A DNA stretch of 64,000 nt from the IMG/VR virus record IMGVR_UViG_2687453603_000006; one strand, 5' to 3'. Position numbers and translations under genes: made by a program. How positions within the stretch are numbered: the stretch's first letter is position 1; every line of letters starts with the position of its first letter. This document shows positions 1-64,000 of this stretch, piece by piece. This stretch comes from an uncultured virus (IMG/VR IMGVR_UViG_2687453603_000006). Lineage: Duplodnaviria; Heunggongvirae; Uroviricota; Caudoviricetes. Under the pieces are notes generated by a model. It was not told the DNA's origin and made no database searches. It saw only the letters and a list, made by a program, of their open reading frames with translations.

Positions 1-605
1 TTAGTATAAGCTTTTTTACCTTTATCGACACCTTTAACAATCACTTCATCTTCTTTAATAACAAATGACGCTTTAGTTAATTTATTTAATGCTTCTGCAC
101 GCACTCCAGTATCAAGTGCTAATAAACAGTAGTAATACTTATCTAAAGCTTTTCTATTCTCATTATCTTTGATCCAATTTATTAAAGCATATGCCTCTTC
201 AAGTGATAAAGCTTCATACGAATTATTAGTTGTTTTTAATTTAGATAACTGATTAATGATATTAATATCAATATTATAACCATATGATGAAAGATATTTA
301 ATGAACTCTTTTAAAGCACACATTTTACGATTGATTGTGCTAGCACTTAATTTCTTCTCTTCTAATAAGTATGAGCGATACTTAACAATATTATTTCTTG
401 TAAAAATCATGTACACAACGTCAGCTGCACTTTCATTATTACAATTAAAATATTTGAAGAATTGTGCTACGTCATCTCTATATGCAATTTTAGTTCTCTC
501 TGAATTGATACCAACTTCATTTGAATAGTTCTCGATCAACTCAGTTAATTTCATATTAAAATGTGTTACCTTTTGATTTAATTCTACTTTTGATAAAGCG
601 TTCAT
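1..605 (-). CDS. Tyrosine recombinase-fold protein, 3' end outside window; candidate MrpR-like phage repressor
   Basis: Not in ORF track. ATG at 605 after RBS AAGGAG (615-620). Reads MNALSKVELNQ...RTKIAYRDDVAQFF...LSASTINRKMCALKEF...LALDTGVRAEAL...GVDKGKK and stays open to the edge. SAM-like N-domain plus integrase box I (TGxR). Confidence 0.8.
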   Translation of the reverse strand, partial: MNALSKVELNQKVTHFNMKLTELIENYSNEVGINSERTKIAYRDDVAQFFKYFNCNNESAADVVYMIFTRNNIVKYRSYLLEEKKLSASTINRKMCALKEFIKYLSSYGYNIDINIINQLSKLKTTNNSYEALSLEEAYALINWIKDNENRKALDKYYYCLLALDTGVRAEALNKLTKASFVIKEDEVIVKGVDKGKKAYT

Positions 606-631
606 TTGTTTCATCTCCTTAACTTAATTTT

Positions 632-660
632 ATTATATATTATTTCTTAAATACTTTCAA
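632..660 (-). promoter_or_regulatory. SigA promoter of recombinase-fold gene with repeated operator in spacer
   Basis: TTGAAA-17 bp-TATAAT on minus strand; AAGAAATAATATATA (634-648) overlaps spacer and -10. Confidence 0.75.
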
Positions 661-720
661 TACCTCTTTTCATTTTTCTTAAATTTTATTTCTTAACTAT
701 ATTCCCCGTGAATTTCTCAT

Positions 721-790
721 TCGCTGTTATATAGCGATATTTCTGAAAACCCCTGTGGAATTTTAGGATCGCTGTTATATAGCAATATTT
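721..790. repeat. Two copies of a 22-bp quasi-palindromic direct repeat
   Basis: TCGCTGTTATATAGC(G/A)ATATTT at 721-742 and 769-790. Confidence 0.75.
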
Positions 791-1254
791 TTCGTTCCCC
801 AACCATTTCAAAAAAAGCCACCCATCGCAAACCCAAACCCCCCCACCCATCGCAAAAACATCGAACACGATACAATTATTTATATATATTATTATTTTCT
901 TTCCATTTTGTCTGTTCGCTGCTTTGATCTCGCTACTACTTCACCACTTTAAAATATAGTATCATGATTTAATTAATATATATGTGCTATTTTATGATCT
1001 CAATTGTATATATAACTGCATTAATACCATATAACAAAGCCATTTAATTATTATAATACGCTTATATATAACGTTTATAGCGTCATTTTAAGACTTTTAA
1101 CGTGTTTTAATGGTACTTATACACATATTTTTATATGGCTTTTATAGGCTCTTAAATGGCCATATAAAGCATATTTATATAATAAAATACGTGTTTTATT
1201 TTAAATTATGATTGTGTTAATAGCCTTGAAACACTAGGCAAAAACGCAAAAAAT

Positions 1255-1288
1255 AAAACGCCTATTATAAAATATAATAAGCGTTTTA
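1255..1288 (-). terminator. Hairpin ending early gene cluster
   Basis: AAAACGCCTATTATA...TATAATAAGCGTTTT inverted repeat just downstream of ORF ending at 1297. Confidence 0.55.
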
Positions 1289-1296
1289 CTTTGTCA

Positions 1297-1725
1297 TTAT
1301 TCAATTAATTCATATTGTGAACCGTATTTTATTATAAATTCTTTCTCACTCATTTTTTTACCGTCAAAGCCACTGTATAGATGGCGTTCGTCTTTGTGTG
1401 CTCTTTCCGTGTGGTAGTTTTCATATAATCGCATGGCCTCACTTGTAGTTAATAAATAAGTTGTATAACTTTTCCTAACTTCTGCCGCTTTCATTAGTCC
1501 GCTTTTAAAGTCTCTTACACATGTATTAGCTGGCAATTGATAAATTATTTCACATTCTTTAAATGTCATGACTTGCGTCAATGATTTTCTTAATTTAAAA
1601 AAATTAATGTGTTTATTTTTAAGATCGTATAATTTTGTAAATCGTTGAAATGGTTCCCACTTCATCCCGTTTGTGTCCGATCTCTTGAAATTTGAAACGC
1701 TATTTTTTTTGATATATTTTTTCAT
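1297..1725 (-). CDS. Helix-turn-helix domain protein
   Basis: VMTFKECE...VRKSYTTYLLT resembles phage/plasmid HTH domains; RBS GGAG upstream. Confidence 0.55.
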   Translation of the reverse strand: MKKYIKKNSVSNFKRSDTNGMKWEPFQRFTKLYDLKNKHINFFKLRKSLTQVMTFKECEIIYQLPANTCVRDFKSGLMKAAEVRKSYTTYLLTTSEAMRLYENYHTERAHKDERHLYSGFDGKKMSEKEFIIKYGSQYELIE

Positions 1726-1802
1726 TGCTTTTTATCTCCCTTAATGATCAATTATTATTTTATTTATGAAACGATCAATATATAAATATCTAGCCGCAAA
1801 GG

Positions 1803-2324
1803 CTAGATAATTGTATATGTGCTTTTAATTTGTCCGTTTTCTGTTTCTTCCGTTTTTATACATATCTTATATTTATATATATCTTTCAATTGCTTATTAA
1901 TTTCTTTCATGATGTTTAATTGATATTGTGAAAAATCATAATTAATATATTTAACACCATATGAAAGCAATTTTAAAATGTGCGTGGCTGCTTTATCTTT
2001 CATATATTCATATGAAAATATATAATTTAAATTTGTGAATTTGCTTAAATCATTTTTAATAAAATACTTACTTTTTAAATACTCATGTTTTTTAATTATA
2101 TATTTTATTGCTTTTTCTTCCGTGCTAAACTCTTTAATTTTTATTATCCTTTCAATAGATACATCAAAATTATACTTTAAAAAATCAGCTTTGAACGGAC
2201 TAAAAAAAGCCCGTTCAAGTTTTGACAATCTTATTTTATTATTATGTTTTTCTAGTCGGTAATATATAACATTAAAAAAATTGTTTTCAGTTTCTAAAAA
2301 ATCAATATAATATATCTTTTTCAT
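1803..2324 (-). CDS. Hypothetical early protein
   Basis: 173-aa ORF translationally coupled to upstream gene (TAATG overlap at 2324). Confidence 0.7.
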   Translation of the reverse strand: MKKIYYIDFLETENNFFNVIYYRLEKHNNKIRLSKLERAFFSPFKADFLKYNFDVSIERIIKIKEFSTEEKAIKYIIKKHEYLKSKYFIKNDLSKFTNLNYIFSYEYMKDKAATHILKLLSYGVKYINYDFSQYQLNIMKEINKQLKDIYKYKICIKTEETENGQIKSTYTII

Positions 2325-2655
2325 TATTTCATCACTTCATCACTTAAAAAGTTTTCTATTTCTTCCATAATTGATTGATAACATAGATCAATAGAATGAT
2401 CTGGAATATATGGCGTTTTTATTTCATGATCTGCCATTATTTCAATTGTGAAAGTATATTCTTGTGGTGTATAACGATTATTAAAATATGCATTAATTTG
2501 CTCATCTGTTAAATTTTCATCATTTAACTTTATTTGTTCAATTAAATCATTTTCATCTATATTATTATATTCGTATAAATCAACCATAAAAGCCGCTTTA
2601 TAATATAAATCAAAATATACATAATTATTAATATCATCATTATTAATAAATAAAA

Positions 2656-3979
2656 GATAAAGTCCGTATAATTGTGTAAAAGTAAAAAGGCCATATAACA
2701 GTCCTTTTACGGTACAATGTTTTTAACGACAAAAACATACCCAGGAGGACTTTTACATGACCCAAGTACATTTTACACTGAAAAGCGAAGAGATTCAAAG
2801 CATTATTGAATATTCTGTAAAGGATGACGTTTCTAAAAATATTTTAACAACGGTATTTAATCAACTAATGGAAAATCAACGAACAGAATATATTCAAGCA
2901 AAAGAATATGAACGAACAGAAAACCGACAAAGTCAACGAAATGGCTATTATGAGCGCAGCTTTACGACACGTGTAGGCACGCTAGAATTAAAAGTACCCA
3001 GAACACGTGATGGCCATTTTTCACCCACAGTGTTTGAACGTTATCAACGAAACGAAAAAGCCCTCATGGCTTCAATGTTGGAAATGTATGTATCAGGCGT
3101 TTCAACTCGTAAAGTATCAAAAATTGTGGAAGAACTTTGTGGTAAATCCGTCTCTAAGTCCTTCGTTTCTAGCTTAACAGAACAGCTAGAACCTATGGTT
3201 AACGAGTGGCAGAATCGTTTATTATCAGAAAAAAATTATCCTTACTTAATGACCGATGTACTCTATATAAAAGTACGAGAAGAAAATCGAGTACTCTCAA
3301 AAAGCTGTCATATAGCGATTGGAATAACCAAAGATGGCGACCGTGAAATTATCGGCTTCATGATTCAAAGTGGCGAAAGCGAAGAGACCTGGACAACATT
3401 TTTTGAATACCTAAAAGAACGCGGTTTACAAGGTACGGAACTCGTTATTTCTGATGCGCACAAAGGATTAGTCTCTGCCATTAGAAAATCCTTCACCAAC
3501 GTAAGTTGGCAAAGATGCCAAGTTCACTTCCTAAGAAATATCTTTACCACCATTCCTAAAAAAAATTCAAAATCTTTCAGAGAAGCTGTTAAAGGAATTT
3601 TTAAGTTCACAGATATTAACTTAGCGCGTGAGGCTAAAAATCGATTGATTCATGATTATATCGATCAACCAAAATATTCAAAAGCTTGCGCATCATTGGA
3701 TGATGGATTCGAAGACGCCTTTCAATATACCGTACAAGGAAATTCCCACAATCGACTAAAGAGTACCAATCTAATTGAACGACTGAATCAAGAAGTACGC
3801 AGAAGAGAAAAGATTATTCGCATCTTCCCCAATCAAACATCAGCCAATCGCTTAATTGGAGCCGTTCTTATGGACCTACATGATGAATGGATTTATTCTT
3901 CAAGAAAATACATCAATTTTGATAAGTAGAAATGGTAAAAACATTGTATAGCATTTTACACAGGAGTCTGGACTTGACT
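2656..3979 (+). mobile_element. IS256, complete 1324 bp
   Basis: Ends GATAAAGTCCGTATAATTGTGTAAAA and TTTTACACAGGAGTCTGGACTTGACT; 8-bp target duplication AAATAAAA at 2648-2655 and 3980-3987. Confidence 0.97.
2757..3929 (+). CDS. tnp: IS256 transposase (Mutator family DDE)
   Basis: 390 aa MTQVHFTLKSEEIQ...; motifs RNGY, SDAHKGL, WQRCQVHF, STNLIERLN. Confidence 0.97.
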   Translation: MTQVHFTLKSEEIQSIIEYSVKDDVSKNILTTVFNQLMENQRTEYIQAKEYERTENRQSQRNGYYERSFTTRVGTLELKVPRTRDGHFSPTVFERYQRNEKALMASMLEMYVSGVSTRKVSKIVEELCGKSVSKSFVSSLTEQLEPMVNEWQNRLLSEKNYPYLMTDVLYIKVREENRVLSKSCHIAIGITKDGDREIIGFMIQSGESEETWTTFFEYLKERGLQGTELVISDAHKGLVSAIRKSFTNVSWQRCQVHFLRNIFTTIPKKNSKSFREAVKGIFKFTDINLAREAKNRLIHDYIDQPKYSKACASLDDGFEDAFQYTVQGNSHNRLKSTNLIERLNQEVRRREKIIRIFPNQTSANRLIGAVLMDLHDEWIYSSRKYINFDK

Positions 3980-4221
3980 AAATAAAACATGGTTATAACT
4001 TCCGTTATCCTCAAAAAATATATTTATATCAGTATTATATTTTTTGTTAATGTTTGTTAATTCTTCACTTACTTTTTTAATTACTTTGTTAATTTCATTT
4101 AATTTCATTGTGTCCACTCCTAAAATTGATATATGTATTTTTAATAACTCAATTGATAACACCATTTAAAAATGATGTTATTTATCAATTATTAAAATAT
4201 AGTTTTATATGTTATTTTTTA

Positions 4222-4902
4222 TTATGGTCTAATTGGACAAATAACATAATTAAAAGAATTTGCTTTATCCATGATATTAATTGGATAATTTTCTTTAGTT
4301 AAATATATATAATAACTATTTGTTAAATCTTGCGTTTTTACATCGTCTTTTAAATATTCAAATGCATTTAAAAGATATGAAACATTAAACGTTATTTTGT
4401 GCACTGGTTTATCACTTAAATTTATATTTTTTAATTTATAATTTAAATTGAGATGTTCAAGAAGTTCATTATTATTAAAATTAAAGTCACTATAATTCAT
4501 TAAATAATATTCTTGATTTTTATCAATTATTAATGTTAAGCGATCTAATTTAATACCTTTATAGGCTTTTAAGATTGCGATTAATAGATCAATTTCATCA
4601 TGGTTAATAATAATTTTATTGTTTGCGTTCTCACTTTCTGGAATTATTCGGCTTGTTTCTGGGTATTGTTGAAAGCTTTCCCCATTTTCTCCAGTTTTTG
4701 CATTATATAAAACATTAGTTTTATTATGCTTTTTGTTGATCTGCAACAGTCGATGGCTATCAGTTGCCACGATAGTATTATCATTATAATAAATATGTTG
4801 TAAAATTGGTCTAGCGTCTGAGACTTTGCCCGTGATCTTCTTCATGTTTTTAATGATTTTTTTATCGTCCATATTTGAAAAGTTTTTAATTTCATCATTC
4901 AT
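4222..4902 (-). CDS. DNA polymerase III beta-clamp-like protein (two domains only)
   Basis: RPILQHI, VATDSHRL, ITFNVSYLLNAF and C-terminal YVICPIR match DnaN middle/C-domain motifs; 226 aa. Confidence 0.7.
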   Translation of the reverse strand: MNDEIKNFSNMDDKKIIKNMKKITGKVSDARPILQHIYYNDNTIVATDSHRLLQINKKHNKTNVLYNAKTGENGESFQQYPETSRIIPESENANNKIIINHDEIDLLIAILKAYKGIKLDRLTLIIDKNQEYYLMNYSDFNFNNNELLEHLNLNYKLKNINLSDKPVHKITFNVSYLLNAFEYLKDDVKTQDLTNSYYIYLTKENYPINIMDKANSFNYVICPIRP

Positions 4903-4997
4903 AATTTTTATACCTCTTTTATATTTTATTTAATATTTCAATTGTTAGCACTTAAAAATTAATTATTCTTAAATGCTAACTATCAAACATTAAACAT

Positions 4998-5321
4998 TTA
5001 CCAACCGTAAGAAGTCGTTAAAACTTCATTATTACTTGATAAGTAATTAATAGAAACATCCCAATTTTGCGTTAAGTCTTCCGCTAGTCCCTCATAATCA
5101 ATATAATCAAATAAATCAGGTGCACCGTTAAAATTTGCGTTTATGTCAATTATTGACGAATACCAACCATCAGTTACTTCATATTGTGCAAAGTCCTCTT
5201 TGTCTTTGTGATAGTATATTTCATTTTCTAGCCATTCCCCCGCCTCTTTTTCTTCCAACAATTCACTAGCAAGATCACTATTATATTTTTTTAATTCCTC
5301 AAAGTTTTTAAAGATTTTCAT
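4998..5321 (-). CDS. Acidic ArdA C-terminal-like protein (DNA mimic candidate)
   Basis: Very acidic 107 aa; LFDYIDYEGLAEDL resembles the ArdA YIDYExxxRDL motif. Confidence 0.55.
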   Translation of the reverse strand: MKIFKNFEELKKYNSDLASELLEEKEAGEWLENEIYYHKDKEDFAQYEVTDGWYSSIIDINANFNGAPDLFDYIDYEGLAEDLTQNWDVSINYLSSNNEVLTTSYGW

Positions 5322-5368
5322 TTTTTCTTTTACCTCTCTTTATTATATTTTATTTCTTTAATAGTAAA

Positions 5369-6028
5369 TTAAAATAATGTTACGATTATAATTGTGTCAT
5401 TCAATTTTCCCACTTCATAAGTGCCAACAATTACATCGCTATTTGCGTTTAATTCGATTAGTTTATCATGTCCGAATTTTTCAAAGTCAAAGTAATTAAT
5501 AATGTTTTGATCTATTTTTTCAATTGCTTTAAAATTGATATAATCTAATTCATCAATTAAATAATTAGCAAAATTAACAATACATGTATTATATTGATCT
5601 TGTGCAAAAATTCGCATACTTTCTATATTTTCAATAATTTCATCGGTTGTTAATTCGTCCGCTTGCTCTTTTGCGTAGTCGTTTAAAATTTCCATAACTT
5701 TGTATTTATCATCATTAAAATAAGTTATTTCTTGATCTGCACCAAAGAAATTATATAATTTTTCATTGATAGCGATCTGAATTTTTGCCATATCGTTTAC
5801 ACGTTCAATATTTGAGTATTGACTAATGCCGCCGATATTTTCCCAATCTGTTAAAAAATACTCTTCATACTGTACACCATCAACACCGATATTTTTTAAT
5901 GCTTGATTAAATTGATCTTGTGTAGCTGGTACATTTAACCATTGGCCAACGTGTTTGCCTTCTGTGTATTTTCCTAAATTAGTGATATAGATTGCTGGTT
6001 GATTTTCTTTAATTGTTAAGTTTTTCAT
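5369..6028 (-). CDS. ardA: Antirestriction protein ArdA
   Basis: IYITNLGKYTEGKHVGQWLNVP, EEYFLTDWE and YFDFEKFGHD are typical ArdA motifs. Confidence 0.85.
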   Translation of the reverse strand: MKNLTIKENQPAIYITNLGKYTEGKHVGQWLNVPATQDQFNQALKNIGVDGVQYEEYFLTDWENIGGISQYSNIERVNDMAKIQIAINEKLYNFFGADQEITYFNDDKYKVMEILNDYAKEQADELTTDEIIENIESMRIFAQDQYNTCIVNFANYLIDELDYINFKAIEKIDQNIINYFDFEKFGHDKLIELNANSDVIVGTYEVGKLNDTIIIVTLF

Positions 6029-6123
6029 TTTTGTTACAGTCCTTTATTATATTTTATTTCTAAAATCTTAATTGATAATTAAAATTTTAGTTTTGTGTGC
6101 TTACTAACCTTAACACATTTATA

Positions 6124-6152
6124 ATTATAATACTTTATCATTATAAAATCAA
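6124..6152 (-). promoter_or_regulatory. SigA promoter upstream of ardA
   Basis: TTGATT-17 bp-TATAAT; flanked by operator-like motifs at 6048-6061 and 6162-6176. Confidence 0.65.
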
Positions 6153-6182
6153 TAGTTTTTTTATAATTTATTTCTTAATTTT

Positions 6183-6584
6183 TTACCATTCTTCATCAGG
6201 TACATAAGCAATTAAGATATAATTATCATTTTTTTTAATTATATTTATTTCATTTTCAAAGTTCGTTACATAGTCATTAATAAATTCTTGATAATCTTTT
6301 ACATTATCGAAGTAATACAAATATTTTAATAATCTGTAAATATCAAAATCATCGCATATATCATTATTGCTATAATATTGCTGTACATCTGAAAATGATA
6401 AATTATTTACAGATAAGAAAATTGTTAAATCTTCAAGAATTCTATTGTAAAATTGTTGATCTTCAATTTCTGTTATTTCCTCAAAACCCTTGAAGTATTC
6501 TGATACTTCATTTCTAACTTTTTCATTAATTTTTACTATGTTTCTATTTATTAAATTTTCAATATTTAACATTATTGCGTACAC
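6183..6584 (-). CDS. Acidic hypothetical early protein
   Basis: 133-aa ORF with AAGGAG RBS; D/E/Y-rich. True start may be the ATG at 6572. Confidence 0.7.
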   Translation of the reverse strand: MYAIMLNIENLINRNIVKINEKVRNEVSEYFKGFEEITEIEDQQFYNRILEDLTIFLSVNNLSFSDVQQYYSNNDICDDFDIYRLLKYLYYFDNVKDYQEFINDYVTNFENEINIIKKNDNYILIAYVPDEEW

Positions 6585-6641
6585 TCCTTAAAATTAAAAT
6601 TTTAGTTTGTAATTTATTAATTACTTATCCTTACAAGATCT

Positions 6642-6669
6642 ATTATACACATATATTTTTAAATTTCAA
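6642..6669 (-). promoter_or_regulatory. Putative SigA promoter
   Basis: TTGAAA-16 bp-TATAAT; operator motif just upstream (6678-6692). Confidence 0.5.
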
Positions 6670-6708
6670 TACTTTATTATATTTTATTTCTTAAAATTCA
6701 AGAAATTT

Positions 6709-6969
6709 TTATATCGTTACACTTGAGAATTTAAAGCCTATTAAAGTATTAAAACCATTAAACATAGTGACAATATACAAATATTTAAAATCATTGTAAT
6801 TATGATCTACTATTTTTGAGTGATCTAAATAATTACTATTTAAATACTTTTCTATTTTGGCGGCTGCCTCTTTCTCATTTTTTAATTCTGTTCTATATAT
6901 CAATTTTTGATCTTGCAGCCCTAAAGAATTTATATATATTTCAGTGCCTTCAAGTGTTAAAATATCCAT
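6709..6969 (-). CDS. Hypothetical early protein
   Basis: 86-aa ORF with AGGGA RBS, same strand as cluster. Confidence 0.65.
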   Translation of the reverse strand: MDILTLEGTEIYINSLGLQDQKLIYRTELKNEKEAAAKIEKYLNSNYLDHSKIVDHNYNDFKYLYIVTMFNGFNTLIGFKFSSVTI

Positions 6970-7043
6970 TTTATTATATCCCTACTTTGTCAGATCATTA
7001 AATTATCAATAAAAATGATATATTTATGATCTTGTTGATCTCC

Positions 7044-7517
7044 TTAATATCCTAATTTATGACAATATAAAATAAATTCATCATATCTTTTTGAACCAAT
7101 TGAAAGTAATCTGTCATAAATTGATTTGTATTTTTTTGTTGATGTTCTCCAATTAAAATAACTTTTTGCCAGTTCTTCAATAGTTTCAACACTTTCAAAA
7201 TTAATAGAAATCTTTTTAAAATCGTTACAACTTCCATTATCCATTGTTAAAGTAATTATTTTATGATCTTCTAAATTACTATATTTTTTTATTGCGTTTT
7301 CTACATCGTCCGTAGTTTCTACTTCTGCATAATATGAATGATCTAGATTTTCACTATCATATATAGTTAAATCGCAATAACCATCATTATATTCTATATC
7401 AGCTATTACATAGCCTTTTAGATCGCTAATACTAACGCCATTTTGTGCGATTTGATAAGTTAAATTGTTAATTGTTTCCGCTTGTCCTACTTTGTCAAAT
7501 AGTTCAATAATTTTCAT
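7044..7517 (-). CDS. Hypothetical early protein
   Basis: 157-aa ORF with AAGGAG RBS. Confidence 0.75.
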   Translation of the reverse strand: MKIIELFDKVGQAETINNLTYQIAQNGVSISDLKGYVIADIEYNDGYCDLTIYDSENLDHSYYAEVETTDDVENAIKKYSNLEDHKIITLTMDNGSCNDFKKISINFESVETIEELAKSYFNWRTSTKKYKSIYDRLLSIGSKRYDEFILYCHKLGY

Positions 7518-7582
7518 TTTTTGATCTCCTTATTAATTTATTTATTATATTTTATTTCTTTAATACTTTTTAAATTTCATTT

Positions 7583-7696
7583 TTAACGTTCCTTAAATTC
7601 TTCGCCCTCAGGAAATAAACTTTTTTGTATTTCTTTGTTACCTAATAAATAACCTATTCCAATAAAACCAATGATGGCAACAAACAATGTAAACAT
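7583..7696 (-). CDS. Small single-pass membrane peptide (37 aa)
   Basis: Not in ORF track. GGAGG RBS; MFTLFVAIIGFIGIGYLLGNKEIQKSLFPEGEEFKER. Confidence 0.65.
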   Translation of the reverse strand: MFTLFVAIIGFIGIGYLLGNKEIQKSLFPEGEEFKER

Positions 7697-7710
7697 TTTA
7701 AAACCTCCGT

Positions 7711-7995
7711 TTATAAATTATAATATTGTGCGATCTCTTCGACTTTCTCAAGTGCCATGCTTGCGGCGTTTGTTTCTTGCTTTTTGCTTTTTCTTGTAAC
7801 TTCAATTAATAGCATTCTTGCCGCTCCCGTTGGTTGTGTTAAGTCCTCAAATGCTCCAAACTCCCTAGCGTTGCGGCGTACTTCCAAATAATAGCCTCTT
7901 GCTTTGTTTTGTCCGGTAAAATGGTTATAGCCTCCTAGATCGTAATCAGTGCTATAATATAGTTTTGTACCTTTTTCAGTTGTGTATAATTCCAT
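7711..7995 (-). CDS. Hypothetical early protein
   Basis: 94-aa ORF with AAGGAG RBS. Confidence 0.75.
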   Translation of the reverse strand: MELYTTEKGTKLYYSTDYDLGGYNHFTGQNKARGYYLEVRRNAREFGAFEDLTQPTGAARMLLIEVTRKSKKQETNAASMALEKVEEIAQYYNL

Positions 7996-8040
7996 TTTAA
8001 AAACTCCTTTTTATTTTTTAAATTTCTTGATTCTAAGATA

Positions 8041-8319
8041 TTAAACCTCTTTTTGTCTACATAACTCTAAAAAGTTTATCATGTTTACAACTTCATCACG
8101 TTTGATATTCCCTAGATAATGATAGAATTGTAAAACTGATGAAGCTTGGTATTCTTTTGTAAATTCTTTCATAGTTACAAATAAAACATCTTGTTTAGTT
8201 GCTTGACAATTTTCTGAAAAAGCATCAATCATATTTTTAATACCTTTGGCAATTTCTGTATTATCTTTAAATATTTTTTTGATGTTAGTTTTCAATTCGT
8301 TGTATTTTTTTTCGTTCAT
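8041..8319 (-). CDS. Hypothetical early protein (first of cluster)
   Basis: 92-aa ORF with AAGGA RBS. Confidence 0.7.
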   Translation of the reverse strand: MNEKKYNELKTNIKKIFKDNTEIAKGIKNMIDAFSENCQATKQDVLFVTMKEFTKEYQASSVLQFYHYLGNIKRDEVVNMINFLELCRQKEV

Positions 8320-8699
8320 TTTTTCTCATTCCTTTTTTGTTTTTAAATTTCTGGCGTTAAGTGGCAACGCCTTTCAGCTTTTGAAGTTGTGAGGTTTAAA
8401 AGCGATGATTTGCGGTAGTGTGTGAAGTGTTTTATAACTACCATTAACTTAATTTTATTATATCTTATTTCTTATAAGATATATATACCAATTTTACACT
8501 TTTGTTAATATTTTTGAAGTTTTTTTATAACTTCTTTTTGTTGTGTCTTAATCGGTAATTATTGAACATTTTGGAATTGTTCAATTCGTTTATTTAGTTG
8601 TTATCCTTATTACATATATAATTATACCACTTTAAGAAATAAAATATATAATAAGTAAGTTACTAAATAGATCAATTGTATTATTAAGTGTATAAATAC

Positions 8700-9870
8700 C
8701 CTTTTATTTTGATAGATCATTATATTATTAATTAGATATATACATACATGTATTAGCATAATAGCACTAATGCATAGCGTACATATAACACATATACAAG
8801 CATGTATATATATGTGTGTGTAGTAAGTACAAGCATATTAATATATGCGTAATATGGCTATTATATGCGTGTGTATGGCTATGTGTTAAGTATATAAATA
8901 TAATTAAGATCATTCATATTATTATATATATCTCATTTGTTTATTGATCTTATTTAGTTGGTTGATCTTATTAATATATTAGGTGTATTGGTTATTATAT
9001 TATTCTATTGTTTGGCTGCTTAATATATGCGTTGATCTTATTATCAAGTACATACATTTATAAGATCATTATCATTATATATATTGTTAATGCGTGCGTG
9101 TATGATGTGTATATTATATATATGTGCATATGTTTATATGTGTGTATGTATTCAATGAATAGATGAATACAATTAAGATCATAATAAGTTATTAAGTGAT
9201 AGTTATTATTTATATGTATGATCTTATTATTATGTGTGTATGTGTATATAGATGTGTATATATGCGTGTGTGCGTATGGTGTATATGTATGTGGCTATAT
9301 ATGTATATATATATATGTGTATATGTATATAGTATATATGCATGTGTATATATGATTAAGTATATATGTATGTGTGTATAGTATATATATGTGTATGTGT
9401 GTATATAGTGATAACATAGTCATACATGTATATGTATGTGTGCATAGTGTGGCAAGGTAGCAAAGCAAGGCAATATATAAGCGTGTGGCTAGTGTGTAAG
9501 TGTGCGTAATAAATAAATGTGTGTGATCTAGATCAATGATTGATATTAATATTATCAAGTTTATTAATTTGTTTGTTTCTTTATTCTTTGTTTTATTGTT
9601 CATTTTATTGTTTTCTTTATTTTGTTTTTGTTTAATTTGCTTGTGTTGGTAATTTTGATTTTTTGATTTTTTGAGCGTGTGAGTGTGTAGGTTGTTTGGT
9701 TGTTGGTGTGTTTGCTTTGTGTTCGTTTATATTTATGTGATTAGTTATTTATATTATTGTGTGGTGTTGTGTGTGTGGTTTGTTGTGGCTGCGTGTGTAT
9801 GGTTGGAATGTGTGAGAGTGTGGATAATTTGGGGATAATGTGAGTATGTATGTGTGTGTTGGTTTTGGTG
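8700..9870. repeat. Low-complexity TA/TG alternating purine-pyrimidine tract, grading into GT-rich DNA
   Basis: Runs such as TATATGTGTATATGTATATAG and GTGTGTGGTTTGTTGTGG; no credible ORFs. Confidence 0.85.
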
Positions 9871-11143
9871 TCTCTTAACAATATTTGAACGCTCAAAACG
9901 TTTTAAAAAAATTTAAAAAAATTTATTTCTATCTATGCACTCAGTACAAAGCACAAATAAAAATATAATTAAGTAGATCATCATTAAATTGTTTAAATCG
10001 TCTTATATATTCCGTTATTTTGCAGTAAAAAGAAAATACATATAATAATAACGTTGTGTAGATCAAAAAGTAATATAACTATTATTATTTTACCTTTTTT
10101 AATGCTGGTATTACTTGGCTTTTTAGTGGGGGGATATGTTAAAGATTTGAAATCGCTTTGTTGTGAAATTTTCGCCGGCACTGTTACAAAATCACGCACT
10201 TTACTATATCCACCAGCAAAATATCCCACATCAATCTCATCACTGATCAATCAAATTTCACTCATCTTATCCATTTCCATCTCACTCAAATTTCATCACT
10301 CAATCATCTCATCAATATTCCTAACTATTCCAACTCATTTCCCAATCACTTCTTCAATTTTCACCACTTTATTTAACTCACCAATCTCACCAAATCAATA
10401 TTTCCCACTCGTAAATTCAGTCTAATTTCCACTCCATTCAATCCAAAAATTAAATGATTTAATTAAAATTTTAATCACTTCATAGCAATTTCATCTCATT
10501 TTATTTCCATCCATTTTTCCAAAACTACAACTAAAATTTTAACTTTGATTTTTGAAAATTGACCACTTTATTAGACACCTAAAATCACAATCATTAAATG
10601 ACGAAATTTTTTCTTTGATTATTTCCTAAATAGCATTGTATCAATATCTATCACTCAACACTTATATCACCAATCTTATTCACTCATCTGACTTTTAATC
10701 ATATTCATTTACTTTTCATTGATCACTAGCTATGCTGCAATTTCTTTTAGCATTACATTAACCAATCTGAAAATTAATTCTCAATTATAAAAGTAAAATT
10801 TTAATAATTATATTCTTATAGTCATTAATAATTAATTAAGCCTATAAACACTAAACTAATAATCACAAAACATTGTAATCTATCTGCTAAATTTCAAATT
10901 TATCCAATTCATCAATCGACATAGTGTTACTAGTATTGATCCACTTTTAATGCTTATCTAAAATAAAAAGACTACTTAAATTTCAAAAAGAAATCTAAAT
11001 AGTCATCTAACTTCATAATCTATTCATCTTCATCTACTGCTTTAACATACTTACTATTTGGTTTATCCAACTTACTAAATTCAGTTTTCTTTGAAACTAA
11101 AATCATTCTCTATGTTTTTATATTTTATTTTATAAACTATTTA

Positions 11144-11262
11144 AAATGCATTTTAAGATATCTGAGAGCTTATTTAAGAGGCTTTAAATCTTATTTGGTA
11201 TTATTTATCCAAAATGATGTATCGTTTCTCTATGAGCTTCTGAGATACCTTAAAATGCATTT
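11144..11262. repeat. Long imperfect inverted repeat (~120 bp hairpin)
   Basis: AAATGCATTTTAAGATATCTGAGAGCT ... AGCTTCTGAGATACCTTAAAATGCATTT. Confidence 0.7.
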
Positions 11263-11600
11263 ACCTAATTTACCAAAATTTCATGATCAATAATTAAGAA
11301 TATATTCTCACTTTTCATCCTACAATTTAATTTCAGTTCATACATACCTCTGAGATCCACATAGACACCCCTAATTGCTCAAGAAATATCTTTTTGGTAT
11401 TATTTATCCCAAAACTTATAAATGCTCTGTATGGCTCTCTAAATGCCTTTAAAAATGATTGTGTTATATTTTATTTCCAAACAAGTCACATTAGCCATGA
11501 ATAAAGTCGTGTAACGACTGCAATTCATGAAGGGTGCTATAACTGCGAAAGCTATGCTTGAGAAGTTAAGCAACCAACTTGTAATTGTTAAAAACGCACT

Positions 11601-12043
11601 AAAAAAGTTATGTACGTCCCTTGATATGACTGAATTTCAAATGGTTTTGTGTACAGTAATTTTTTAAAATTTTGAGGATATTTTCTTTCACCTCTTAAAA
11701 GTATATTCTCTTAACAGTTAATAATATATATAAATAGTCTTACTTTTAGGAGATATATGTTTTTGTACCCAAATTGTTATTATTAATCAAACCATTCAAG
11801 TACAAACCCTATTAAATCAAGCTTTCTGAGTAAATTTGTTTTAATTTATTACCATAATTCCCAGACTTCTTTTCACTAAAAATGATCGTAAAAAAGTTGT
11901 GTAGAACCCTTGATGTACTTGAGTTTTAAACTTGTCTTTGTACAGTAAAATTTATAGATTTTGAGGACAATTTTATCCCCCTTTTATAAGTATATTCTCT
12001 TAACAGATTATTATATATATAGTCTTACTTATAGGAGGTATAT
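11601..12043. repeat. Two ~155-bp imperfect direct repeats (candidate origin)
   Basis: 11601-11757 and 11890-12043 share TGTACAGTAA, ATTTTGAGGA, identical AAGTATATTCTCTTAACAG and ATAGTCTTACTT. Confidence 0.8.
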
Positions 12044-12114
12044 ATAAAAGTCCTCAAAATGTCATTAGGGGTATACTACCATTATTTTTGGTAAGCACAC
12101 CCCTATATCAAATA

Positions 12115-12990
12115 TTAAATTTCCCTAGATAAATTCAAATACACAATACTAATTAAACCACCATTATATTTCTTAGTCACTTGATTTAATTTATAATATT
12201 TTTCACCAAAATTATCTCTTATTTCTTTATGAAATTTTCTCGCTGTTATCTCTGTTATATCTAAACCCACTGCTATTTGACTTACTGACGTTTTAAACTT
12301 GTCTTTGTCTGTTATGTTGTTGTTTCCAGTAATGCCTTTTAAATAGGCTATGTAAAATAATGCTCCACTTGATAATTCACCAGTTAACACCTTCTCAATG
12401 GTCTTTAAATCAAACATGATATAGTCTACTGGTTCAATATTTAGAGGTTGTTGTTTAATTTGATATCCTCTTCCTTTTTTAACTTTCTTGCCATAAATAT
12501 GTAAAGTGGGTTCAATACAGATTTTGTATCTGTTCTCATAGTTATTAACTTTTTCCAATAGTTCATCACGAGTTAAATCATTAGTTGTTTTATGATTAGC
12601 GAATATGACTTCTTTATTGTCTTTGCTTTTTGTCTTAGATAACTCATACCACAACGGTAAATAATTTTGATGAGTAATATAGCCTTCTTTTTCAAAAAAC
12701 CCTGATTTAGTAAACTCTTTTCTAACTAATTTACTCCAACCAATATTCATAACATCTAGAATATTTGATAAGTGCATATGATGTTTTCTGTATGTATGGT
12801 AAGCATTATGATAGCACAGTATTATACCAATATAAGCATATAGTATTTTACCTTTAGTTGATACGCTCATTTTTTTATTTTTAAGATAAGTTATGACACC
12901 TCTCGGTATCACAACTTTGCCATTATTTTTAAATATTTCTCTTCTAATGTTTCTAATCTCTTCTTCAGTTAGTAAGTGCTTTTCTTCCAT
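12115..12990 (-). CDS. Basic protein with winged-helix-like segments; putative replication initiator
   Basis: 291 aa, HTH-like TSVSQIAVGLDITEITARKF; downstream of RecD2 and next to long direct repeats. Function inferred. Confidence 0.5.
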   Translation of the reverse strand: MEEKHLLTEEEIRNIRREIFKNNGKVVIPRGVITYLKNKKMSVSTKGKILYAYIGIILCYHNAYHTYRKHHMHLSNILDVMNIGWSKLVRKEFTKSGFFEKEGYITHQNYLPLWYELSKTKSKDNKEVIFANHKTTNDLTRDELLEKVNNYENRYKICIEPTLHIYGKKVKKGRGYQIKQQPLNIEPVDYIMFDLKTIEKVLTGELSSGALFYIAYLKGITGNNNITDKDKFKTSVSQIAVGLDITEITARKFHKEIRDNFGEKYYKLNQVTKKYNGGLISIVYLNLSREI

Positions 12991-13025
12991 GATTTTTCCC
13001 CTTTAATTTTTATATTTTATTTCTT

Positions 13026-15311
13026 TTAGTGTTCTAAAAATTCACTGATAAAACATTTTCTAGTTTTACCTTTATCAGTTTTAATCGAATAATGTACTGC
13101 TGATGTTTCTGCAAATAAGAAACATTGATTGATCGTTCTAGTTAGCATTGTGTATAAAAATTGTCTACTTAGCAACATGTAATCACTAAATGATAATGCA
13201 CCAACCAATGTTTTAAACCCGCTACCTTGTGAACGGTGACAACTAATTGCATATCCTAAATCAATTATACCTATCTCGTTAGTTTTCTGAGTATGTTCGT
13301 AGAATACTAATTCTTCCACACCCTCAAATTTAATCAACATTCCTACACCACTTGCACATTCAATGATTTCTCCAAATGTACCGTTAAATACTTCAGTTTC
13401 TTCGAAAGTCTTGTTTTCCAATAACGCAAAGCCATTCGCTACATCTTGGAAATCACTATAACCTAATGTTCTAGCAGTGTATTTGTTGCCTTGCTGAATA
13501 ACCCTGTCACCTTTTCTAAACTCATAAACCTTACCAGTCAATGTATTTTGAACTATTTTCTGAGGGTTAAACAATTCTTGTAATTCTTTATTCAAGTTAA
13601 CTACTGACAATTCTCCTTTTTCTTTTAAACCAGTAATAACTTGAATATCATTTGGGTTCATATCCTTATTACTTAAATAACGTTTCACAGTATGTAATAA
13701 ATTATCTTTAATAGCCGCTCTATCTTGGAAACCAAAGTAATAAAAATCTTTGTTATCACCATAAACAGTTAAGCCATAATCAGTGTAACCATTAAATTGA
13801 GTACCTTCACGTATCTTGTTAGCAACTTGTAATGTGCCAGACTCTTTTGCTTGTCTATGTACCTCAGTTAGAGTTACATGTTCAAATTCTGTTGTATCAA
13901 GTAAGTTGTCAAATACTGCTCCTCTACTGATCGAAGGTAATTGTCCACTGTCTCCTACAATCATTAATTGAGAACCGCTTTCCACAGCTTTAATTAAGTC
14001 TAAAAACAGTTTATTATCAACCATTGAGGCTTCATCTAGAATAACTACTTTTTCGCTCAATGGGTTTTCTTCGTTATGTAAAAAACCAAAATTCACTGGA
14101 TCAAATCTAAGTGTTCTATGTATAGTTTTTGCTTTTAGTCCGTTTTGTGACAGTACGTTTGCTGCTTTACCACTCAATGCACAAGCAACATGTGGTAAAC
14201 CGATAATATCAATTGCGGTTTTTAAACTTGAAGTCTTACCTGAACCAGCGAGTCCATCAAGTATAAATACTCCGTTGCTTACAGCTTTCCTAATCGCTTC
14301 TTTTTGCTGCTCATTGAATGTGAAACCTAGTCGATCCTCATTCATTTTGATAATATCTTCAAGCTCGTTTGTATCATATGAGGTGAAACTATCTCTTATT
14401 CTTCTTAAATGCTCTACGATTAGTTCTTCTTCTCTTCGATATTTCTTTAAACTGATATATCCATTGTCGTAATATACATTCGGATCGTTGATAATCAAAC
14501 TAAATGTTTCATCGTCAACCTCATCAATTTCTAATATGTCACATAAGTTTTCTTCAAATTTATCAATACTAAGCTTTGTATCTCCAAGTGCTACCATTTG
14601 TTCTATAACGTATAAAGCACCAGCTCTAATTCTTTGTGGTGAGTCAATACTAATACCTTTTTTCAAGCCATATTCATCTATACGCTTAAAACCAAAGCCA
14701 CCAGCAGATGTCAAATCATATATATTATTTTCTATGATATGTAATAATTTTTCTACTGATCCATAATGATCGGCTAGAGAAACAACTGCTTTAATACTCG
14801 CTCCTAAGGGTGCTAACTCTATAACTGCCTTGCTATACTTAGACATCTCAGTAAGCTTTTCTTTAATGGATAAAGCAGTAGCACTCTTAATTCCTTTTAC
14901 TTCTGTAATATCAACCTTGTCATTAAGAATATCTTTTACTAACTCGTCACTATAACCAAATTCATCAATAATTGCTTCCGCTTGATTATCTGTCAATATT
15001 ACTCTTAAAAACTCTTCATTCGCCTTTTTGCCTGAAATACCATCTGACTCCACTTCAATAAAAGTATATGTATCAATTTTTCTTCTTTCATCGTAGCTCT
15101 CTTTAAATCTAACAGTATAAGCCTCTCCTTCTACTAATGGCTGAACATTACCAGCAATAGAAAAATTTCTATATTGAGGATGAACTGTTATCTCCGGGTT
15201 AATTTCTCCTTCAAAGCTAAAACCATAAGCACCAAACATGCTACTATCATTATAGAATAGCTGCTTACTTACTACTAATCTCTCTCTAAATTCTTTAAAT
15301 TCTTTTTCCAT
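13026..15311 (-). CDS. recD2: RecD2-like SF1B helicase
   Basis: HhH segment GFGFKRID; Walker A GLAGSGKT; ILDEASMV; VGDSGQLPS; HRQ; YAISCHRSQGS. Confidence 0.92.
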   Translation of the reverse strand: MEKEFKEFRERLVVSKQLFYNDSSMFGAYGFSFEGEINPEITVHPQYRNFSIAGNVQPLVEGEAYTVRFKESYDERRKIDTYTFIEVESDGISGKKANEEFLRVILTDNQAEAIIDEFGYSDELVKDILNDKVDITEVKGIKSATALSIKEKLTEMSKYSKAVIELAPLGASIKAVVSLADHYGSVEKLLHIIENNIYDLTSAGGFGFKRIDEYGLKKGISIDSPQRIRAGALYVIEQMVALGDTKLSIDKFEENLCDILEIDEVDDETFSLIINDPNVYYDNGYISLKKYRREEELIVEHLRRIRDSFTSYDTNELEDIIKMNEDRLGFTFNEQQKEAIRKAVSNGVFILDGLAGSGKTSSLKTAIDIIGLPHVACALSGKAANVLSQNGLKAKTIHRTLRFDPVNFGFLHNEENPLSEKVVILDEASMVDNKLFLDLIKAVESGSQLMIVGDSGQLPSISRGAVFDNLLDTTEFEHVTLTEVHRQAKESGTLQVANKIREGTQFNGYTDYGLTVYGDNKDFYYFGFQDRAAIKDNLLHTVKRYLSNKDMNPNDIQVITGLKEKGELSVVNLNKELQELFNPQKIVQNTLTGKVYEFRKGDRVIQQGNKYTARTLGYSDFQDVANGFALLENKTFEETEVFNGTFGEIIECASGVGMLIKFEGVEELVFYEHTQKTNEIGIIDLGYAISCHRSQGSGFKTLVGALSFSDYMLLSRQFLYTMLTRTINQCFLFAETSAVHYSIKTDKGKTRKCFISEFLEH

Positions 15312-15354
15312 TTACATTTCTCCTTTTTGGGTATTAAATTTAAAACCTAATACA

Positions 15355-15416
15355 ACTATAAGAAATAAAATATAAAAAGTCAATATCTTTACAAAAGAAA
15401 TAAAATATAGTAAAAT
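15355..15416. promoter_or_regulatory. Back-to-back SigA promoters, each with the operator motif in its spacer
   Basis: Minus: TTGACT(15383-78)-17-TATAGT. Plus: TTTACA(15388-93)-17-TAAAAT. AAGAAATAAAATATA at 15360-15374 and 15395-15409. Confidence 0.75.
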
Positions 15417-15446
15417 AGTTTTATAACTTTGAAAGGAATTGAAAAC

Positions 15447-16943
15447 ATGATTATCACAAAGGAAAATTTACATAATTATGTAGATAGCTTAGGCTACTCT
15501 ACCGAAGAATTAGAAGAAATGAAAATTGGAGACTCGTATGAAATCTCTACAACTATTAATAAGATAAAAAGAACTGCGTTAGATGAATGGTTATTTTTAC
15601 GATTTGACTCAGTTAATACTCATATACATAAAGAATACCCTTCAAACCAAAATAATAAGGAATTGTGGGATAATTTTAAAAAATCTTGTGATTATGCTTT
15701 AAAGTATGGAGAAGATAGAAATAATGCGATCAAAGAAAACTTTAACGATGATCAAGCAGCAGAAATTGTTAGTACAGTAACGTTTATGAATGAACAAGTT
15801 AAAACTACTTCAGCTCAATTATCTGGAGAGTCTGGTATTACAAAAACGCTAGAAAAAATTGCAGATTATATTGTATTTTCTAAGTTCAACAATGCAAAAG
15901 AAGAAGAACAACACGAAGATATAAAAAAAGAAATTATGCGTCTTGAACGTATCAAAAAGAAAAAACGTAAAGAAGCTGAACAAAAAAGAATTGAAGAGGC
16001 TAAGTTAGAACTTAAAAACACTCCATATAACCATACTAAAAAACTATCAGTACCACCTTCTCATATGAATTTAACTAGTCTTAGCCAAATTCATGATAGC
16101 ACTATTAATGAGCATTCAGCTGGAACTCATGTTAATTACACAAGAGTAGATAGACAAATGGAGCAAGGTAAGTTTAATGAAGATATGGAGGCATTCTGGG
16201 AACGTTTTTCTCCAAGTAAACCTAATTCAATTCCTCATTACACTAAAGAACCAATTAATTATAAAGAATTAGCTTACAGTACGATGAAACAATATATAGA
16301 TGAAATCGAATATCTAGAAAGTAGACCTTTCTCACCTGATCGTGCAAAACAGATTTCATATTTAAAAACAGAAATGCGAACTGCTTTAGAAACATTAAGA
16401 AAAGTTATTCATATTCAACCAACCTCTTCTATTGATGAAACAATTCCTATGGATAGTTGGAATAGATTAAGTTTAAGAAACACTGATACATATATTGCTT
16501 TATTATTAGGTTACTATGACGCAACAAAGAAATATGACAATAAACCTTCAACTAGCTTTTGGGCTTTATTTAGAACTTTTGAGCAAATATTAAATAACAC
16601 ATTATGGACTAATGAAGAAAAAGTATTAATTGAGTTTATTCTTGAAACAGGTATTACTGATCAAAAACAAATCTCTTATGAGCTAGAAAAAGAAACTGGT
16701 AGTATCATATCTCAAAGTCAAATATCTAAATTAATCAATAAGCATATACCAAATAAATTACTTTATACATACGAAAAACAATTAGAAGACTGGATATGGA
16801 CTTATCGTAGAAAAGGTTTATATAAAACATGCAAGCATTGTAATGAAGTTAAGCTTGCAGTAGACAATAGATATTTCAGTAAAGACACTAAAGGAATATA
16901 TGGTTTAAAAGCTAAATGTAAGACATGCGAAAAGAAAAAATAA
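15447..16943 (+). CDS. Hypothetical protein with sigma-region-4-like HTH and C-terminal Zn finger
   Basis: ATG 15447 after AAAGGA. TNEEKVLIEF...DQKQISYEL...SQSQISKLI is HTH-like; CKHC...CKTC at the C-terminus. Confidence 0.7.
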   Translation: MIITKENLHNYVDSLGYSTEELEEMKIGDSYEISTTINKIKRTALDEWLFLRFDSVNTHIHKEYPSNQNNKELWDNFKKSCDYALKYGEDRNNAIKENFNDDQAAEIVSTVTFMNEQVKTTSAQLSGESGITKTLEKIADYIVFSKFNNAKEEEQHEDIKKEIMRLERIKKKKRKEAEQKRIEEAKLELKNTPYNHTKKLSVPPSHMNLTSLSQIHDSTINEHSAGTHVNYTRVDRQMEQGKFNEDMEAFWERFSPSKPNSIPHYTKEPINYKELAYSTMKQYIDEIEYLESRPFSPDRAKQISYLKTEMRTALETLRKVIHIQPTSSIDETIPMDSWNRLSLRNTDTYIALLLGYYDATKKYDNKPSTSFWALFRTFEQILNNTLWTNEEKVLIEFILETGITDQKQISYELEKETGSIISQSQISKLINKHIPNKLLYTYEKQLEDWIWTYRRKGLYKTCKHCNEVKLAVDNRYFSKDTKGIYGLKAKCKTCEKKK

Positions 16944-17201
16944 TACATATTCGAGAAGTTTGGAATAAAAAATGACTTCTGTTGACAATACTTTATGAAG
17001 AGGCATAAACAATCGTTGAGATTTAATTTATTTCCCTCTAAAGAAATAATATATAATAACAAAAATTTAATAAAATTCGTGAAAGCTACCACTTGATTGG
17101 AGGAGTAGCCTTTCACGTCTCATTCTTATGAGACTAATTAACATATCCAATCACAAAAAATTAGGGAAGCCTTTAACAAGGCAAAAAGGAGAAAATATAT
17201 T

Positions 17202-17531
17202 ATGACAAAATTAGCTAAAAAAGATTTAATTAACGAATTACAAGAAAAATCTCGTGTACGTGGTTTAGAAATTACTAAAAAAGACGCTGCAACATTATTC
17301 TCAGCATTTGAAGATACAATGATTGAAGCAATTCATGCTGCTGACGAAGTTGGTTACGATAGCTTCTCAACAAACTTTGGTACATTCAAAATCGTTGAAG
17401 TTCCAGAAAAATCTGGTGTATCACGTTTAGGCGGAGAAGAAAAATCTTGGACATCACCAGCACACAAAACAGTTCGTTTTAAATTAAATAAATCAGTTAA
17501 AGATAAATTAAAAGCAGAAACTTCTAAGTAA
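17202..17531 (+). CDS. HU-like DNA-binding protein (YonN-like)
   Basis: KKDLINEL, FGTFKIV and PAHKTVRFK are HU family motifs. Confidence 0.85.
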   Translation: MTKLAKKDLINELQEKSRVRGLEITKKDAATLFSAFEDTMIEAIHAADEVGYDSFSTNFGTFKIVEVPEKSGVSRLGGEEKSWTSPAHKTVRFKLNKSVKDKLKAETSK

Positions 17532-17556
17532 TAAAATATAGGAGAGGAATTTTATC

Positions 17557-17742
17557 ATGGCACAAATTACTAATTCAATTTCATTTAAAAACGCAATTAT
17601 CGACTTAGAAAATAATCAAATCATCGAACTTAACAAAGATACAGAGCAGCAATATTCATTATCAGAAGTATTTAGTCGTTTCCAAGACAAATATGTTTCA
17701 TTAACTATCAAAGAGAATTCAGAATTAGGTTTTGAAGGATAA
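17557..17742 (+). CDS. yonK: YonK family protein
   Basis: 61 aa, pattern SISFKNAIID...YSLSEVF...VSLTIKE; position after HU as in SPbeta. Confidence 0.75.
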   Translation: MAQITNSISFKNAIIDLENNQIIELNKDTEQQYSLSEVFSRFQDKYVSLTIKENSELGFEG

Positions 17743-17750
17743 TTCTCTCA

Positions 17751-18935
17751 ATGAGTTTAAATATTACTCGTGGTGATAATGAAACTTTAGCTCAGTATCA
17801 CTTCAGACTTTATAAAAATAAAGAAGAGATGGGGCTCAGCAATATTCAGATTGCTGACCTTCTCAATTCTGAATATGGTACAAATTACGATGAGTCTAAG
17901 TTCCGAAAAGAATATCAAGCTTACATTAACGTTTGGAAAGATATGATCGAAGAAAAGCATAAAGCTTCATTACCAAATGGTATTGTTGAAGAACTTAGAT
18001 ATGAACGAAATGAACTTAAAAAAGAAAAAATTCGCTTTAGTGATCAAAAACGTGAATTCAATAACATTCTTAGAAAAATGGCACGTTTAGAACACTTACA
18101 AGATTACCTTAAAGAAACAGTTGAACAATTAGAACCTGTGAACTTAAACATTCAACCAACTCATATTGGTGTTAAAGAAGCTATGGTAGTCATTAGTGAT
18201 ATGCATATAGGAATGCAAATTAACTCTCAATTTAACGTTTACAATAAAGACGTTGCTAAACAACGTTTAGAAAAACTTTGCAACAAGACATATGATAAGG
18301 TTCAAAAAGAGAATATTACAACATTACATATTGCGTCATTAGGCGATCAAATCAATGGTTTAATTCATTCGACAACTAGAATTAATAATGAAGAGAATGT
18401 AATTGAACAAATTATTACAGTTAGTGAATATTTAAAACAATTTGTTAAAGTTTTCCTAGATTTAGGCATTAACGTTAAATTTTATAATGTTGTTGGTAAT
18501 CATAGCAGAGTGGTTGCTAACAAAAAAGACTCAATCGGTACTTCTGAGTCTTTCGAGAGATTAATCACAACAATCTTAGATACTTCTTTTGAAAAATATA
18601 CTAATTATCACTCAGAAAGTGATACTGAAGGTTTTATAGTAATTAACATCTCTGGTAAAAATATAGTCTTAGCTCACGGTGACTTAGACAGAGGTGCTAA
18701 TTCGATTACTAAGCTTTCACAATTATTAGGAATTCAAATACATTACATATTTACTGGACATGTACATCATCATTTTGTTAAAGAACATGGCTTAACTGTT
18801 CAGTATGGTGTTGGTTCATTCTGCGGACTTGACCAATACGCTATTAGCGGTAGATTTTCTGGCCGCCCTTCTCAATTACTTGTGACATTTAATGAAACAG
18901 ATATTGAAGAAACTAATACAGTTTATTTAGACTAA
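17751..18935 (+). CDS. Calcineurin-like metallophosphoesterase (YonJ-like)
   Basis: SDMHIG, LGDQING, GNH, HGD and GHVHH motifs. Confidence 0.85.
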   Translation: MSLNITRGDNETLAQYHFRLYKNKEEMGLSNIQIADLLNSEYGTNYDESKFRKEYQAYINVWKDMIEEKHKASLPNGIVEELRYERNELKKEKIRFSDQKREFNNILRKMARLEHLQDYLKETVEQLEPVNLNIQPTHIGVKEAMVVISDMHIGMQINSQFNVYNKDVAKQRLEKLCNKTYDKVQKENITTLHIASLGDQINGLIHSTTRINNEENVIEQIITVSEYLKQFVKVFLDLGINVKFYNVVGNHSRVVANKKDSIGTSESFERLITTILDTSFEKYTNYHSESDTEGFIVINISGKNIVLAHGDLDRGANSITKLSQLLGIQIHYIFTGHVHHHFVKEHGLTVQYGVGSFCGLDQYAISGRFSGRPSQLLVTFNETDIEETNTVYLD

Positions 18936-19430
18936 ATCAAACTGGTTCCTGAGTACAAAAAACCCTTTACCCTAAGCATGATACGTCTGCTAGGAATTCT
19001 TAAAGGTGCTATTTGGTTACAGGTTTCGAATAGCTTTACTTTTTTTCTTAACGACAACTTTTCTACACCCAGATGTAGATTTTTATTCTCGATATTTTAT
19101 ATCGACTTTCAGTTAATAGCTGAACTCATTCAACCATCTTGGTATGATGGTTTCTCAAAGGCTTTGCGAATGTGCCCGTTGAAACATATCGTATTAAAAG
19201 TTGCTGTTTCTAGAGCGGCAACCAGTCATTTGATAACTTTTGAAAGATTAGTTACTATCTCGATTTTGAAAAACTCAGAACAGATTACCAGTCTGGTCGA
19301 GATATAGTTATAAAGTGTTGAACTTACTGGTTTGGTAAGCCTACTTCTTTTTAGGAGAAAGTTTAAGCGACTAATCTTTGCTTGAAAACTGTATCTAATA
19401 ATAATTAGGTATAGTTTTGAAGTATAGTTT

Positions 19431-19478
19431 CCTAACCAACGCCTCTTTTTAAAGCGAAACACGGTTAGGCTTTTTTTA
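19431..19478 (+). terminator. Terminator-like hairpin inside ncRNA block
   Basis: CCTAACC...GGTTAGG followed by a T-run. Confidence 0.5.
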
Positions 19479-20243
19479 CTTTTAAAGGACTATACGTCCA
19501 TCAAACAATACACATAGCGATTAACTCGCAGCATTAAATTGCACTATGCTAAGCGTAATTCCTATTTCTTGATCGCATGCACTTGGTTGTAGGTTGAAGG
19601 CATAGAACCGAAATAACCTATATGGTTGTAAACTTTGTTTCTATTGAAGTAAAGTTGAGTTTTTATATGGTCACTTAATTGAAACCTAACTTTATTTATC
19701 TTGTTAATAAATATTGAATTATGTTTCATTTATTTGACCGCTTCATCATAGGGTATATAGCTCCTTTAAGTCTATAAATCAAAATTAAGTGATGTAGTAA
19801 TTGCTTAGTTCCCTGTACAAACTTAGTTGATGACTAAGGTCGCTTTTTGCGATATGTTTCAAGCTATGACGAAAAGGTCTAATCAATCGTTTCCTCATAG
19901 ATTGCAATAATGATGTACACATTGATTGCAAAACCTTTATTGGTAGACGTATCAATAAAGGCACTTATTAAATGTTTCTATTTGGTAAGTGTAGGGCGTG
20001 GCAAAGCTGCCACCATAAATATAGCTCATTGATTGACTTTATTTAAATTATAGAGTTTTATGGTTCTCTTAAAAACCACTGTATATTCGAGTTTGTGATC
20101 CTCTCCAAAATCACACTGATGATCATCGTAAGAGTATTAAAATTAAGAAGTCCAGTATTATAAAAAAACTTACTTTTTCGGACTGAAGTTGCTGGTTATA
20201 AGTCCAGTTTTTCTAATTAATAAAAGAACAATTTTATTATAAA

Positions 20244-20294
20244 CGGTTTTCCTAATATGGTAGGCTCAGTTGGTTCGAAACCAAATAAACCGCC
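20244..20294 (+). ncRNA. tRNA-like element lacking anticodon arm
   Basis: Acceptor CGGTTT/AAACCG; D-like arm CCTA-ATATGG-TAGG; T arm TTGG-TTCGAAA-CCAA. Confidence 0.45.
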
Positions 20295-20514
20295 CTCTCT
20301 TATTTTATTTAAAAGGGTGAGGTTACTCTTTTTCATAACTACTCTCTATAATTCCTCTTTTCTTTTTGATACTTTTTGACACACCTCCCTCACATATAAA
20401 CACACTCACCCTTTTAATTGATTAATATTGTAATTAGAACCTAAACACAGCTTGGGTTTTAATTAGAGTGTTAATCACTCTCATTTTCCTTTCCATGATA
20501 AATTCCTTTCAGTT

Positions 20515-20541
20515 CCGACCTTCTCACAGGTCGGTTTTTTT
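20515..20541 (+). terminator. Intrinsic terminator
   Basis: CCGACCT-TCTCAC-AGGTCGG followed by T7. Confidence 0.8.
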
Positions 20542-20633
20542 GTTGGTTAGGTGAAGGTTTTTCCCTCTCCTAATCCTCTCCTTCCTTCACCTACCGAACA
20601 AAATTAAATTGACAACTAAAGATAGGTGAAATT

Positions 20634-21518
20634 ATGGCAATAAGAAAAAAAGCTGAAAAGAAATTAACTTGCATGTGCTGTAATAGAAACCTCACTCTTG
20701 ATTTGAACTATTATCCATTGAATGATAACAACCCAGCATTTCCAAACGGATATTATCCAATATGCAAAGATTGTTGTGCTGATATGTTAAAAGATGAGGA
20801 AAACGGTTATAAATCTTTCATTCAATTATTAAGAGTATTAGATTATCCGTTTAGATATGAAGCATTCGAACAGGTTAATTTTGATTATGTACGATACATG
20901 AATAAAGCTTCAATAAGACGTAACGCTTCTTTCATCGACTCAGACGCTCTAGTTAGTTCTAAAAGTGAAACATTAACTGAAGAGAATATCATGAAACTTA
21001 CTCCAGATGAGTTAAGACAATGTAAACTTTATTGGGGTGAAGGAGATTATACTGAAGATGATTATATTTACTTAATCAGTAGATATGAGAGTTACTGTAA
21101 GACATATGATGTTGATAGTCCAACCTTTGAGAATATCATCACTCAAATATGTCAATTAGAGCTAGAAATTCGTAAGAAGCGTACTAAAGGTTCACAAAGC
21201 ACTAAAGAAGAAACTAATTTAATTCTTAATTTAATGAAGAGTGCGGGTATCTCCCCTAACCAAGAAAAAGAAAGTAAGACTAATGATAAAGAAACTTTCG
21301 GTGTTTGGGTTAAACGTTGGGAGAATGATAAACCTGTACCCGAACCTTTAGAGGAGTTTAAAGATGTAGATGGAATTGAAAAATACGTTCAAAACAACTT
21401 CTTATCACCTATGAGACGCTCACTTGATTTAGATGACAATTTCCATGACCAGTATCAAGAGCATATCGACAAGTATGGTATCTCTACTGAAGAATTGTTA
21501 GGTGTTGAAGATGAGTAA
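20634..21518 (+). CDS. Putative terminase small subunit (YonG-like)
   Basis: Zn-finger-like N-terminus (CMCC, CKDCC); directly upstream of and overlapping terL. Confidence 0.65.
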   Translation: MAIRKKAEKKLTCMCCNRNLTLDLNYYPLNDNNPAFPNGYYPICKDCCADMLKDEENGYKSFIQLLRVLDYPFRYEAFEQVNFDYVRYMNKASIRRNASFIDSDALVSSKSETLTEENIMKLTPDELRQCKLYWGEGDYTEDDYIYLISRYESYCKTYDVDSPTFENIITQICQLELEIRKKRTKGSQSTKEETNLILNLMKSAGISPNQEKESKTNDKETFGVWVKRWENDKPVPEPLEEFKDVDGIEKYVQNNFLSPMRRSLDLDDNFHDQYQEHIDKYGISTEELLGVEDE

Positions 21519-23310
21519 GTTTGTTAACTCCAATAGTCCTTACAAAAATACTATTGATTTATTCAAACTAAGACGTAATAAACGTAATACTAAGTCTCGA
21601 TCAGAGCAAACGATGGAAAACATTGCTGTTTGGATATCTTTTTATAGAGAGAACCCACATCGTTTTGTTCTAGACTTTATGAATATTAATTTACGTCCGT
21701 TCCAATGTGTATTACTTTGGGCAATGATCCATCATCAATATTTCATGTTCTTAGCGTCAAGGGGGCTTGGTAAGACATTCTTATCTGCTGTATATTGTTT
21801 AACTCGTTGTATTTTATATCCGGGTACCAAGATAATTATTACAGCTCCTACTAAGTCTCAAGGTATCAACGTATTAGAAAAAATTGAAAACGAATTACTC
21901 TCTCCTCTTATTCACAGAGAGATTGAGTCTATTAATACTGGAAACCAGAAACCTATGATTGCTTTTCATAATGGTAGCTGGATAAGAGTAGTAGCCTCTA
22001 ATGATAATGCTCGTGGTCATCGTGCTAACCTATTATTAGTCGATGAGTTCGTTAAAGTTGATGAAGATTTAATAGATACAGTATTCAAGAAAATGTTAAC
22101 CTCTCAACGTGAACCAGCATTCTTACATAAGGCTAAATATAAAAATTACCCTCGTGAAGAAAATACTCAAATGTATTTATCATCTGCATGGATGAAATCA
22201 CACTGGGCTTATGACTCAATGCGTTCGTTTACCAAACAAATGCTCAAGAAGAAAAGTGAAGATGACTTAAAGTCATTTGTTTGTCATATCCCCTACTATA
22301 CAGGTGTTATGGAAAAACTTTATTCTCATAAACAAATGAAAGCCGAAGCTCAAGCAGAAGGTTTCAATAAGATGAAATTTGCTATGGAGATGGAAGCAGT
22401 TTGGTGGGGAGAAACTGAGTCAGCTTTCTTCAATTTTAATACGATTGACTTTAATAGAAAGCTTAGTCAAGCATTCTATCCTAAAGAAGTTTTAGTTCAA
22501 GCAGATATAAATAACCCAATCAAAGAGCCTAAAGAGAAACGTCTCTTAGCAGTCGATGTTGCCCGAATGGGTGGTAACTCAAATGACGCTTCTGTGTTCA
22601 GTTTGATTAGATTATTACCTAAGGGAAAACAACAATATGAACGTCAACTTAACTACATGGAGGATATGGAAGGTATTGACTTCCAAACTCAAGCAATAAG
22701 AATTAGACAATTATACGATGATTTTGATTGTGATTATATTGTACTTGACTTAAAAAATGTTGGTGCTGGTATCTTAGATAACTTGAGAATACCTTTAACC
22801 GATATTGATCGTGGTGTTGAATATGAGCCACTGAACGTTTCTAATGATGATGATTTAGCTTCTACTTGTAAATATCCAGAAGCACCAAGAGTTATTCACG
22901 TTATTAACGCTACTAATGAACGTAACATGGAAATGGCTAACTTATTAGCCGATAACTTCATGCGAGGCAAATTTAGATTGTTAATTCGTGAAGAACAAGC
23001 TGAAGAGTTATTTAGACAAGATAAGAAACTTAAATACCTCAATCTCAACCCTTCTACTCAAGCTCTACTTAAATATCCATATCGACAAACTGAATTATTT
23101 ATCAGTGAGGTCATGAACTTAGAGCAAGTAAACATGGATAATGGAGCATTTAAACTCGTTACTTCTGGCAGAGCACGTAAGGATAGATACTCTTCTGTTT
23201 CTTATGGAAATCAATTCGCTACTATTCTTGAAAGAGAATTAGCTCGTCACACAAGAAACATTGATTTCAAACGTTTTGGATCAGTCAGAAAACCTAAAAA
23301 TATTATATAG
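21511..23310 (+). CDS. terL: Terminase large subunit
   Basis: ASRGLGKT Walker A, LLVDE Walker B, AVDVAR nuclease motif, KDRYS. Start chosen at ATG 21511. Confidence 0.92.
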   Translation: MSKFVNSNSPYKNTIDLFKLRRNKRNTKSRSEQTMENIAVWISFYRENPHRFVLDFMNINLRPFQCVLLWAMIHHQYFMFLASRGLGKTFLSAVYCLTRCILYPGTKIIITAPTKSQGINVLEKIENELLSPLIHREIESINTGNQKPMIAFHNGSWIRVVASNDNARGHRANLLLVDEFVKVDEDLIDTVFKKMLTSQREPAFLHKAKYKNYPREENTQMYLSSAWMKSHWAYDSMRSFTKQMLKKKSEDDLKSFVCHIPYYTGVMEKLYSHKQMKAEAQAEGFNKMKFAMEMEAVWWGETESAFFNFNTIDFNRKLSQAFYPKEVLVQADINNPIKEPKEKRLLAVDVARMGGNSNDASVFSLIRLLPKGKQQYERQLNYMEDMEGIDFQTQAIRIRQLYDDFDCDYIVLDLKNVGAGILDNLRIPLTDIDRGVEYEPLNVSNDDDLASTCKYPEAPRVIHVINATNERNMEMANLLADNFMRGKFRLLIREEQAEELFRQDKKLKYLNLNPSTQALLKYPYRQTELFISEVMNLEQVNMDNGAFKLVTSGRARKDRYSSVSYGNQFATILERELARHTRNIDFKRFGSVRKPKNII

Positions 23311-23327
23311 AAAGATGTGATAACACG

Positions 23328-24890
23328 TTGGAAGATAAAAAAGCTCCAGTAAATGAAGACTTTTTAAATTACATCAAAAACTATGCCGATGTAAGAAACA
23401 TACCTCTTTCAAGACGTAAGATGGCCTCGTTGTTTCACACTTCTAAAACTGCAATTGATGATGTCTCACAAGAAAAACTAAATACTTGGTTACGAAAACC
23501 TGATAAGTTTTACGTGAATATTATCGAGCTTTCGAAAGACTTATATTACAAGTCTGGTGAATATCGTAGCTTACTTAATTACTTTATTGATATGGCTCGT
23601 TTCTATTATGTGATTGATCCATTGTTTAGCAGCGATAGTAAGATGAGCAAGGAGAAAGTCAAAAAAGACCTCTCTAAAATATCTTTACAACTTAATAAAA
23701 TGAATTTAAAACATGAATTAGCTAAAATTTACAAAACATGTGTACTTGAAGATATTTTCTTTGGTTATGAAATCGAAGATAAAGACAATTACTTCATGTT
23801 AAAACTTGATCCAAAGTATTGTAAATTAGTTGGTATCTCTGACGGGATGTATACATATGCTTTCAACCTGTCCTATTTTGACGGTAATTTAGATTTATTA
23901 AAAACATTCCCAGAAGAGTTTCAAAGAGCATATTTAGAACGCTCTATTGATAAGCAAGCTGACTTAAATTGGTTTATTCCAGACTTCACTAAATCAGTTG
24001 TTTTCAAAATTAATGAAGACGATCCTACTATTTTACCTCCATTTTCTACAATGTTTGAACCCCTATTAGATTTAAACGATTATAAAAAGCTTAAAAAAGC
24101 TGGAGCTAAAATTAATAACTACATGTTATTACATCAAAAAGTGCCAATGCATGATAATGCAAATAAAGATTATCAAGCTGATAACTTCGCAATCTCAGCT
24201 GAGGCAATGGACTACTTCAGCGAGTTAGTTAACGAAAACTTACCAGATGAAATTGGTTCTATCGTTTCCCCTATGGAAGTTAACCCTATTAAATTAGATA
24301 GAGATGATAAAACTGATAAGGTACTTGAAGCTACTAGAGATGTTTATAACGCTTCTGGTGTTTCTTCATTTATCTTTAACAATGATAAAAACTCTACTGG
24401 TGGTTTAACTTACTCAGTTCGTAAAGATGAGTTATTCGTAATTAATTTCTACCGACAAGTTGAGAGATGGTTAAATCGTAAAATCAGATATGGCAATATC
24501 GTAGCCAAAAATCAATGGAGAATTTCTCTATTAAATGTAACTGGAATGAGTGAAGATACTTACTTAGAACAATTAACTAAGTCTGGCACATTCGGTTTCT
24601 CAGTTAGAGGACGTATTGCTGCATTACATGGTTTAGATTACCATACCTTATCTCAAAGTTTAGAATTAGAAAACAACATCTTAGATTTAGATACTAATTT
24701 AATACCTCTTGCTAGTTCTCATACTGGTGGTTTAAATACTGCTGTTGAACAAACAAAAGGCAAAATAGAAGACTCTGGTGGCAGACCTACTAAAGAAACT
24801 AAAGACTTGTCTGATAGTGGACAAGCAAATCGTGACTCTAGTAATTCTGAGACAAAATCTTTAGAAGGTGGTGACACTAATAATGAATAA
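23328..24890 (+). CDS. Portal protein (YonE-like)
   Basis: 520 aa after terL; C-terminal PLASSHT...GGRPTK typical of SPbeta-like portals. Confidence 0.8.
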   Translation: MEDKKAPVNEDFLNYIKNYADVRNIPLSRRKMASLFHTSKTAIDDVSQEKLNTWLRKPDKFYVNIIELSKDLYYKSGEYRSLLNYFIDMARFYYVIDPLFSSDSKMSKEKVKKDLSKISLQLNKMNLKHELAKIYKTCVLEDIFFGYEIEDKDNYFMLKLDPKYCKLVGISDGMYTYAFNLSYFDGNLDLLKTFPEEFQRAYLERSIDKQADLNWFIPDFTKSVVFKINEDDPTILPPFSTMFEPLLDLNDYKKLKKAGAKINNYMLLHQKVPMHDNANKDYQADNFAISAEAMDYFSELVNENLPDEIGSIVSPMEVNPIKLDRDDKTDKVLEATRDVYNASGVSSFIFNNDKNSTGGLTYSVRKDELFVINFYRQVERWLNRKIRYGNIVAKNQWRISLLNVTGMSEDTYLEQLTKSGTFGFSVRGRIAALHGLDYHTLSQSLELENNILDLDTNLIPLASSHTGGLNTAVEQTKGKIEDSGGRPTKETKDLSDSGQANRDSSNSETKSLEGGDTNNE

Positions 24891-26262
24891 ATCAAGTAAT
24901 TCTATTCCAATGTCTACTCAACTTTTAGAAGAATACACTTCAGAAGAAGGAGATATTCGCTTCACGAAAGTTAAGTTATGGCTTATGCATACTGGTCTAA
25001 ATTTAAATGGTTCAGTCTTCAACAAAGATGTAGTAGAAAAAGCAATTCCTACTTTAGCTAACACACCTATTATGGCAAGTGTTTCTTATAACTTTGATGG
25101 AGAAAAAGACTTCGAAGGTCACGAAACTGATATAGAGATCACTGAAGACGGTGAAATAAAATTAATAAATTCGACTGTACCTTTTGGAGTTATCCCTGAA
25201 ACAAATAATGCAAAATTTGAAACTCGTCTTGGGGACGATATGGTTGAGCGTGAATATCTGACTTGTGAAGGTATTTTATGGAACAAGTGGGATGACGCTG
25301 TTGAAATTTTGCAATCTAAAGGTGGAGTAACTGGACAATCTATGGAAATTTCACCTAATTATACTGGTTATTTTGATGGTGAAAACATGATATTTGAGAC
25401 TTTCAGTTTCTATGGTGCTTGTCTATTAGGTGATGATGTTACACCAGCTATGAAGAACAGCACAGTAGAAATTAAGTATGCAGCTAAGACTGATGAATTA
25501 ATTAAAGAAAAGCTACAAGTGTTTAACAATATTGTTTACGCTAATAAAGGAGGAAATGAAGTGCCTAAAAAAGACACAACTGTTTTTGACGAGCAAGAAA
25601 CACATGTAAATGCTCAAGGAGACTCTACTACTGGGAAAAATGTAGAAGGAGAGCCTAAAGCAAATGCAAATGAAGCTTCTACTAAAGAAGAAAAATCTCT
25701 TGAAACTGATGGACAAGAAGGACAAGAAAGAGAAGAAAAAGCTTCAGAAGAAACTCTTATTGACTCTCCCCTAAGTGCTGAGGAGCAAGTTACAGTTCAA
25801 GTTGAAAATGTTGAAGATATTATCGACACTCACAAAGAGGTTAAAGAAGATATCGACAATTTGCCTGAAGCAGTAGACATGATTACTGTTGCTGGTGTTG
25901 AATATTCAGCTGAAGACATTGCTGCAAAACTTACTGAGTTAGCTTCTGTTAAATCTCAATTAGCAGAATATCAAAGCAAGTTTGAAGCATTACAAAAAGA
26001 AGTACATGCTGAAAAAGTTGAAAAACTATTCTCTACTCATAAAGATAGCTTATCTATTGAGTCTATTGAGAAACTTAAAGCTCAAGCTGATGGCATTACA
26101 TTGCCTGAACTTGAAACATTAATCTTTGCTGAGATTGGTAGACAAAATTATTCTGCTAAACCAAAAGCTGAGACTAAAGCTACAAACTTTTCACAAATTG
26201 CTATTCCAGTAAACAAAACTAGTAACAACTCTTTAGAAGATATCGTTGCTAGTTGGAAATAA
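24883..26262 (+). CDS. Prohead protease/scaffold fusion (YonD-like)
   Basis: N-domain HTGLNLNGS...QSMEI...GACLLG; acidic coiled-coil C-domain. Confidence 0.75.
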   Translation: MNKSSNSIPMSTQLLEEYTSEEGDIRFTKVKLWLMHTGLNLNGSVFNKDVVEKAIPTLANTPIMASVSYNFDGEKDFEGHETDIEITEDGEIKLINSTVPFGVIPETNNAKFETRLGDDMVEREYLTCEGILWNKWDDAVEILQSKGGVTGQSMEISPNYTGYFDGENMIFETFSFYGACLLGDDVTPAMKNSTVEIKYAAKTDELIKEKLQVFNNIVYANKGGNEVPKKDTTVFDEQETHVNAQGDSTTGKNVEGEPKANANEASTKEEKSLETDGQEGQEREEKASEETLIDSPLSAEEQVTVQVENVEDIIDTHKEVKEDIDNLPEAVDMITVAGVEYSAEDIAAKLTELASVKSQLAEYQSKFEALQKEVHAEKVEKLFSTHKDSLSIESIEKLKAQADGITLPELETLIFAEIGRQNYSAKPKAETKATNFSQIAIPVNKTSNNSLEDIVASWK

Positions 26263-26289
26263 ATATAAAATCTTTGGAGGATCATATAA

Positions 26290-26730
26290 ATGGCAAAATT
26301 AAATTTAGACCGTGTAAAAGGTCACTACGTTGAAACAATTAAAGCTGACAAAGAATACGAAAACGGTTCTTTAGTTGGTAAAGGTTTATTAGAAGATGGA
26401 GAAATTCGTCTTTACAAAGCTGCTGAAGCTACTGCTGAAAACTGCTTCTTAGTTTCTACTCCGGAACTTGATTTAGCTGCTAAAGCAAACGGTCATGGTT
26501 CAATCGACTTTGTTAACCCTAAAGGTTCAATCATGCGTGCTCATCAATTAGAAGTTGGAGATACATTTACAGTTGAACAAAAATTACATGGTACAGGTTT
26601 CGTTGCTGGTGACGCTTTAACTGTTACTGGTGGGAAATTCGCTAAAGGTGAAGGTGCATTCGTAGTTGAATATGTAACTACTATTGGTGCTGATCGCCGC
26701 CCTGCTTATTCAATTCGTAAAGTTAAGTAA
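26290..26730 (+). CDS. Head decoration/minor capsid protein
   Basis: 146 aa between scaffold and capsid; strong RBS; highly expressed codon bias. Confidence 0.65.
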   Translation: MAKLNLDRVKGHYVETIKADKEYENGSLVGKGLLEDGEIRLYKAAEATAENCFLVSTPELDLAAKANGHGSIDFVNPKGSIMRAHQLEVGDTFTVEQKLHGTGFVAGDALTVTGGKFAKGEGAFVVEYVTTIGADRRPAYSIRKVK

Positions 26731-26769
26731 TAAATTATAATAACACAAAATGTATGGAGGATAACTTAA

Positions 26770-27771
26770 ATGCCTAAATTTAGTAATGAATTAAAAGAAG
26801 TTGCTATCCAAGCTGCTCATGGTGCAACTACTACTCAATTTTCAAATAAAGACTTATCGGACGCTGTTCGTAAAAAAATGATCGAGGAATTAGGTTCAGA
26901 TACTTTAGATTATTCTACTTATCGCCGCCGCAAACATGATTTATTCGAATTCATCGAAGAAACTGTTGCCCCTATCGTAAATGAACGTACTGCTGAAATT
27001 TTCGGTCAGTTCGCTGAATACAAAAATATCGCTTTCGGTGATCAAAACAAATTCTTCATCGAAGATATTAAATTATTCCCTGTTGCTACTATCTCTACTG
27101 GTAACGGAAACGTAAAACGTCAACGTTTAGATAGTCAAGAATTAGTAGTACCAATGCATACAATCGGTGCTGGTGTATACGAAGAGTTAGTTCGCTTTTT
27201 AGCTGGTCGTACTGATTGGGCTCGTTTAACTGCTCGTTTAGCTGAGTCATTTGTAAATGATATCGCTCAACGTATTGGTGACGCTCTTTACAAATCAGTT
27301 GACTCTGTTGGTTCTACTTACAAAGCTAACGTTAGTGGTAGTAACGGTGAACTTAAAACTAAAGTATTAGAAATCGCTGACCACGTTGAAGCTGCTAATG
27401 GTCAAGCAGTAATTGTTGGTACTAAAGCTGCTCTTCGTAAATTAAAACCAGAAGATAGCTCAGACTTACAAAAAGGTGCTAAAAACGAAGTTGGTTACTT
27501 CGGTTTTGTTGATGGAGTTGAATGCATTGCTTTACCTCAATTCCACAAAGCTGGTACTGATGAGTTCGGTCTTAAAAACGATGTTATTTTCGTATTACCA
27601 AGCTCAGATGAAAAATTAGTTAAAGTTGTTCAAGACGGTCATTACATCGCTCGTGAAGAAGGCGGATCAGAAGGATATCGCACAGACTTACAAATGAGCT
27701 TAGACGTAATCACTCGTGTTGGTGTAGCTGTTGTTACTGCTGCTCGTTATGGTGCTGTTGAATTAAGTTAA
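26770..27771 (+). CDS. Major capsid protein
   Basis: 333 aa; synteny; GGAGG RBS; biased codons; followed by terminator. Confidence 0.8.
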   Translation: MPKFSNELKEVAIQAAHGATTTQFSNKDLSDAVRKKMIEELGSDTLDYSTYRRRKHDLFEFIEETVAPIVNERTAEIFGQFAEYKNIAFGDQNKFFIEDIKLFPVATISTGNGNVKRQRLDSQELVVPMHTIGAGVYEELVRFLAGRTDWARLTARLAESFVNDIAQRIGDALYKSVDSVGSTYKANVSGSNGELKTKVLEIADHVEAANGQAVIVGTKAALRKLKPEDSSDLQKGAKNEVGYFGFVDGVECIALPQFHKAGTDEFGLKNDVIFVLPSSDEKLVKVVQDGHYIAREEGGSEGYRTDLQMSLDVITRVGVAVVTAARYGAVELS

Positions 27772-27791
27772 GCTTAATATGATTAAAGTTT

Positions 27792-27820
27792 GCTCCCTAT
27801 TAATTTAGGGAGCTTATTTT
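27792..27820 (+). terminator. Intrinsic terminator after capsid gene
   Basis: GCTCCCTA-TTAATT-TAGGGAGC-TTATTTT. Confidence 0.75.
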
Positions 27821-27845
27821 ATATGGAGAAAAAGGAGACATTTAA

Positions 27846-28397
27846 ATGGCTATTAAAAAAACTACAACTACTGAGAAATCTACTCAAAAAACTACTAAAC
27901 CTACTGAAAAGAAAACAACTCGTACTGCTAAACCAAAGCGTAAAGAGGTTGATTTATCTCAATCAGTATTAGTTATTAATATGACTCAAGGTTCATTAAC
28001 TTATGTAGCTAAAAAAGGTACAGGTTATTTAGAATTAAGTGAATACTTAGATAGTGATTATTTAACTGTTGAAGAGTTAAAAATCATGAAAAGTTCAGCT
28101 AGAGGCATGTTTGATAAAGGTTGGTTGTTTGTTGATGATGAAGATGTAGTTGAATTTCTTGGAATTAAGAAACAAATGGACGCTATCTTATTACCTGATG
28201 AGTTAGATGACCTATTCGAACTTCCAGCAGATGAACTTAGAGAGCGATTAAAAAGCTTATCACCTTCAGTGAAAGAAACAGTTCATTTAGCTATGAAGAA
28301 AAAATATGAAGATGGTGAACTAGCAAACGCTCACGTTATTCGTGCTATCGAAGAGTCAGTGAATATTGATAATAACGTTTCAATTCTAAATATCTAG
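27846..28397 (+). CDS. Head-associated hypothetical protein (YonA-like)
   Basis: 183-aa ORF with RBS; synteny. Confidence 0.65.
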   Translation: MAIKKTTTTEKSTQKTTKPTEKKTTRTAKPKRKEVDLSQSVLVINMTQGSLTYVAKKGTGYLELSEYLDSDYLTVEELKIMKSSARGMFDKGWLFVDDEDVVEFLGIKKQMDAILLPDELDDLFELPADELRERLKSLSPSVKETVHLAMKKKYEDGELANAHVIRAIEESVNIDNNVSILNI

Positions 28398-28414
28398 TTG
28401 GGAGGCAAATTCTC

Positions 28415-28849
28415 TTGACAGAATTTACTTTAATTTATGACAAATTTTTATCTAAACTAACAGATTTTTCTTTAGCGAGATTAGATAAAGACGTTTTAGA
28501 GTCAGATTTACAAGAACGGTTAATAACTGCTCTTTCAGATTTTGCACAGTTACCCGAAGAGAAAACTGAAGTTGATTTAAGTACAAAAACTTTTACTAAT
28601 GGTCTAAGTGTAGAAGAACAAAATATCATCGCAACTTTAATGGTTATCAATTATTTAGACAAATATATTTTGTCTGAAGATAATATGAGAATTCTATTAA
28701 ACTCTAAAGACTATAAACAGTATTCACAAGCCGCTTTACTTAAAGAGCTTAAAGCTACTAAATCTGAATATCAATCAGATGTTGACGCTAAGCTTAATAG
28801 TTATAGCTTTAGACAAAAATTCCGAAAGAAAAAGAAAGATGAACAGTAA
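28415..28849 (+). CDS. Putative head-tail adaptor
   Basis: 144 aa; GGAGG RBS; synteny. Confidence 0.6.
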   Translation: MTEFTLIYDKFLSKLTDFSLARLDKDVLESDLQERLITALSDFAQLPEEKTEVDLSTKTFTNGLSVEEQNIIATLMVINYLDKYILSEDNMRILLNSKDYKQYSQAALLKELKATKSEYQSDVDAKLNSYSFRQKFRKKKKDEQ

Positions 28850-29156
28850 ATCTTATACTTTTTATCTCACGGAATTGAAAAATAGAGTTTTCAAAATATT
28901 GCCTTTATGTGAAGAAAAGAATGACTACATAGATAAGTATTTAGAGAATTTGATCATTGAACTCAAAGGGCTTCCTAAAGCATATCCTGAAGTGTTTGAT
29001 AGTCAATCTGCTTGGTACGTTAGAGTGTTAAGCTCTTTATTTACTTTCTATGAAGACTTTTCTATCGCAGAATTACATAGTGTTGATGGAGTTCAAAGAG
29101 TAAGACGAATTATTCTATCATTAGTAAATTTGATAGATAAGGAGGTAGGACGTTAA
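28839..29156 (+). CDS. Hypothetical virion morphogenesis protein
   Basis: ATG at 28839 overlaps end of upstream gene. Confidence 0.6.
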   Translation: MNSKSYTFYLTELKNRVFKILPLCEEKNDYIDKYLENLIIELKGLPKAYPEVFDSQSAWYVRVLSSLFTFYEDFSIAELHSVDGVQRVRRIILSLVNLIDKEVGR

Positions 29157-29159
29157 ATA

Positions 29160-29825
29160 ATGGACTACTTTGAAAGATATAAAAATATTAATATGCCTTA
29201 TGGCACAGATTTAAGTTCACATGTCATTAACGCAAGTAAAGACAGTGCTTTGAGAACATTTCTCTCTTCCCCTACTCTATCTGATATTTATGTTGATAGT
29301 ATTCCTACTCAGTCAGTTGTAAGTAATTATTCTGGTGACTTTTTTGAGCGTACGTTCTTATTTGAGCCAGACTCAGACTTAGCTAAAGTAGGTAATTATA
29401 TTGAACATAGAGGCTATACATACTTAACTATGAAAAGTAATGATGATGATATTTATCCTAACCTACACGCTAAGTTATGCAATGAAGATTTTAAACTTCC
29501 ATTAAAAATTACTAAGAAGAAGGTTTCTACTGGTCGTGGTGGTTACACTTATGTTGATCAATTAGAGACCAAAGATATTCCTATTGTGGTTGATGTTAAA
29601 GGTTACTCAATTGCGGATAATGCTATCTTACCTTTAACTGAAGGCCGAGTAATTATCTATATGAAATACAGTAAGGAATACTTAGAAAAAATTAAACTTA
29701 ACTATGAGTTTGAGTTATTTAATGATAGTTATAAAATCACTGATATTCAAACAGATAACATAATTAATCATCAAGGTTATATTGTATTATCTGCACAGAA
29801 AGTAGTTGAAACAAATGCAACTTAG
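29160..29825 (+). CDS. Putative head closure/neck protein
   Basis: 221 aa; AAGGAGG RBS; synteny. Confidence 0.6.
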   Translation: MDYFERYKNINMPYGTDLSSHVINASKDSALRTFLSSPTLSDIYVDSIPTQSVVSNYSGDFFERTFLFEPDSDLAKVGNYIEHRGYTYLTMKSNDDDIYPNLHAKLCNEDFKLPLKITKKKVSTGRGGYTYVDQLETKDIPIVVDVKGYSIADNAILPLTEGRVIIYMKYSKEYLEKIKLNYEFELFNDSYKITDIQTDNIINHQGYIVLSAQKVVETNAT

Positions 29826-30336
29826 ATATAAAACTTCTGGTCGTGGTGATATCTTACAGAAATTTATTAAGGTAATGGCAAATGATGAACACTTATTAAG
29901 ATTGCTTTACTACAACCCTATTGATGAGAATGGCAATTATATAGAGTTCACAGACGCTTCTTTACCTAATATCACCGAGATGGACGAAGAGAAAAAAGAC
30001 CAAATAGTAAATGATTTGATTAGAACGTCTCAAAAGAGTGACGACATAATCGAGATGAAAAAGACAGTTATTTTTGTATTTTATGGTAAATCGAGACCTA
30101 AGTATAACAATCATACTCTTGTAGACAGAGAGATTATTTTTATGATCCTATCTCATAATGATTTCTCATTTGCTGATAGAATAGAGGAAATTTGTGATAG
30201 ATTAGATACTTTGTTCGTTAATAAGCATATTGGTGGCATTGGTAGAACAAACATCGGAATATCATTCCCTGTTGAAGCTCCAAAAGAATACCTTGCTTTT
30301 GAACAAAAATACACTATCACTGATAAGCGGATGTGA
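29806..30336 (+). CDS. Putative tail terminator/neck protein
   Basis: 176-aa ORF overlapping upstream gene; synteny. Confidence 0.55.
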   Translation: MKQMQLRYKTSGRGDILQKFIKVMANDEHLLRLLYYNPIDENGNYIEFTDASLPNITEMDEEKKDQIVNDLIRTSQKSDDIIEMKKTVIFVFYGKSRPKYNNHTLVDREIIFMILSHNDFSFADRIEEICDRLDTLFVNKHIGGIGRTNIGISFPVEAPKEYLAFEQKYTITDKRM

Positions 30337-30341
30337 TTTAA

Positions 30342-31214
30342 ATGGAAGAGTTATTAGAAAATCTATTTGATGATCAGAGTATTCAAGATAAAGTTATCTT
30401 GAATTTGCCTATCGAAAGTCCATTTGGTGAATTAAAACCACTGAGTATTCATGATTACATGCAACGACTCTCTTCTATTTCAGTAATATCTCTTAACAAG
30501 AAATACTTACTCGCTGAGTATGGTAAAGGTTATCAAGAAGAAACTGGTCAAACTGATAATGAAATTTTCACAATGTTGAAAGACTTGAATGAAAAATATT
30601 CATTATTCTACTTTTTAAGAGAGATGTTCCAAGACCTTCTCCACCACTACATTATTATAACCCGATACGTTAAGTTCTACGATTATCAATACGATAAGAA
30701 AAACCCTCAATCTAGAAAAGACATTGATGAAAATAGTGATGACGATACACCTTTGAGTGAAAAGGAATTTACTGAGGCTATCTTAGAAAAATGTATTCAA
30801 TTTGTATTTTCATTAGATGATGATCAATTTGAGCTTTATCGTAAATACATATTACAACTTCATGGACAATCTGAACCTAGAGCTTTCTTAAACCCTAAGC
30901 TTCAACGCAATGAAGAGAGATCTAAAGCTTCAAAGCTTAAAAAGAAGGACTCAACGCCAACTTTATCTACTATGGTTACAAGTTGTGCAGTGTACATGGG
31001 CGTTGATTACTCAGATATTATGAAATGGAATGCTTTACAATTACAACATTCATTCCAACGAATTTCACTATTCATTCAAAATAACGCTACAACGTTGTTT
31101 GCTACTGTTACTTCTGAAGTCGATTTAGTTAATTGGTCAGAAAATATTACTGACAATGAGAAAAAAGAAGATATGACTTTAGATACTTTCAGACAGAATG
31201 TAAGTGGAGTTTAG
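30342..31214 (+). CDS. Hypothetical morphogenesis protein
   Basis: 290-aa ORF in late operon. Confidence 0.6.
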   Translation: MEELLENLFDDQSIQDKVILNLPIESPFGELKPLSIHDYMQRLSSISVISLNKKYLLAEYGKGYQEETGQTDNEIFTMLKDLNEKYSLFYFLREMFQDLLHHYIIITRYVKFYDYQYDKKNPQSRKDIDENSDDDTPLSEKEFTEAILEKCIQFVFSLDDDQFELYRKYILQLHGQSEPRAFLNPKLQRNEERSKASKLKKKDSTPTLSTMVTSCAVYMGVDYSDIMKWNALQLQHSFQRISLFIQNNATTLFATVTSEVDLVNWSENITDNEKKEDMTLDTFRQNVSGV

Positions 31215-31252
31215 TTAGAATATATATAAATTATTTTAGGAGGAATTGGAAT

Positions 31253-32044
31253 ATGCCTTTATATATCCAAGACACTGCGGACGCAGTATTAGAACGTAAA
31301 TCGGACAAATTTGTTATCGCTACTGGTACAACTCAAACTGTTACTTTGAAACAAAAAGTTGACGAAGAAACAGTTAAAGGCGGTATTGGTAACGCTGCTC
31401 AATTCACAATCAAATCTAACAAAGAGTTAGAAATCACTATGGAAGACGCTTTATTCAACTTCCAATGGTTAGCTGCTACTCAAGGTGTTAAAGTTGTTAA
31501 CGATAAATTAGTTGTTAAACGTACTGAAGTTGCTGAAGTAGAAGAAGGCGGAAAAGTTACTTCTGTTAACTCTAAATTAGCTGGTGAGTTAGTTGTTATC
31601 GACACTTATGGTAAAAACGTTAAAGGTAAGTTCACTGCCGGTTCTGCAACTATCTCTGACTTGTCTTCACAAGTTGGTAAAAACGTAACTATCGTTACAG
31701 AAGAAGAAGTTCAAGGTGAAAAAGTTTCTATTCGTGCTGACCGTTTCGCTGAAAAGTATCGTTTACAATTATTCACTTATGCTTATGACCAAGATACTGA
31801 AGCAATTGCAAAAGACGTATTCTTGACATTCGATAACGTTTCTCCATCTTCTGAGTTTGACTTAAAACTTAAAGCTGGTGATCCATTATCTCCAGAATTA
31901 CAATTAAAAGCTACTGCAAACCCAAAAACTAAAGAAATTGGTTCTTGGATGATTGTTGATCATAAAGAAGACGCTGGAGCAACTAATTCAGGTGCGGTTA
32001 TTGCTGGTAGAAGAGCTGAAGATACAGCTTCACATTTAGGCTAA
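31253..32044 (+). CDS. Major tail tube protein
   Basis: 263 aa, beta-rich, strong codon bias, AGGAGG RBS, followed by terminator at 32057-32089. Confidence 0.7.
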   Translation: MPLYIQDTADAVLERKSDKFVIATGTTQTVTLKQKVDEETVKGGIGNAAQFTIKSNKELEITMEDALFNFQWLAATQGVKVVNDKLVVKRTEVAEVEEGGKVTSVNSKLAGELVVIDTYGKNVKGKFTAGSATISDLSSQVGKNVTIVTEEEVQGEKVSIRADRFAEKYRLQLFTYAYDQDTEAIAKDVFLTFDNVSPSSEFDLKLKAGDPLSPELQLKATANPKTKEIGSWMIVDHKEDAGATNSGAVIAGRRAEDTASHLG

Positions 32045-32127
32045 TAATTTAGTCATAAGAGTGAGAGATTAATTTCTCTCCTCTTTTTTATTTATCCAAA
32101 TTTATAGAATAAAAGGAGAATTTTATC

Positions 32128-32685
32128 ATGAAAATAAACGACAATAACGATAAAAATGTCGAACAAAATGCTGTTGTTGACTTAAAAAAGGTCTTAGAAA
32201 TGGCTAAATCTTATGATGAAATTGAAAGATACACTTTATCAAACGGTGAAGACATTGAATTCTATCCCCACTTCTCTCGTACAAAGATTAAAGAAATCAT
32301 TGAAGAGTATAAAGGATATTTAATTTCTGAAGATAAAGATGATATGAAATTCATGGATATGGTTTCTAAAGATGATGTAAGCTTAGTCCTTTTCTGGTAC
32401 TTCTTAGCTGTTAAAAAATTCACTCATTTTGGTGAGTCTATGAAACGTATTAAGAAAGTTAAATCTTTAGCTCCTTATTACAATGCATTATTAGAAACGG
32501 GTATCTTAGAAGAAATTTGTAATGACGCTTTTGCTTATGAAGAGTTATCAAAAGTTACTGAAATGTTTGCAAAAGAAGCTGCAATTAATGTAACTGCTAA
32601 TGAATTTGTAAACAAATATGAAGATGAAATTGAAGTAGCTCGTGAAAAATTTGCTAACACTTATTTAAACAAGAGTGAAGATTAA
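32128..32685 (+). CDS. Putative tail assembly chaperone
   Basis: 185 aa after tail tube gene. Confidence 0.55.
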   Translation: MKINDNNDKNVEQNAVVDLKKVLEMAKSYDEIERYTLSNGEDIEFYPHFSRTKIKEIIEEYKGYLISEDKDDMKFMDMVSKDDVSLVLFWYFLAVKKFTHFGESMKRIKKVKSLAPYYNALLETGILEEICNDAFAYEELSKVTEMFAKEAAINVTANEFVNKYEDEIEVAREKFANTYLNKSED

Positions 32686-33158
32686 TGCCTCAATTTAGTA
32701 ATTTACAAAGCCTTAATAACTATGTACTTAGAGCAATAACTGAAGTAATGAGAAATGAAGTTGCTGACGCAGTTAGACAAGAATGGATAGCTATGATGGA
32801 AAAGAATGTGTATGGAACGTATCAACCCTGGTCATATGAACGTAGACATAAACAAGGTGGTTTAGCTGATCCAAGAAATATTCAAATCGTTTCAGAAAAA
32901 GTTGCTGCTGACTCTGCTGCTATCGTAATGGAGAACTTGACTAAAGGTCAAGGTTGGGATCATTACTATGGTGATTTAATCAATACGATGATTGAAAGTG
33001 CAGACGGTTTTGCTGGTAATTCAGCTTTAGGAATGCCTAAACGTCCTTATACCGAAGAAGCAGTTGATTTCATGACAAAAGGAATTGGTAGAAATACTAT
33101 ATTGGACGCTCTCACATCAGGTTTAGCTAGAAGAGGTATTAATATCAATATTAAATAG
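32685..33158 (+). CDS. Hypothetical tail-region protein (HK97 gp10-like)
   Basis: 157 aa; C-terminal MPKRPYTEEA motif. Confidence 0.55.
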   Translation: MPQFSNLQSLNNYVLRAITEVMRNEVADAVRQEWIAMMEKNVYGTYQPWSYERRHKQGGLADPRNIQIVSEKVAADSAAIVMENLTKGQGWDHYYGDLINTMIESADGFAGNSALGMPKRPYTEEAVDFMTKGIGRNTILDALTSGLARRGININIK

Positions 33159-33173
33159 AAAGTAGGAATTAGT

Positions 33174-34190
33174 ATGGCAATCGAGAAAAACATGCTGAGA
33201 GAGAGAGCCAAAAAGCTTCCAACAATTACAGATGAAATGTGGGAAAAGGTACATCCTGTTTATAAGGAACTTTTAAGTGAGTATTTAGGCTCAGTAGATT
33301 TATCGAGAGACACTAAAAAACAATATACTTCAGCATTGAAACAATTTGGTTGGTTTGTTGCTGATAGTTTAAACAATAAACCCCTATTCAAATTAAAGAA
33401 ACGTGACGCATTGCGTTATATGAACTATTTAAGAGAAGACCGTAAGATGTCATCATCTGGAATTAACTTAAAGAAATCTGCTGTATCTGCTTTCTGTCAA
33501 TGGATAGAAAACTATATCGCTGATGACTATGAAGATGAAAATGGAGACCTAGTATTTGAAACATTTCGTAATTTCATGACAGGCTTACCACCAGTTGTAA
33601 AAAATCAAGTATACGATAAGAAGAAAGTTACATTCGAAGAGTATCAAGAAATGATGAAAGCTCTAAGAAGTGATGAAGATTATTTAGGTATGGCTTGGTT
33701 AGCTACTGCATTTAATGTTGGTGCAAGACGCAGCGAAATTATACAATTTAAAACATCTTTATTCGATCATGAGTGGAATGCAGAAGGAAACTTCTTAATG
33801 TCTCATAACGTTCGTGGTAAAGGTCGTGGTGAAGATGGTAAGATACTTCAATTTATGATCAATGATGAAGCACTTAAATATATGAAGCTTTGGGTAGAAA
33901 AACGTGGATATGAAGATGAATACATCTTTACAGTTGGAAATGAGAACACTCATAGACAAATGAGTAAGTCTTGGGCTGATTATTTCTGCGAGCATACTCT
34001 ATCTCATATTTTAGGAAGACGTGTTAACCCTCATATCTTTAAAGCTAGTTGTGTAACCTATCTATTAGAAGTTAAAAAGGTTGATATTAAGCACGTATCT
34101 AAATTAGTGGCACATCATGAGTCAGTTGAAACTACTCAAATATATGATTTAAGAGACTCTGAAGAAGAGAGAAACTCTATCTTTAGTTAA
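33174..34190 (+). CDS. Tyrosine recombinase in tail operon (YomM-like)
   Basis: GARRSEI, KGRG, PHIFKAS, AHHESVETTQIYD. Confidence 0.85.
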   Translation: MAIEKNMLRERAKKLPTITDEMWEKVHPVYKELLSEYLGSVDLSRDTKKQYTSALKQFGWFVADSLNNKPLFKLKKRDALRYMNYLREDRKMSSSGINLKKSAVSAFCQWIENYIADDYEDENGDLVFETFRNFMTGLPPVVKNQVYDKKKVTFEEYQEMMKALRSDEDYLGMAWLATAFNVGARRSEIIQFKTSLFDHEWNAEGNFLMSHNVRGKGRGEDGKILQFMINDEALKYMKLWVEKRGYEDEYIFTVGNENTHRQMSKSWADYFCEHTLSHILGRRVNPHIFKASCVTYLLEVKKVDIKHVSKLVAHHESVETTQIYDLRDSEEERNSIFS

Positions 34191-34286
34191 TCTAGTTTTG
34201 AATTCTTGTGGGAATATTTAGTTCTCATAAGACTTGAATACTAGATTTTTTATAATGATTTCGAGAATAAAAGGAGTGAATATAGC

Positions 34287-37200
34287 GTGGCAAGTGATTT
34301 TAATATAGGTATATTATCTACCTTAGAGATAGACTCTAGCTCCTCAAGAAAGAAGATTAACGACACACTTAAAAATATTGAAGCAAATATTAATAGCATT
34401 AAAGCAGACTTAGAAGTTTCAGATACAAAGAAATCAGAAAATAATGCTATAAAAAGTGCAAACAACGTAATCAGAAACATCAATTCAAACGGTAATTTAA
34501 AGAAATTAAATGTTGAACTAGATGTAAACTTAACAAAAAGTAGACAAAACATTCAAAGAGCATTATCTACTCTATCAAAAGATTTTAAGAATAAGAAAAT
34601 TGATGTTGAAGTTAATGCTAAAGCTAATAAAAATTCAATCGGACAAGTTAAGAATTCTATTTCTAAAGGTGCAAGTCAGCCACTAGAAATTAAAGAGTCC
34701 CCTAGTAGTAGAAGCACTAGTAGAGATATTAAAGAACAGCAGTCTTTAATGACAGGTTTAGCAAATTCTTATAAGAACTTAGATGATTTAACAAGAGCTT
34801 TAAATACAAGTACATTTGAAGGGCTTAGAAAAACTGTAAAAGAAATTAAGAACGCAGATAATTCTCTTAAAAGTTATCAAGTTACTTTAGAACGTGTTAA
34901 CCAAGAAGGTAAAAAATTAGGCTCTCAAAGATTTGATTATACCCCTTCTGCAAATGGTTTGAAGTTAAACAAAACTCAATTAACTGATCAAACAGATAAA
35001 GCTCGTAAAGAAGAAAATGCTGCTATTAATAAATTATTAGAAAATGAAGTTTCTAAGTATGATCGTTTATTGAATAAAGGTAAAATTGATATTAAACAAC
35101 ATCAAACTTTACTTCAAACTCTTAGACAAATTACTAATGAGAAATCAAAAGCTAACCAATTTAATAGAACTGATTTCAATAGAGTAGCAAAAGCTGCTGC
35201 TGATGAAGCAAAAGAATATCAATATCAAAATGATATGCTTCGAAAGAAATTAGCTTTAACTTCTCAAATTGAGCGTATTGAAAACAGAATGGCTGCTACA
35301 ATTGATAAGCAACAAACAAATGCTTTGAAAAATCAATTGAATTCTTTAGGTAATAATAGAACACCATTCGGTAAAGAAGCAGCTTTCCATATGAACCAAA
35401 TTCAAGACAAGGTTCGTCAAATCTCTGCTGAAGCTGAAAGAGCAACTAGAACTCAGTTAAGTTTTGTTGATCAATTCAGAGAAGCAATGACAAAATCCCC
35501 AGTTTGGATGGGTGCTACTACCCTATTCTTCGGTGCCATAAATGGTGCTAAAGAAATGCTTGATGTAATTACTGAAATTGATGGAAAAATGATTACTCTT
35601 GCAAAAGTTACTGGTGATGACAATGCACTTCAACAAACATTTATTGACGCAAATAATGCTGCTTCTCAATTCGGACAGACATTAGGAAGCGTATTAGATG
35701 TATATGCAGAATTCGCTAGACAAGGTGTTAAAGGTAATGAGTTATCTCAATTCTCAAATGCAGCATTAATTGCTGCTAACGTTGGTGAGATTGACGCTAA
35801 ACAAGCTTCTGAATATTTAACTTCTATGTCTGCTCAGTGGGAAACGACTGGAAACCAAGCTATGAGACAAGTTGACTCACTCAACGAAGTTTCCAATAAA
35901 TATGCTACAACTGTTGAAAAGTTAGCACAAGGTCAAGCAAAAGCTGGCTCTACTGCTAAATCAATGGGACTTACTTTTGATGAAACTAATGGTATTATTG
36001 GTGCATTAACAGCTAAGACTAAGCAATCTGGGGACGAAATTGGTAACTTTATGAAAGCCACTTTACCTAAACTTTATAGTGGTAAAGGTAAATCAACTAT
36101 TGAAGGCTTAGGCATTAGTATGAAAGATGAAAATGGACAATTAAAATCTGCCATTTCTCTTTTAGAAGAAGTTTCTCAGAAAACTAAAAACTTAGAAAAA
36201 GACCAAAAAGCCGCTGTTATAAATGGCTTGGGTGGAACATACCACTACCAACGTATGCAAGTATTATTAGATGATTTATCTAAAACAGATGGCTTATATA
36301 AACAAATTAAAGAAAGTTCCGAAAGTTCAGCTGGCTCTGCATTACAAGAGAATGCAAAATACATGGAGTCAATTGAAGCTAAAGTTAACCAAGCAAAAAC
36401 AGCATTCGAACAATTCGCATTAGCTGTTGGTGAAACATTTGCTAAATCAGGAATGCTTGATGGTATCAGAATGGTTACTCAACTTTTAACTGGTTTAACT
36501 CATGGAATTACTGAATTAGGCACAACTGCTCCGATTTTCGGCATGGTTGGTGGTGCTGCCTCATTAATGAGTAAGAATGTTAGAAGTGGTTTTGAAGGTG
36601 CTAGAAGTAGTGTTGCTAATTATATTACTGAGGTAAATAAATTAGCTAAAGTTAACAATGCTGCTGGTCAAGTTGTTGGACTTCAAAAAGTTCAAACTGG
36701 TACAGCTTCACAACTTCAGTTTAATAAAAATGGTGAATATGATAAAGCTGCTTCACAAGCAAAGGCTGCTGAACAAGCAACTTACCAATTCTCTAAAGCT
36801 CAAAAAGATGTATCAGCTAGTGCTATGATCGCTTCAGGTGCAATCAACAAAACAACTGTGGCTACCACAGCAAGCACTGTTGCCACTCGTGCTGCTACAC
36901 TTGCAGTTAATGGTTTAAAATTAGCCTTTAGAGGCTTGTTGGCTGCTACTGGTGTCGGGTTAGCAATAACTGGTGTTTCTTTTGTACTGGAAAAAGTTGT
37001 AGGTAGTTTTAATGCTGCAAGTCAAGCTGCTGAACAATATAAACAAAAACAAGAGCAAACGAAGCAAGCAATAGCTTCTATGAGTAATGGTGAAATTAAT
37101 TCACTTATTAGTAGTTACGATAAACTACAACAAAAAATGAATTCTGGTAGTGCATTTAATACAGCGGAAGCTGAGAAATATAAAGAAGTAACAAGTCAAT

Positions 37201-40200
37201 TAGCTAATATATTCCCCGATTTAGTTACTGGTGAAAACCGTTATGGTAAGGAAATGGCCGGTAATAAAGAAGTAATGAAACAGAAAATTGAGTTAATCAA
37301 GCAAGAAATGGAGCTTGAAAGACAAAAGAATGCTATCAAACAAAAAGAAGAGCAAGACGCTTACATCAAAGAACAAGATAGCTTAGCTAAGAAAAACAGA
37401 GGTCAAAAATGGTATCAACTTGGTCAAACACCAGAGTTGAAACTTCAGGAACAAGCACGTCCTACTACTGTTTCTGATAATAGTAACATTAACAAAATTA
37501 ATGCCACTATCCAAAAAGTGAAGAGTCAAGCCCAAGCTGAAAAAGCATTAGAACAAGTTGATAAGCAACTTGCTCAATCTCAAACTAAGAATAGACAAAA
37601 TGAAGTTCAGCACTTACAAAAAGTTAGACAAGCTTTACAAGATTATATTACTAAAACTGGTCAAGCAAATCAGGCAACAAGAGCTGCGGTATTAACTGCA
37701 CAGCAACAATTCACTAACCAGATAGCAACAATGAAGAAACTTGGTACTACTGGTCAACAAGTGATGAATACAATTTCTAACTCAGTTGCGAAAACAGCGA
37801 AATCTGGTAAAGCTGCACAAGCAACATTTAAGTCATTTGAAACTTCATTAGTTAAAAGCTCGTCCTTCAAGAGTAAGATGGCTAGTTATGAAGCCTCTGT
37901 TAAAAAGTTTAAGAATGCTGCTAACCAATCTGCTAAAATTGCTGCTCTTAAAGACGTAGAACGTGATTACTCTAAAGTTGCTAAAGGTATTATGCAAGCG
38001 GCAAAAGCGGCAAACATGAGTAAATCTCAAATGAAAGATTTGAAAAAATCTCTTCAACAAAATATACAAGCAGAAACAGGCTTTAGAGCTTCAGTAAGTA
38101 AAGCTGGTAAAGTTACTATTGATCAATCTAAGAAAATCAAACAGAATACTGCTGAAACAAGACGTAACTCAAGTGCTAAATTACAAAATGCTGACGCTTC
38201 AGACCAAGCTTCTGAAGAAAATAAAGAGTTAGCAGACTCAATGCGTGCTGGTATTGAAAGTTCTCAATTACTTGGAAAAGCGATGGGAGAATTACAATCT
38301 CAAGGAACACTTAGTACAGAAACTTTAATTGAATTAACTGAGAAGTATGGAGACGAAATTTTAGCTGTCGCTGGAGATCAGGAAGCTTTAAGTAACTTCA
38401 TCATGCAAAAGCAAAATGAAGAAACTGATAACTACAACAAAAACCTTAAAACTAAATTAGAAAACTCTTCATCATACTATAAGGCGGTAGCTGGAGCTGA
38501 CTCTGCCCTATCCAACTACTTAATGGAAAACTATGGTATTGATACTAAAAACTATAAGAGTTTAACAGAAGTCAAAGCTAAAATTACAGACCTTTACTAC
38601 AATGGTTCAGCTGAAGAACAAGCTAAAGTAGTAGACGCTATCGCAAAAGCTTACCATATTGACTTATCTAACTATGGCTCTCTGAATGAGAAAAAAGAAG
38701 CATTAGAGAACCAATTGATGAAAATCTTAGGTAGTAAGTGGAAAAAATATATTGGTAGCGTAGCTAAGGATATGAAATCTCTTGGTGTTGACGCTGGTGA
38801 AGTTGGAGCAGATGGTTTTGATGACAGTAAAATGTTCAATCCGGGTGCTCTTATCGGTGCTAACAATTTCCAAAACGTTTCTAACCTAAGTAATATCAGT
38901 AATGTATTCAACTCACTTAATGGTGCATTCAATGAAGCTAAGAATGAAGCTGCTGGTGTTAGTAGAGGCTTAGATGACGCTGCTAGTGGCTTAAAAGATG
39001 TTGGTGACAGTGCTGGCTCAGCTGGTAGTGGTTTAGGTAAAACTGCTAAAGGTGCGGATAAAGCGTCTGACAGTTTAGATGGTACTAATAAAGAATTAGA
39101 AAAAACTAAAGAAAAAGCTGAAGAAGCTGGTGTCACAGTTAAACAACTTTATAAGCAATTTACAGTTACTACTTATGTTGCTGATAAATTAAGTATGGCT
39201 TTAGATAAAATTAATAATAAGTTAGAGAAACAAAAACTTTTAACTGAAAAATACGCAACTTGGTCAAGCAGTTATCGTAACTCACTTAAAGCAGAAAATA
39301 AATTGCTCGATGAAAAGACCGCTAAGATTAAAAAACAAATCGAGTCAATGAAAGAACAAATCGCTCAAGGTAAAGTTATTGAGTATGGTTTAGTTGGTAA
39401 AGATATTAATGTTCCTTACTATGAATATACTGCAAATAATTTAGATGATGGAGAAACTGGTCGTATTTCTCGATATACCGGTAATTCAACTCAAGCTAAG
39501 GTTTGGAATTTCTTTAAATCTAAAGGGTTATCTGATCATGCTGTTGCGGGTATCATGGGTAATATGGAACGTGAGTCTAGATTTAAACCGGGAGCTCAAG
39601 AACAAGGCGGTACTGGTATTGGTTTAGTACAACTTTCATTTGGGCGTGCAAATAATTTAAGAAATTATGCTGCTAGAAGAGGAAAAAGCTGGAAAGACTT
39701 AAATACTCAACTTGACTTCATTTGGAAAGAATTAAATACTACTGAAGTTAATGCTTTACGAGGACTTAAATCAGCTACTTCAGTTATTGGTGCAGCAAAC
39801 TCTTTCCAAAGATTATATGAACGTGCTGGTGTTGTAGCACAAGGAGAACGTAATGCGGCAGCTAAAAAGTATTACAGACAATTTAAAGGTACTAATGGTT
39901 CATCTGGCTTCCTAAGTGGTGGCGTGGTCGCTGGAACAAATGGTAAACCACTTACTTCAGATAGAAACGCTTATATCTTAGATAGACAATTCGGACGATA
40001 TAATGGTGGTGGTGTCCATCACGGAAGAGATATCACGAGTGCTACTATTAACGGATCACCTATTAAAGCTGCACGTTCAGGTATAGTTACTTTTAAAGGA
40101 TGGACTGGTGGTGGTAATACACTATCTATATTTGATGGTAAAAATACTTATACATACATGCATATGAAGAACCCGGCAAGAGTGGTAAAAGGACAACGAG

Positions 40201-42560
40201 TTAAAGCTGGACAAATTGTTGGTAACGTTGGTACTACGTATGATAGAAGATTAGGTGGCTTCTCTACTGGCCCTCACCTTCACGTACAAGCAAACTTAGG
40301 AAAAACTCCTTCTGGTACATTTATGAACACTTTCAATGGTGCTCATAGAGCAGTCGATCCTGTTAAATATGGATATACTAGAGTTTCTGGTGGCGGTAGT
40401 CTAAACTTAGGCTCGCTAACTTCTGGACATTCAGCGATGTCTGGTTCTATCAGTGCTGCAATGGCTGAAGACTTAAATGAAGCTGAACAAGAGCGTTTAA
40501 ACAAAATTGAACAAGCAATTAACGCACATAATAAAGCTGAAGAAATGAAGCAAAAAGTTGATGAGCTTAGAAAAACGTTAATGGATAAACAGCTTGAAGA
40601 AGTTCAAACTGCTAAAGAAAAAAGTGAAAATCTTTATAACATCCAAAAATCTCACGTAGAAGAATATGATCATTGGAGAACATTACAAGAAGCACGATCT
40701 GCTAAATTAGAATACGAATTAAACAAAATCGAATTCGAAAAAGGTAGAAATACTAAAGAATGGCGTAATAAAAATAAACAACTTCAAGCTTCTAGACAAC
40801 TTGAAGTTAATTTCGAAGACTCAAAAATACAATATATTAATAAAGCATTGAAGAAGAATGCAAATAAAATATTTGGTAAAAATACAGTAAATCGTGATGA
40901 GTTTGAAACAATGAAGCGAGACGCTCAACAAAATATAAGAGATTTAAAAGCTGGTATTCAAACTGCTTCTGGTGAAATTGCTACTTCAATGATTGATCAA
41001 ATTCTTGATGAATATGAAGACCGTGTAGGTAAAGTTTCAGCTAAAATTGAAAAGATGGGTAAACAAAAAGAAAAACTTGATTTAGCCGATAATAAACAGG
41101 CTTTGAAAAGTTCATCCCTAAGTAGACAACAAGCTAAAGACTCTAAGTCACTAGCTAGTTACATTAATTTCTATATCAAACAATTAGAACGCCAGTTAAA
41201 ATTAACGGGTAAAAACCATGAATTACAACAAAAAGTAAAAGAACAAATTAAAGAAATGAAAGTTGCTTATGATGACGCTACCCTAGCCGCTCATCAATAT
41301 ATTACTGAAGCTGCTGAAGTTGATACAGAAAGACAACTTCAATTAAACGCTAATCGTTTAAGAGACGCACAAAACGAGTTGTCTAAAGCTGATTATAAAG
41401 CTGGTTTCATTTCACAAGAATATCAAATTGACCTATACCGAAAAAATCAAGAAGCTAAGTTCAAAGGTTACTTAAAAGAAAAAGAAGCACTTGAACAAAA
41501 TAAATCAGAACTTCAAGACATGTATGAGATTTATAAATCTGTCCCTACTCAAGCTCAAAAAATCAAAGAAGCTCTAATTGAAACCAAAAATGCTATTAGA
41601 GATAATAATAAAGGTCTCTATGATTTGAAATATGATATGGCTAACAGTGTTATAAATCAAATTAAGGATATCTATTCAAAACAACTAGAGGTTGCCACGA
41701 AAGCGTATGATGATGAATACAAAGCATACGAAAAAATGATCAACAAAAAGCTTAAACTTATTGATGATGAACAAACTCAAGAGTCATTCAATAAAGATGT
41801 CCGTGATAGAACTGAAGCAATGGATAAAATTAGAGATGAAATTGCTCAAAGAAGTGGTGACGATAGTTTAGCTAACCAAAAGAAACTTAAAGATTTAAGA
41901 GAACAATTAAAACAACAAGAAGAAGACTATACGATGTTCATTAACAATAAAAATCGTGATGACAGAAGAAAAGCTTTACAAGATGAGCTAAACGATAAAA
42001 ACGAACAAATACAAGAACAAAAAGAAGATTTAAATAAAGCTTTCCAAGACTTAATTGGTGATACACGAAGATTTAATGCGATCCAAGAGTCACTTATGGA
42101 AGGTCAAATTGATAAATATAAATCTCTAATTGCTGACTTAACTAAATACGTCAACGATAATATGAAAGAAATTGGACGTTCTACTAGTGAAGGAATATTA
42201 GATGGTCTTGCTGCTTCTTTTAAAGGTTTGTCTTCTTTATCTAAAGAACTTCAGAAACAAGAAAAAAATAATTTGAACCCAGTACCTAATTCAAAATTAA
42301 AACCTACTAAGGTTGATGAAGCTACAATCGCTGCCATTAAGAAAGTTAATGGTTTATCCCCTACTACTATACTTCAAGGTTTAGATATCAAACCTGTTAA
42401 CCTTCCTAAAGATGTAAAACCAAGTAAAACAGTTACTAACAATAATAAAACGACTGCTAAAGCATTAGTTAACATTGAAAACTTCAACGGTACAAAAGCT
42501 GAAGCAGATAAATTAGCTAATAACTTAGCAACTGCCATGAGAAAACAAGGCGTATTATAA
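34287..42560 (+). CDS. Tape measure protein with tail lysozyme and M23 peptidase domains
   Basis: 2757 aa; TMP core; VWNFFKSKGLSDHAVAGIMGNMERES (phage tail lysozyme); HHGRDI, YMHM and HLH (M23). Confidence 0.92.
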   Translation: MASDFNIGILSTLEIDSSSSRKKINDTLKNIEANINSIKADLEVSDTKKSENNAIKSANNVIRNINSNGNLKKLNVELDVNLTKSRQNIQRALSTLSKDFKNKKIDVEVNAKANKNSIGQVKNSISKGASQPLEIKESPSSRSTSRDIKEQQSLMTGLANSYKNLDDLTRALNTSTFEGLRKTVKEIKNADNSLKSYQVTLERVNQEGKKLGSQRFDYTPSANGLKLNKTQLTDQTDKARKEENAAINKLLENEVSKYDRLLNKGKIDIKQHQTLLQTLRQITNEKSKANQFNRTDFNRVAKAAADEAKEYQYQNDMLRKKLALTSQIERIENRMAATIDKQQTNALKNQLNSLGNNRTPFGKEAAFHMNQIQDKVRQISAEAERATRTQLSFVDQFREAMTKSPVWMGATTLFFGAINGAKEMLDVITEIDGKMITLAKVTGDDNALQQTFIDANNAASQFGQTLGSVLDVYAEFARQGVKGNELSQFSNAALIAANVGEIDAKQASEYLTSMSAQWETTGNQAMRQVDSLNEVSNKYATTVEKLAQGQAKAGSTAKSMGLTFDETNGIIGALTAKTKQSGDEIGNFMKATLPKLYSGKGKSTIEGLGISMKDENGQLKSAISLLEEVSQKTKNLEKDQKAAVINGLGGTYHYQRMQVLLDDLSKTDGLYKQIKESSESSAGSALQENAKYMESIEAKVNQAKTAFEQFALAVGETFAKSGMLDGIRMVTQLLTGLTHGITELGTTAPIFGMVGGAASLMSKNVRSGFEGARSSVANYITEVNKLAKVNNAAGQVVGLQKVQTGTASQLQFNKNGEYDKAASQAKAAEQATYQFSKAQKDVSASAMIASGAINKTTVATTASTVATRAATLAVNGLKLAFRGLLAATGVGLAITGVSFVLEKVVGSFNAASQAAEQYKQKQEQTKQAIASMSNGEINSLISSYDKLQQKMNSGSAFNTAEAEKYKEVTSQLANIFPDLVTGENRYGKEMAGNKEVMKQKIELIKQEMELERQKNAIKQKEEQDAYIKEQDSLAKKNRGQKWYQLGQTPELKLQEQARPTTVSDNSNINKINATIQKVKSQAQAEKALEQVDKQLAQSQTKNRQNEVQHLQKVRQALQDYITKTGQANQATRAAVLTAQQQFTNQIATMKKLGTTGQQVMNTISNSVAKTAKSGKAAQATFKSFETSLVKSSSFKSKMASYEASVKKFKNAANQSAKIAALKDVERDYSKVAKGIMQAAKAANMSKSQMKDLKKSLQQNIQAETGFRASVSKAGKVTIDQSKKIKQNTAETRRNSSAKLQNADASDQASEENKELADSMRAGIESSQLLGKAMGELQSQGTLSTETLIELTEKYGDEILAVAGDQEALSNFIMQKQNEETDNYNKNLKTKLENSSSYYKAVAGADSALSNYLMENYGIDTKNYKSLTEVKAKITDLYYNGSAEEQAKVVDAIAKAYHIDLSNYGSLNEKKEALENQLMKILGSKWKKYIGSVAKDMKSLGVDAGEVGADGFDDSKMFNPGALIGANNFQNVSNLSNISNVFNSLNGAFNEAKNEAAGVSRGLDDAASGLKDVGDSAGSAGSGLGKTAKGADKASDSLDGTNKELEKTKEKAEEAGVTVKQLYKQFTVTTYVADKLSMALDKINNKLEKQKLLTEKYATWSSSYRNSLKAENKLLDEKTAKIKKQIESMKEQIAQGKVIEYGLVGKDINVPYYEYTANNLDDGETGRISRYTGNSTQAKVWNFFKSKGLSDHAVAGIMGNMERESRFKPGAQEQGGTGIGLVQLSFGRANNLRNYAARRGKSWKDLNTQLDFIWKELNTTEVNALRGLKSATSVIGAANSFQRLYERAGVVAQGERNAAAKKYYRQFKGTNGSSGFLSGGVVAGTNGKPLTSDRNAYILDRQFGRYNGGGVHHGRDITSATINGSPIKAARSGIVTFKGWTGGGNTLSIFDGKNTYTYMHMKNPARVVKGQRVKAGQIVGNVGTTYDRRLGGFSTGPHLHVQANLGKTPSGTFMNTFNGAHRAVDPVKYGYTRVSGGGSLNLGSLTSGHSAMSGSISAAMAEDLNEAEQERLNKIEQAINAHNKAEEMKQKVDELRKTLMDKQLEEVQTAKEKSENLYNIQKSHVEEYDHWRTLQEARSAKLEYELNKIEFEKGRNTKEWRNKNKQLQASRQLEVNFEDSKIQYINKALKKNANKIFGKNTVNRDEFETMKRDAQQNIRDLKAGIQTASGEIATSMIDQILDEYEDRVGKVSAKIEKMGKQKEKLDLADNKQALKSSSLSRQQAKDSKSLASYINFYIKQLERQLKLTGKNHELQQKVKEQIKEMKVAYDDATLAAHQYITEAAEVDTERQLQLNANRLRDAQNELSKADYKAGFISQEYQIDLYRKNQEAKFKGYLKEKEALEQNKSELQDMYEIYKSVPTQAQKIKEALIETKNAIRDNNKGLYDLKYDMANSVINQIKDIYSKQLEVATKAYDDEYKAYEKMINKKLKLIDDEQTQESFNKDVRDRTEAMDKIRDEIAQRSGDDSLANQKKLKDLREQLKQQEEDYTMFINNKNRDDRRKALQDELNDKNEQIQEQKEDLNKAFQDLIGDTRRFNAIQESLMEGQIDKYKSLIADLTKYVNDNMKEIGRSTSEGILDGLAASFKGLSSLSKELQKQEKNNLNPVPNSKLKPTKVDEATIAAIKKVNGLSPTTILQGLDIKPVNLPKDVKPSKTVTNNNKTTAKALVNIENFNGTKAEADKLANNLATAMRKQGVL

Positions 42561-42581
42561 GATTGTGAGGAGATGAGATAA

Positions 42582-44663
42582 GTGCCAGATATATTCTCAA
42601 TGGAATATACAGAGCTGAGAAATGCTCCCCACTTTATTTTTAACGGTTATCATACTCGTGATTTCAATGTAAAAAATGTACAAGTAGACAACGGTTTAGC
42701 AAGCGACACGTTCCTTGCTGACCGTACGCCTACTATTGAAAAAACAAGGTTCAGTGAGAAGACTTATTTACTAGGTTATACTGAAGAACCGCTTAAATTT
42801 AAAGTTAGATTATTATTTGATGAACATAAATTCACATTGAATAATATTATGACGTTAAGACGAATGATTGACACTGCTGGCTTTAAAGAATTTAGATTTG
42901 ACAATGAAGAAGAGTCTGCATTAAATATTGTAGTTTATGCAATGATTACTGGAGCTTCTAATTTAACTCATAATGTAATCAATGATGGTTATGTTGACTT
43001 AGAATTCCAAACTAATAGTCCAAGAAGATATTCTGAAATCATGATTGATGAATATGACTTTAGTCGATCAGGTTCAGACAGATTAATTACTGAATTCAAA
43101 AGCGAATTAAATAGTATTGTTCAATTAGAAGAAACTTTCTCTCATGAAATTAAGCAATACACTGCTAGAACAAACTATGCAAATATTGAAGAATTTTTTG
43201 AAGATAAGAATAAAGATAGTATTCCAGATGGTTGGAAAATTATCTCTGGTAATAAAAGTGGAATTGTTCTAAATAAAGACAAAAGTTTATCATTAACTAA
43301 TGTAAAACTTAGAAAACGTTTCTACCCTATTAATAACAGAAATTACTACATTAGATTTCATGGTAATGGTGGAAAGTTTAGAATTCATGAAGATACTTAT
43401 AAAATCACAGATGGTTTAGTCCATGAATTTAAATATAGAAGAAACCTTTTAGGCCATAGTGGTACTTTTGATTTAGATAGTTCTAGTGATGGAATTGGTG
43501 AAGGTTGGACTCAAAAAGGAGATAATGGTGCTTTTACTATTAATAAAGTAAGTGAGTTTCAGCAAATTACTGATGGTGGTATTTTAACCTCTCCTATTTC
43601 CATTCAAAAAATGCAAAAATATGTAGTGATTGCAGATGATTTAAATAAAAATTCTACTATCAAAGTTGGTAAAAACACAGTAACCAATACTACTTCACTA
43701 CTCACAAAGATGAAGTTTATTGGTAGCTTGTCAGATCATGATATTACTATCAGTGCAGCCACTCCAACTGATAAAGCAATGTTATCACATATTCGAGTAT
43801 TTGCAGTTACAGACGATGAATATGCAGAATTCGATACATTGACTGACCAGCAAATTAAAAATAAATACCCACATACTGACGCTCACGACTATTTCGAATT
43901 AGATTTTCTAGATACAGCTGGAAAAATTAATTATATAGATATGTGGGAATTAAGTGATGTTAATAAAAAGAAATTAGGTAAAGGAACTAAAATAGAAGAT
44001 ATTATTTATACACCTTATAAGAAATATCTAGCATTCCTTAATAAATACAAAGCTAATTTCACTCGAATGAAGGTTGAATTACTTGATAACTTCGCTAAAG
44101 TAAGCGGAGATCCAACAATTAACTTCAGACCACTTCGGGATAAAACAACGATTTTATTGCAAAAATTCAACCTACTTTTACAGAGTTTATCGTTCGGTGA
44201 TGATATGAAAAAGTATCAGTGGGCTGACTTGCAACCATATTATCACCAAGTTTTATCAATCAAAGAGGAAACTGCGAAGCTTTTACCAGATTTGATTAAT
44301 TTCGTTAAACTGAATTCAAATAAGATTGATTTAATTTCAAACTTAGCTAACAGTAAAATTACAGTTTATAACTTTGGTGATAAACCTGTTTACCCTACTT
44401 TTACATTTGAGTCAACGAATGGCTCAGATATATTAGTAAGAAACTTAGACACCAATCAACAAACAATCATCAGTGATAATCTTGCTGGTGAGACAATTAC
44501 TATGATTGGTGCAAGCGAACAAATTTATTCTTCTCGACCAGCTCCATATTTTAAATATGACGCACATGACGATAACTTTATCAGATTAGGTATTGGAAGT
44601 AATGATTTAGAATTCGCGGGCAATTTTAAACTGACAATTAAATATCAATTTGTATTACTATAA
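42582..44663 (+). CDS. Distal tail (Dit) protein with inserted carbohydrate-binding-like modules
   Basis: Follows TMP; Dit-like termini (HFIFNGYHTRDF; NFGDKPVYP...LGIGSNDL) around a large insert. Confidence 0.7.
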   Translation: MPDIFSMEYTELRNAPHFIFNGYHTRDFNVKNVQVDNGLASDTFLADRTPTIEKTRFSEKTYLLGYTEEPLKFKVRLLFDEHKFTLNNIMTLRRMIDTAGFKEFRFDNEEESALNIVVYAMITGASNLTHNVINDGYVDLEFQTNSPRRYSEIMIDEYDFSRSGSDRLITEFKSELNSIVQLEETFSHEIKQYTARTNYANIEEFFEDKNKDSIPDGWKIISGNKSGIVLNKDKSLSLTNVKLRKRFYPINNRNYYIRFHGNGGKFRIHEDTYKITDGLVHEFKYRRNLLGHSGTFDLDSSSDGIGEGWTQKGDNGAFTINKVSEFQQITDGGILTSPISIQKMQKYVVIADDLNKNSTIKVGKNTVTNTTSLLTKMKFIGSLSDHDITISAATPTDKAMLSHIRVFAVTDDEYAEFDTLTDQQIKNKYPHTDAHDYFELDFLDTAGKINYIDMWELSDVNKKKLGKGTKIEDIIYTPYKKYLAFLNKYKANFTRMKVELLDNFAKVSGDPTINFRPLRDKTTILLQKFNLLLQSLSFGDDMKKYQWADLQPYYHQVLSIKEETAKLLPDLINFVKLNSNKIDLISNLANSKITVYNFGDKPVYPTFTFESTNGSDILVRNLDTNQQTIISDNLAGETITMIGASEQIYSSRPAPYFKYDAHDDNFIRLGIGSNDLEFAGNFKLTIKYQFVLL

Positions 44664-44723
44664 AGAGTCACTTTTGTGGCTCTTTTATATTTGAGTTTTT
44701 TAAGAATATAAGGAGGAAACAAA

Positions 44724-47700
44724 ATGACTTTAAATAACCATTTTGCATATACATTTGAGGAGAGACCTACCCCAAAATTATGGCTTTGTAAACCAGATGG
44801 AACTAGAATTGAAAGAATTGCAGACTTTTCAAAACTTGGTGGAACATTCAAATTCACTAATGTAAACACTTTACATTTTGATTTACCATTACAAGTATTT
44901 AGTGAAGACACTAAGCAAATCGAAAGAAATAAAGTAGTTGATTTAGTAAAAAATAAATACTTAATTGATTATAGATATAACGGATATAGAGATATCTTTG
45001 TAATTGATGATATTAAAAAATCTGCTAATGACTCTGACTTTATTACATTAAATCTAGACTCAAGAGCGTCTGAATTAAATAAGAAAGCTGCAAATGAAAT
45101 TGAATTACTAGGCTCTACTATCCCTCAAATGATGAACAAAATCTTATCAATTTATGCTCCACTATGGAAACTTGGACATGTTGATGGAAAAATTATTAAT
45201 GTTAAACGTGAGTTAACTGGTTCTAATACAACTGTTAACGCTCTTATTGATAATATTTGTTCTCTTTTTGACGCAGTTGCTATTTATAACAACATTAATA
45301 GAACAATCAGTTTCTATCACAAAGACAATGTTGGTACAAATCGTGGTTTAAGAGTTAGGGAAAATAGTTATTTAAAATCATTTGAAGATCAATTTGTTTC
45401 AAAGGATATCGTTACTAGATTATATCCATTTGGTCAAAGTGGTTTAACAATTCAAAGTGTTAACCCAGCTGGCTCTTCTTATATTGAAGACTTCTCTTAT
45501 TTCATGTCTCCATTCAAACGTGATAATAACAGAAATGTATTACAACACAGTGATTATATGTCTGATGAATTATGTCACGCTTTGTTAGATTATCAAGAGT
45601 TTTATGCTAGTAAGAAGGATCAAGCTGGTGAATTATCTAAACAATATAGTGCAATTCTTAAAGAGCATTCACAAGAAGACTTCAGATTAAATCAATTAAG
45701 TGCTACACTTCAACGACTAAATGAGCGTGTTGAATTAGTTAAACCTAAATCAGAATATATTGACTTAGGAACAAAGGTTAAGAATTTCAAAATCACTGTA
45801 CCTAAATCATCATATTATTTAATCATGATTAGAAATGATGGTAGTTTCACTAGAATTAAATTCAATAATAAACAGTATGATATTCCAAGTGGTGAATGGT
45901 TGTATATTAAACTGAAGACTGGTAAGTTCAATGACGCTACTAAGTTTGAAAAACAATTAGAATACCCTCTTGAAATATTAAGTGCAAACGCTAATCTAAG
46001 AGTTGTATACACTCGTTCTTCTGAAGGAGATTATGAAGAAGAAGATACTAAAAAAATCGAAGAAAAATATAACTTAGAAAAATATAAAACTTTAGTAAAA
46101 GATCAAGAAAAAGTAGTTGCTTCAATCGAAAGACGTTTAAAAGCTTTTGAAGATCAAAGAGCAAGTGTAATACGCTCAATGAATGCTAAGAATTTCTTAT
46201 CTGAAAAACTTTATAAAGAACGTGAGTTATATGTTTTTGAGTCTGTTTGGAATGAAGAAAATCATACAGACGCTCAAGAATTATATGATGACGCTGTAAA
46301 ACAAATGAAGAAACAAAAGAAAATCAATAGAACGATCACAGTTGATTTAGTTAATTTCATTCAATCACTTGATCATAAAGATGATTGGGATAAATTAAAT
46401 GTTGGAGATAAAGTTATTTTCCAAAACAAAATCTTCAATACTAAAATTAAAGCTTATATCACTGAAATGCAATTAGATTTCCAAACTAATCAAGTAAAAA
46501 TTACTATTAGTGATATTTTTGATTACAAAGATTTAGATATGATCATCGCTGAAAAATTAGCTCAAACTACTTCTACTTCTTCTCAAGTTGATTTCCATAA
46601 ACAACAAATCAGAGAGCAAACTGGAAGAATTACAGACATGACTCGTCTTATCGAAGGTGAGTGGGACGCAAATAAAAAGCGTGTAATGGCTGGTAACGAA
46701 ACAGTTGATATTGGTTCACATGGTGTTAAAGTTATTTCAAAAGATAACCCTAACGAATTTGTAATCATGGTTGGTGGCGTAATTGCTATGACTCGTGATA
46801 ATGGTGAAACATTTAAAACTGGTATTACTCCAGAAGGTATCAATGCTGAAATGCTTATCGGTAAAATGATCGTTGGTGAAACTTTAACTTTTGAAAATGA
46901 GTCTGGCACAGTTAAATTCGACAAAGATGGACTGTATGTTAACTCTAAAAACTTCCATTTAGTTTCAAATGATGGTGAAGAAAACTACTTCGATAAATTA
47001 AAACGTGAAATGTCCGAAAATGCTAAGCAACAAACAGACAGAATGTTGGAAGAGTATAAAAAAGAAGTTTCACAAACTATTTCTGAAGCTACTGATGTTA
47101 GAAACATTGTTGATAATGCAGCAGATATTCTTCAAGCAGCTTTTGCTGATGGAGTAATCACAGATGTTGAAAAACGTTTGATTTCTGAAACTCTTGCTCA
47201 ACTTGAAAAAGAAAATAGAGAATTCGAAGATAAAATTAACTTAGCTTTAAACCACCCTTACATCACTGAGGAAGATACTATTGAGTTAAATAATTCTATC
47301 GTTGAATATAGCTCAATGTATGAAACACTTGTTATTTCTATTAATGAAAGTGTTAGTGACAAGATGATCACACCTCAAGAGTCTGAAGAAATTAATCAAA
47401 ATATTATAAACTTCAGAGAAGAGATCAAAGACATCTTATCATTAGTAGAAGAAATTATTGAACGAACTAAAAATGCTCAACTACAAGCTACTTTAGAAGA
47501 AGCAAAAGATTATACAACAAGAGTTCGTGATGATATTAAAGATGAATTAAACGACTTAAATAAATCATTTAAATCTTTAAGCAGTACGGTTGAAGACTCA
47601 TTAAAAGATAATATCTTTGACGCTGCTGAATTAGAAGCCATCAAAACAGTTGTATTAGTAACTAAATCAGAATATCAAGATATTACAAATAGATATTCTT

Positions 47701-50700
47701 CAATGTCAGTAAATACAGATTTAAAATCAGAAAGTAAATCAGATTTAACAAAAGCTTATAAAACTTTAGATAGTAGCTTTAATGATTTTGTTAAATATAT
47801 TGACGAAATGACGATGGATAGAGTTGCCGATGAGACTGAGAAAGCTAATTACAAAAAGAAATATGATACATTACAAAAGAATTTATCAGATTATATGAAA
47901 AAATATGATAATTGTATTTTAGAAATATCTAAAAAGTATTCTAAAGACGAAGCTGATAAAGTATTAGGTGATTTCACAGCAATCGCAACTGAATTAAAAA
48001 ATGATTTTCAAGATGTCAAAGATAATTGGGCTGAGTTTAAACAAACTACTCTTGAGTCATTTAAAGACGGTATAGTAACTGAGGCAGAAAAAGCTCGATT
48101 AAGAGTACAACTAGATATGCTTGATCGTGAAAGTATGGATATTGAAGAACGATACAAAAGCTTACTTGCTAATCAATATACTGATACTAATATTAAAAAC
48201 CGTTTAGCTGCTTCACGTTCTCCTTACCTATCAGCTCATGCTAGTTTAAGGCAAACAATTGAGCAAATAATTACTGATGGACAGGTTGATGAAAGTGAAA
48301 AAACTTTAGCCAATAAGTCACTTAATACTTATAACACAACGTTAACTGCTTATTCTAAAGCAATTCAAGAGGCTTTAAATACATTATCACAAATCATCTC
48401 ATCTGATGTAGCAAGTAAAAAAGTTGAAGAATTCAATGGTGTAATAACTACAATTTCTTCAGACGTTGACACAATCAAGAAACAAAGAGATGGATCAGTA
48501 ATCACTTATTATTATAGTGGTGTACCTACATTATCTAATGATCCAGCTAAAAGTTGGACTACCAATGACTTAAAAGACTTACATATTAAAGATATGTACT
48601 TAGACACTAAATCTGGCTATGCATATACTTTTACTAAGTCTGGTACTAGCTATTCTTGGAAACCACTTACTGATCAAGTTATTGTTAGCTCATTGAAACA
48701 GGCAAAAAATGCACAAGACACAGCAGACAATAAGCGTAGAGTTTTTGTTACACAACCTATCCCTCCTTATGATCAAGGAGATATGTGGACTCAAGGTTCA
48801 CAAGGAGATATCTATGTTTGTGGAACATCAAGAACTACTGGCTCATTCGTAAGTAGTGATTGGGTTAAAGCAAGTAAGTACACTGACGATACAGTTGCTA
48901 AACAGGCAGCAAAAGATTTAGAAAATTATAAAGTTAAAATGACTAAAGACTTCAAAGATTTAAATGATGGTGTATCTACTTTTAAAACTGAGGTAATTAA
49001 AGACTTCAAAGATGGAATTGTAACTGAAGCTGAGAAAACTAGATTACGTGTTCAATTAGATATCTTAGATAGAGAAAGTCAAGATATCGAAGAAAGATAT
49101 AACAGTATCTTTAACAGTCAATACGCAGATACTCAAGTTAAGACCTCTATTTCTAACGCACGTTCTACTTATAATAATTCACTTACGAATTTAAGAAACA
49201 CTATTCAAACTATCATTGAAGATGGAGAAGTAACATCTAGTGAGAAAACAACTGCTAATCAAACTTTAACTACTTATAATAATGCTTTAACTGGTTATTC
49301 AACTGCTATACAAGAGGCACTAAGCAGCATGTCAAAAGTTATTGCTCAAAAAGAAGCTACTAGTCAAGTAAATCAATTTAATGAAGTTATCAATAATATA
49401 AACACAAATATTACTGATATTCAGAAACAAGTTGATGGTGCAATTGAAACGTTCTATTACAGTGGAGTTCCAACACTTACAAATATTCCCGCTTCAGATT
49501 GGAAAACTACTAATAAACGTGAAGCTCATCTAGGTGACTTATATTTAGATACCGCTACTGGTATTGTTTACCGTTTCTTGAAAAAAGGAACAACTTCCCC
49601 TACTTATTATTGGTCTGCAATCTCTGATCAAATTATTACAGACGCATTGAATAGAGCAAAAACAGCTCAAGATACTGCCGATGGAAAAAGAAGAGTTTTC
49701 GTAAATACACCTGTTCCGCCATATGACACTGGTGATATGTGGACACAAGGAGCTAGAGGTGACATTTATGTTTGTCAGACACCTAAAGCTAAAGGTGCTA
49801 TTTACTCAATAAATGACTGGGTAAAAGCTAGTAAGTATACAGATGATACAGTGGCAAATAGTGCTGTTCAACAATTAAACGAATACAAACGCACTAATAA
49901 TCTTGATATCGCAGACTTAAAGAGAAAAACTAGCGACTTTGAGAAAACAGTAGTAAATGCTTTTGACGATAGAGTTATTAGTATTTCTGAGTCCTCAGCT
50001 ATTAAAGGACAACTTGCTCTACTTAATCATGAAAAAGATAGACTAGCTAGACAGTATGAAAATATAATTGGAAACTCTAATCTTGTTGGAGCAGAAAAAA
50101 CCAAACTATCTACTACATATTCAAATATGAATACTAAGCTTAGTGATTTAAGTACCACTATTAATAGTGCAATTGTTGATAATAAAATTGTTGACGCTGA
50201 AAGTAAGTCTGTAACTTCAAAACTTGAATTATATAAAACTTCAGTTAATGAATATCAACTTGCTTTTGATAACGCTCTAAATTCAATTATTAGAGAAATC
50301 GCTTCTTCCCAAGCTAAAGATAGATTAGATGAATGGAAACGTACAGAATTTAGTACAGACTCAGACGGTATTATTGAAAGAGTAGCTGGTGCTAAGTTTG
50401 ACTCAAAATGGACTGATACTTGGAGAAGTACAGTTAACCCAGCTATTTCAAAAGTTCAAAGTTCATTAAATGATACTAATAATAAAATAAGTAATCTAAA
50501 AACTGGTGGAGTTAACTTACTTCAATCATATCGTGAAGAAACAAAGGCTGTTATTGATCCAAGTATTACTAGCACTAAAAAAGCTTCATTTGATAAATTG
50601 TGGGCTACTCCTTTATATAAACCTGATTATTTTAGAACATACTTACAGCCTAATACTGAGTATACTATTTCATATGAAATTCAAATCGACAACTTTAATG

Positions 50701-52925
50701 GAGCAAAAACATTAACAGGTCGATCTTTTGGTATGCTATTATACGATTATACTGACACTAAGGTTTTATCTAATTTCTCAGTTGAGACTCTACCAGAGAC
50801 AGTCGATCCCAAATTAGTTGGTAAGAAATTTAAAGCTACTAAAACTTTTACTACACCTTCTAGCTTCAAAAACAACTTAAACTTTTTAGCTTATGCTGGT
50901 TATTATCTAGCTAATGACGGAAGTCGTATTTATCCTTCAGTAACAATTTCTAATTTAAAACTAGAAACTGGTAATATCGTTAGTGACTGGACACCCGCCC
51001 CAGAAGACACTTCTACTACTTTACAAGATTACAATACTCGTATTTCTTCAGCAGAAACTTTTATCGAAAAGAATAAAGATAAGATTTCTCAAATTGCTAC
51101 TAAAACTGATGTTGACACTTTGCTTAGCAAAGTAGCTACTTATGAAACTCAATATAGTGTTTCTAGTGGAAATAACTATCAAGTCCCTCTTCAAGAATAT
51201 AATGGCTCATTCTTTACTGATAACTATACTTATGAAGTTGTTGCTAAGAACAATTCTTTAAGTTCTAACAATGTAGCAACTGCTATATTCGTAAGTAAAG
51301 GCTCAAACAATGGTTATGAATTAGTTGAATTAGACAATATGTCTAAAACTGGTGCTAACCCTAAATTTGTTTTGGATAGTAAGGGTAGACCTTCTATTTC
51401 TACTTTCTCTCCTCAATCTGCTACTCAAGATATTTCAGTTATTTACACTAAATATTTAGGTAGTGCTTCAACAATCAACACAACTAAATCATTGATTGAG
51501 CAAACTGCTAGTTCTATTGAATTACAAGTTAAGAAACTTACTGCTGAGACTGAATACAACAACATATTATTAAATTCAGACTTCTCTTCTGGCTGGGAAG
51601 GTTGGATAAATGTTGATCCTCAGTATAGTATTGTTGATAAAAATACTTTTGGTATCACTCTTCCTGACGCAATCACTAATAAAAATAAGAAATATAATAC
51701 AGTTAAAATGACATACAATAAAAATACAAATTACCCTTCTGTATTTTCTAATTTTATTTCTGTTGGAAAAGGTCAAGAGGTAGCTATTGGTGAACATTTA
51801 ACACTAACTTGTTATGCCTATATCCCTTCTTCATCTAAAGGTAAATTAACTGGTAACATATATATTGAATTCGCTGGTTACTATGAAAAAGACCAAAAAT
51901 CAAACCCAATGATTGCTAGACATGAAATATTACCTAAAGATTTTGAATATAATAAATGGTTCAGAATGACAGCTAGTACTGCTATTCCTTCTACTAACTC
52001 TGAGGGTAAAAAAATCAATTATATTAGAGCTTGTTTACGTTATGACGGTAAAAATCAAAGCGTAAATAATAGTGCTATATTCTATTATGCGTTACCTCAA
52101 TTAGAGCGTGGATCAAAACCAACCGAGTGGTCGTTATCAAGACTTGACGTATTTAGCACTGAACAATTGGCAGCTAAGATTGCCTTAAACCCAGAGAGTG
52201 TGGATATTATCGCAAGAAATATTGATTTCAATACTGACTCAATGAAGATTTATAATTCTAACGGTACATTAAACATTTCTGGAGATACTTTAACAATTAG
52301 TAACAACAATAGTTCTAATGAAGTAATTATAAATCCAAAAGGTTTTACACTTAAAAAAGATGGTGTAGTTAAGTTTAAAAATGGACTAGACACAAGCGAT
52401 TATAGTGTCCAAGCTTATGAACCACAGTTTAGTTCATGGAATAATATTAAAGCTACTGATCCCGCTGCTAAGAGTAAGTATAATTACATTCGACATATTG
52501 AGCCGGGGATGAATGGTTATTACACTATAAATACTGGTGTTTACAATTTTGCAGTACAACACAAACAACTATTAGAGGTAAATAATACAAAAAATGCGAG
52601 AGTTAACAGGTATACATATCTTTACAACAAAAGGTATTTAAAAATACAAATGTCTGCTTCTTCTCAAGGTAAAAGTAAGCTTTATATAATATTCAAGACA
52701 AAAACTGGAGATACTACTCTTCATCAAGAAATAGTTAGTTCTACATCATTGGTATACCCAGATATAACAATTGACTTACAGGCTAAATTAGGTTATCCGC
52801 CTAACAATTTGCCAGACTTTTTTGAATTACAAGCTGGTATTGCCTATGGAGAAAATAATTCTATTGATGGTTTCTTTAGAATTAGACGTATGGCAATGAC
52901 AGATACACCAAATGCGGAGGTTTAA
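44724..52925 (+). CDS. Giant tail tip/Tal-like protein with internal repeats
   Basis: 2733 aa; IVTRLYPFG prophage-tail motif; repeated helical units; CBM-like KLETGNIVSDWTPAPED and QLERGSKPTEW. Confidence 0.8.
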   Translation: MTLNNHFAYTFEERPTPKLWLCKPDGTRIERIADFSKLGGTFKFTNVNTLHFDLPLQVFSEDTKQIERNKVVDLVKNKYLIDYRYNGYRDIFVIDDIKKSANDSDFITLNLDSRASELNKKAANEIELLGSTIPQMMNKILSIYAPLWKLGHVDGKIINVKRELTGSNTTVNALIDNICSLFDAVAIYNNINRTISFYHKDNVGTNRGLRVRENSYLKSFEDQFVSKDIVTRLYPFGQSGLTIQSVNPAGSSYIEDFSYFMSPFKRDNNRNVLQHSDYMSDELCHALLDYQEFYASKKDQAGELSKQYSAILKEHSQEDFRLNQLSATLQRLNERVELVKPKSEYIDLGTKVKNFKITVPKSSYYLIMIRNDGSFTRIKFNNKQYDIPSGEWLYIKLKTGKFNDATKFEKQLEYPLEILSANANLRVVYTRSSEGDYEEEDTKKIEEKYNLEKYKTLVKDQEKVVASIERRLKAFEDQRASVIRSMNAKNFLSEKLYKERELYVFESVWNEENHTDAQELYDDAVKQMKKQKKINRTITVDLVNFIQSLDHKDDWDKLNVGDKVIFQNKIFNTKIKAYITEMQLDFQTNQVKITISDIFDYKDLDMIIAEKLAQTTSTSSQVDFHKQQIREQTGRITDMTRLIEGEWDANKKRVMAGNETVDIGSHGVKVISKDNPNEFVIMVGGVIAMTRDNGETFKTGITPEGINAEMLIGKMIVGETLTFENESGTVKFDKDGLYVNSKNFHLVSNDGEENYFDKLKREMSENAKQQTDRMLEEYKKEVSQTISEATDVRNIVDNAADILQAAFADGVITDVEKRLISETLAQLEKENREFEDKINLALNHPYITEEDTIELNNSIVEYSSMYETLVISINESVSDKMITPQESEEINQNIINFREEIKDILSLVEEIIERTKNAQLQATLEEAKDYTTRVRDDIKDELNDLNKSFKSLSSTVEDSLKDNIFDAAELEAIKTVVLVTKSEYQDITNRYSSMSVNTDLKSESKSDLTKAYKTLDSSFNDFVKYIDEMTMDRVADETEKANYKKKYDTLQKNLSDYMKKYDNCILEISKKYSKDEADKVLGDFTAIATELKNDFQDVKDNWAEFKQTTLESFKDGIVTEAEKARLRVQLDMLDRESMDIEERYKSLLANQYTDTNIKNRLAASRSPYLSAHASLRQTIEQIITDGQVDESEKTLANKSLNTYNTTLTAYSKAIQEALNTLSQIISSDVASKKVEEFNGVITTISSDVDTIKKQRDGSVITYYYSGVPTLSNDPAKSWTTNDLKDLHIKDMYLDTKSGYAYTFTKSGTSYSWKPLTDQVIVSSLKQAKNAQDTADNKRRVFVTQPIPPYDQGDMWTQGSQGDIYVCGTSRTTGSFVSSDWVKASKYTDDTVAKQAAKDLENYKVKMTKDFKDLNDGVSTFKTEVIKDFKDGIVTEAEKTRLRVQLDILDRESQDIEERYNSIFNSQYADTQVKTSISNARSTYNNSLTNLRNTIQTIIEDGEVTSSEKTTANQTLTTYNNALTGYSTAIQEALSSMSKVIAQKEATSQVNQFNEVINNINTNITDIQKQVDGAIETFYYSGVPTLTNIPASDWKTTNKREAHLGDLYLDTATGIVYRFLKKGTTSPTYYWSAISDQIITDALNRAKTAQDTADGKRRVFVNTPVPPYDTGDMWTQGARGDIYVCQTPKAKGAIYSINDWVKASKYTDDTVANSAVQQLNEYKRTNNLDIADLKRKTSDFEKTVVNAFDDRVISISESSAIKGQLALLNHEKDRLARQYENIIGNSNLVGAEKTKLSTTYSNMNTKLSDLSTTINSAIVDNKIVDAESKSVTSKLELYKTSVNEYQLAFDNALNSIIREIASSQAKDRLDEWKRTEFSTDSDGIIERVAGAKFDSKWTDTWRSTVNPAISKVQSSLNDTNNKISNLKTGGVNLLQSYREETKAVIDPSITSTKKASFDKLWATPLYKPDYFRTYLQPNTEYTISYEIQIDNFNGAKTLTGRSFGMLLYDYTDTKVLSNFSVETLPETVDPKLVGKKFKATKTFTTPSSFKNNLNFLAYAGYYLANDGSRIYPSVTISNLKLETGNIVSDWTPAPEDTSTTLQDYNTRISSAETFIEKNKDKISQIATKTDVDTLLSKVATYETQYSVSSGNNYQVPLQEYNGSFFTDNYTYEVVAKNNSLSSNNVATAIFVSKGSNNGYELVELDNMSKTGANPKFVLDSKGRPSISTFSPQSATQDISVIYTKYLGSASTINTTKSLIEQTASSIELQVKKLTAETEYNNILLNSDFSSGWEGWINVDPQYSIVDKNTFGITLPDAITNKNKKYNTVKMTYNKNTNYPSVFSNFISVGKGQEVAIGEHLTLTCYAYIPSSSKGKLTGNIYIEFAGYYEKDQKSNPMIARHEILPKDFEYNKWFRMTASTAIPSTNSEGKKINYIRACLRYDGKNQSVNNSAIFYYALPQLERGSKPTEWSLSRLDVFSTEQLAAKIALNPESVDIIARNIDFNTDSMKIYNSNGTLNISGDTLTISNNNSSNEVIINPKGFTLKKDGVVKFKNGLDTSDYSVQAYEPQFSSWNNIKATDPAAKSKYNYIRHIEPGMNGYYTINTGVYNFAVQHKQLLEVNNTKNARVNRYTYLYNKRYLKIQMSASSQGKSKLYIIFKTKTGDTTLHQEIVSSTSLVYPDITIDLQAKLGYPPNNLPDFFELQAGIAYGENNSIDGFFRIRRMAMTDTPNAEV

Positions 52926-52927
52926 AA

Positions 52928-53302
52928 ATGGAAATCATAAAAACTTATGACTCACTCATTAATTTAGAAAATGGAGATTATTATACGGATCGCTATGTAT
53001 TAGCTGTTCCATACACTTCTATTGATGAGGATGGAAAGATATCCGGTGATTACTCTTTTGGCTCAACCTTTCACACGGTTGTTCCTTGTGCTACTTTAAT
53101 TATTGACGAAAATACGCATAATCAACTAGAAAGTTTAAGACTTAAAATTATTGATGGCGTATATAAATTAGTAGCACCAGACGGTTATAAATTCATAACT
53201 ATTGAAGATAATGAAAGCGAAGAAGACCGTGAAATTCGTGAATTAGAAGAAATGTTAGCAAAATTAAAATCGAAAAAAAGGAGTTTAAATAATAATGAAT
53301 GA
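52928..53302 (+). CDS. Hypothetical tail-associated protein
   Basis: 124 aa, GGAGG RBS. Confidence 0.65.
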   Translation: MEIIKTYDSLINLENGDYYTDRYVLAVPYTSIDEDGKISGDYSFGSTFHTVVPCATLIIDENTHNQLESLRLKIIDGVYKLVAPDGYKFITIEDNESEEDREIRELEEMLAKLKSKKRSLNNNE

Positions 53303-53462
53303 AAATGATTTAAATATACAAATACAAAGATTACAAGCACAAAATGAGAAGTTATCAACTGTTGTTGGAAATCAAGCAAATTATATTGCTGAGCTTGAAG
53401 TGACGAATGAAATGTTGTTATCTCAAATTCAAAATAATGATGAACAAGAAGCTCAAGGTTAA
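53295..53462 (+). CDS. Small coiled-coil protein (55 aa)
   Basis: Not in ORF track. AAGGAG RBS; MNENDLNIQIQRLQAQNEKL...EAQG; hairpin overlapping stop. Confidence 0.65.
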   Translation: MNENDLNIQIQRLQAQNEKLSTVVGNQANYIAELEVTNEMLLSQIQNNDEQEAQG

Positions 53463-53503
53463 TACCTTGAGTTTTCTTATGTAGAATACAAGGAGTGTTT
53501 TAA

Positions 53504-56173
53504 TTGTCATATTTTAATAATGTCTATACGTTAAAATTAGATATCAAGCAACAAAACCCTAACCCAGTAATTCGTATTGTTCAATATGACTCAGCTGTTT
53601 TTAAAATAGAGTTATATGATAATGGACGAAAAATAGATATCAAAGATGGCGAGAGATTTACAGTTAGTGTAGAACATGAGGCTACTGGTGAAACTCATTC
53701 TGGTATCGCTAAATACGATGGTGAACAATTTGTTGTTTATGATTTAAGAAAAGCTGATATGAAAAATATTGGTACATATAGAGCAAGATTTGCCTCTTAT
53801 AAAGATAGAAACCGTGTTTCTTCACTAATGTTCAGATATGAAGTTTATGAAGATTATGAAACTGTTGGAGACGCTAGTGAATTAACTATGCTCCAAGAAC
53901 TATTCCAAGAAGTTGAAGAAGTTGGAAGAGTTACACAACGTCAAGGTGAATATGCTGAGGATCGTGGAGATTATGCTAATGCAGCTGGTGACTATGCAAA
54001 CCGTGCTGGAGACTCTCAGATTATGAATTGGCTACCTTACGTTAAGACCTTAGCTGAAAGAAATAAACTATATCCAAACCCGGAAAACGGCGATACTGTT
54101 TATGTTATTGATGAAAATAAAGTATTCAGGTATGACGGAATTGACGCATTAGACTGGGAAGCAATTTCTGGATATGACACTTCAGTTATTCAAGACATTT
54201 ATAATACTAAAGAAGATAAAACAGTTGTTGCTAAATTAAGAGAAGATTTAAATTCATTAACTATTGGTGCTAGAAACTTACTCACAGGTACAGATTTCGA
54301 AAAACCTATGAATTTAAAATATACCTCACCTACCTTTACTTTCACTCAAAATAAATCAGACTCATCTATGACATTAGCCCCTACTGATAAATACGTTTCA
54401 ACTTCTGCTGTATACTTTGATTTAGAAAAAGAAGCTCTCGAAAATAATTTCTTTACCCTTTCATTTAACGTAAAAGTATTAAGTGGTAGTGCTACACTCA
54501 AGTTTAAAGTTGGTGACGCTGCTTATTCTGAGCCTGTTACTGTAAAAGCTTCATCTAATTACCAACGTGTAGTATTAACTGCTTCAACTCAAGATTTAAA
54601 AACGAATAAAACTAACCTTTTATTGCAAACTACAAGTGCTATTGCCATTGAAAAAGAAAGCTTTAAAGCAGAAATCGGTAATAGAGCAACTACTTGGACA
54701 CCTTCTTATCTAGATGTAAAAACAAAACTGGATGACTATGGTACTAGAATTAAAGGTTTAGAAGTTGAAATGAACACAAACGTAGTTAAGAAATCGGTCT
54801 ATGAAGCTGATAAATCTAAAAATGAAGAGAAGCTCAGTAAGATTATACAAGACGCTAATAGTTTAACATCTATCGTTTCTAAGAAAGTTGATAAAGGTCA
54901 AGTTAAATCTATGATCAACCAAACTGCTGAACGTATCAAAATTAAAGCAAGTAATATTGATTTTGATGGAGTAGTTGTATTCAAAAACAGAAACAATAAG
55001 ATTGATCCTAACGCTTTTGTAAGAATTAACGGTGGAGAATTAACTGCTAAAGGTTACTACCGAAGAGTATGGCGTGATGGTAAAGCTCGTAACCGTGTTC
55101 AAGTTGTTCAACTTACAGACGGAATGCTAAGAATTTCCGATCCAAAAGGTGACTTAGTTGACTCAACAAAAGATAGAGACTATCGCTATGATATTGATGT
55201 TAATGGTAAGAGAGTTTATAGTACAGTTCGTTCTCTTTACTATTCTTCAGATGGTGTCTCTACTTACCGTGACGGTTCTGGTAAAGCATTTAATAAAGAA
55301 GGTAAAGTAGTTTCTTCTGGTACTATCGAATTCTTCTCACATGAATATTCTAGAAGTCGTGGTTTAACATTATATTCTGCTGGTGGTGCAATTGGTTTAC
55401 AAGCAGCTAACAATGCTATTCATATTGACGCAGCGGCTACTTTATATAATCGTTCAAGACAAGCTAATGTAATCATTCGACCTCATGAGAACGTTCGTAA
55501 AGGTATCAACGACTTCAAATTTGGTATTAGTGCTGATAATACAGGTAGACTTGTTTATGGTGATGAAAGTAAACGTTTAGGTGTAGGACTTAGATTTTCT
55601 AAATCATCTAAAAACAAAGTAATTACAGGTATTGACTCAACTGGACGTGCTAGTTCAGATGTACGTTTGGAAATTGGTGAAGTAAGAGCTAACAAAATTT
55701 TATCAAGAGATGGTAAGGAAACAGTTTACTTCAACAATGCTGGTAGTGGTAACTTAACTCAATCAGCTACTTTACGTGCTGGCGGTATCAAAACTAATGC
55801 AACTAACTTCTATGTTGGTGTACGTGGTGAACTACGTGTTACTAATACTAGAGGTGCTAACTTTGGTAAAGGTATTGGTTACATGCCTGTAAGAGCAAGT
55901 AAATTTAACTCTGTATCTAGTAGAAAATATAAAACAAATATTAAAGATTTAGAAATTAATTCTTTAGATGTTTTGAATTCTACTGATATTAAACAATACA
56001 ATCTTAAATCTGATTTAAATGACGGTATCGACAAAGTTAAATATGGTGTGATCCTTGAAGACTCTCATGACGCTTTAAAAGAAGGAGACGCAATTGACGT
56101 TTATACTATGACTTCTATCCTTTGGGATGTTGTTAAAAAGCAACAAAAAGAAATCGAGCAATTGAAAAAATAA
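53504..56173 (+). CDS. BppU-like tail fibre/receptor-binding protein with C-terminal intramolecular chaperone (S74-like)
   Basis: N-terminal VQYDSAVFKIELYDNG; C-terminal SSRKYKTNIKDL...YGVILE...QKEIEQLK. Confidence 0.75.
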   Translation: MSYFNNVYTLKLDIKQQNPNPVIRIVQYDSAVFKIELYDNGRKIDIKDGERFTVSVEHEATGETHSGIAKYDGEQFVVYDLRKADMKNIGTYRARFASYKDRNRVSSLMFRYEVYEDYETVGDASELTMLQELFQEVEEVGRVTQRQGEYAEDRGDYANAAGDYANRAGDSQIMNWLPYVKTLAERNKLYPNPENGDTVYVIDENKVFRYDGIDALDWEAISGYDTSVIQDIYNTKEDKTVVAKLREDLNSLTIGARNLLTGTDFEKPMNLKYTSPTFTFTQNKSDSSMTLAPTDKYVSTSAVYFDLEKEALENNFFTLSFNVKVLSGSATLKFKVGDAAYSEPVTVKASSNYQRVVLTASTQDLKTNKTNLLLQTTSAIAIEKESFKAEIGNRATTWTPSYLDVKTKLDDYGTRIKGLEVEMNTNVVKKSVYEADKSKNEEKLSKIIQDANSLTSIVSKKVDKGQVKSMINQTAERIKIKASNIDFDGVVVFKNRNNKIDPNAFVRINGGELTAKGYYRRVWRDGKARNRVQVVQLTDGMLRISDPKGDLVDSTKDRDYRYDIDVNGKRVYSTVRSLYYSSDGVSTYRDGSGKAFNKEGKVVSSGTIEFFSHEYSRSRGLTLYSAGGAIGLQAANNAIHIDAAATLYNRSRQANVIIRPHENVRKGINDFKFGISADNTGRLVYGDESKRLGVGLRFSKSSKNKVITGIDSTGRASSDVRLEIGEVRANKILSRDGKETVYFNNAGSGNLTQSATLRAGGIKTNATNFYVGVRGELRVTNTRGANFGKGIGYMPVRASKFNSVSSRKYKTNIKDLEINSLDVLNSTDIKQYNLKSDLNDGIDKVKYGVILEDSHDALKEGDAIDVYTMTSILWDVVKKQQKEIEQLKK

Positions 56174-56216
56174 TCTCTAAGGTGGCTATTTATTAGTCAC
56201 CTATCTTCTTTATAAG

Positions 56217-56681
56217 GTGGTGATAACCATTAGAAAGCTAAATGAGTTAAGAGAACTGTTCAAGAAAAACTTGTTACAGTTAAATATAGCCACAATTGGT
56301 TTTGATGTATTAATCATAAGTACAAGTATAATTGGTATGATCAAATCAATAGAATGGATCAATAAGAACACTAGTGAATTAAAAAATGCTTCTATATTCT
56401 ACTATAATATCTCTGAAGTTGTTGATATACAGATAATGGGATGGTTGCTTTTAGTATCATGTTTCTTATTATTAATTTCAGTATTCATTAGAACACCAAA
56501 TGAATTCAGACTTATGATTTTAGGTGGCTTGGTATCAGGCTTAGTTTATTTTGCATTTGGCATTCTTGCAGTGGATAACGCTTCTTTATACGCAACATAT
56601 TACAACAATCTTATCAATGGATGGGTTCAAATAATAATAGCAGGAATGGGTGCAATTGGCATATGGAAAACGAAAGTATAA
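56217..56681 (+). CDS. Multi-pass membrane protein (lysis module)
   Basis: About four hydrophobic segments. Confidence 0.65.
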   Translation: MVITIRKLNELRELFKKNLLQLNIATIGFDVLIISTSIIGMIKSIEWINKNTSELKNASIFYYNISEVVDIQIMGWLLLVSCFLLLISVFIRTPNEFRLMILGGLVSGLVYFAFGILAVDNASLYATYYNNLINGWVQIIIAGMGAIGIWKTKV

Positions 56682-57175
56682 TCGAGGTGCAATTATCTGG
56701 TATTAAGGAAGATGTAACAAAACTACAAGAAGATCATGACAAAACAAAAGAGCGTCAAGATAAACTTGACACTAAAATTGAAAAAACTTTAGATAGAATG
56801 CAAAAGTATCAAGATATGAACAATGAAAAGTTTTTACAATTAAGTATAAACAATGCTCAAATGTTAGAGATGACTAAAAATGTAGAAAAGAATACTGAAA
56901 GAACTGCGGATATCATGGAGAGAATGGTTGAAGACGATAAAGAAACAAAGGCTTCAATTGATAAAAAGTTTGCAGAAGTCGATGACGATATTAGTGACTT
57001 GAAATCAGAAATTCATACTAAAATCAATTCTATTGAGACTACTAGTATTAGTGAAGATGGAGAGTCGAGAATATCTGGTAAGACTTGGGGGACAATTTTG
57101 ATTGCCCTTTTTGCACTTATGGAAACAATGATTAAGGTAGTAGCTCCCCTACTAGCTCCGTTAATCACAAAATAA
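56663..57175 (+). CDS. Coiled-coil protein with C-terminal membrane anchor (lysis accessory)
   Basis: Coiled coil followed by WGTILIALFALM; ATG 56663 overlaps upstream gene. Confidence 0.6.
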   Translation: MENESIIEVQLSGIKEDVTKLQEDHDKTKERQDKLDTKIEKTLDRMQKYQDMNNEKFLQLSINNAQMLEMTKNVEKNTERTADIMERMVEDDKETKASIDKKFAEVDDDISDLKSEIHTKINSIETTSISEDGESRISGKTWGTILIALFALMETMIKVVAPLLAPLITK

Positions 57176-57196
57176 ATTTAAAGGAGATAAGATATA

Positions 57197-57526
57197 ATGA
57201 TTAAACTTGATAAAGGATCACTTGTTAGAGGTGTTTTAGGTTTGCTTGCTTTCGTAAACGTAGCTTTAGAATTGTCTGGTCATAACCCTATTCCTATTGA
57301 TGAAGGTGCAATTAATACATTTATTACTCTAGCCTTCTTAGGTGCCACAACTATTCTTGGCTATTATAAGAACTTCAATGTAACTCAAGAGGCACATATT
57401 GCTCAAGCTAACTTAAATGCTTTGAAACAACAAAAGAAATACGCACAAAACACAGGCGGAGTAATCTCAGCAGCTATGGCTGATGAAGATAGTCTTCCTA
57501 ACAAACATTTAGATCAAACTATTTAA
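57197..57526 (+). CDS. Holin, SPP1 family
   Basis: KGSLVRGVLGLLAFVN...GHNPIPIDE...YYKNFNVT; two TM segments. Confidence 0.85.
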   Translation: MIKLDKGSLVRGVLGLLAFVNVALELSGHNPIPIDEGAINTFITLAFLGATTILGYYKNFNVTQEAHIAQANLNALKQQKKYAQNTGGVISAAMADEDSLPNKHLDQTI

Positions 57527-57530
57527 TCTA

Positions 57531-57557
57531 AGCCGAGTTATCTATTAACTCGGTTTT
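57531..57557 (+). terminator. Intrinsic terminator after holin
   Basis: GCCGAGTTA-TCTAT-TAACTCGGT-TTT. Confidence 0.65.
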
Positions 57558-57577
57558 AATTAATAAGGAGTGCAATA

Positions 57578-59239
57578 ATGAGAAGAAATTTAATTAATAA
57601 TTATCGTTTCTTAGATTTCCCACAAGAGACTTCTATTGAAATTAAGCAAGGTGACTTTACTCCTATCACTGTTAAATTAGACTCTACTGAGACGATTAAA
57701 GATGATGGTAAAGACGCAAAAGTTATCTTAATCAACACTGACAATGAGAAAGTTTTTGAAACTAGCGTACCAGCAAAAAATAGAATTATCGAGTTTGCTA
57801 TTAATAAGAACTTACCTAAGGGAAGATACTTTTTAGAGATTGTCTATAATCAAATGAAGTTCCCTTCTAGAGATTATAAAACTATCATCATTAATGGTTC
57901 AGCTTCACTAGGTAGTTTAAAAGAAATTAACATTATTAGTGAGGATGACGTTAAAAATAGATTTATCTCTGAAGCTAAAAAAGAATTATCAGCAGATATT
58001 GATCAACTAGTTAGTGAAAAACTTAATAAGTACGTCACTGAAAATCAAGAAGATTTAAAAGGTCAATCTATATCTATTGCTAGTCATGAATTCGATAAGA
58101 ATGGTAATTTAAATATAACTTTTAGCGATGAAACTTCTATTCAAATACCTAAAGGTCAAGATGGTCGTAACGGTGAAAATGGTAGAGATGGTTTGAACGG
58201 AAGAGATGGTCAATCTACAACTACTATTACCGAGCGTGGAACAAGCGATAATCGTAACGGTGTGTTTATTCGTACTTACAAGGTTGATCATGAAGGTATT
58301 AAACAAGATTTAATAAGTGAAACTTTTGTTTCTGATGGAAGAGATGGAAGCAACGGTCAAGACGGTAAACAAGGTAAAAATGGTAATGACGGTCAAGATG
58401 GTCATTCTGTCAATGTTGATCATGTTGAATATGATGAAGATGATAATACAGTTATACATTTCACAGATGGAAAATCTGCAATTATCAAAAAAGGTATTCA
58501 AGGTGAACGAGGTGAAGATGGTCTCAATGGTAACGATGGTATATCAGTGAGCATTAAGAATATTGAAACAGACAACTCTGGAAACAAAGTTGTAAACTTC
58601 ACTGATGGAAACTCAGTAACAATACCTAAAGGTGAACGTGGACTTGATGGCAAAGATGGCACTAACGGAAAATCATTCACATATTCTGACTTTACTCAAG
58701 AACAATTAGAAAGTTTAAAAGGTAAAGACGGAAATGATGGTAAGCAAGGTGCTGACGGTAAATCAATTACTATTGAAGAAACTACAACTAATAATCAAGG
58801 TGATAAAGAAGTACGCTTCTCTGATGGTACTACTCTAGTTATTCCAAAAGGACAAAATGGACAAGATGGAAAACAAGGAGAAGCCGGTAAGAATGGTGAG
58901 AATGGAACTGATGGCCAAGACGGAAAATCAGTAACAGTTACTTCTGAACGTGGAAAAGATGATGAAGGAAACAGTGGAATAAAATTCACATTTTATCATG
59001 AAATTGATGGTGAAAAAACACAGGTAATAACGTCTTCTTTCATACGTGATGGAAAAGATGGTAAAGATGGTAAATCTTTTTCTTTTAGTGATTTAACTGA
59101 AGAAGATTTTAAAAAGATTTTAGATTACGGAATTAAAAATAATTACTTTAACTCTAAAAGTGAAACTGATTTTTTAATCAGTAATAACCCACCTTTAGAT
59201 AAAAATAAAATTTGGATAGATACAGGAGTCGATGAATAA
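57578..59239 (+). CDS. Collagen-like repeat protein (fibre)
   Basis: G-X-Y tracts (GQDGRNGENGRDG) alternating with F(S/T)DG...IPKG modules. Confidence 0.8.
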   Translation: MRRNLINNYRFLDFPQETSIEIKQGDFTPITVKLDSTETIKDDGKDAKVILINTDNEKVFETSVPAKNRIIEFAINKNLPKGRYFLEIVYNQMKFPSRDYKTIIINGSASLGSLKEINIISEDDVKNRFISEAKKELSADIDQLVSEKLNKYVTENQEDLKGQSISIASHEFDKNGNLNITFSDETSIQIPKGQDGRNGENGRDGLNGRDGQSTTTITERGTSDNRNGVFIRTYKVDHEGIKQDLISETFVSDGRDGSNGQDGKQGKNGNDGQDGHSVNVDHVEYDEDDNTVIHFTDGKSAIIKKGIQGERGEDGLNGNDGISVSIKNIETDNSGNKVVNFTDGNSVTIPKGERGLDGKDGTNGKSFTYSDFTQEQLESLKGKDGNDGKQGADGKSITIEETTTNNQGDKEVRFSDGTTLVIPKGQNGQDGKQGEAGKNGENGTDGQDGKSVTVTSERGKDDEGNSGIKFTFYHEIDGEKTQVITSSFIRDGKDGKDGKSFSFSDLTEEDFKKILDYGIKNNYFNSKSETDFLISNNPPLDKNKIWIDTGVDE

Positions 59240-59766
59240 TGAACGCAATACCTAAAATTTATGATGAAGAAAAAAACGAATGGGTTGAATTAGTAACTAA
59301 ACCTATTGCTGAAGAAGTTGTAAGAATTATGGAAGACAATTTCATGAAAAATAAAGGTCAAATTAAGTTATTAAAATTACCATATGGAAAATATTATAAA
59401 GAACAAGATGTATATGAATATACATATTATATGTTCTATAATTCTAAAGTATCACAAAAAGTTGTTGATGAAGCATATGGAACACTAAAAGGATCAGTTC
59501 AATATGTATATGACTCGCTACCAGAAAAAAGAGAATTGACATACAATGATTTAAAACAAGAATATTCTTTCCGTGCTTTTGAAAAGGCTATATTAGGGTT
59601 TAATGTGCTTTATCAAGATGAATTTGGTAGTACAGCAGTTGTTCATAGTAAAGATGTTAGTGAATTAGAATTGTATAATGTGATAGGTTCTTATAACTTC
59701 ACAGTATCTTATATCTTCAATGATAACCCGATAGAAAAAAATCAATTCGTACACAAGGCATATTAA
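59239..59766 (+). CDS. Hypothetical protein
   Basis: 175 aa, coupled to collagen-like gene (TAATG). Confidence 0.65.
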   Translation: MNAIPKIYDEEKNEWVELVTKPIAEEVVRIMEDNFMKNKGQIKLLKLPYGKYYKEQDVYEYTYYMFYNSKVSQKVVDEAYGTLKGSVQYVYDSLPEKRELTYNDLKQEYSFRAFEKAILGFNVLYQDEFGSTAVVHSKDVSELELYNVIGSYNFTVSYIFNDNPIEKNQFVHKAY

Positions 59767-59860
59767 TTAAATATAAGTTACATACCCAAACAACTAAATC
59801 TAAATAAAATTACAATTTTATCTTATATTATAACACAAGAAATAACATATAAGAACCTTA

Positions 59861-59890
59861 AAGAACTAGTTAACGCTAGTTCTTTTTTTT
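59861..59890 (+). terminator. Intrinsic terminator before endolysin
   Basis: AAGAACTAG-TTAACG-CTAGTTCTT followed by a T-run. Confidence 0.7.
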
Positions 59891-59922
59891 ATTACATAAA
59901 TTTAACTAAGGAGTGTTGTTCT

Positions 59923-61425
59923 TTGAAAACTCAAAAACAAGTCGCTGAAAGATTGCGTGCTTACGTTAACGGTACTGTTGATAGTCCATATCGAGTTAGA
60001 ACTTGGACTCATTATGATGATGATTTTGGAACAATGGAACCGGGTTGTATTGATGTTGATCGTAGCTTCCATGCTCAATGTATGGATCTCGTAGTTGACT
60101 ATTGTTTATGGATATCTGATAATCAATTCAGAATTCGTGGTAATGCAAAACAAGCTATCGACAACCCTCTTCCAAAAGGCTGGAAAATTATTCGTAATGA
60201 AAGAGCCACAGTGCCGAAACAGGGCTGGATAGGTGTTAATACAAGCACATATTATGGTCATATTTGGCTCGTTGATAAAGGTGCTACTCAAATGACTATG
60301 CCTGTTATTGAGCAAAACTGGAATTCGTTAGCGAACTTAAAACCAAAACGTAGACTTGATTACTACTATGGTTGTACTCACTTTATCGTTCCGCCAATTA
60401 GTTCAAATAATGCTATTGTGAGAGCTGCTAAGAACGTTTTACCTAGTCCTAAACCTATGAAAGTATTACTTGTAGCTGGACATGGTAAAGGTGCTTATTC
60501 AAACGATCCTGGTACAGTAAATACTGAATTAGATATTTGTGAAAGAGACTTTGTTAGACAAAAAATCGTTCCTAATGTTGCTAAGTATCTTAGACAAGCA
60601 GAAGTTAATGTACAATTGTATGGTGGTTCTACTATGAACCAAGACATGTATCAAGACACTAAATATGGTGTTAATCTTGGAGATACTAAGAGATATGGAA
60701 TGTACTGGGCTGCTCGACAAGGTTTCGATCAAATTGTCGAATTCCATTTGGACTCAGCTGGCTCACAAGCTTCTGGTGGCCATGTAATTATTGATAATAA
60801 CGTATATCAAGATAAGATTGATGAAAGACTTCATAAGGTTATTGATAAATACGTTGGTACAATTCGAGGTATAGACAAGCGTGATAACTTATTGAATGCT
60901 AACGTATCTGCCGACCTAAACCAAAATTATAGATTAGTTGAATTAGGTTTCATTACTAATAAAACTGATGTAAGAAATATCGAGAGACATCTTGAAGACT
61001 TCACTAAAGAAATGGCTGAAGCTATTGTTGGTAATGTTATCGGTAATAACTTAGGTTCTCAAGATATAAAGCCTTCTACTAAAAAAGGTAGTAAATCTAA
61101 ACCTTCTAAGAAAAAACCTAAACCTCAACAAATTGAGTGGAAGTGGTCTGGCACTTTCTACCCTAATACATTGATCAAAGTTAGAAGAAACTGGGGGCTT
61201 AACGGTGAAGAAGTTCCTAGAAAATTCTGGCTTAATGGAGAAAAAGACTGGGTATATATCCATTCAGTTATCAAAGACACTAAGAATAAATTATGGTGGG
61301 CTAAGATGACTTATCCTCAAAACAAGGAAATTAAATACTTCTATTGTGCTTTAGGTAAAATCACTGATAAAGAAGCCAAAATTAAAAAAGAAAAAGAATT
61401 ATATGGTAAAATTAAATGGAAATAA
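59923..61425 (+). CDS. Endolysin: CHAP + amidase_3 + SH3b-like cell-wall-binding domain
   Basis: AQCMDL, YGHI and EQNW (CHAP); VAGHG, EFHLD and LVELGFITN (amidase_3); WSGTFYPNTLIKVR (SH3). Confidence 0.9.
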   Translation: MKTQKQVAERLRAYVNGTVDSPYRVRTWTHYDDDFGTMEPGCIDVDRSFHAQCMDLVVDYCLWISDNQFRIRGNAKQAIDNPLPKGWKIIRNERATVPKQGWIGVNTSTYYGHIWLVDKGATQMTMPVIEQNWNSLANLKPKRRLDYYYGCTHFIVPPISSNNAIVRAAKNVLPSPKPMKVLLVAGHGKGAYSNDPGTVNTELDICERDFVRQKIVPNVAKYLRQAEVNVQLYGGSTMNQDMYQDTKYGVNLGDTKRYGMYWAARQGFDQIVEFHLDSAGSQASGGHVIIDNNVYQDKIDERLHKVIDKYVGTIRGIDKRDNLLNANVSADLNQNYRLVELGFITNKTDVRNIERHLEDFTKEMAEAIVGNVIGNNLGSQDIKPSTKKGSKSKPSKKKPKPQQIEWKWSGTFYPNTLIKVRRNWGLNGEEVPRKFWLNGEKDWVYIHSVIKDTKNKLWWAKMTYPQNKEIKYFYCALGKITDKEAKIKKEKELYGKIKWK

Positions 61426-61448
61426 TCATTTAAGATTATTATAATTTA

Positions 61449-61491
61449 TCCCCTCTGACTATTTAAAATAGTTGGAGGGGAATTTTTTTTT
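61449..61491 (+). terminator. Terminator ending late operon
   Basis: TCCCCTCTGACTAT...ATAGTTGGAGGGGA followed by a T-run. Confidence 0.8.
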
Positions 61492-62085
61492 GTCTAAATT
61501 TTATACTAGCTTTAAATTTAATTTTGTTTGAGCCATCAAACAATTTGTTACTATTGTGCTTGTCTGTAAATCAGTTAGTCTTATAGTGTAAGAACCTTCT
61601 TCAGTCCTTATAACGATCATTACATCTTCAATTTTTCCGTCTCGATATCTGGAATAATTAGTCCTTGTGTAGCTTTACCAATAAAATTTACGTTCATTTC
61701 CATTCAAACATTATCCTCCCGTTGTATTGTAAACGTAGTAAAAATGTGAAACTACTTGTAACTATGTAAACCCTTCTTGATACTTAGTTGATAACCCTTA
61801 ACTTTTATTTAAGAGTTGGAGTAAGAATTAATAAATACATAAATAGGTAATTTAACTTAGTCTAAAGAAAAATGTTTATATAATTACTAAAAAACTTAAT
61901 TGTGTTTCCCAATTATTTACACTCTTAAATGCATAATTTGAAATCGCTAAATAAATATATCACGAATATAAAAAATATAGTATAAGTAACATTTACATAA
62001 AATTTACAAAAGTAACTTATTTGTAGCAATTGTGTGTATTTTATAGAATTTTTTTATATTCCCTAAACATTTCTTTTTTAAACAT

Positions 62086-62262
62086 TTATATTTCTTTAAA
62101 TTGTATATTAAAATCTTTTGTACTTTTTATAACTATTGTTCTCCCCTCTTCATTCGCTCTAAGAACTGTGACTATATCAAAAATATTTTCATTAGAGAAT
62201 TGTAGCAGCTCCTCTTCTGTGAAATCTCTCTCACCTTCAATTACAATTCGATATTTTTTCAT
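62086..62262 (-). CDS. Small SOS-regulated hypothetical protein (58 aa)
   Basis: Not in ORF track. AAAGGA RBS; MKKYRIVIEGERDFTEEELLQF...NIQFKEI. Confidence 0.6.
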   Translation of the reverse strand: MKKYRIVIEGERDFTEEELLQFSNENIFDIVTVLRANEEGRTIVIKSTKDFNIQFKEI

Positions 62263-62294
62263 AGTACATCATCCTTTCGCAAAATTTAAATATG

Positions 62295-62343
62295 AGAACG
62301 TTTGTTCGGTATTTATATTAAGGTAATTTTAGAACGTTGTCAA
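62295..62343 (-). promoter_or_regulatory. LexA (SOS) box and promoter
   Basis: CGAAC-AAAC-GTTCT on minus strand (62295-62308) matches Firmicutes GAAC-N4-GTTC; TTGACA-17-TAATAT upstream. Confidence 0.7.
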
Positions 62344-62396
62344 CAAAAATAAAAAGCTCAATGGTAAATAACCAAAGAGCTTACTAGATATTTGTT

Positions 62397-64000
62397 CTAC
62401 TTCGACTTATCTTCCACTAAATATTCTACTGGAATTTTGCTAAGTATTAAATCTTTTGACAGCTGTTCGTCATATTTAATAATAATTAGTTTCACATCAT
62501 TTTGATCGCAAAGTTGCTGTTTATGCTTATCTCTAGCTTGTTGTTTCTTTAAACTTTCTTCTCCTCCCCAATGCTCAACTGGTTTATAGTGTTGAATACC
62601 ATTATACTCAAAGCCTAGTTTTAATTCTGGTATATAAATATCTATTTCTAAACCTTCAAGGAAATTTGGTCTACAATGACGTTCGCACTCATAACCTTCA
62701 AATATATCTTCGACAATTCTAAACATCATAGTTTCAGATATCCAACCTTCTCCTATCTTAGCTACACCATATTCTTCTCTAAGAATATTTTCAGCTTCTT
62801 TTCCATAGATATCGTTATCTAAGTCGTTTTCTATTTGCACTTGATCAATATACCAACCATGATACTTCCTAAATTTACTATCATTACTTGAATATATACG
62901 ATTAGGAGTTGTTTTATTACATCTAAAGCAGATATTATCTTTGAATTGAATTTCATTAATTATGTCAGTATTTTCATCATTTAGATATGCTTTAATCACT
63001 GGAGGTAAACATTCTTTTACATTTAGTTTATTTACTTTTAATTTATGTAAAGCTTTTTTAGTACAACTACACATATATGGTTCTTGATCAAATGAGTCTC
63101 TAAATGCAAAGAATTTTGTCTGATGGTCTAATGGATAATAAGTTATATGTGCTCTATTGTCATCATTTAATACAAAATCAAAACTATCTCCATAGCTATA
63201 ATTTAATATTCTCTTAATTCTATTTTCGGTATGTGATACAAATTCTCTGTATTCGATTAAATATTTTTTGTATATCTTTCCTTCTAAATAAATTTCTTTA
63301 TTTTTCCAATTCTTAATTAAAAAGAATATATTTTCAATGTCATCTCTATGTTCAAGATATTCCATATCGCTAGTTACTTTTATACTATATTTATTATCTT
63401 CAAATTCAAAGTTGTCGAAACGCTTCATTAAATTGATCGCAGTCTCGAAATACTTCGATTTACTTTTAGATATTGTAATTCTTAATAAATCTTTTTCTTT
63501 ATTCAATTCGTCTAATTCATCTATGTTAGGTTTGTATTGATTAGGGTTATCTAACAAAAGTCCGTCTAATGCTCCATAATATTTACCATTTATCTCAACT
63601 TCCTCAAAACGATCATTCAAAGGATGTAGCTGTGGTCTATTATCTACAAGAACCTCTTCAATTATATTATGAATATGATTTTGAGTATCTCTACCTCTCT
63701 CAATGACATTAATAATTTCTTTAGAGTCCTTTATAGTTCCAATACTGATATAATTTGTGAAACTTCTTTTAGTATCACCATAAGTTATTCTAATAGGTTT
63801 GTTTCCTAAAGTTTCATCTAACTCTACTTGAATAACATCTTTAAAAGGAATTTTATATGCGAAATCTTCTTCTTGATTTACCATATAAATTGAATTAATT
63901 GATAAATAAAATGAACAGTATATATTTCTGTATGTGCCATCGAAGGTATACTCAAAGTTACAAACAGTTTTATAATAAATTTCAACATTGCCAAACTTCT
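62397..64000 (-). CDS. Accessory protein with C-terminal PD-(D/E)XK/DUF559-like nuclease domain; 5' end outside window
   Basis: LEIDIYIPELKLGFEYNGIQHY...RDKHKQQLC. The frame upstream of ATG 63884 stays open to the window edge. Confidence 0.7.
   Translation of the reverse strand, partial: KFGNVEIYYKTVCNFEYTFDGTYRNIYCSFYLSINSIYMVNQEEDFAYKIPFKDVIQVELDETLGNKPIRITYGDTKRSFTNYISIGTIKDSKEIINVIERGRDTQNHIHNIIEEVLVDNRPQLHPLNDRFEEVEINGKYYGALDGLLLDNPNQYKPNIDELDELNKEKDLLRITISKSKSKYFETAINLMKRFDNFEFEDNKYSIKVTSDMEYLEHRDDIENIFFLIKNWKNKEIYLEGKIYKKYLIEYREFVSHTENRIKRILNYSYGDSFDFVLNDDNRAHITYYPLDHQTKFFAFRDSFDQEPYMCSCTKKALHKLKVNKLNVKECLPPVIKAYLNDENTDIINEIQFKDNICFRCNKTTPNRIYSSNDSKFRKYHGWYIDQVQIENDLDNDIYGKEAENILREEYGVAKIGEGWISETMMFRIVEDIFEGYECERHCRPNFLEGLEIDIYIPELKLGFEYNGIQHYKPVEHWGGEESLKKQQARDKHKQQLCDQNDVKLIIIKYDEQLSKDLILSKIPVEYLVEDKSK

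Follow-up and report, generated by a model that had tools for sequence, protein, structure and literature searches.

A structured RNA with a predicted kissing-loop pseudoknot, apparently undescribed, upstream of the packaging genes of SPbeta-like staphylococcal phages

Overview

We analyzed a 64,000-nt stretch of viral DNA, hereafter the window, which belongs to a Staphylococcus SPbeta-like phage. Bases 19195-19425 of its + strand encode a structured RNA domain that is maintained by selection at the RNA level. As judged from aligned sequences, this element is a real RNA, and in three groups of staphylococcal phages paired mutations have kept its fold intact. The element is ~230 nt in size, contains two junctions and one predicted pseudoknot, and is apparently an undescribed RNA that represents a new structural family among the complex phage non-coding RNAs. 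Below we describe its setting, its fold and its relatives, and weigh possible functions, of which a cis-acting role in the leader of the packaging/structural operon is the one that we tentatively favor.

Results

The element lies in an ORF-poor gap before the packaging genes

SPbeta-like prophages are large mobile elements in Staphylococcus epidermidis, S. haemolyticus and Mammaliicoccus. Over 1.8 kb around the element, the window is 98.9% identical to four S. epidermidis / S. haemolyticus phage records. The element sits in a 1.7-kb ORF-poor gap (18936-20633) that is unannotated in the RefSeq record and is flanked by the genes listed in Table 1; the first gene downstream of the element is more than 1.1 kb away. 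Two ORFs overlap the element in the window, one of 109 aa on the + strand and one of 78 aa on the - strand. Both are lost or altered in the 98.9%-identical relatives, have no counterparts in the other two lineages discussed below, and match no PHROG. No tRNA genes were detected in the window using ARAGORN. Likewise, no YonO homolog was found in the window, where a 504-aa protein of a PHROG 'sigma factor' family occupies YonO's corresponding place.

Table 1. Features in and around the gap. Positions are those of the window; the L011 and L007 columns give the corresponding positions in representatives of the conserved block series.
Feature	Window	Strand	L011	L007	Remarks
yonJ-like metallophosphatase 'exonuclease' gene	17751-18935				upstream of gap
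HU-like gene and YonK-family gene					upstream of gap
Gene for 294-aa protein					downstream of gap; counterpart of SPbeta YonG (28.6% identity)
Large terminase, portal and structural genes					downstream of gap
Element (position in block series)	19243		2047	3344	
P0 hairpin	19200-09 / 19213-22	+			loop CUA; in MFE and centroid
P1 closing stem, 11 bp	19243-53 (AAAGATTAGTT) / 19369-79 (GACTAATCTTT)	+			99% of cells paired
P2	19254-63 / 19297-19308	+			AU bulge; 9/10 pairs change on both sides
P2', distal helix of P2	19281-84 / 19292-95	+			
P2' loop (TTACCAG)	19285-91	+			5' half of predicted kissing-loop pseudoknot; pairs with TTGGTAA 19332-38
Junction UAUAAAG between P2 and Px	19309-15	+			TTRTAAAG kept in 9/9 aligned sequences
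Px	TTGAACT 19318-24 / AGTTTAA 19360-66	+			encloses P3 and P3b; RNAalifold
P3 hairpin	19328-31 / 19339-43	+			one bulged U; 97.6% of cells paired
P3b hairpin, CUUCU/AGGAG	19344-48 / 19353-57	+			loop UUUU; added by eye
P4 long hairpin	outer 19381-83 / 19420-22; inner 19385-99 / 19404-18	+			
P5 hairpin, CCTAACC/GGTTAGG, then T7 run	19431-77	+			terminator-like, Staphylococcus lineage
Block G	19606-19664 (series position 19610)	+	2349	3513	blastn blocks; motif once per lineage, downstream of element
Hairpin H (block H)	19934-19961 (series position 19942)	+	2583	3679	loop GGTAGACGTA; covarying stem; inverted repeat
Hairpin I (block I)	20160-20215 (series position 20185)	+	2630	3763	loop GAAGTTRCTGGTTA; covarying stem; terminator-like in window
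Block F	20463-20606 (series position 20491-20602)	+	3535-3641	3873-3976	small hairpin, pyrimidine-rich strand, intrinsic terminator 20515-34 with T run, then 20-bp hairpin

Architecture of the fold

The initial annotation had described this region as a discrete, ornate structured RNA domain, and the domain proved to be conserved, on the + strand. All of the complementary segments that it listed are present in the sequence, some with coordinates off by one. These include the hairpin GTTGCTGTT (19200-08) / AGCGGCAAC (19214-22), the enclosed stem TATCTCGA (19256-63) / TCGAGATA (19297-19304), the long hairpin now called P4, and a terminator, present as the T7-run hairpin P5. Two of its helices have a narrower standing. 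The pairing of AACCAGT (19220-26) with ACTGGTT (19326-32) is possible in the window, but the minimum free energy (MFE) structure does not use it and it is limited to the Staphylococcus lineage, with 7 bp in 4/4 Staphylococcus rows of the alignment and at best 4 bp in 4/4 Mammaliicoccus rows and in L007, an IMG/VR phage. Similarly, ATAACT (19233-38) can pair with AGTTAT (19306-11), but only in Staphylococcus, and a pair is lost without compensation in L004 and L005. The 11-bp helix between 19243-53 and 19369-79, which had been proposed to form a long-range pseudoknot across the first of these helices, is real and contains 5 compensatory pairs. Since neither of the helices that would turn it into a pseudoknot is conserved, it is instead nested, and both the MFE and the comparative model place it as the closing stem, P1. 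The pseudoknot that is conserved is another one, which pairs 19285-91 with 19332-38, a contact that had gone unseen.

In the resulting model, P1 closes a junction carrying P2/P2' and Px, and Px in turn carries P3 and P3b; a 6-7-bp kiss between the loops of P2' and P3 is predicted to lock the domain, with the P3 loop (19332-38) providing the 3' half of the pseudoknot. P1 consists of 10 Watson-Crick pairs and 1 G-U pair in the window, and in L007 (TCAAAATGGTT/AACCATTTTGA) both partners differ in 5 of these pairs. In P2 both partners differ in 9/10 pairs, as illustrated by TCTCGA/TCGAGA in the window, ACCCTA/TAGGGT in Mammaliicoccus and TCTAAG/CTTAGA in L007. Changes on both sides were likewise observed for 7/7 pairs of Px, 2/5 pairs of P3 and 4/7 pairs of P3b (88% of cells paired). 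Of the 18 pairs of P4, 11 have both partners changed, and 98.7% of its cells are paired; its G-U pairs are compatible with the + strand only. An alternative hairpin, CTTAC/GTAAG (19323-27 / 19335-39), competes with P3 in the window alone.

A G-to-A change in L004 and L005 turns a U-G pair of P0 into U-A, while the place of P0 in Mammaliicoccus and L007 is taken by a hairpin of other sequence and size; P0 was left out of the pair counts because alignment A5 is unreliable there. The place of P5 in Mammaliicoccus is taken by a hairpin with the same loop motif (AGCGAAACA) and stems CTTCAT/ATGAAG, lacking a T run as judged by eye, and L007 has no P5-like hairpin.

Folding energy and covariation support selection on the RNA

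We measured the folding energy of both strands relative to shuffled sequences. For 19195-19480, the + strand reached -76.8 kcal/mol (z -3.95), a value as good as which was found in 0/200 shuffles, compared with -57.1 kcal/mol (z -1.85) for the - strand. Restricting the + strand to 19195-19425 gave a z of -6.1 (0/100 shuffles as good), and the MFE of the + strand was below that of the - strand in 4/4 copies of the element tested.

Pairs were counted in a model-guided alignment of 9 sequences, comprising 4 of Staphylococcus type, 4 of Mammaliicoccus type and L007. The final structure contains 61 pairs in 7 helices, and 96.6% of cells are standard pairs, vs 35-52% when the 3' partners were slid by 1-3 columns as a control. 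Changes on both sides occur in 39/61 pairs, and none of five pairing measures was reached by shuffles (0/500). A lack of conserved pairing in homologs would have refuted the initial annotation, but the alignment shows conserved pairing with many compensatory changes. Only three lineages are represented, so that one inherited change is counted in several alignment rows and the number of independent events behind the covariation statistics is small. The helices to which the alignment was fitted are those of covariance model R1 (see below), namely P1, P2, P2', P3 and P4. Px, P3b and the kissing loops covary even though they lie outside R1; since Px and P3b were absent from the model behind the alignment, they provide independent support for the fold. 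The helices contain 50 G-U cells vs 3 A-C cells. This excess, together with the lower MFE of the + strand, indicates that selection acts on the + strand, the simplest form of which would be an RNA.

In every lineage the P2' loop is complementary to the P3 loop, with compensating differences, and on this sequence evidence their pairing is a true pseudoknot. The P2' and P3 loops read TTACCA(G) and (T)TGGTAA in the window, (T)GACAAG and CTTGTC(A) in most Mammaliicoccus copies, TGACAAA and TTTGTCA in phi6255, and GACCA(G) and (T)TGGTC in L007. When the loops were shuffled, a complementary run as long as that observed arose in 5.8% of trials for L007 and in 0.1-1% for the other sequences. A search for inverted repeats also recovered the P2'/P3 loop pairing in L011. 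The corresponding comparison of inverted repeats between lineages revealed no common long-range helix enclosing the element.

The element occurs in three phage lineages

Mammaliicoccus phages carry a 2.6-kb gap in the same place as that of the window. By blastn, similarity between the two is confined to the final 230 bases of the gap, and short-word blastn added a 38-base match inside the element. In phi36, phi6255 and the window, the same two anchor strands lie exactly 116 nt apart, with different but complementary sequences between them. We built covariance model R1 from four Mammaliicoccus copies and a structure read by eye. R1 found the window copy (77 bits, E 1.9e-19) and a copy in L007 (41 bits, E 1.2e-9), both on the + strand and over the full length of the model. 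The YonG protein of L007 is 56% identical to that of the window. The nearest virus record carries one copy of the element.

Further searches returned no additional lineage. When R1 was run on 75 yonG-relative IMG/VR loci, only L030 matched, which is the same contig as L012, and the best E value of a second model, R2, on 77 loci was 0.24. A scan for the two-anchor pattern returned 12 loci, of which 4 were of window type, 1 was Mammaliicoccus-like and 7 were chance occurrences; the latter seven were rejected by R2. A scan for the junction motif returned 26 loci, 21 of them new, and there were 0 matches among these 21. Metagenome scanning returned near-identical or unrelated loci only, plasmids contained no match to the element, and in 401 genomes, a sample of one bacterial class, BLAST detected a single marginal 24-nt match, which R2 rejected. 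A fourth lineage was therefore not found in IMG/VR, metagenome contigs, plasmids or the 401 sampled genomes, and the family is narrow, with three lineages found.

The element opens a collinear series of conserved blocks

Five conserved structured blocks lie in collinear order, beginning with the element and continuing with G, H, I and F (Table 1). In SPbeta-like phages of Staphylococcaceae they occupy the untranslated stretch from the yonJ-like gene to the yonG-like/terminase genes. Block order and strand are the same in all three lineages, and the strand is that of the flanking operons. The 790-nt gap of L007 consists almost entirely of these blocks. Hairpins H and I keep their loops while their stems covary. 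The H motif was found in the window, L001, L011 and L007, with no exact match in L010 or L024. Block F is the best-conserved DNA in the gap. Its intrinsic terminator is conserved in three lineages, just upstream of the first packaging gene, and is followed by a 19-24-bp hairpin that reuses the T run. The block ends ~30 nt before the start codon, and by eye the stretch beyond the terminator is too short to hold a conserved promoter. An ORF-free stretch of at least 600 nt lies within 4.5 kb upstream in 28/57 yonG-relative loci.

A hairpin with a T run lies upstream of the element in the window (19008-49), and a terminator is found directly upstream in 2/4 Mammaliicoccus variants (phi6255 and L012). 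No terminator directly follows the element in Mammaliicoccus or L007, and no promoter motif upstream of it is shared between lineages.

The region is present in RNA libraries

The stretch is present in 14 RNA-seq runs from 4 studies. We compared 4 of these runs, one per study, as assembled contigs, which carry no starts, ends, strand or level. Contigs bridge 19027-19368, which leads into the element, and also bridge 20315 across block F into the packaging genes. In 3 of the 4 runs a single 20-29-kb contig covers everything, so that the RNA-library signal could be DNA carry-over. The contig data thus show only the presence of the region in RNA libraries and the bridges.

In run X13, the stretch is split into several contigs with very different mean word depths. 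One of these ends in adapter letters at 19056, and 19369-19462 is uncovered among the pieces listed. The mean depth of the contig spanning 19463-20313 is perhaps too high, since this contig overlaps a 60-nt piece of very great depth.

The element matches no known RNA family

We searched the window and its relatives with the models of Rfam 15. At gathering scores, there were 0 matches in the 64-kb window. At E <=10, the interval 18800-20800 gave 14 matches, nothing relevant among them, and the three lineages gave 15, with no family common over the element; ROOL and GOLLD were absent from both sets, as were all ribozyme families. The lack of an Rfam match excludes ROOL, GOLLD, ribozyme and riboswitch families as homologs, and bears out the initial annotation in its inability to match the element to ROOL or GOLLD. 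No description of this RNA was found in Rfam 15 or the literature searched; the motifs of PMC5737381 were checked through Rfam 15 only.

The element nevertheless shares several properties with known RNAs. Like ROOL and GOLLD it is multi-domain and ornate, and like them (PMC5737381) it occurs in a phage/prophage setting with tRNA genes nearby, in this case in its relatives. In contrast, it measures ~230 nt, compared to 581 nt for ROOL (PMC5737381) and more for GOLLD. RNAs of that kind reach ~580 nt or more and have several multistem junctions and pseudoknots, against two junctions and one pseudoknot in the element; the block series, which would attain such a size if it were a single RNA, spans 690 nt in L007 and 1.4 kb in the window. 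Although the window itself lacks tRNA genes, they occur in the same gap of the Mammaliicoccus relatives together with a drum RNA, all on the same strand as the element, while an rli28-like RNA lies on the - strand. Drum/DUF3800 models matched the gaps of relatives (L011 2770-2887, L012 781-898 and L025 1485-1550), with no match on the element and none in G001, and no DUF3800 protein was present among 38 window proteins scanned. Drum RNAs are described as complex motifs followed by terminators (PMC5737381). The orphan RNAs of Weinberg et al. 2017 (drum, DUF3800-I to XI, skipping-rope) resemble the element in having complex conserved folds with no function assigned and often a terminator following; in contrast, the element matches none of their models.

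A different resemblance is to EAR, conAn and the putRNA of HK022, in that each is a structured nascent RNA in the leader of a very long mobile-element operon, upstream of intrinsic terminators that are to be read through. The position of our element is that of a putative antitermination RNA: it lies on the operon strand, upstream of terminators, in a candidate leader. EAR is a cis-acting processive-antitermination RNA, and put is smaller than the element. We found no likeness in sequence or structure to put, EAR or conAn and no Rfam match, with the proviso that Rfam may hold no put or conAn model. Precedents for read-through driven by a nascent RNA are putRNA (PMC9378689) and conAn, a large RNA of Gram-positive conjugative elements (PMC8191782).

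A further resemblance is to the unannotated non-coding RNA at the start of the SPbeta late operon (PMC5467207). There too, in a phage of the same family, an untranslated region of ~1.7 kb is found on the late-gene strand close to HU/yonK/yonJ/yonG. The two differ in that the SPbeta gap lies between yonN and yonK, as opposed to yonJ and yonG in the window. In addition, models R1 and R2 reach only E 0.24-0.5 in the SPbeta gap, none of the block motifs is present at the SPbeta locus, and SPbeta uses YonO, which the window lacks. A DUF3800-VIII motif is found in the 1.7-kb yonN-yonK gap of SPbeta.

Discussion

We propose, tentatively and by analogy, that the element is a cis-acting leader/antitermination RNA and that the gap serves the packaging/structural operon as its leader; we assign this reading somewhat less than an even chance. 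The whole region would then form the long leader of the operon, and the element would influence the polymerase transcribing it in cis, either by itself or together with a phage protein. The polymerase would subsequently pass the intrinsic terminators in this leader, chiefly the conserved terminator ~100 nt ahead of the first packaging gene. That terminator, taken together with the collinear blocks on the operon strand, argues that the gap is a leader whose RNA structures control elongation. In SPbeta, a 1.7-kb unannotated gap lies at the start of the late operon, which begins upstream of 'an unannotated non-coding RNA' and yonK (PMC5467207). Several points speak against a cis-acting leader. 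Its function is drawn from analogy only, and the element resembles no Rfam family in sequence or structure. The terminator-like hairpin that follows the element is limited to the Staphylococcus lineage, no shared promoter motif was recognized upstream, and independent RNA genes (tRNAs, drum RNA) reside in the same Mammaliicoccus gap. Moreover, no YonO homolog was found in the window, with the 504-aa 'sigma factor' PHROG member in its place. The terminator located directly upstream of the element in two Mammaliicoccus variants fits a separate gene as well as it fits a leader.

A trans-acting small RNA is nearly as likely. The element would then be an independent phage RNA of ~280-420 nt in an island of non-coding RNA genes, possibly directed at a host or phage protein or RNA and serving host takeover, anti-defence or lysogeny control. 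Its bracketing by T-run hairpins in the window (19008-49 and P5, 19431-77), the terminator that precedes it in phi6255 and L012, and the tRNA genes and drum RNA on the same strand of the Mammaliicoccus gap are all consistent with this possibility, as is its compact fold with a tertiary lock, which is typical of partner-binding RNAs. However, independent genes would not require the strict collinearity with blocks G to F or the fixed strand, no conserved promoter was recognized upstream, and in Mammaliicoccus and L007 the element is not followed by a terminator; the contigs lend no support in terms of abundance. We consider three other readings to be less likely than either of these two. In the SAM-I and lysine riboswitches, a junction stabilized by tertiary contacts between loops precedes a terminator, and the element has a comparable architecture, with a multi-helix junction closed by P1, loop-mediated tertiary pairing, the conserved junction UAUAAAG and, in the window, P5 with its T7 run. 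A sensor that binds a small molecule or ion and controls the P5 terminator is nonetheless improbable, as neither of the other two lineages conserves the terminator, and with it the expression platform, by eye the 3' strand of P1 has no alternative antiterminator pairing, no known riboswitch model matches, and there is no adjacent regulated gene, the first one downstream being >1.1 kb away.

The multi-helix junction, the loop-loop contact and the conserved junction bases would also suit a self-cleaving ribozyme, or a processing signal by which the long leader is cleaved into individual RNAs, and the neighboring tRNAs of the relatives do need processing; no Rfam ribozyme family appeared at E <=10, and we rank this reading just behind the sensor and likewise hold it to be improbable. 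The least probable reading, and a very improbable one, is that the element acts as DNA, either as a single-stranded structure or as a protein-binding site for replication or packaging (pac). It does lie upstream of the terminase genes, pac or cos sites are often near such genes, and G-T pairs are also possible in single-stranded DNA. In contrast, neither the 50 G-U vs 3 A-C cells nor the compensatory changes in seven helices and the loop-loop pairing are expected of a duplex-DNA site, and the region is present in RNA libraries. Furthermore, in SPbeta relatives packaging starts between yonR and yonP and not near the terminase genes (bioRxiv 10.1101/2021.11.22.469490).

Returning to the cis-acting leader, a more far-reaching form of it, which we judge unlikely, is that the element is the 5' domain of one large, multi-domain leader RNA that switches the late genes in SPbeta-like phages of staphylococci. 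Such an RNA would be ~0.7 kb long at its smallest and 1.4-2.4 kb long where RNA genes are inserted. It would represent a new structural class, working either as a processive antiterminator made of RNA or as a scaffold to which the polymerase binds, and would take the role played in SPbeta by the dedicated YonO polymerase.

With three lineages found, the general reach of these findings is limited. With the element, the few complex phage RNAs that have no assigned function gain a new and well-supported family. Lying at the head of a candidate structured leader that ends in a conserved terminator, the element provides a concrete, testable candidate for RNA-based control of a 40-kb operon in SPbeta-like staphylococcal prophages.

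Conserved structures 3' of the element

Block F, one of the conserved structured blocks that follow the element, displayed the highest DNA conservation within the ORF-poor gap, and its stems exhibited covariation both in Mammaliicoccus phages and in L007, the locus of a third lineage. The start codon of the yonG-like gene lies ~30 nt 3' of the end of this block. Farther 5', hairpins H and I each combine a conserved loop with a stem that differs between lineages (see the table), and both look like protein-binding RNA hairpins.

The loop motif of the more 3' of these two hairpins is similar to the 5' strand of helix P0 of the element (window repeat D4). A perfect 13-nt inverted repeat (repeat I6), TTGAAACATATCG at 19179-19191 and CGATATGTTTCAA at 19850-19862, brackets the element together with blocks G-H, its arms being spaced 658 nt apart. 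A repeat search of L007 and of the Mammaliicoccus-type locus L011 revealed no counterpart of this inverted repeat.

Features located in the window and in related loci
Feature	Location	Strand	Details
IS256-type transposase	window 2757-3929		Transposase_mut, E 2e-166; early region
ArdA antirestriction protein	window 5369-6028		early region
Conserved-loop hairpin	window 19934-19961		loop GGTAGACGTA; complementary, lineage-specific stem
Conserved-loop hairpin	window 20160-20215		loop GAAGTTRCTGGTTA; complementary, lineage-specific stem
Block F small hairpin	within window 20463-20606
Block F pyrimidine-rich strand	within window 20463-20606		TTCCATGA
Block F intrinsic terminator	within window 20463-20606		CCGACC..GGTCGG + T7 run
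Block F 20-bp hairpin	within window 20463-20606		T run inside 5' arm; pyrimidine-rich loop
rli28-family RNA match	L011 3223-3410	-	86 bits
rli28-family RNA match	L010 3230-3407	-	75 bits
DUF3800-VIII RNA match	L025 1485-1550		47.5 bits vs cut-off 40.2
Large terminase gene region	L001 6608-8405
Large terminase gene region	L024 4578-7232

Possible transcripts within the gap

In X13, a single RNA run searched as assembled contigs, 60-nt contigs at window 20285-20344 had a mean word depth of ~20,000, compared to hundreds in their neighbours, contig depth being a poor measure. Directly upstream, positions 20252-20280 resemble fused tRNA D-arm and T-arm motifs, and ARAGORN called no tRNA there. Positions 20285-20344 (and 20252-20280) may represent a very abundant short RNA. 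At the other side of the gap, a hairpin and T run (19008-19056) lie 3' of the yonJ-like gene, within a block conserved in Mammaliicoccus. Since one X13 contig stops at 19056 in adapter letters, there is a hint, albeit not proof, of an RNA end near this position.

Gene content and gaps of related phages

The large terminase gene of the window is a single 602-aa ORF (21502-23310); in the NC_029119 annotation it is represented by two CDS. In phage phi116 an 'endonuclease' gene interrupts it, suggesting that the terminase gene has received a mobile insertion.

The rli28-family match in the Mammaliicoccus gaps (L011 and L010) overlaps a short same-strand ORF, whose product, judged by eye, is a small hydrophobic peptide. 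This combination resembles a type I toxin-antitoxin-like module, of which the window has no copy.

A 504-aa protein encoded at window 15429-16943 matched PHROG 5767 ('sigma factor'; E 2e-126) and occupies the place that the YonO RNA polymerase holds in SPbeta. It displayed neither a Pfam or NCBIfam match nor any likeness to YonO. In SPbeta itself (L025), the DUF3800-VIII match falls in the unannotated 1.7-kb gap between yonN and yonK (126-1806), which presumably corresponds to the 'unannotated non-coding RNA' region (PMC5467207) at the start of the late operon transcribed by YonO.
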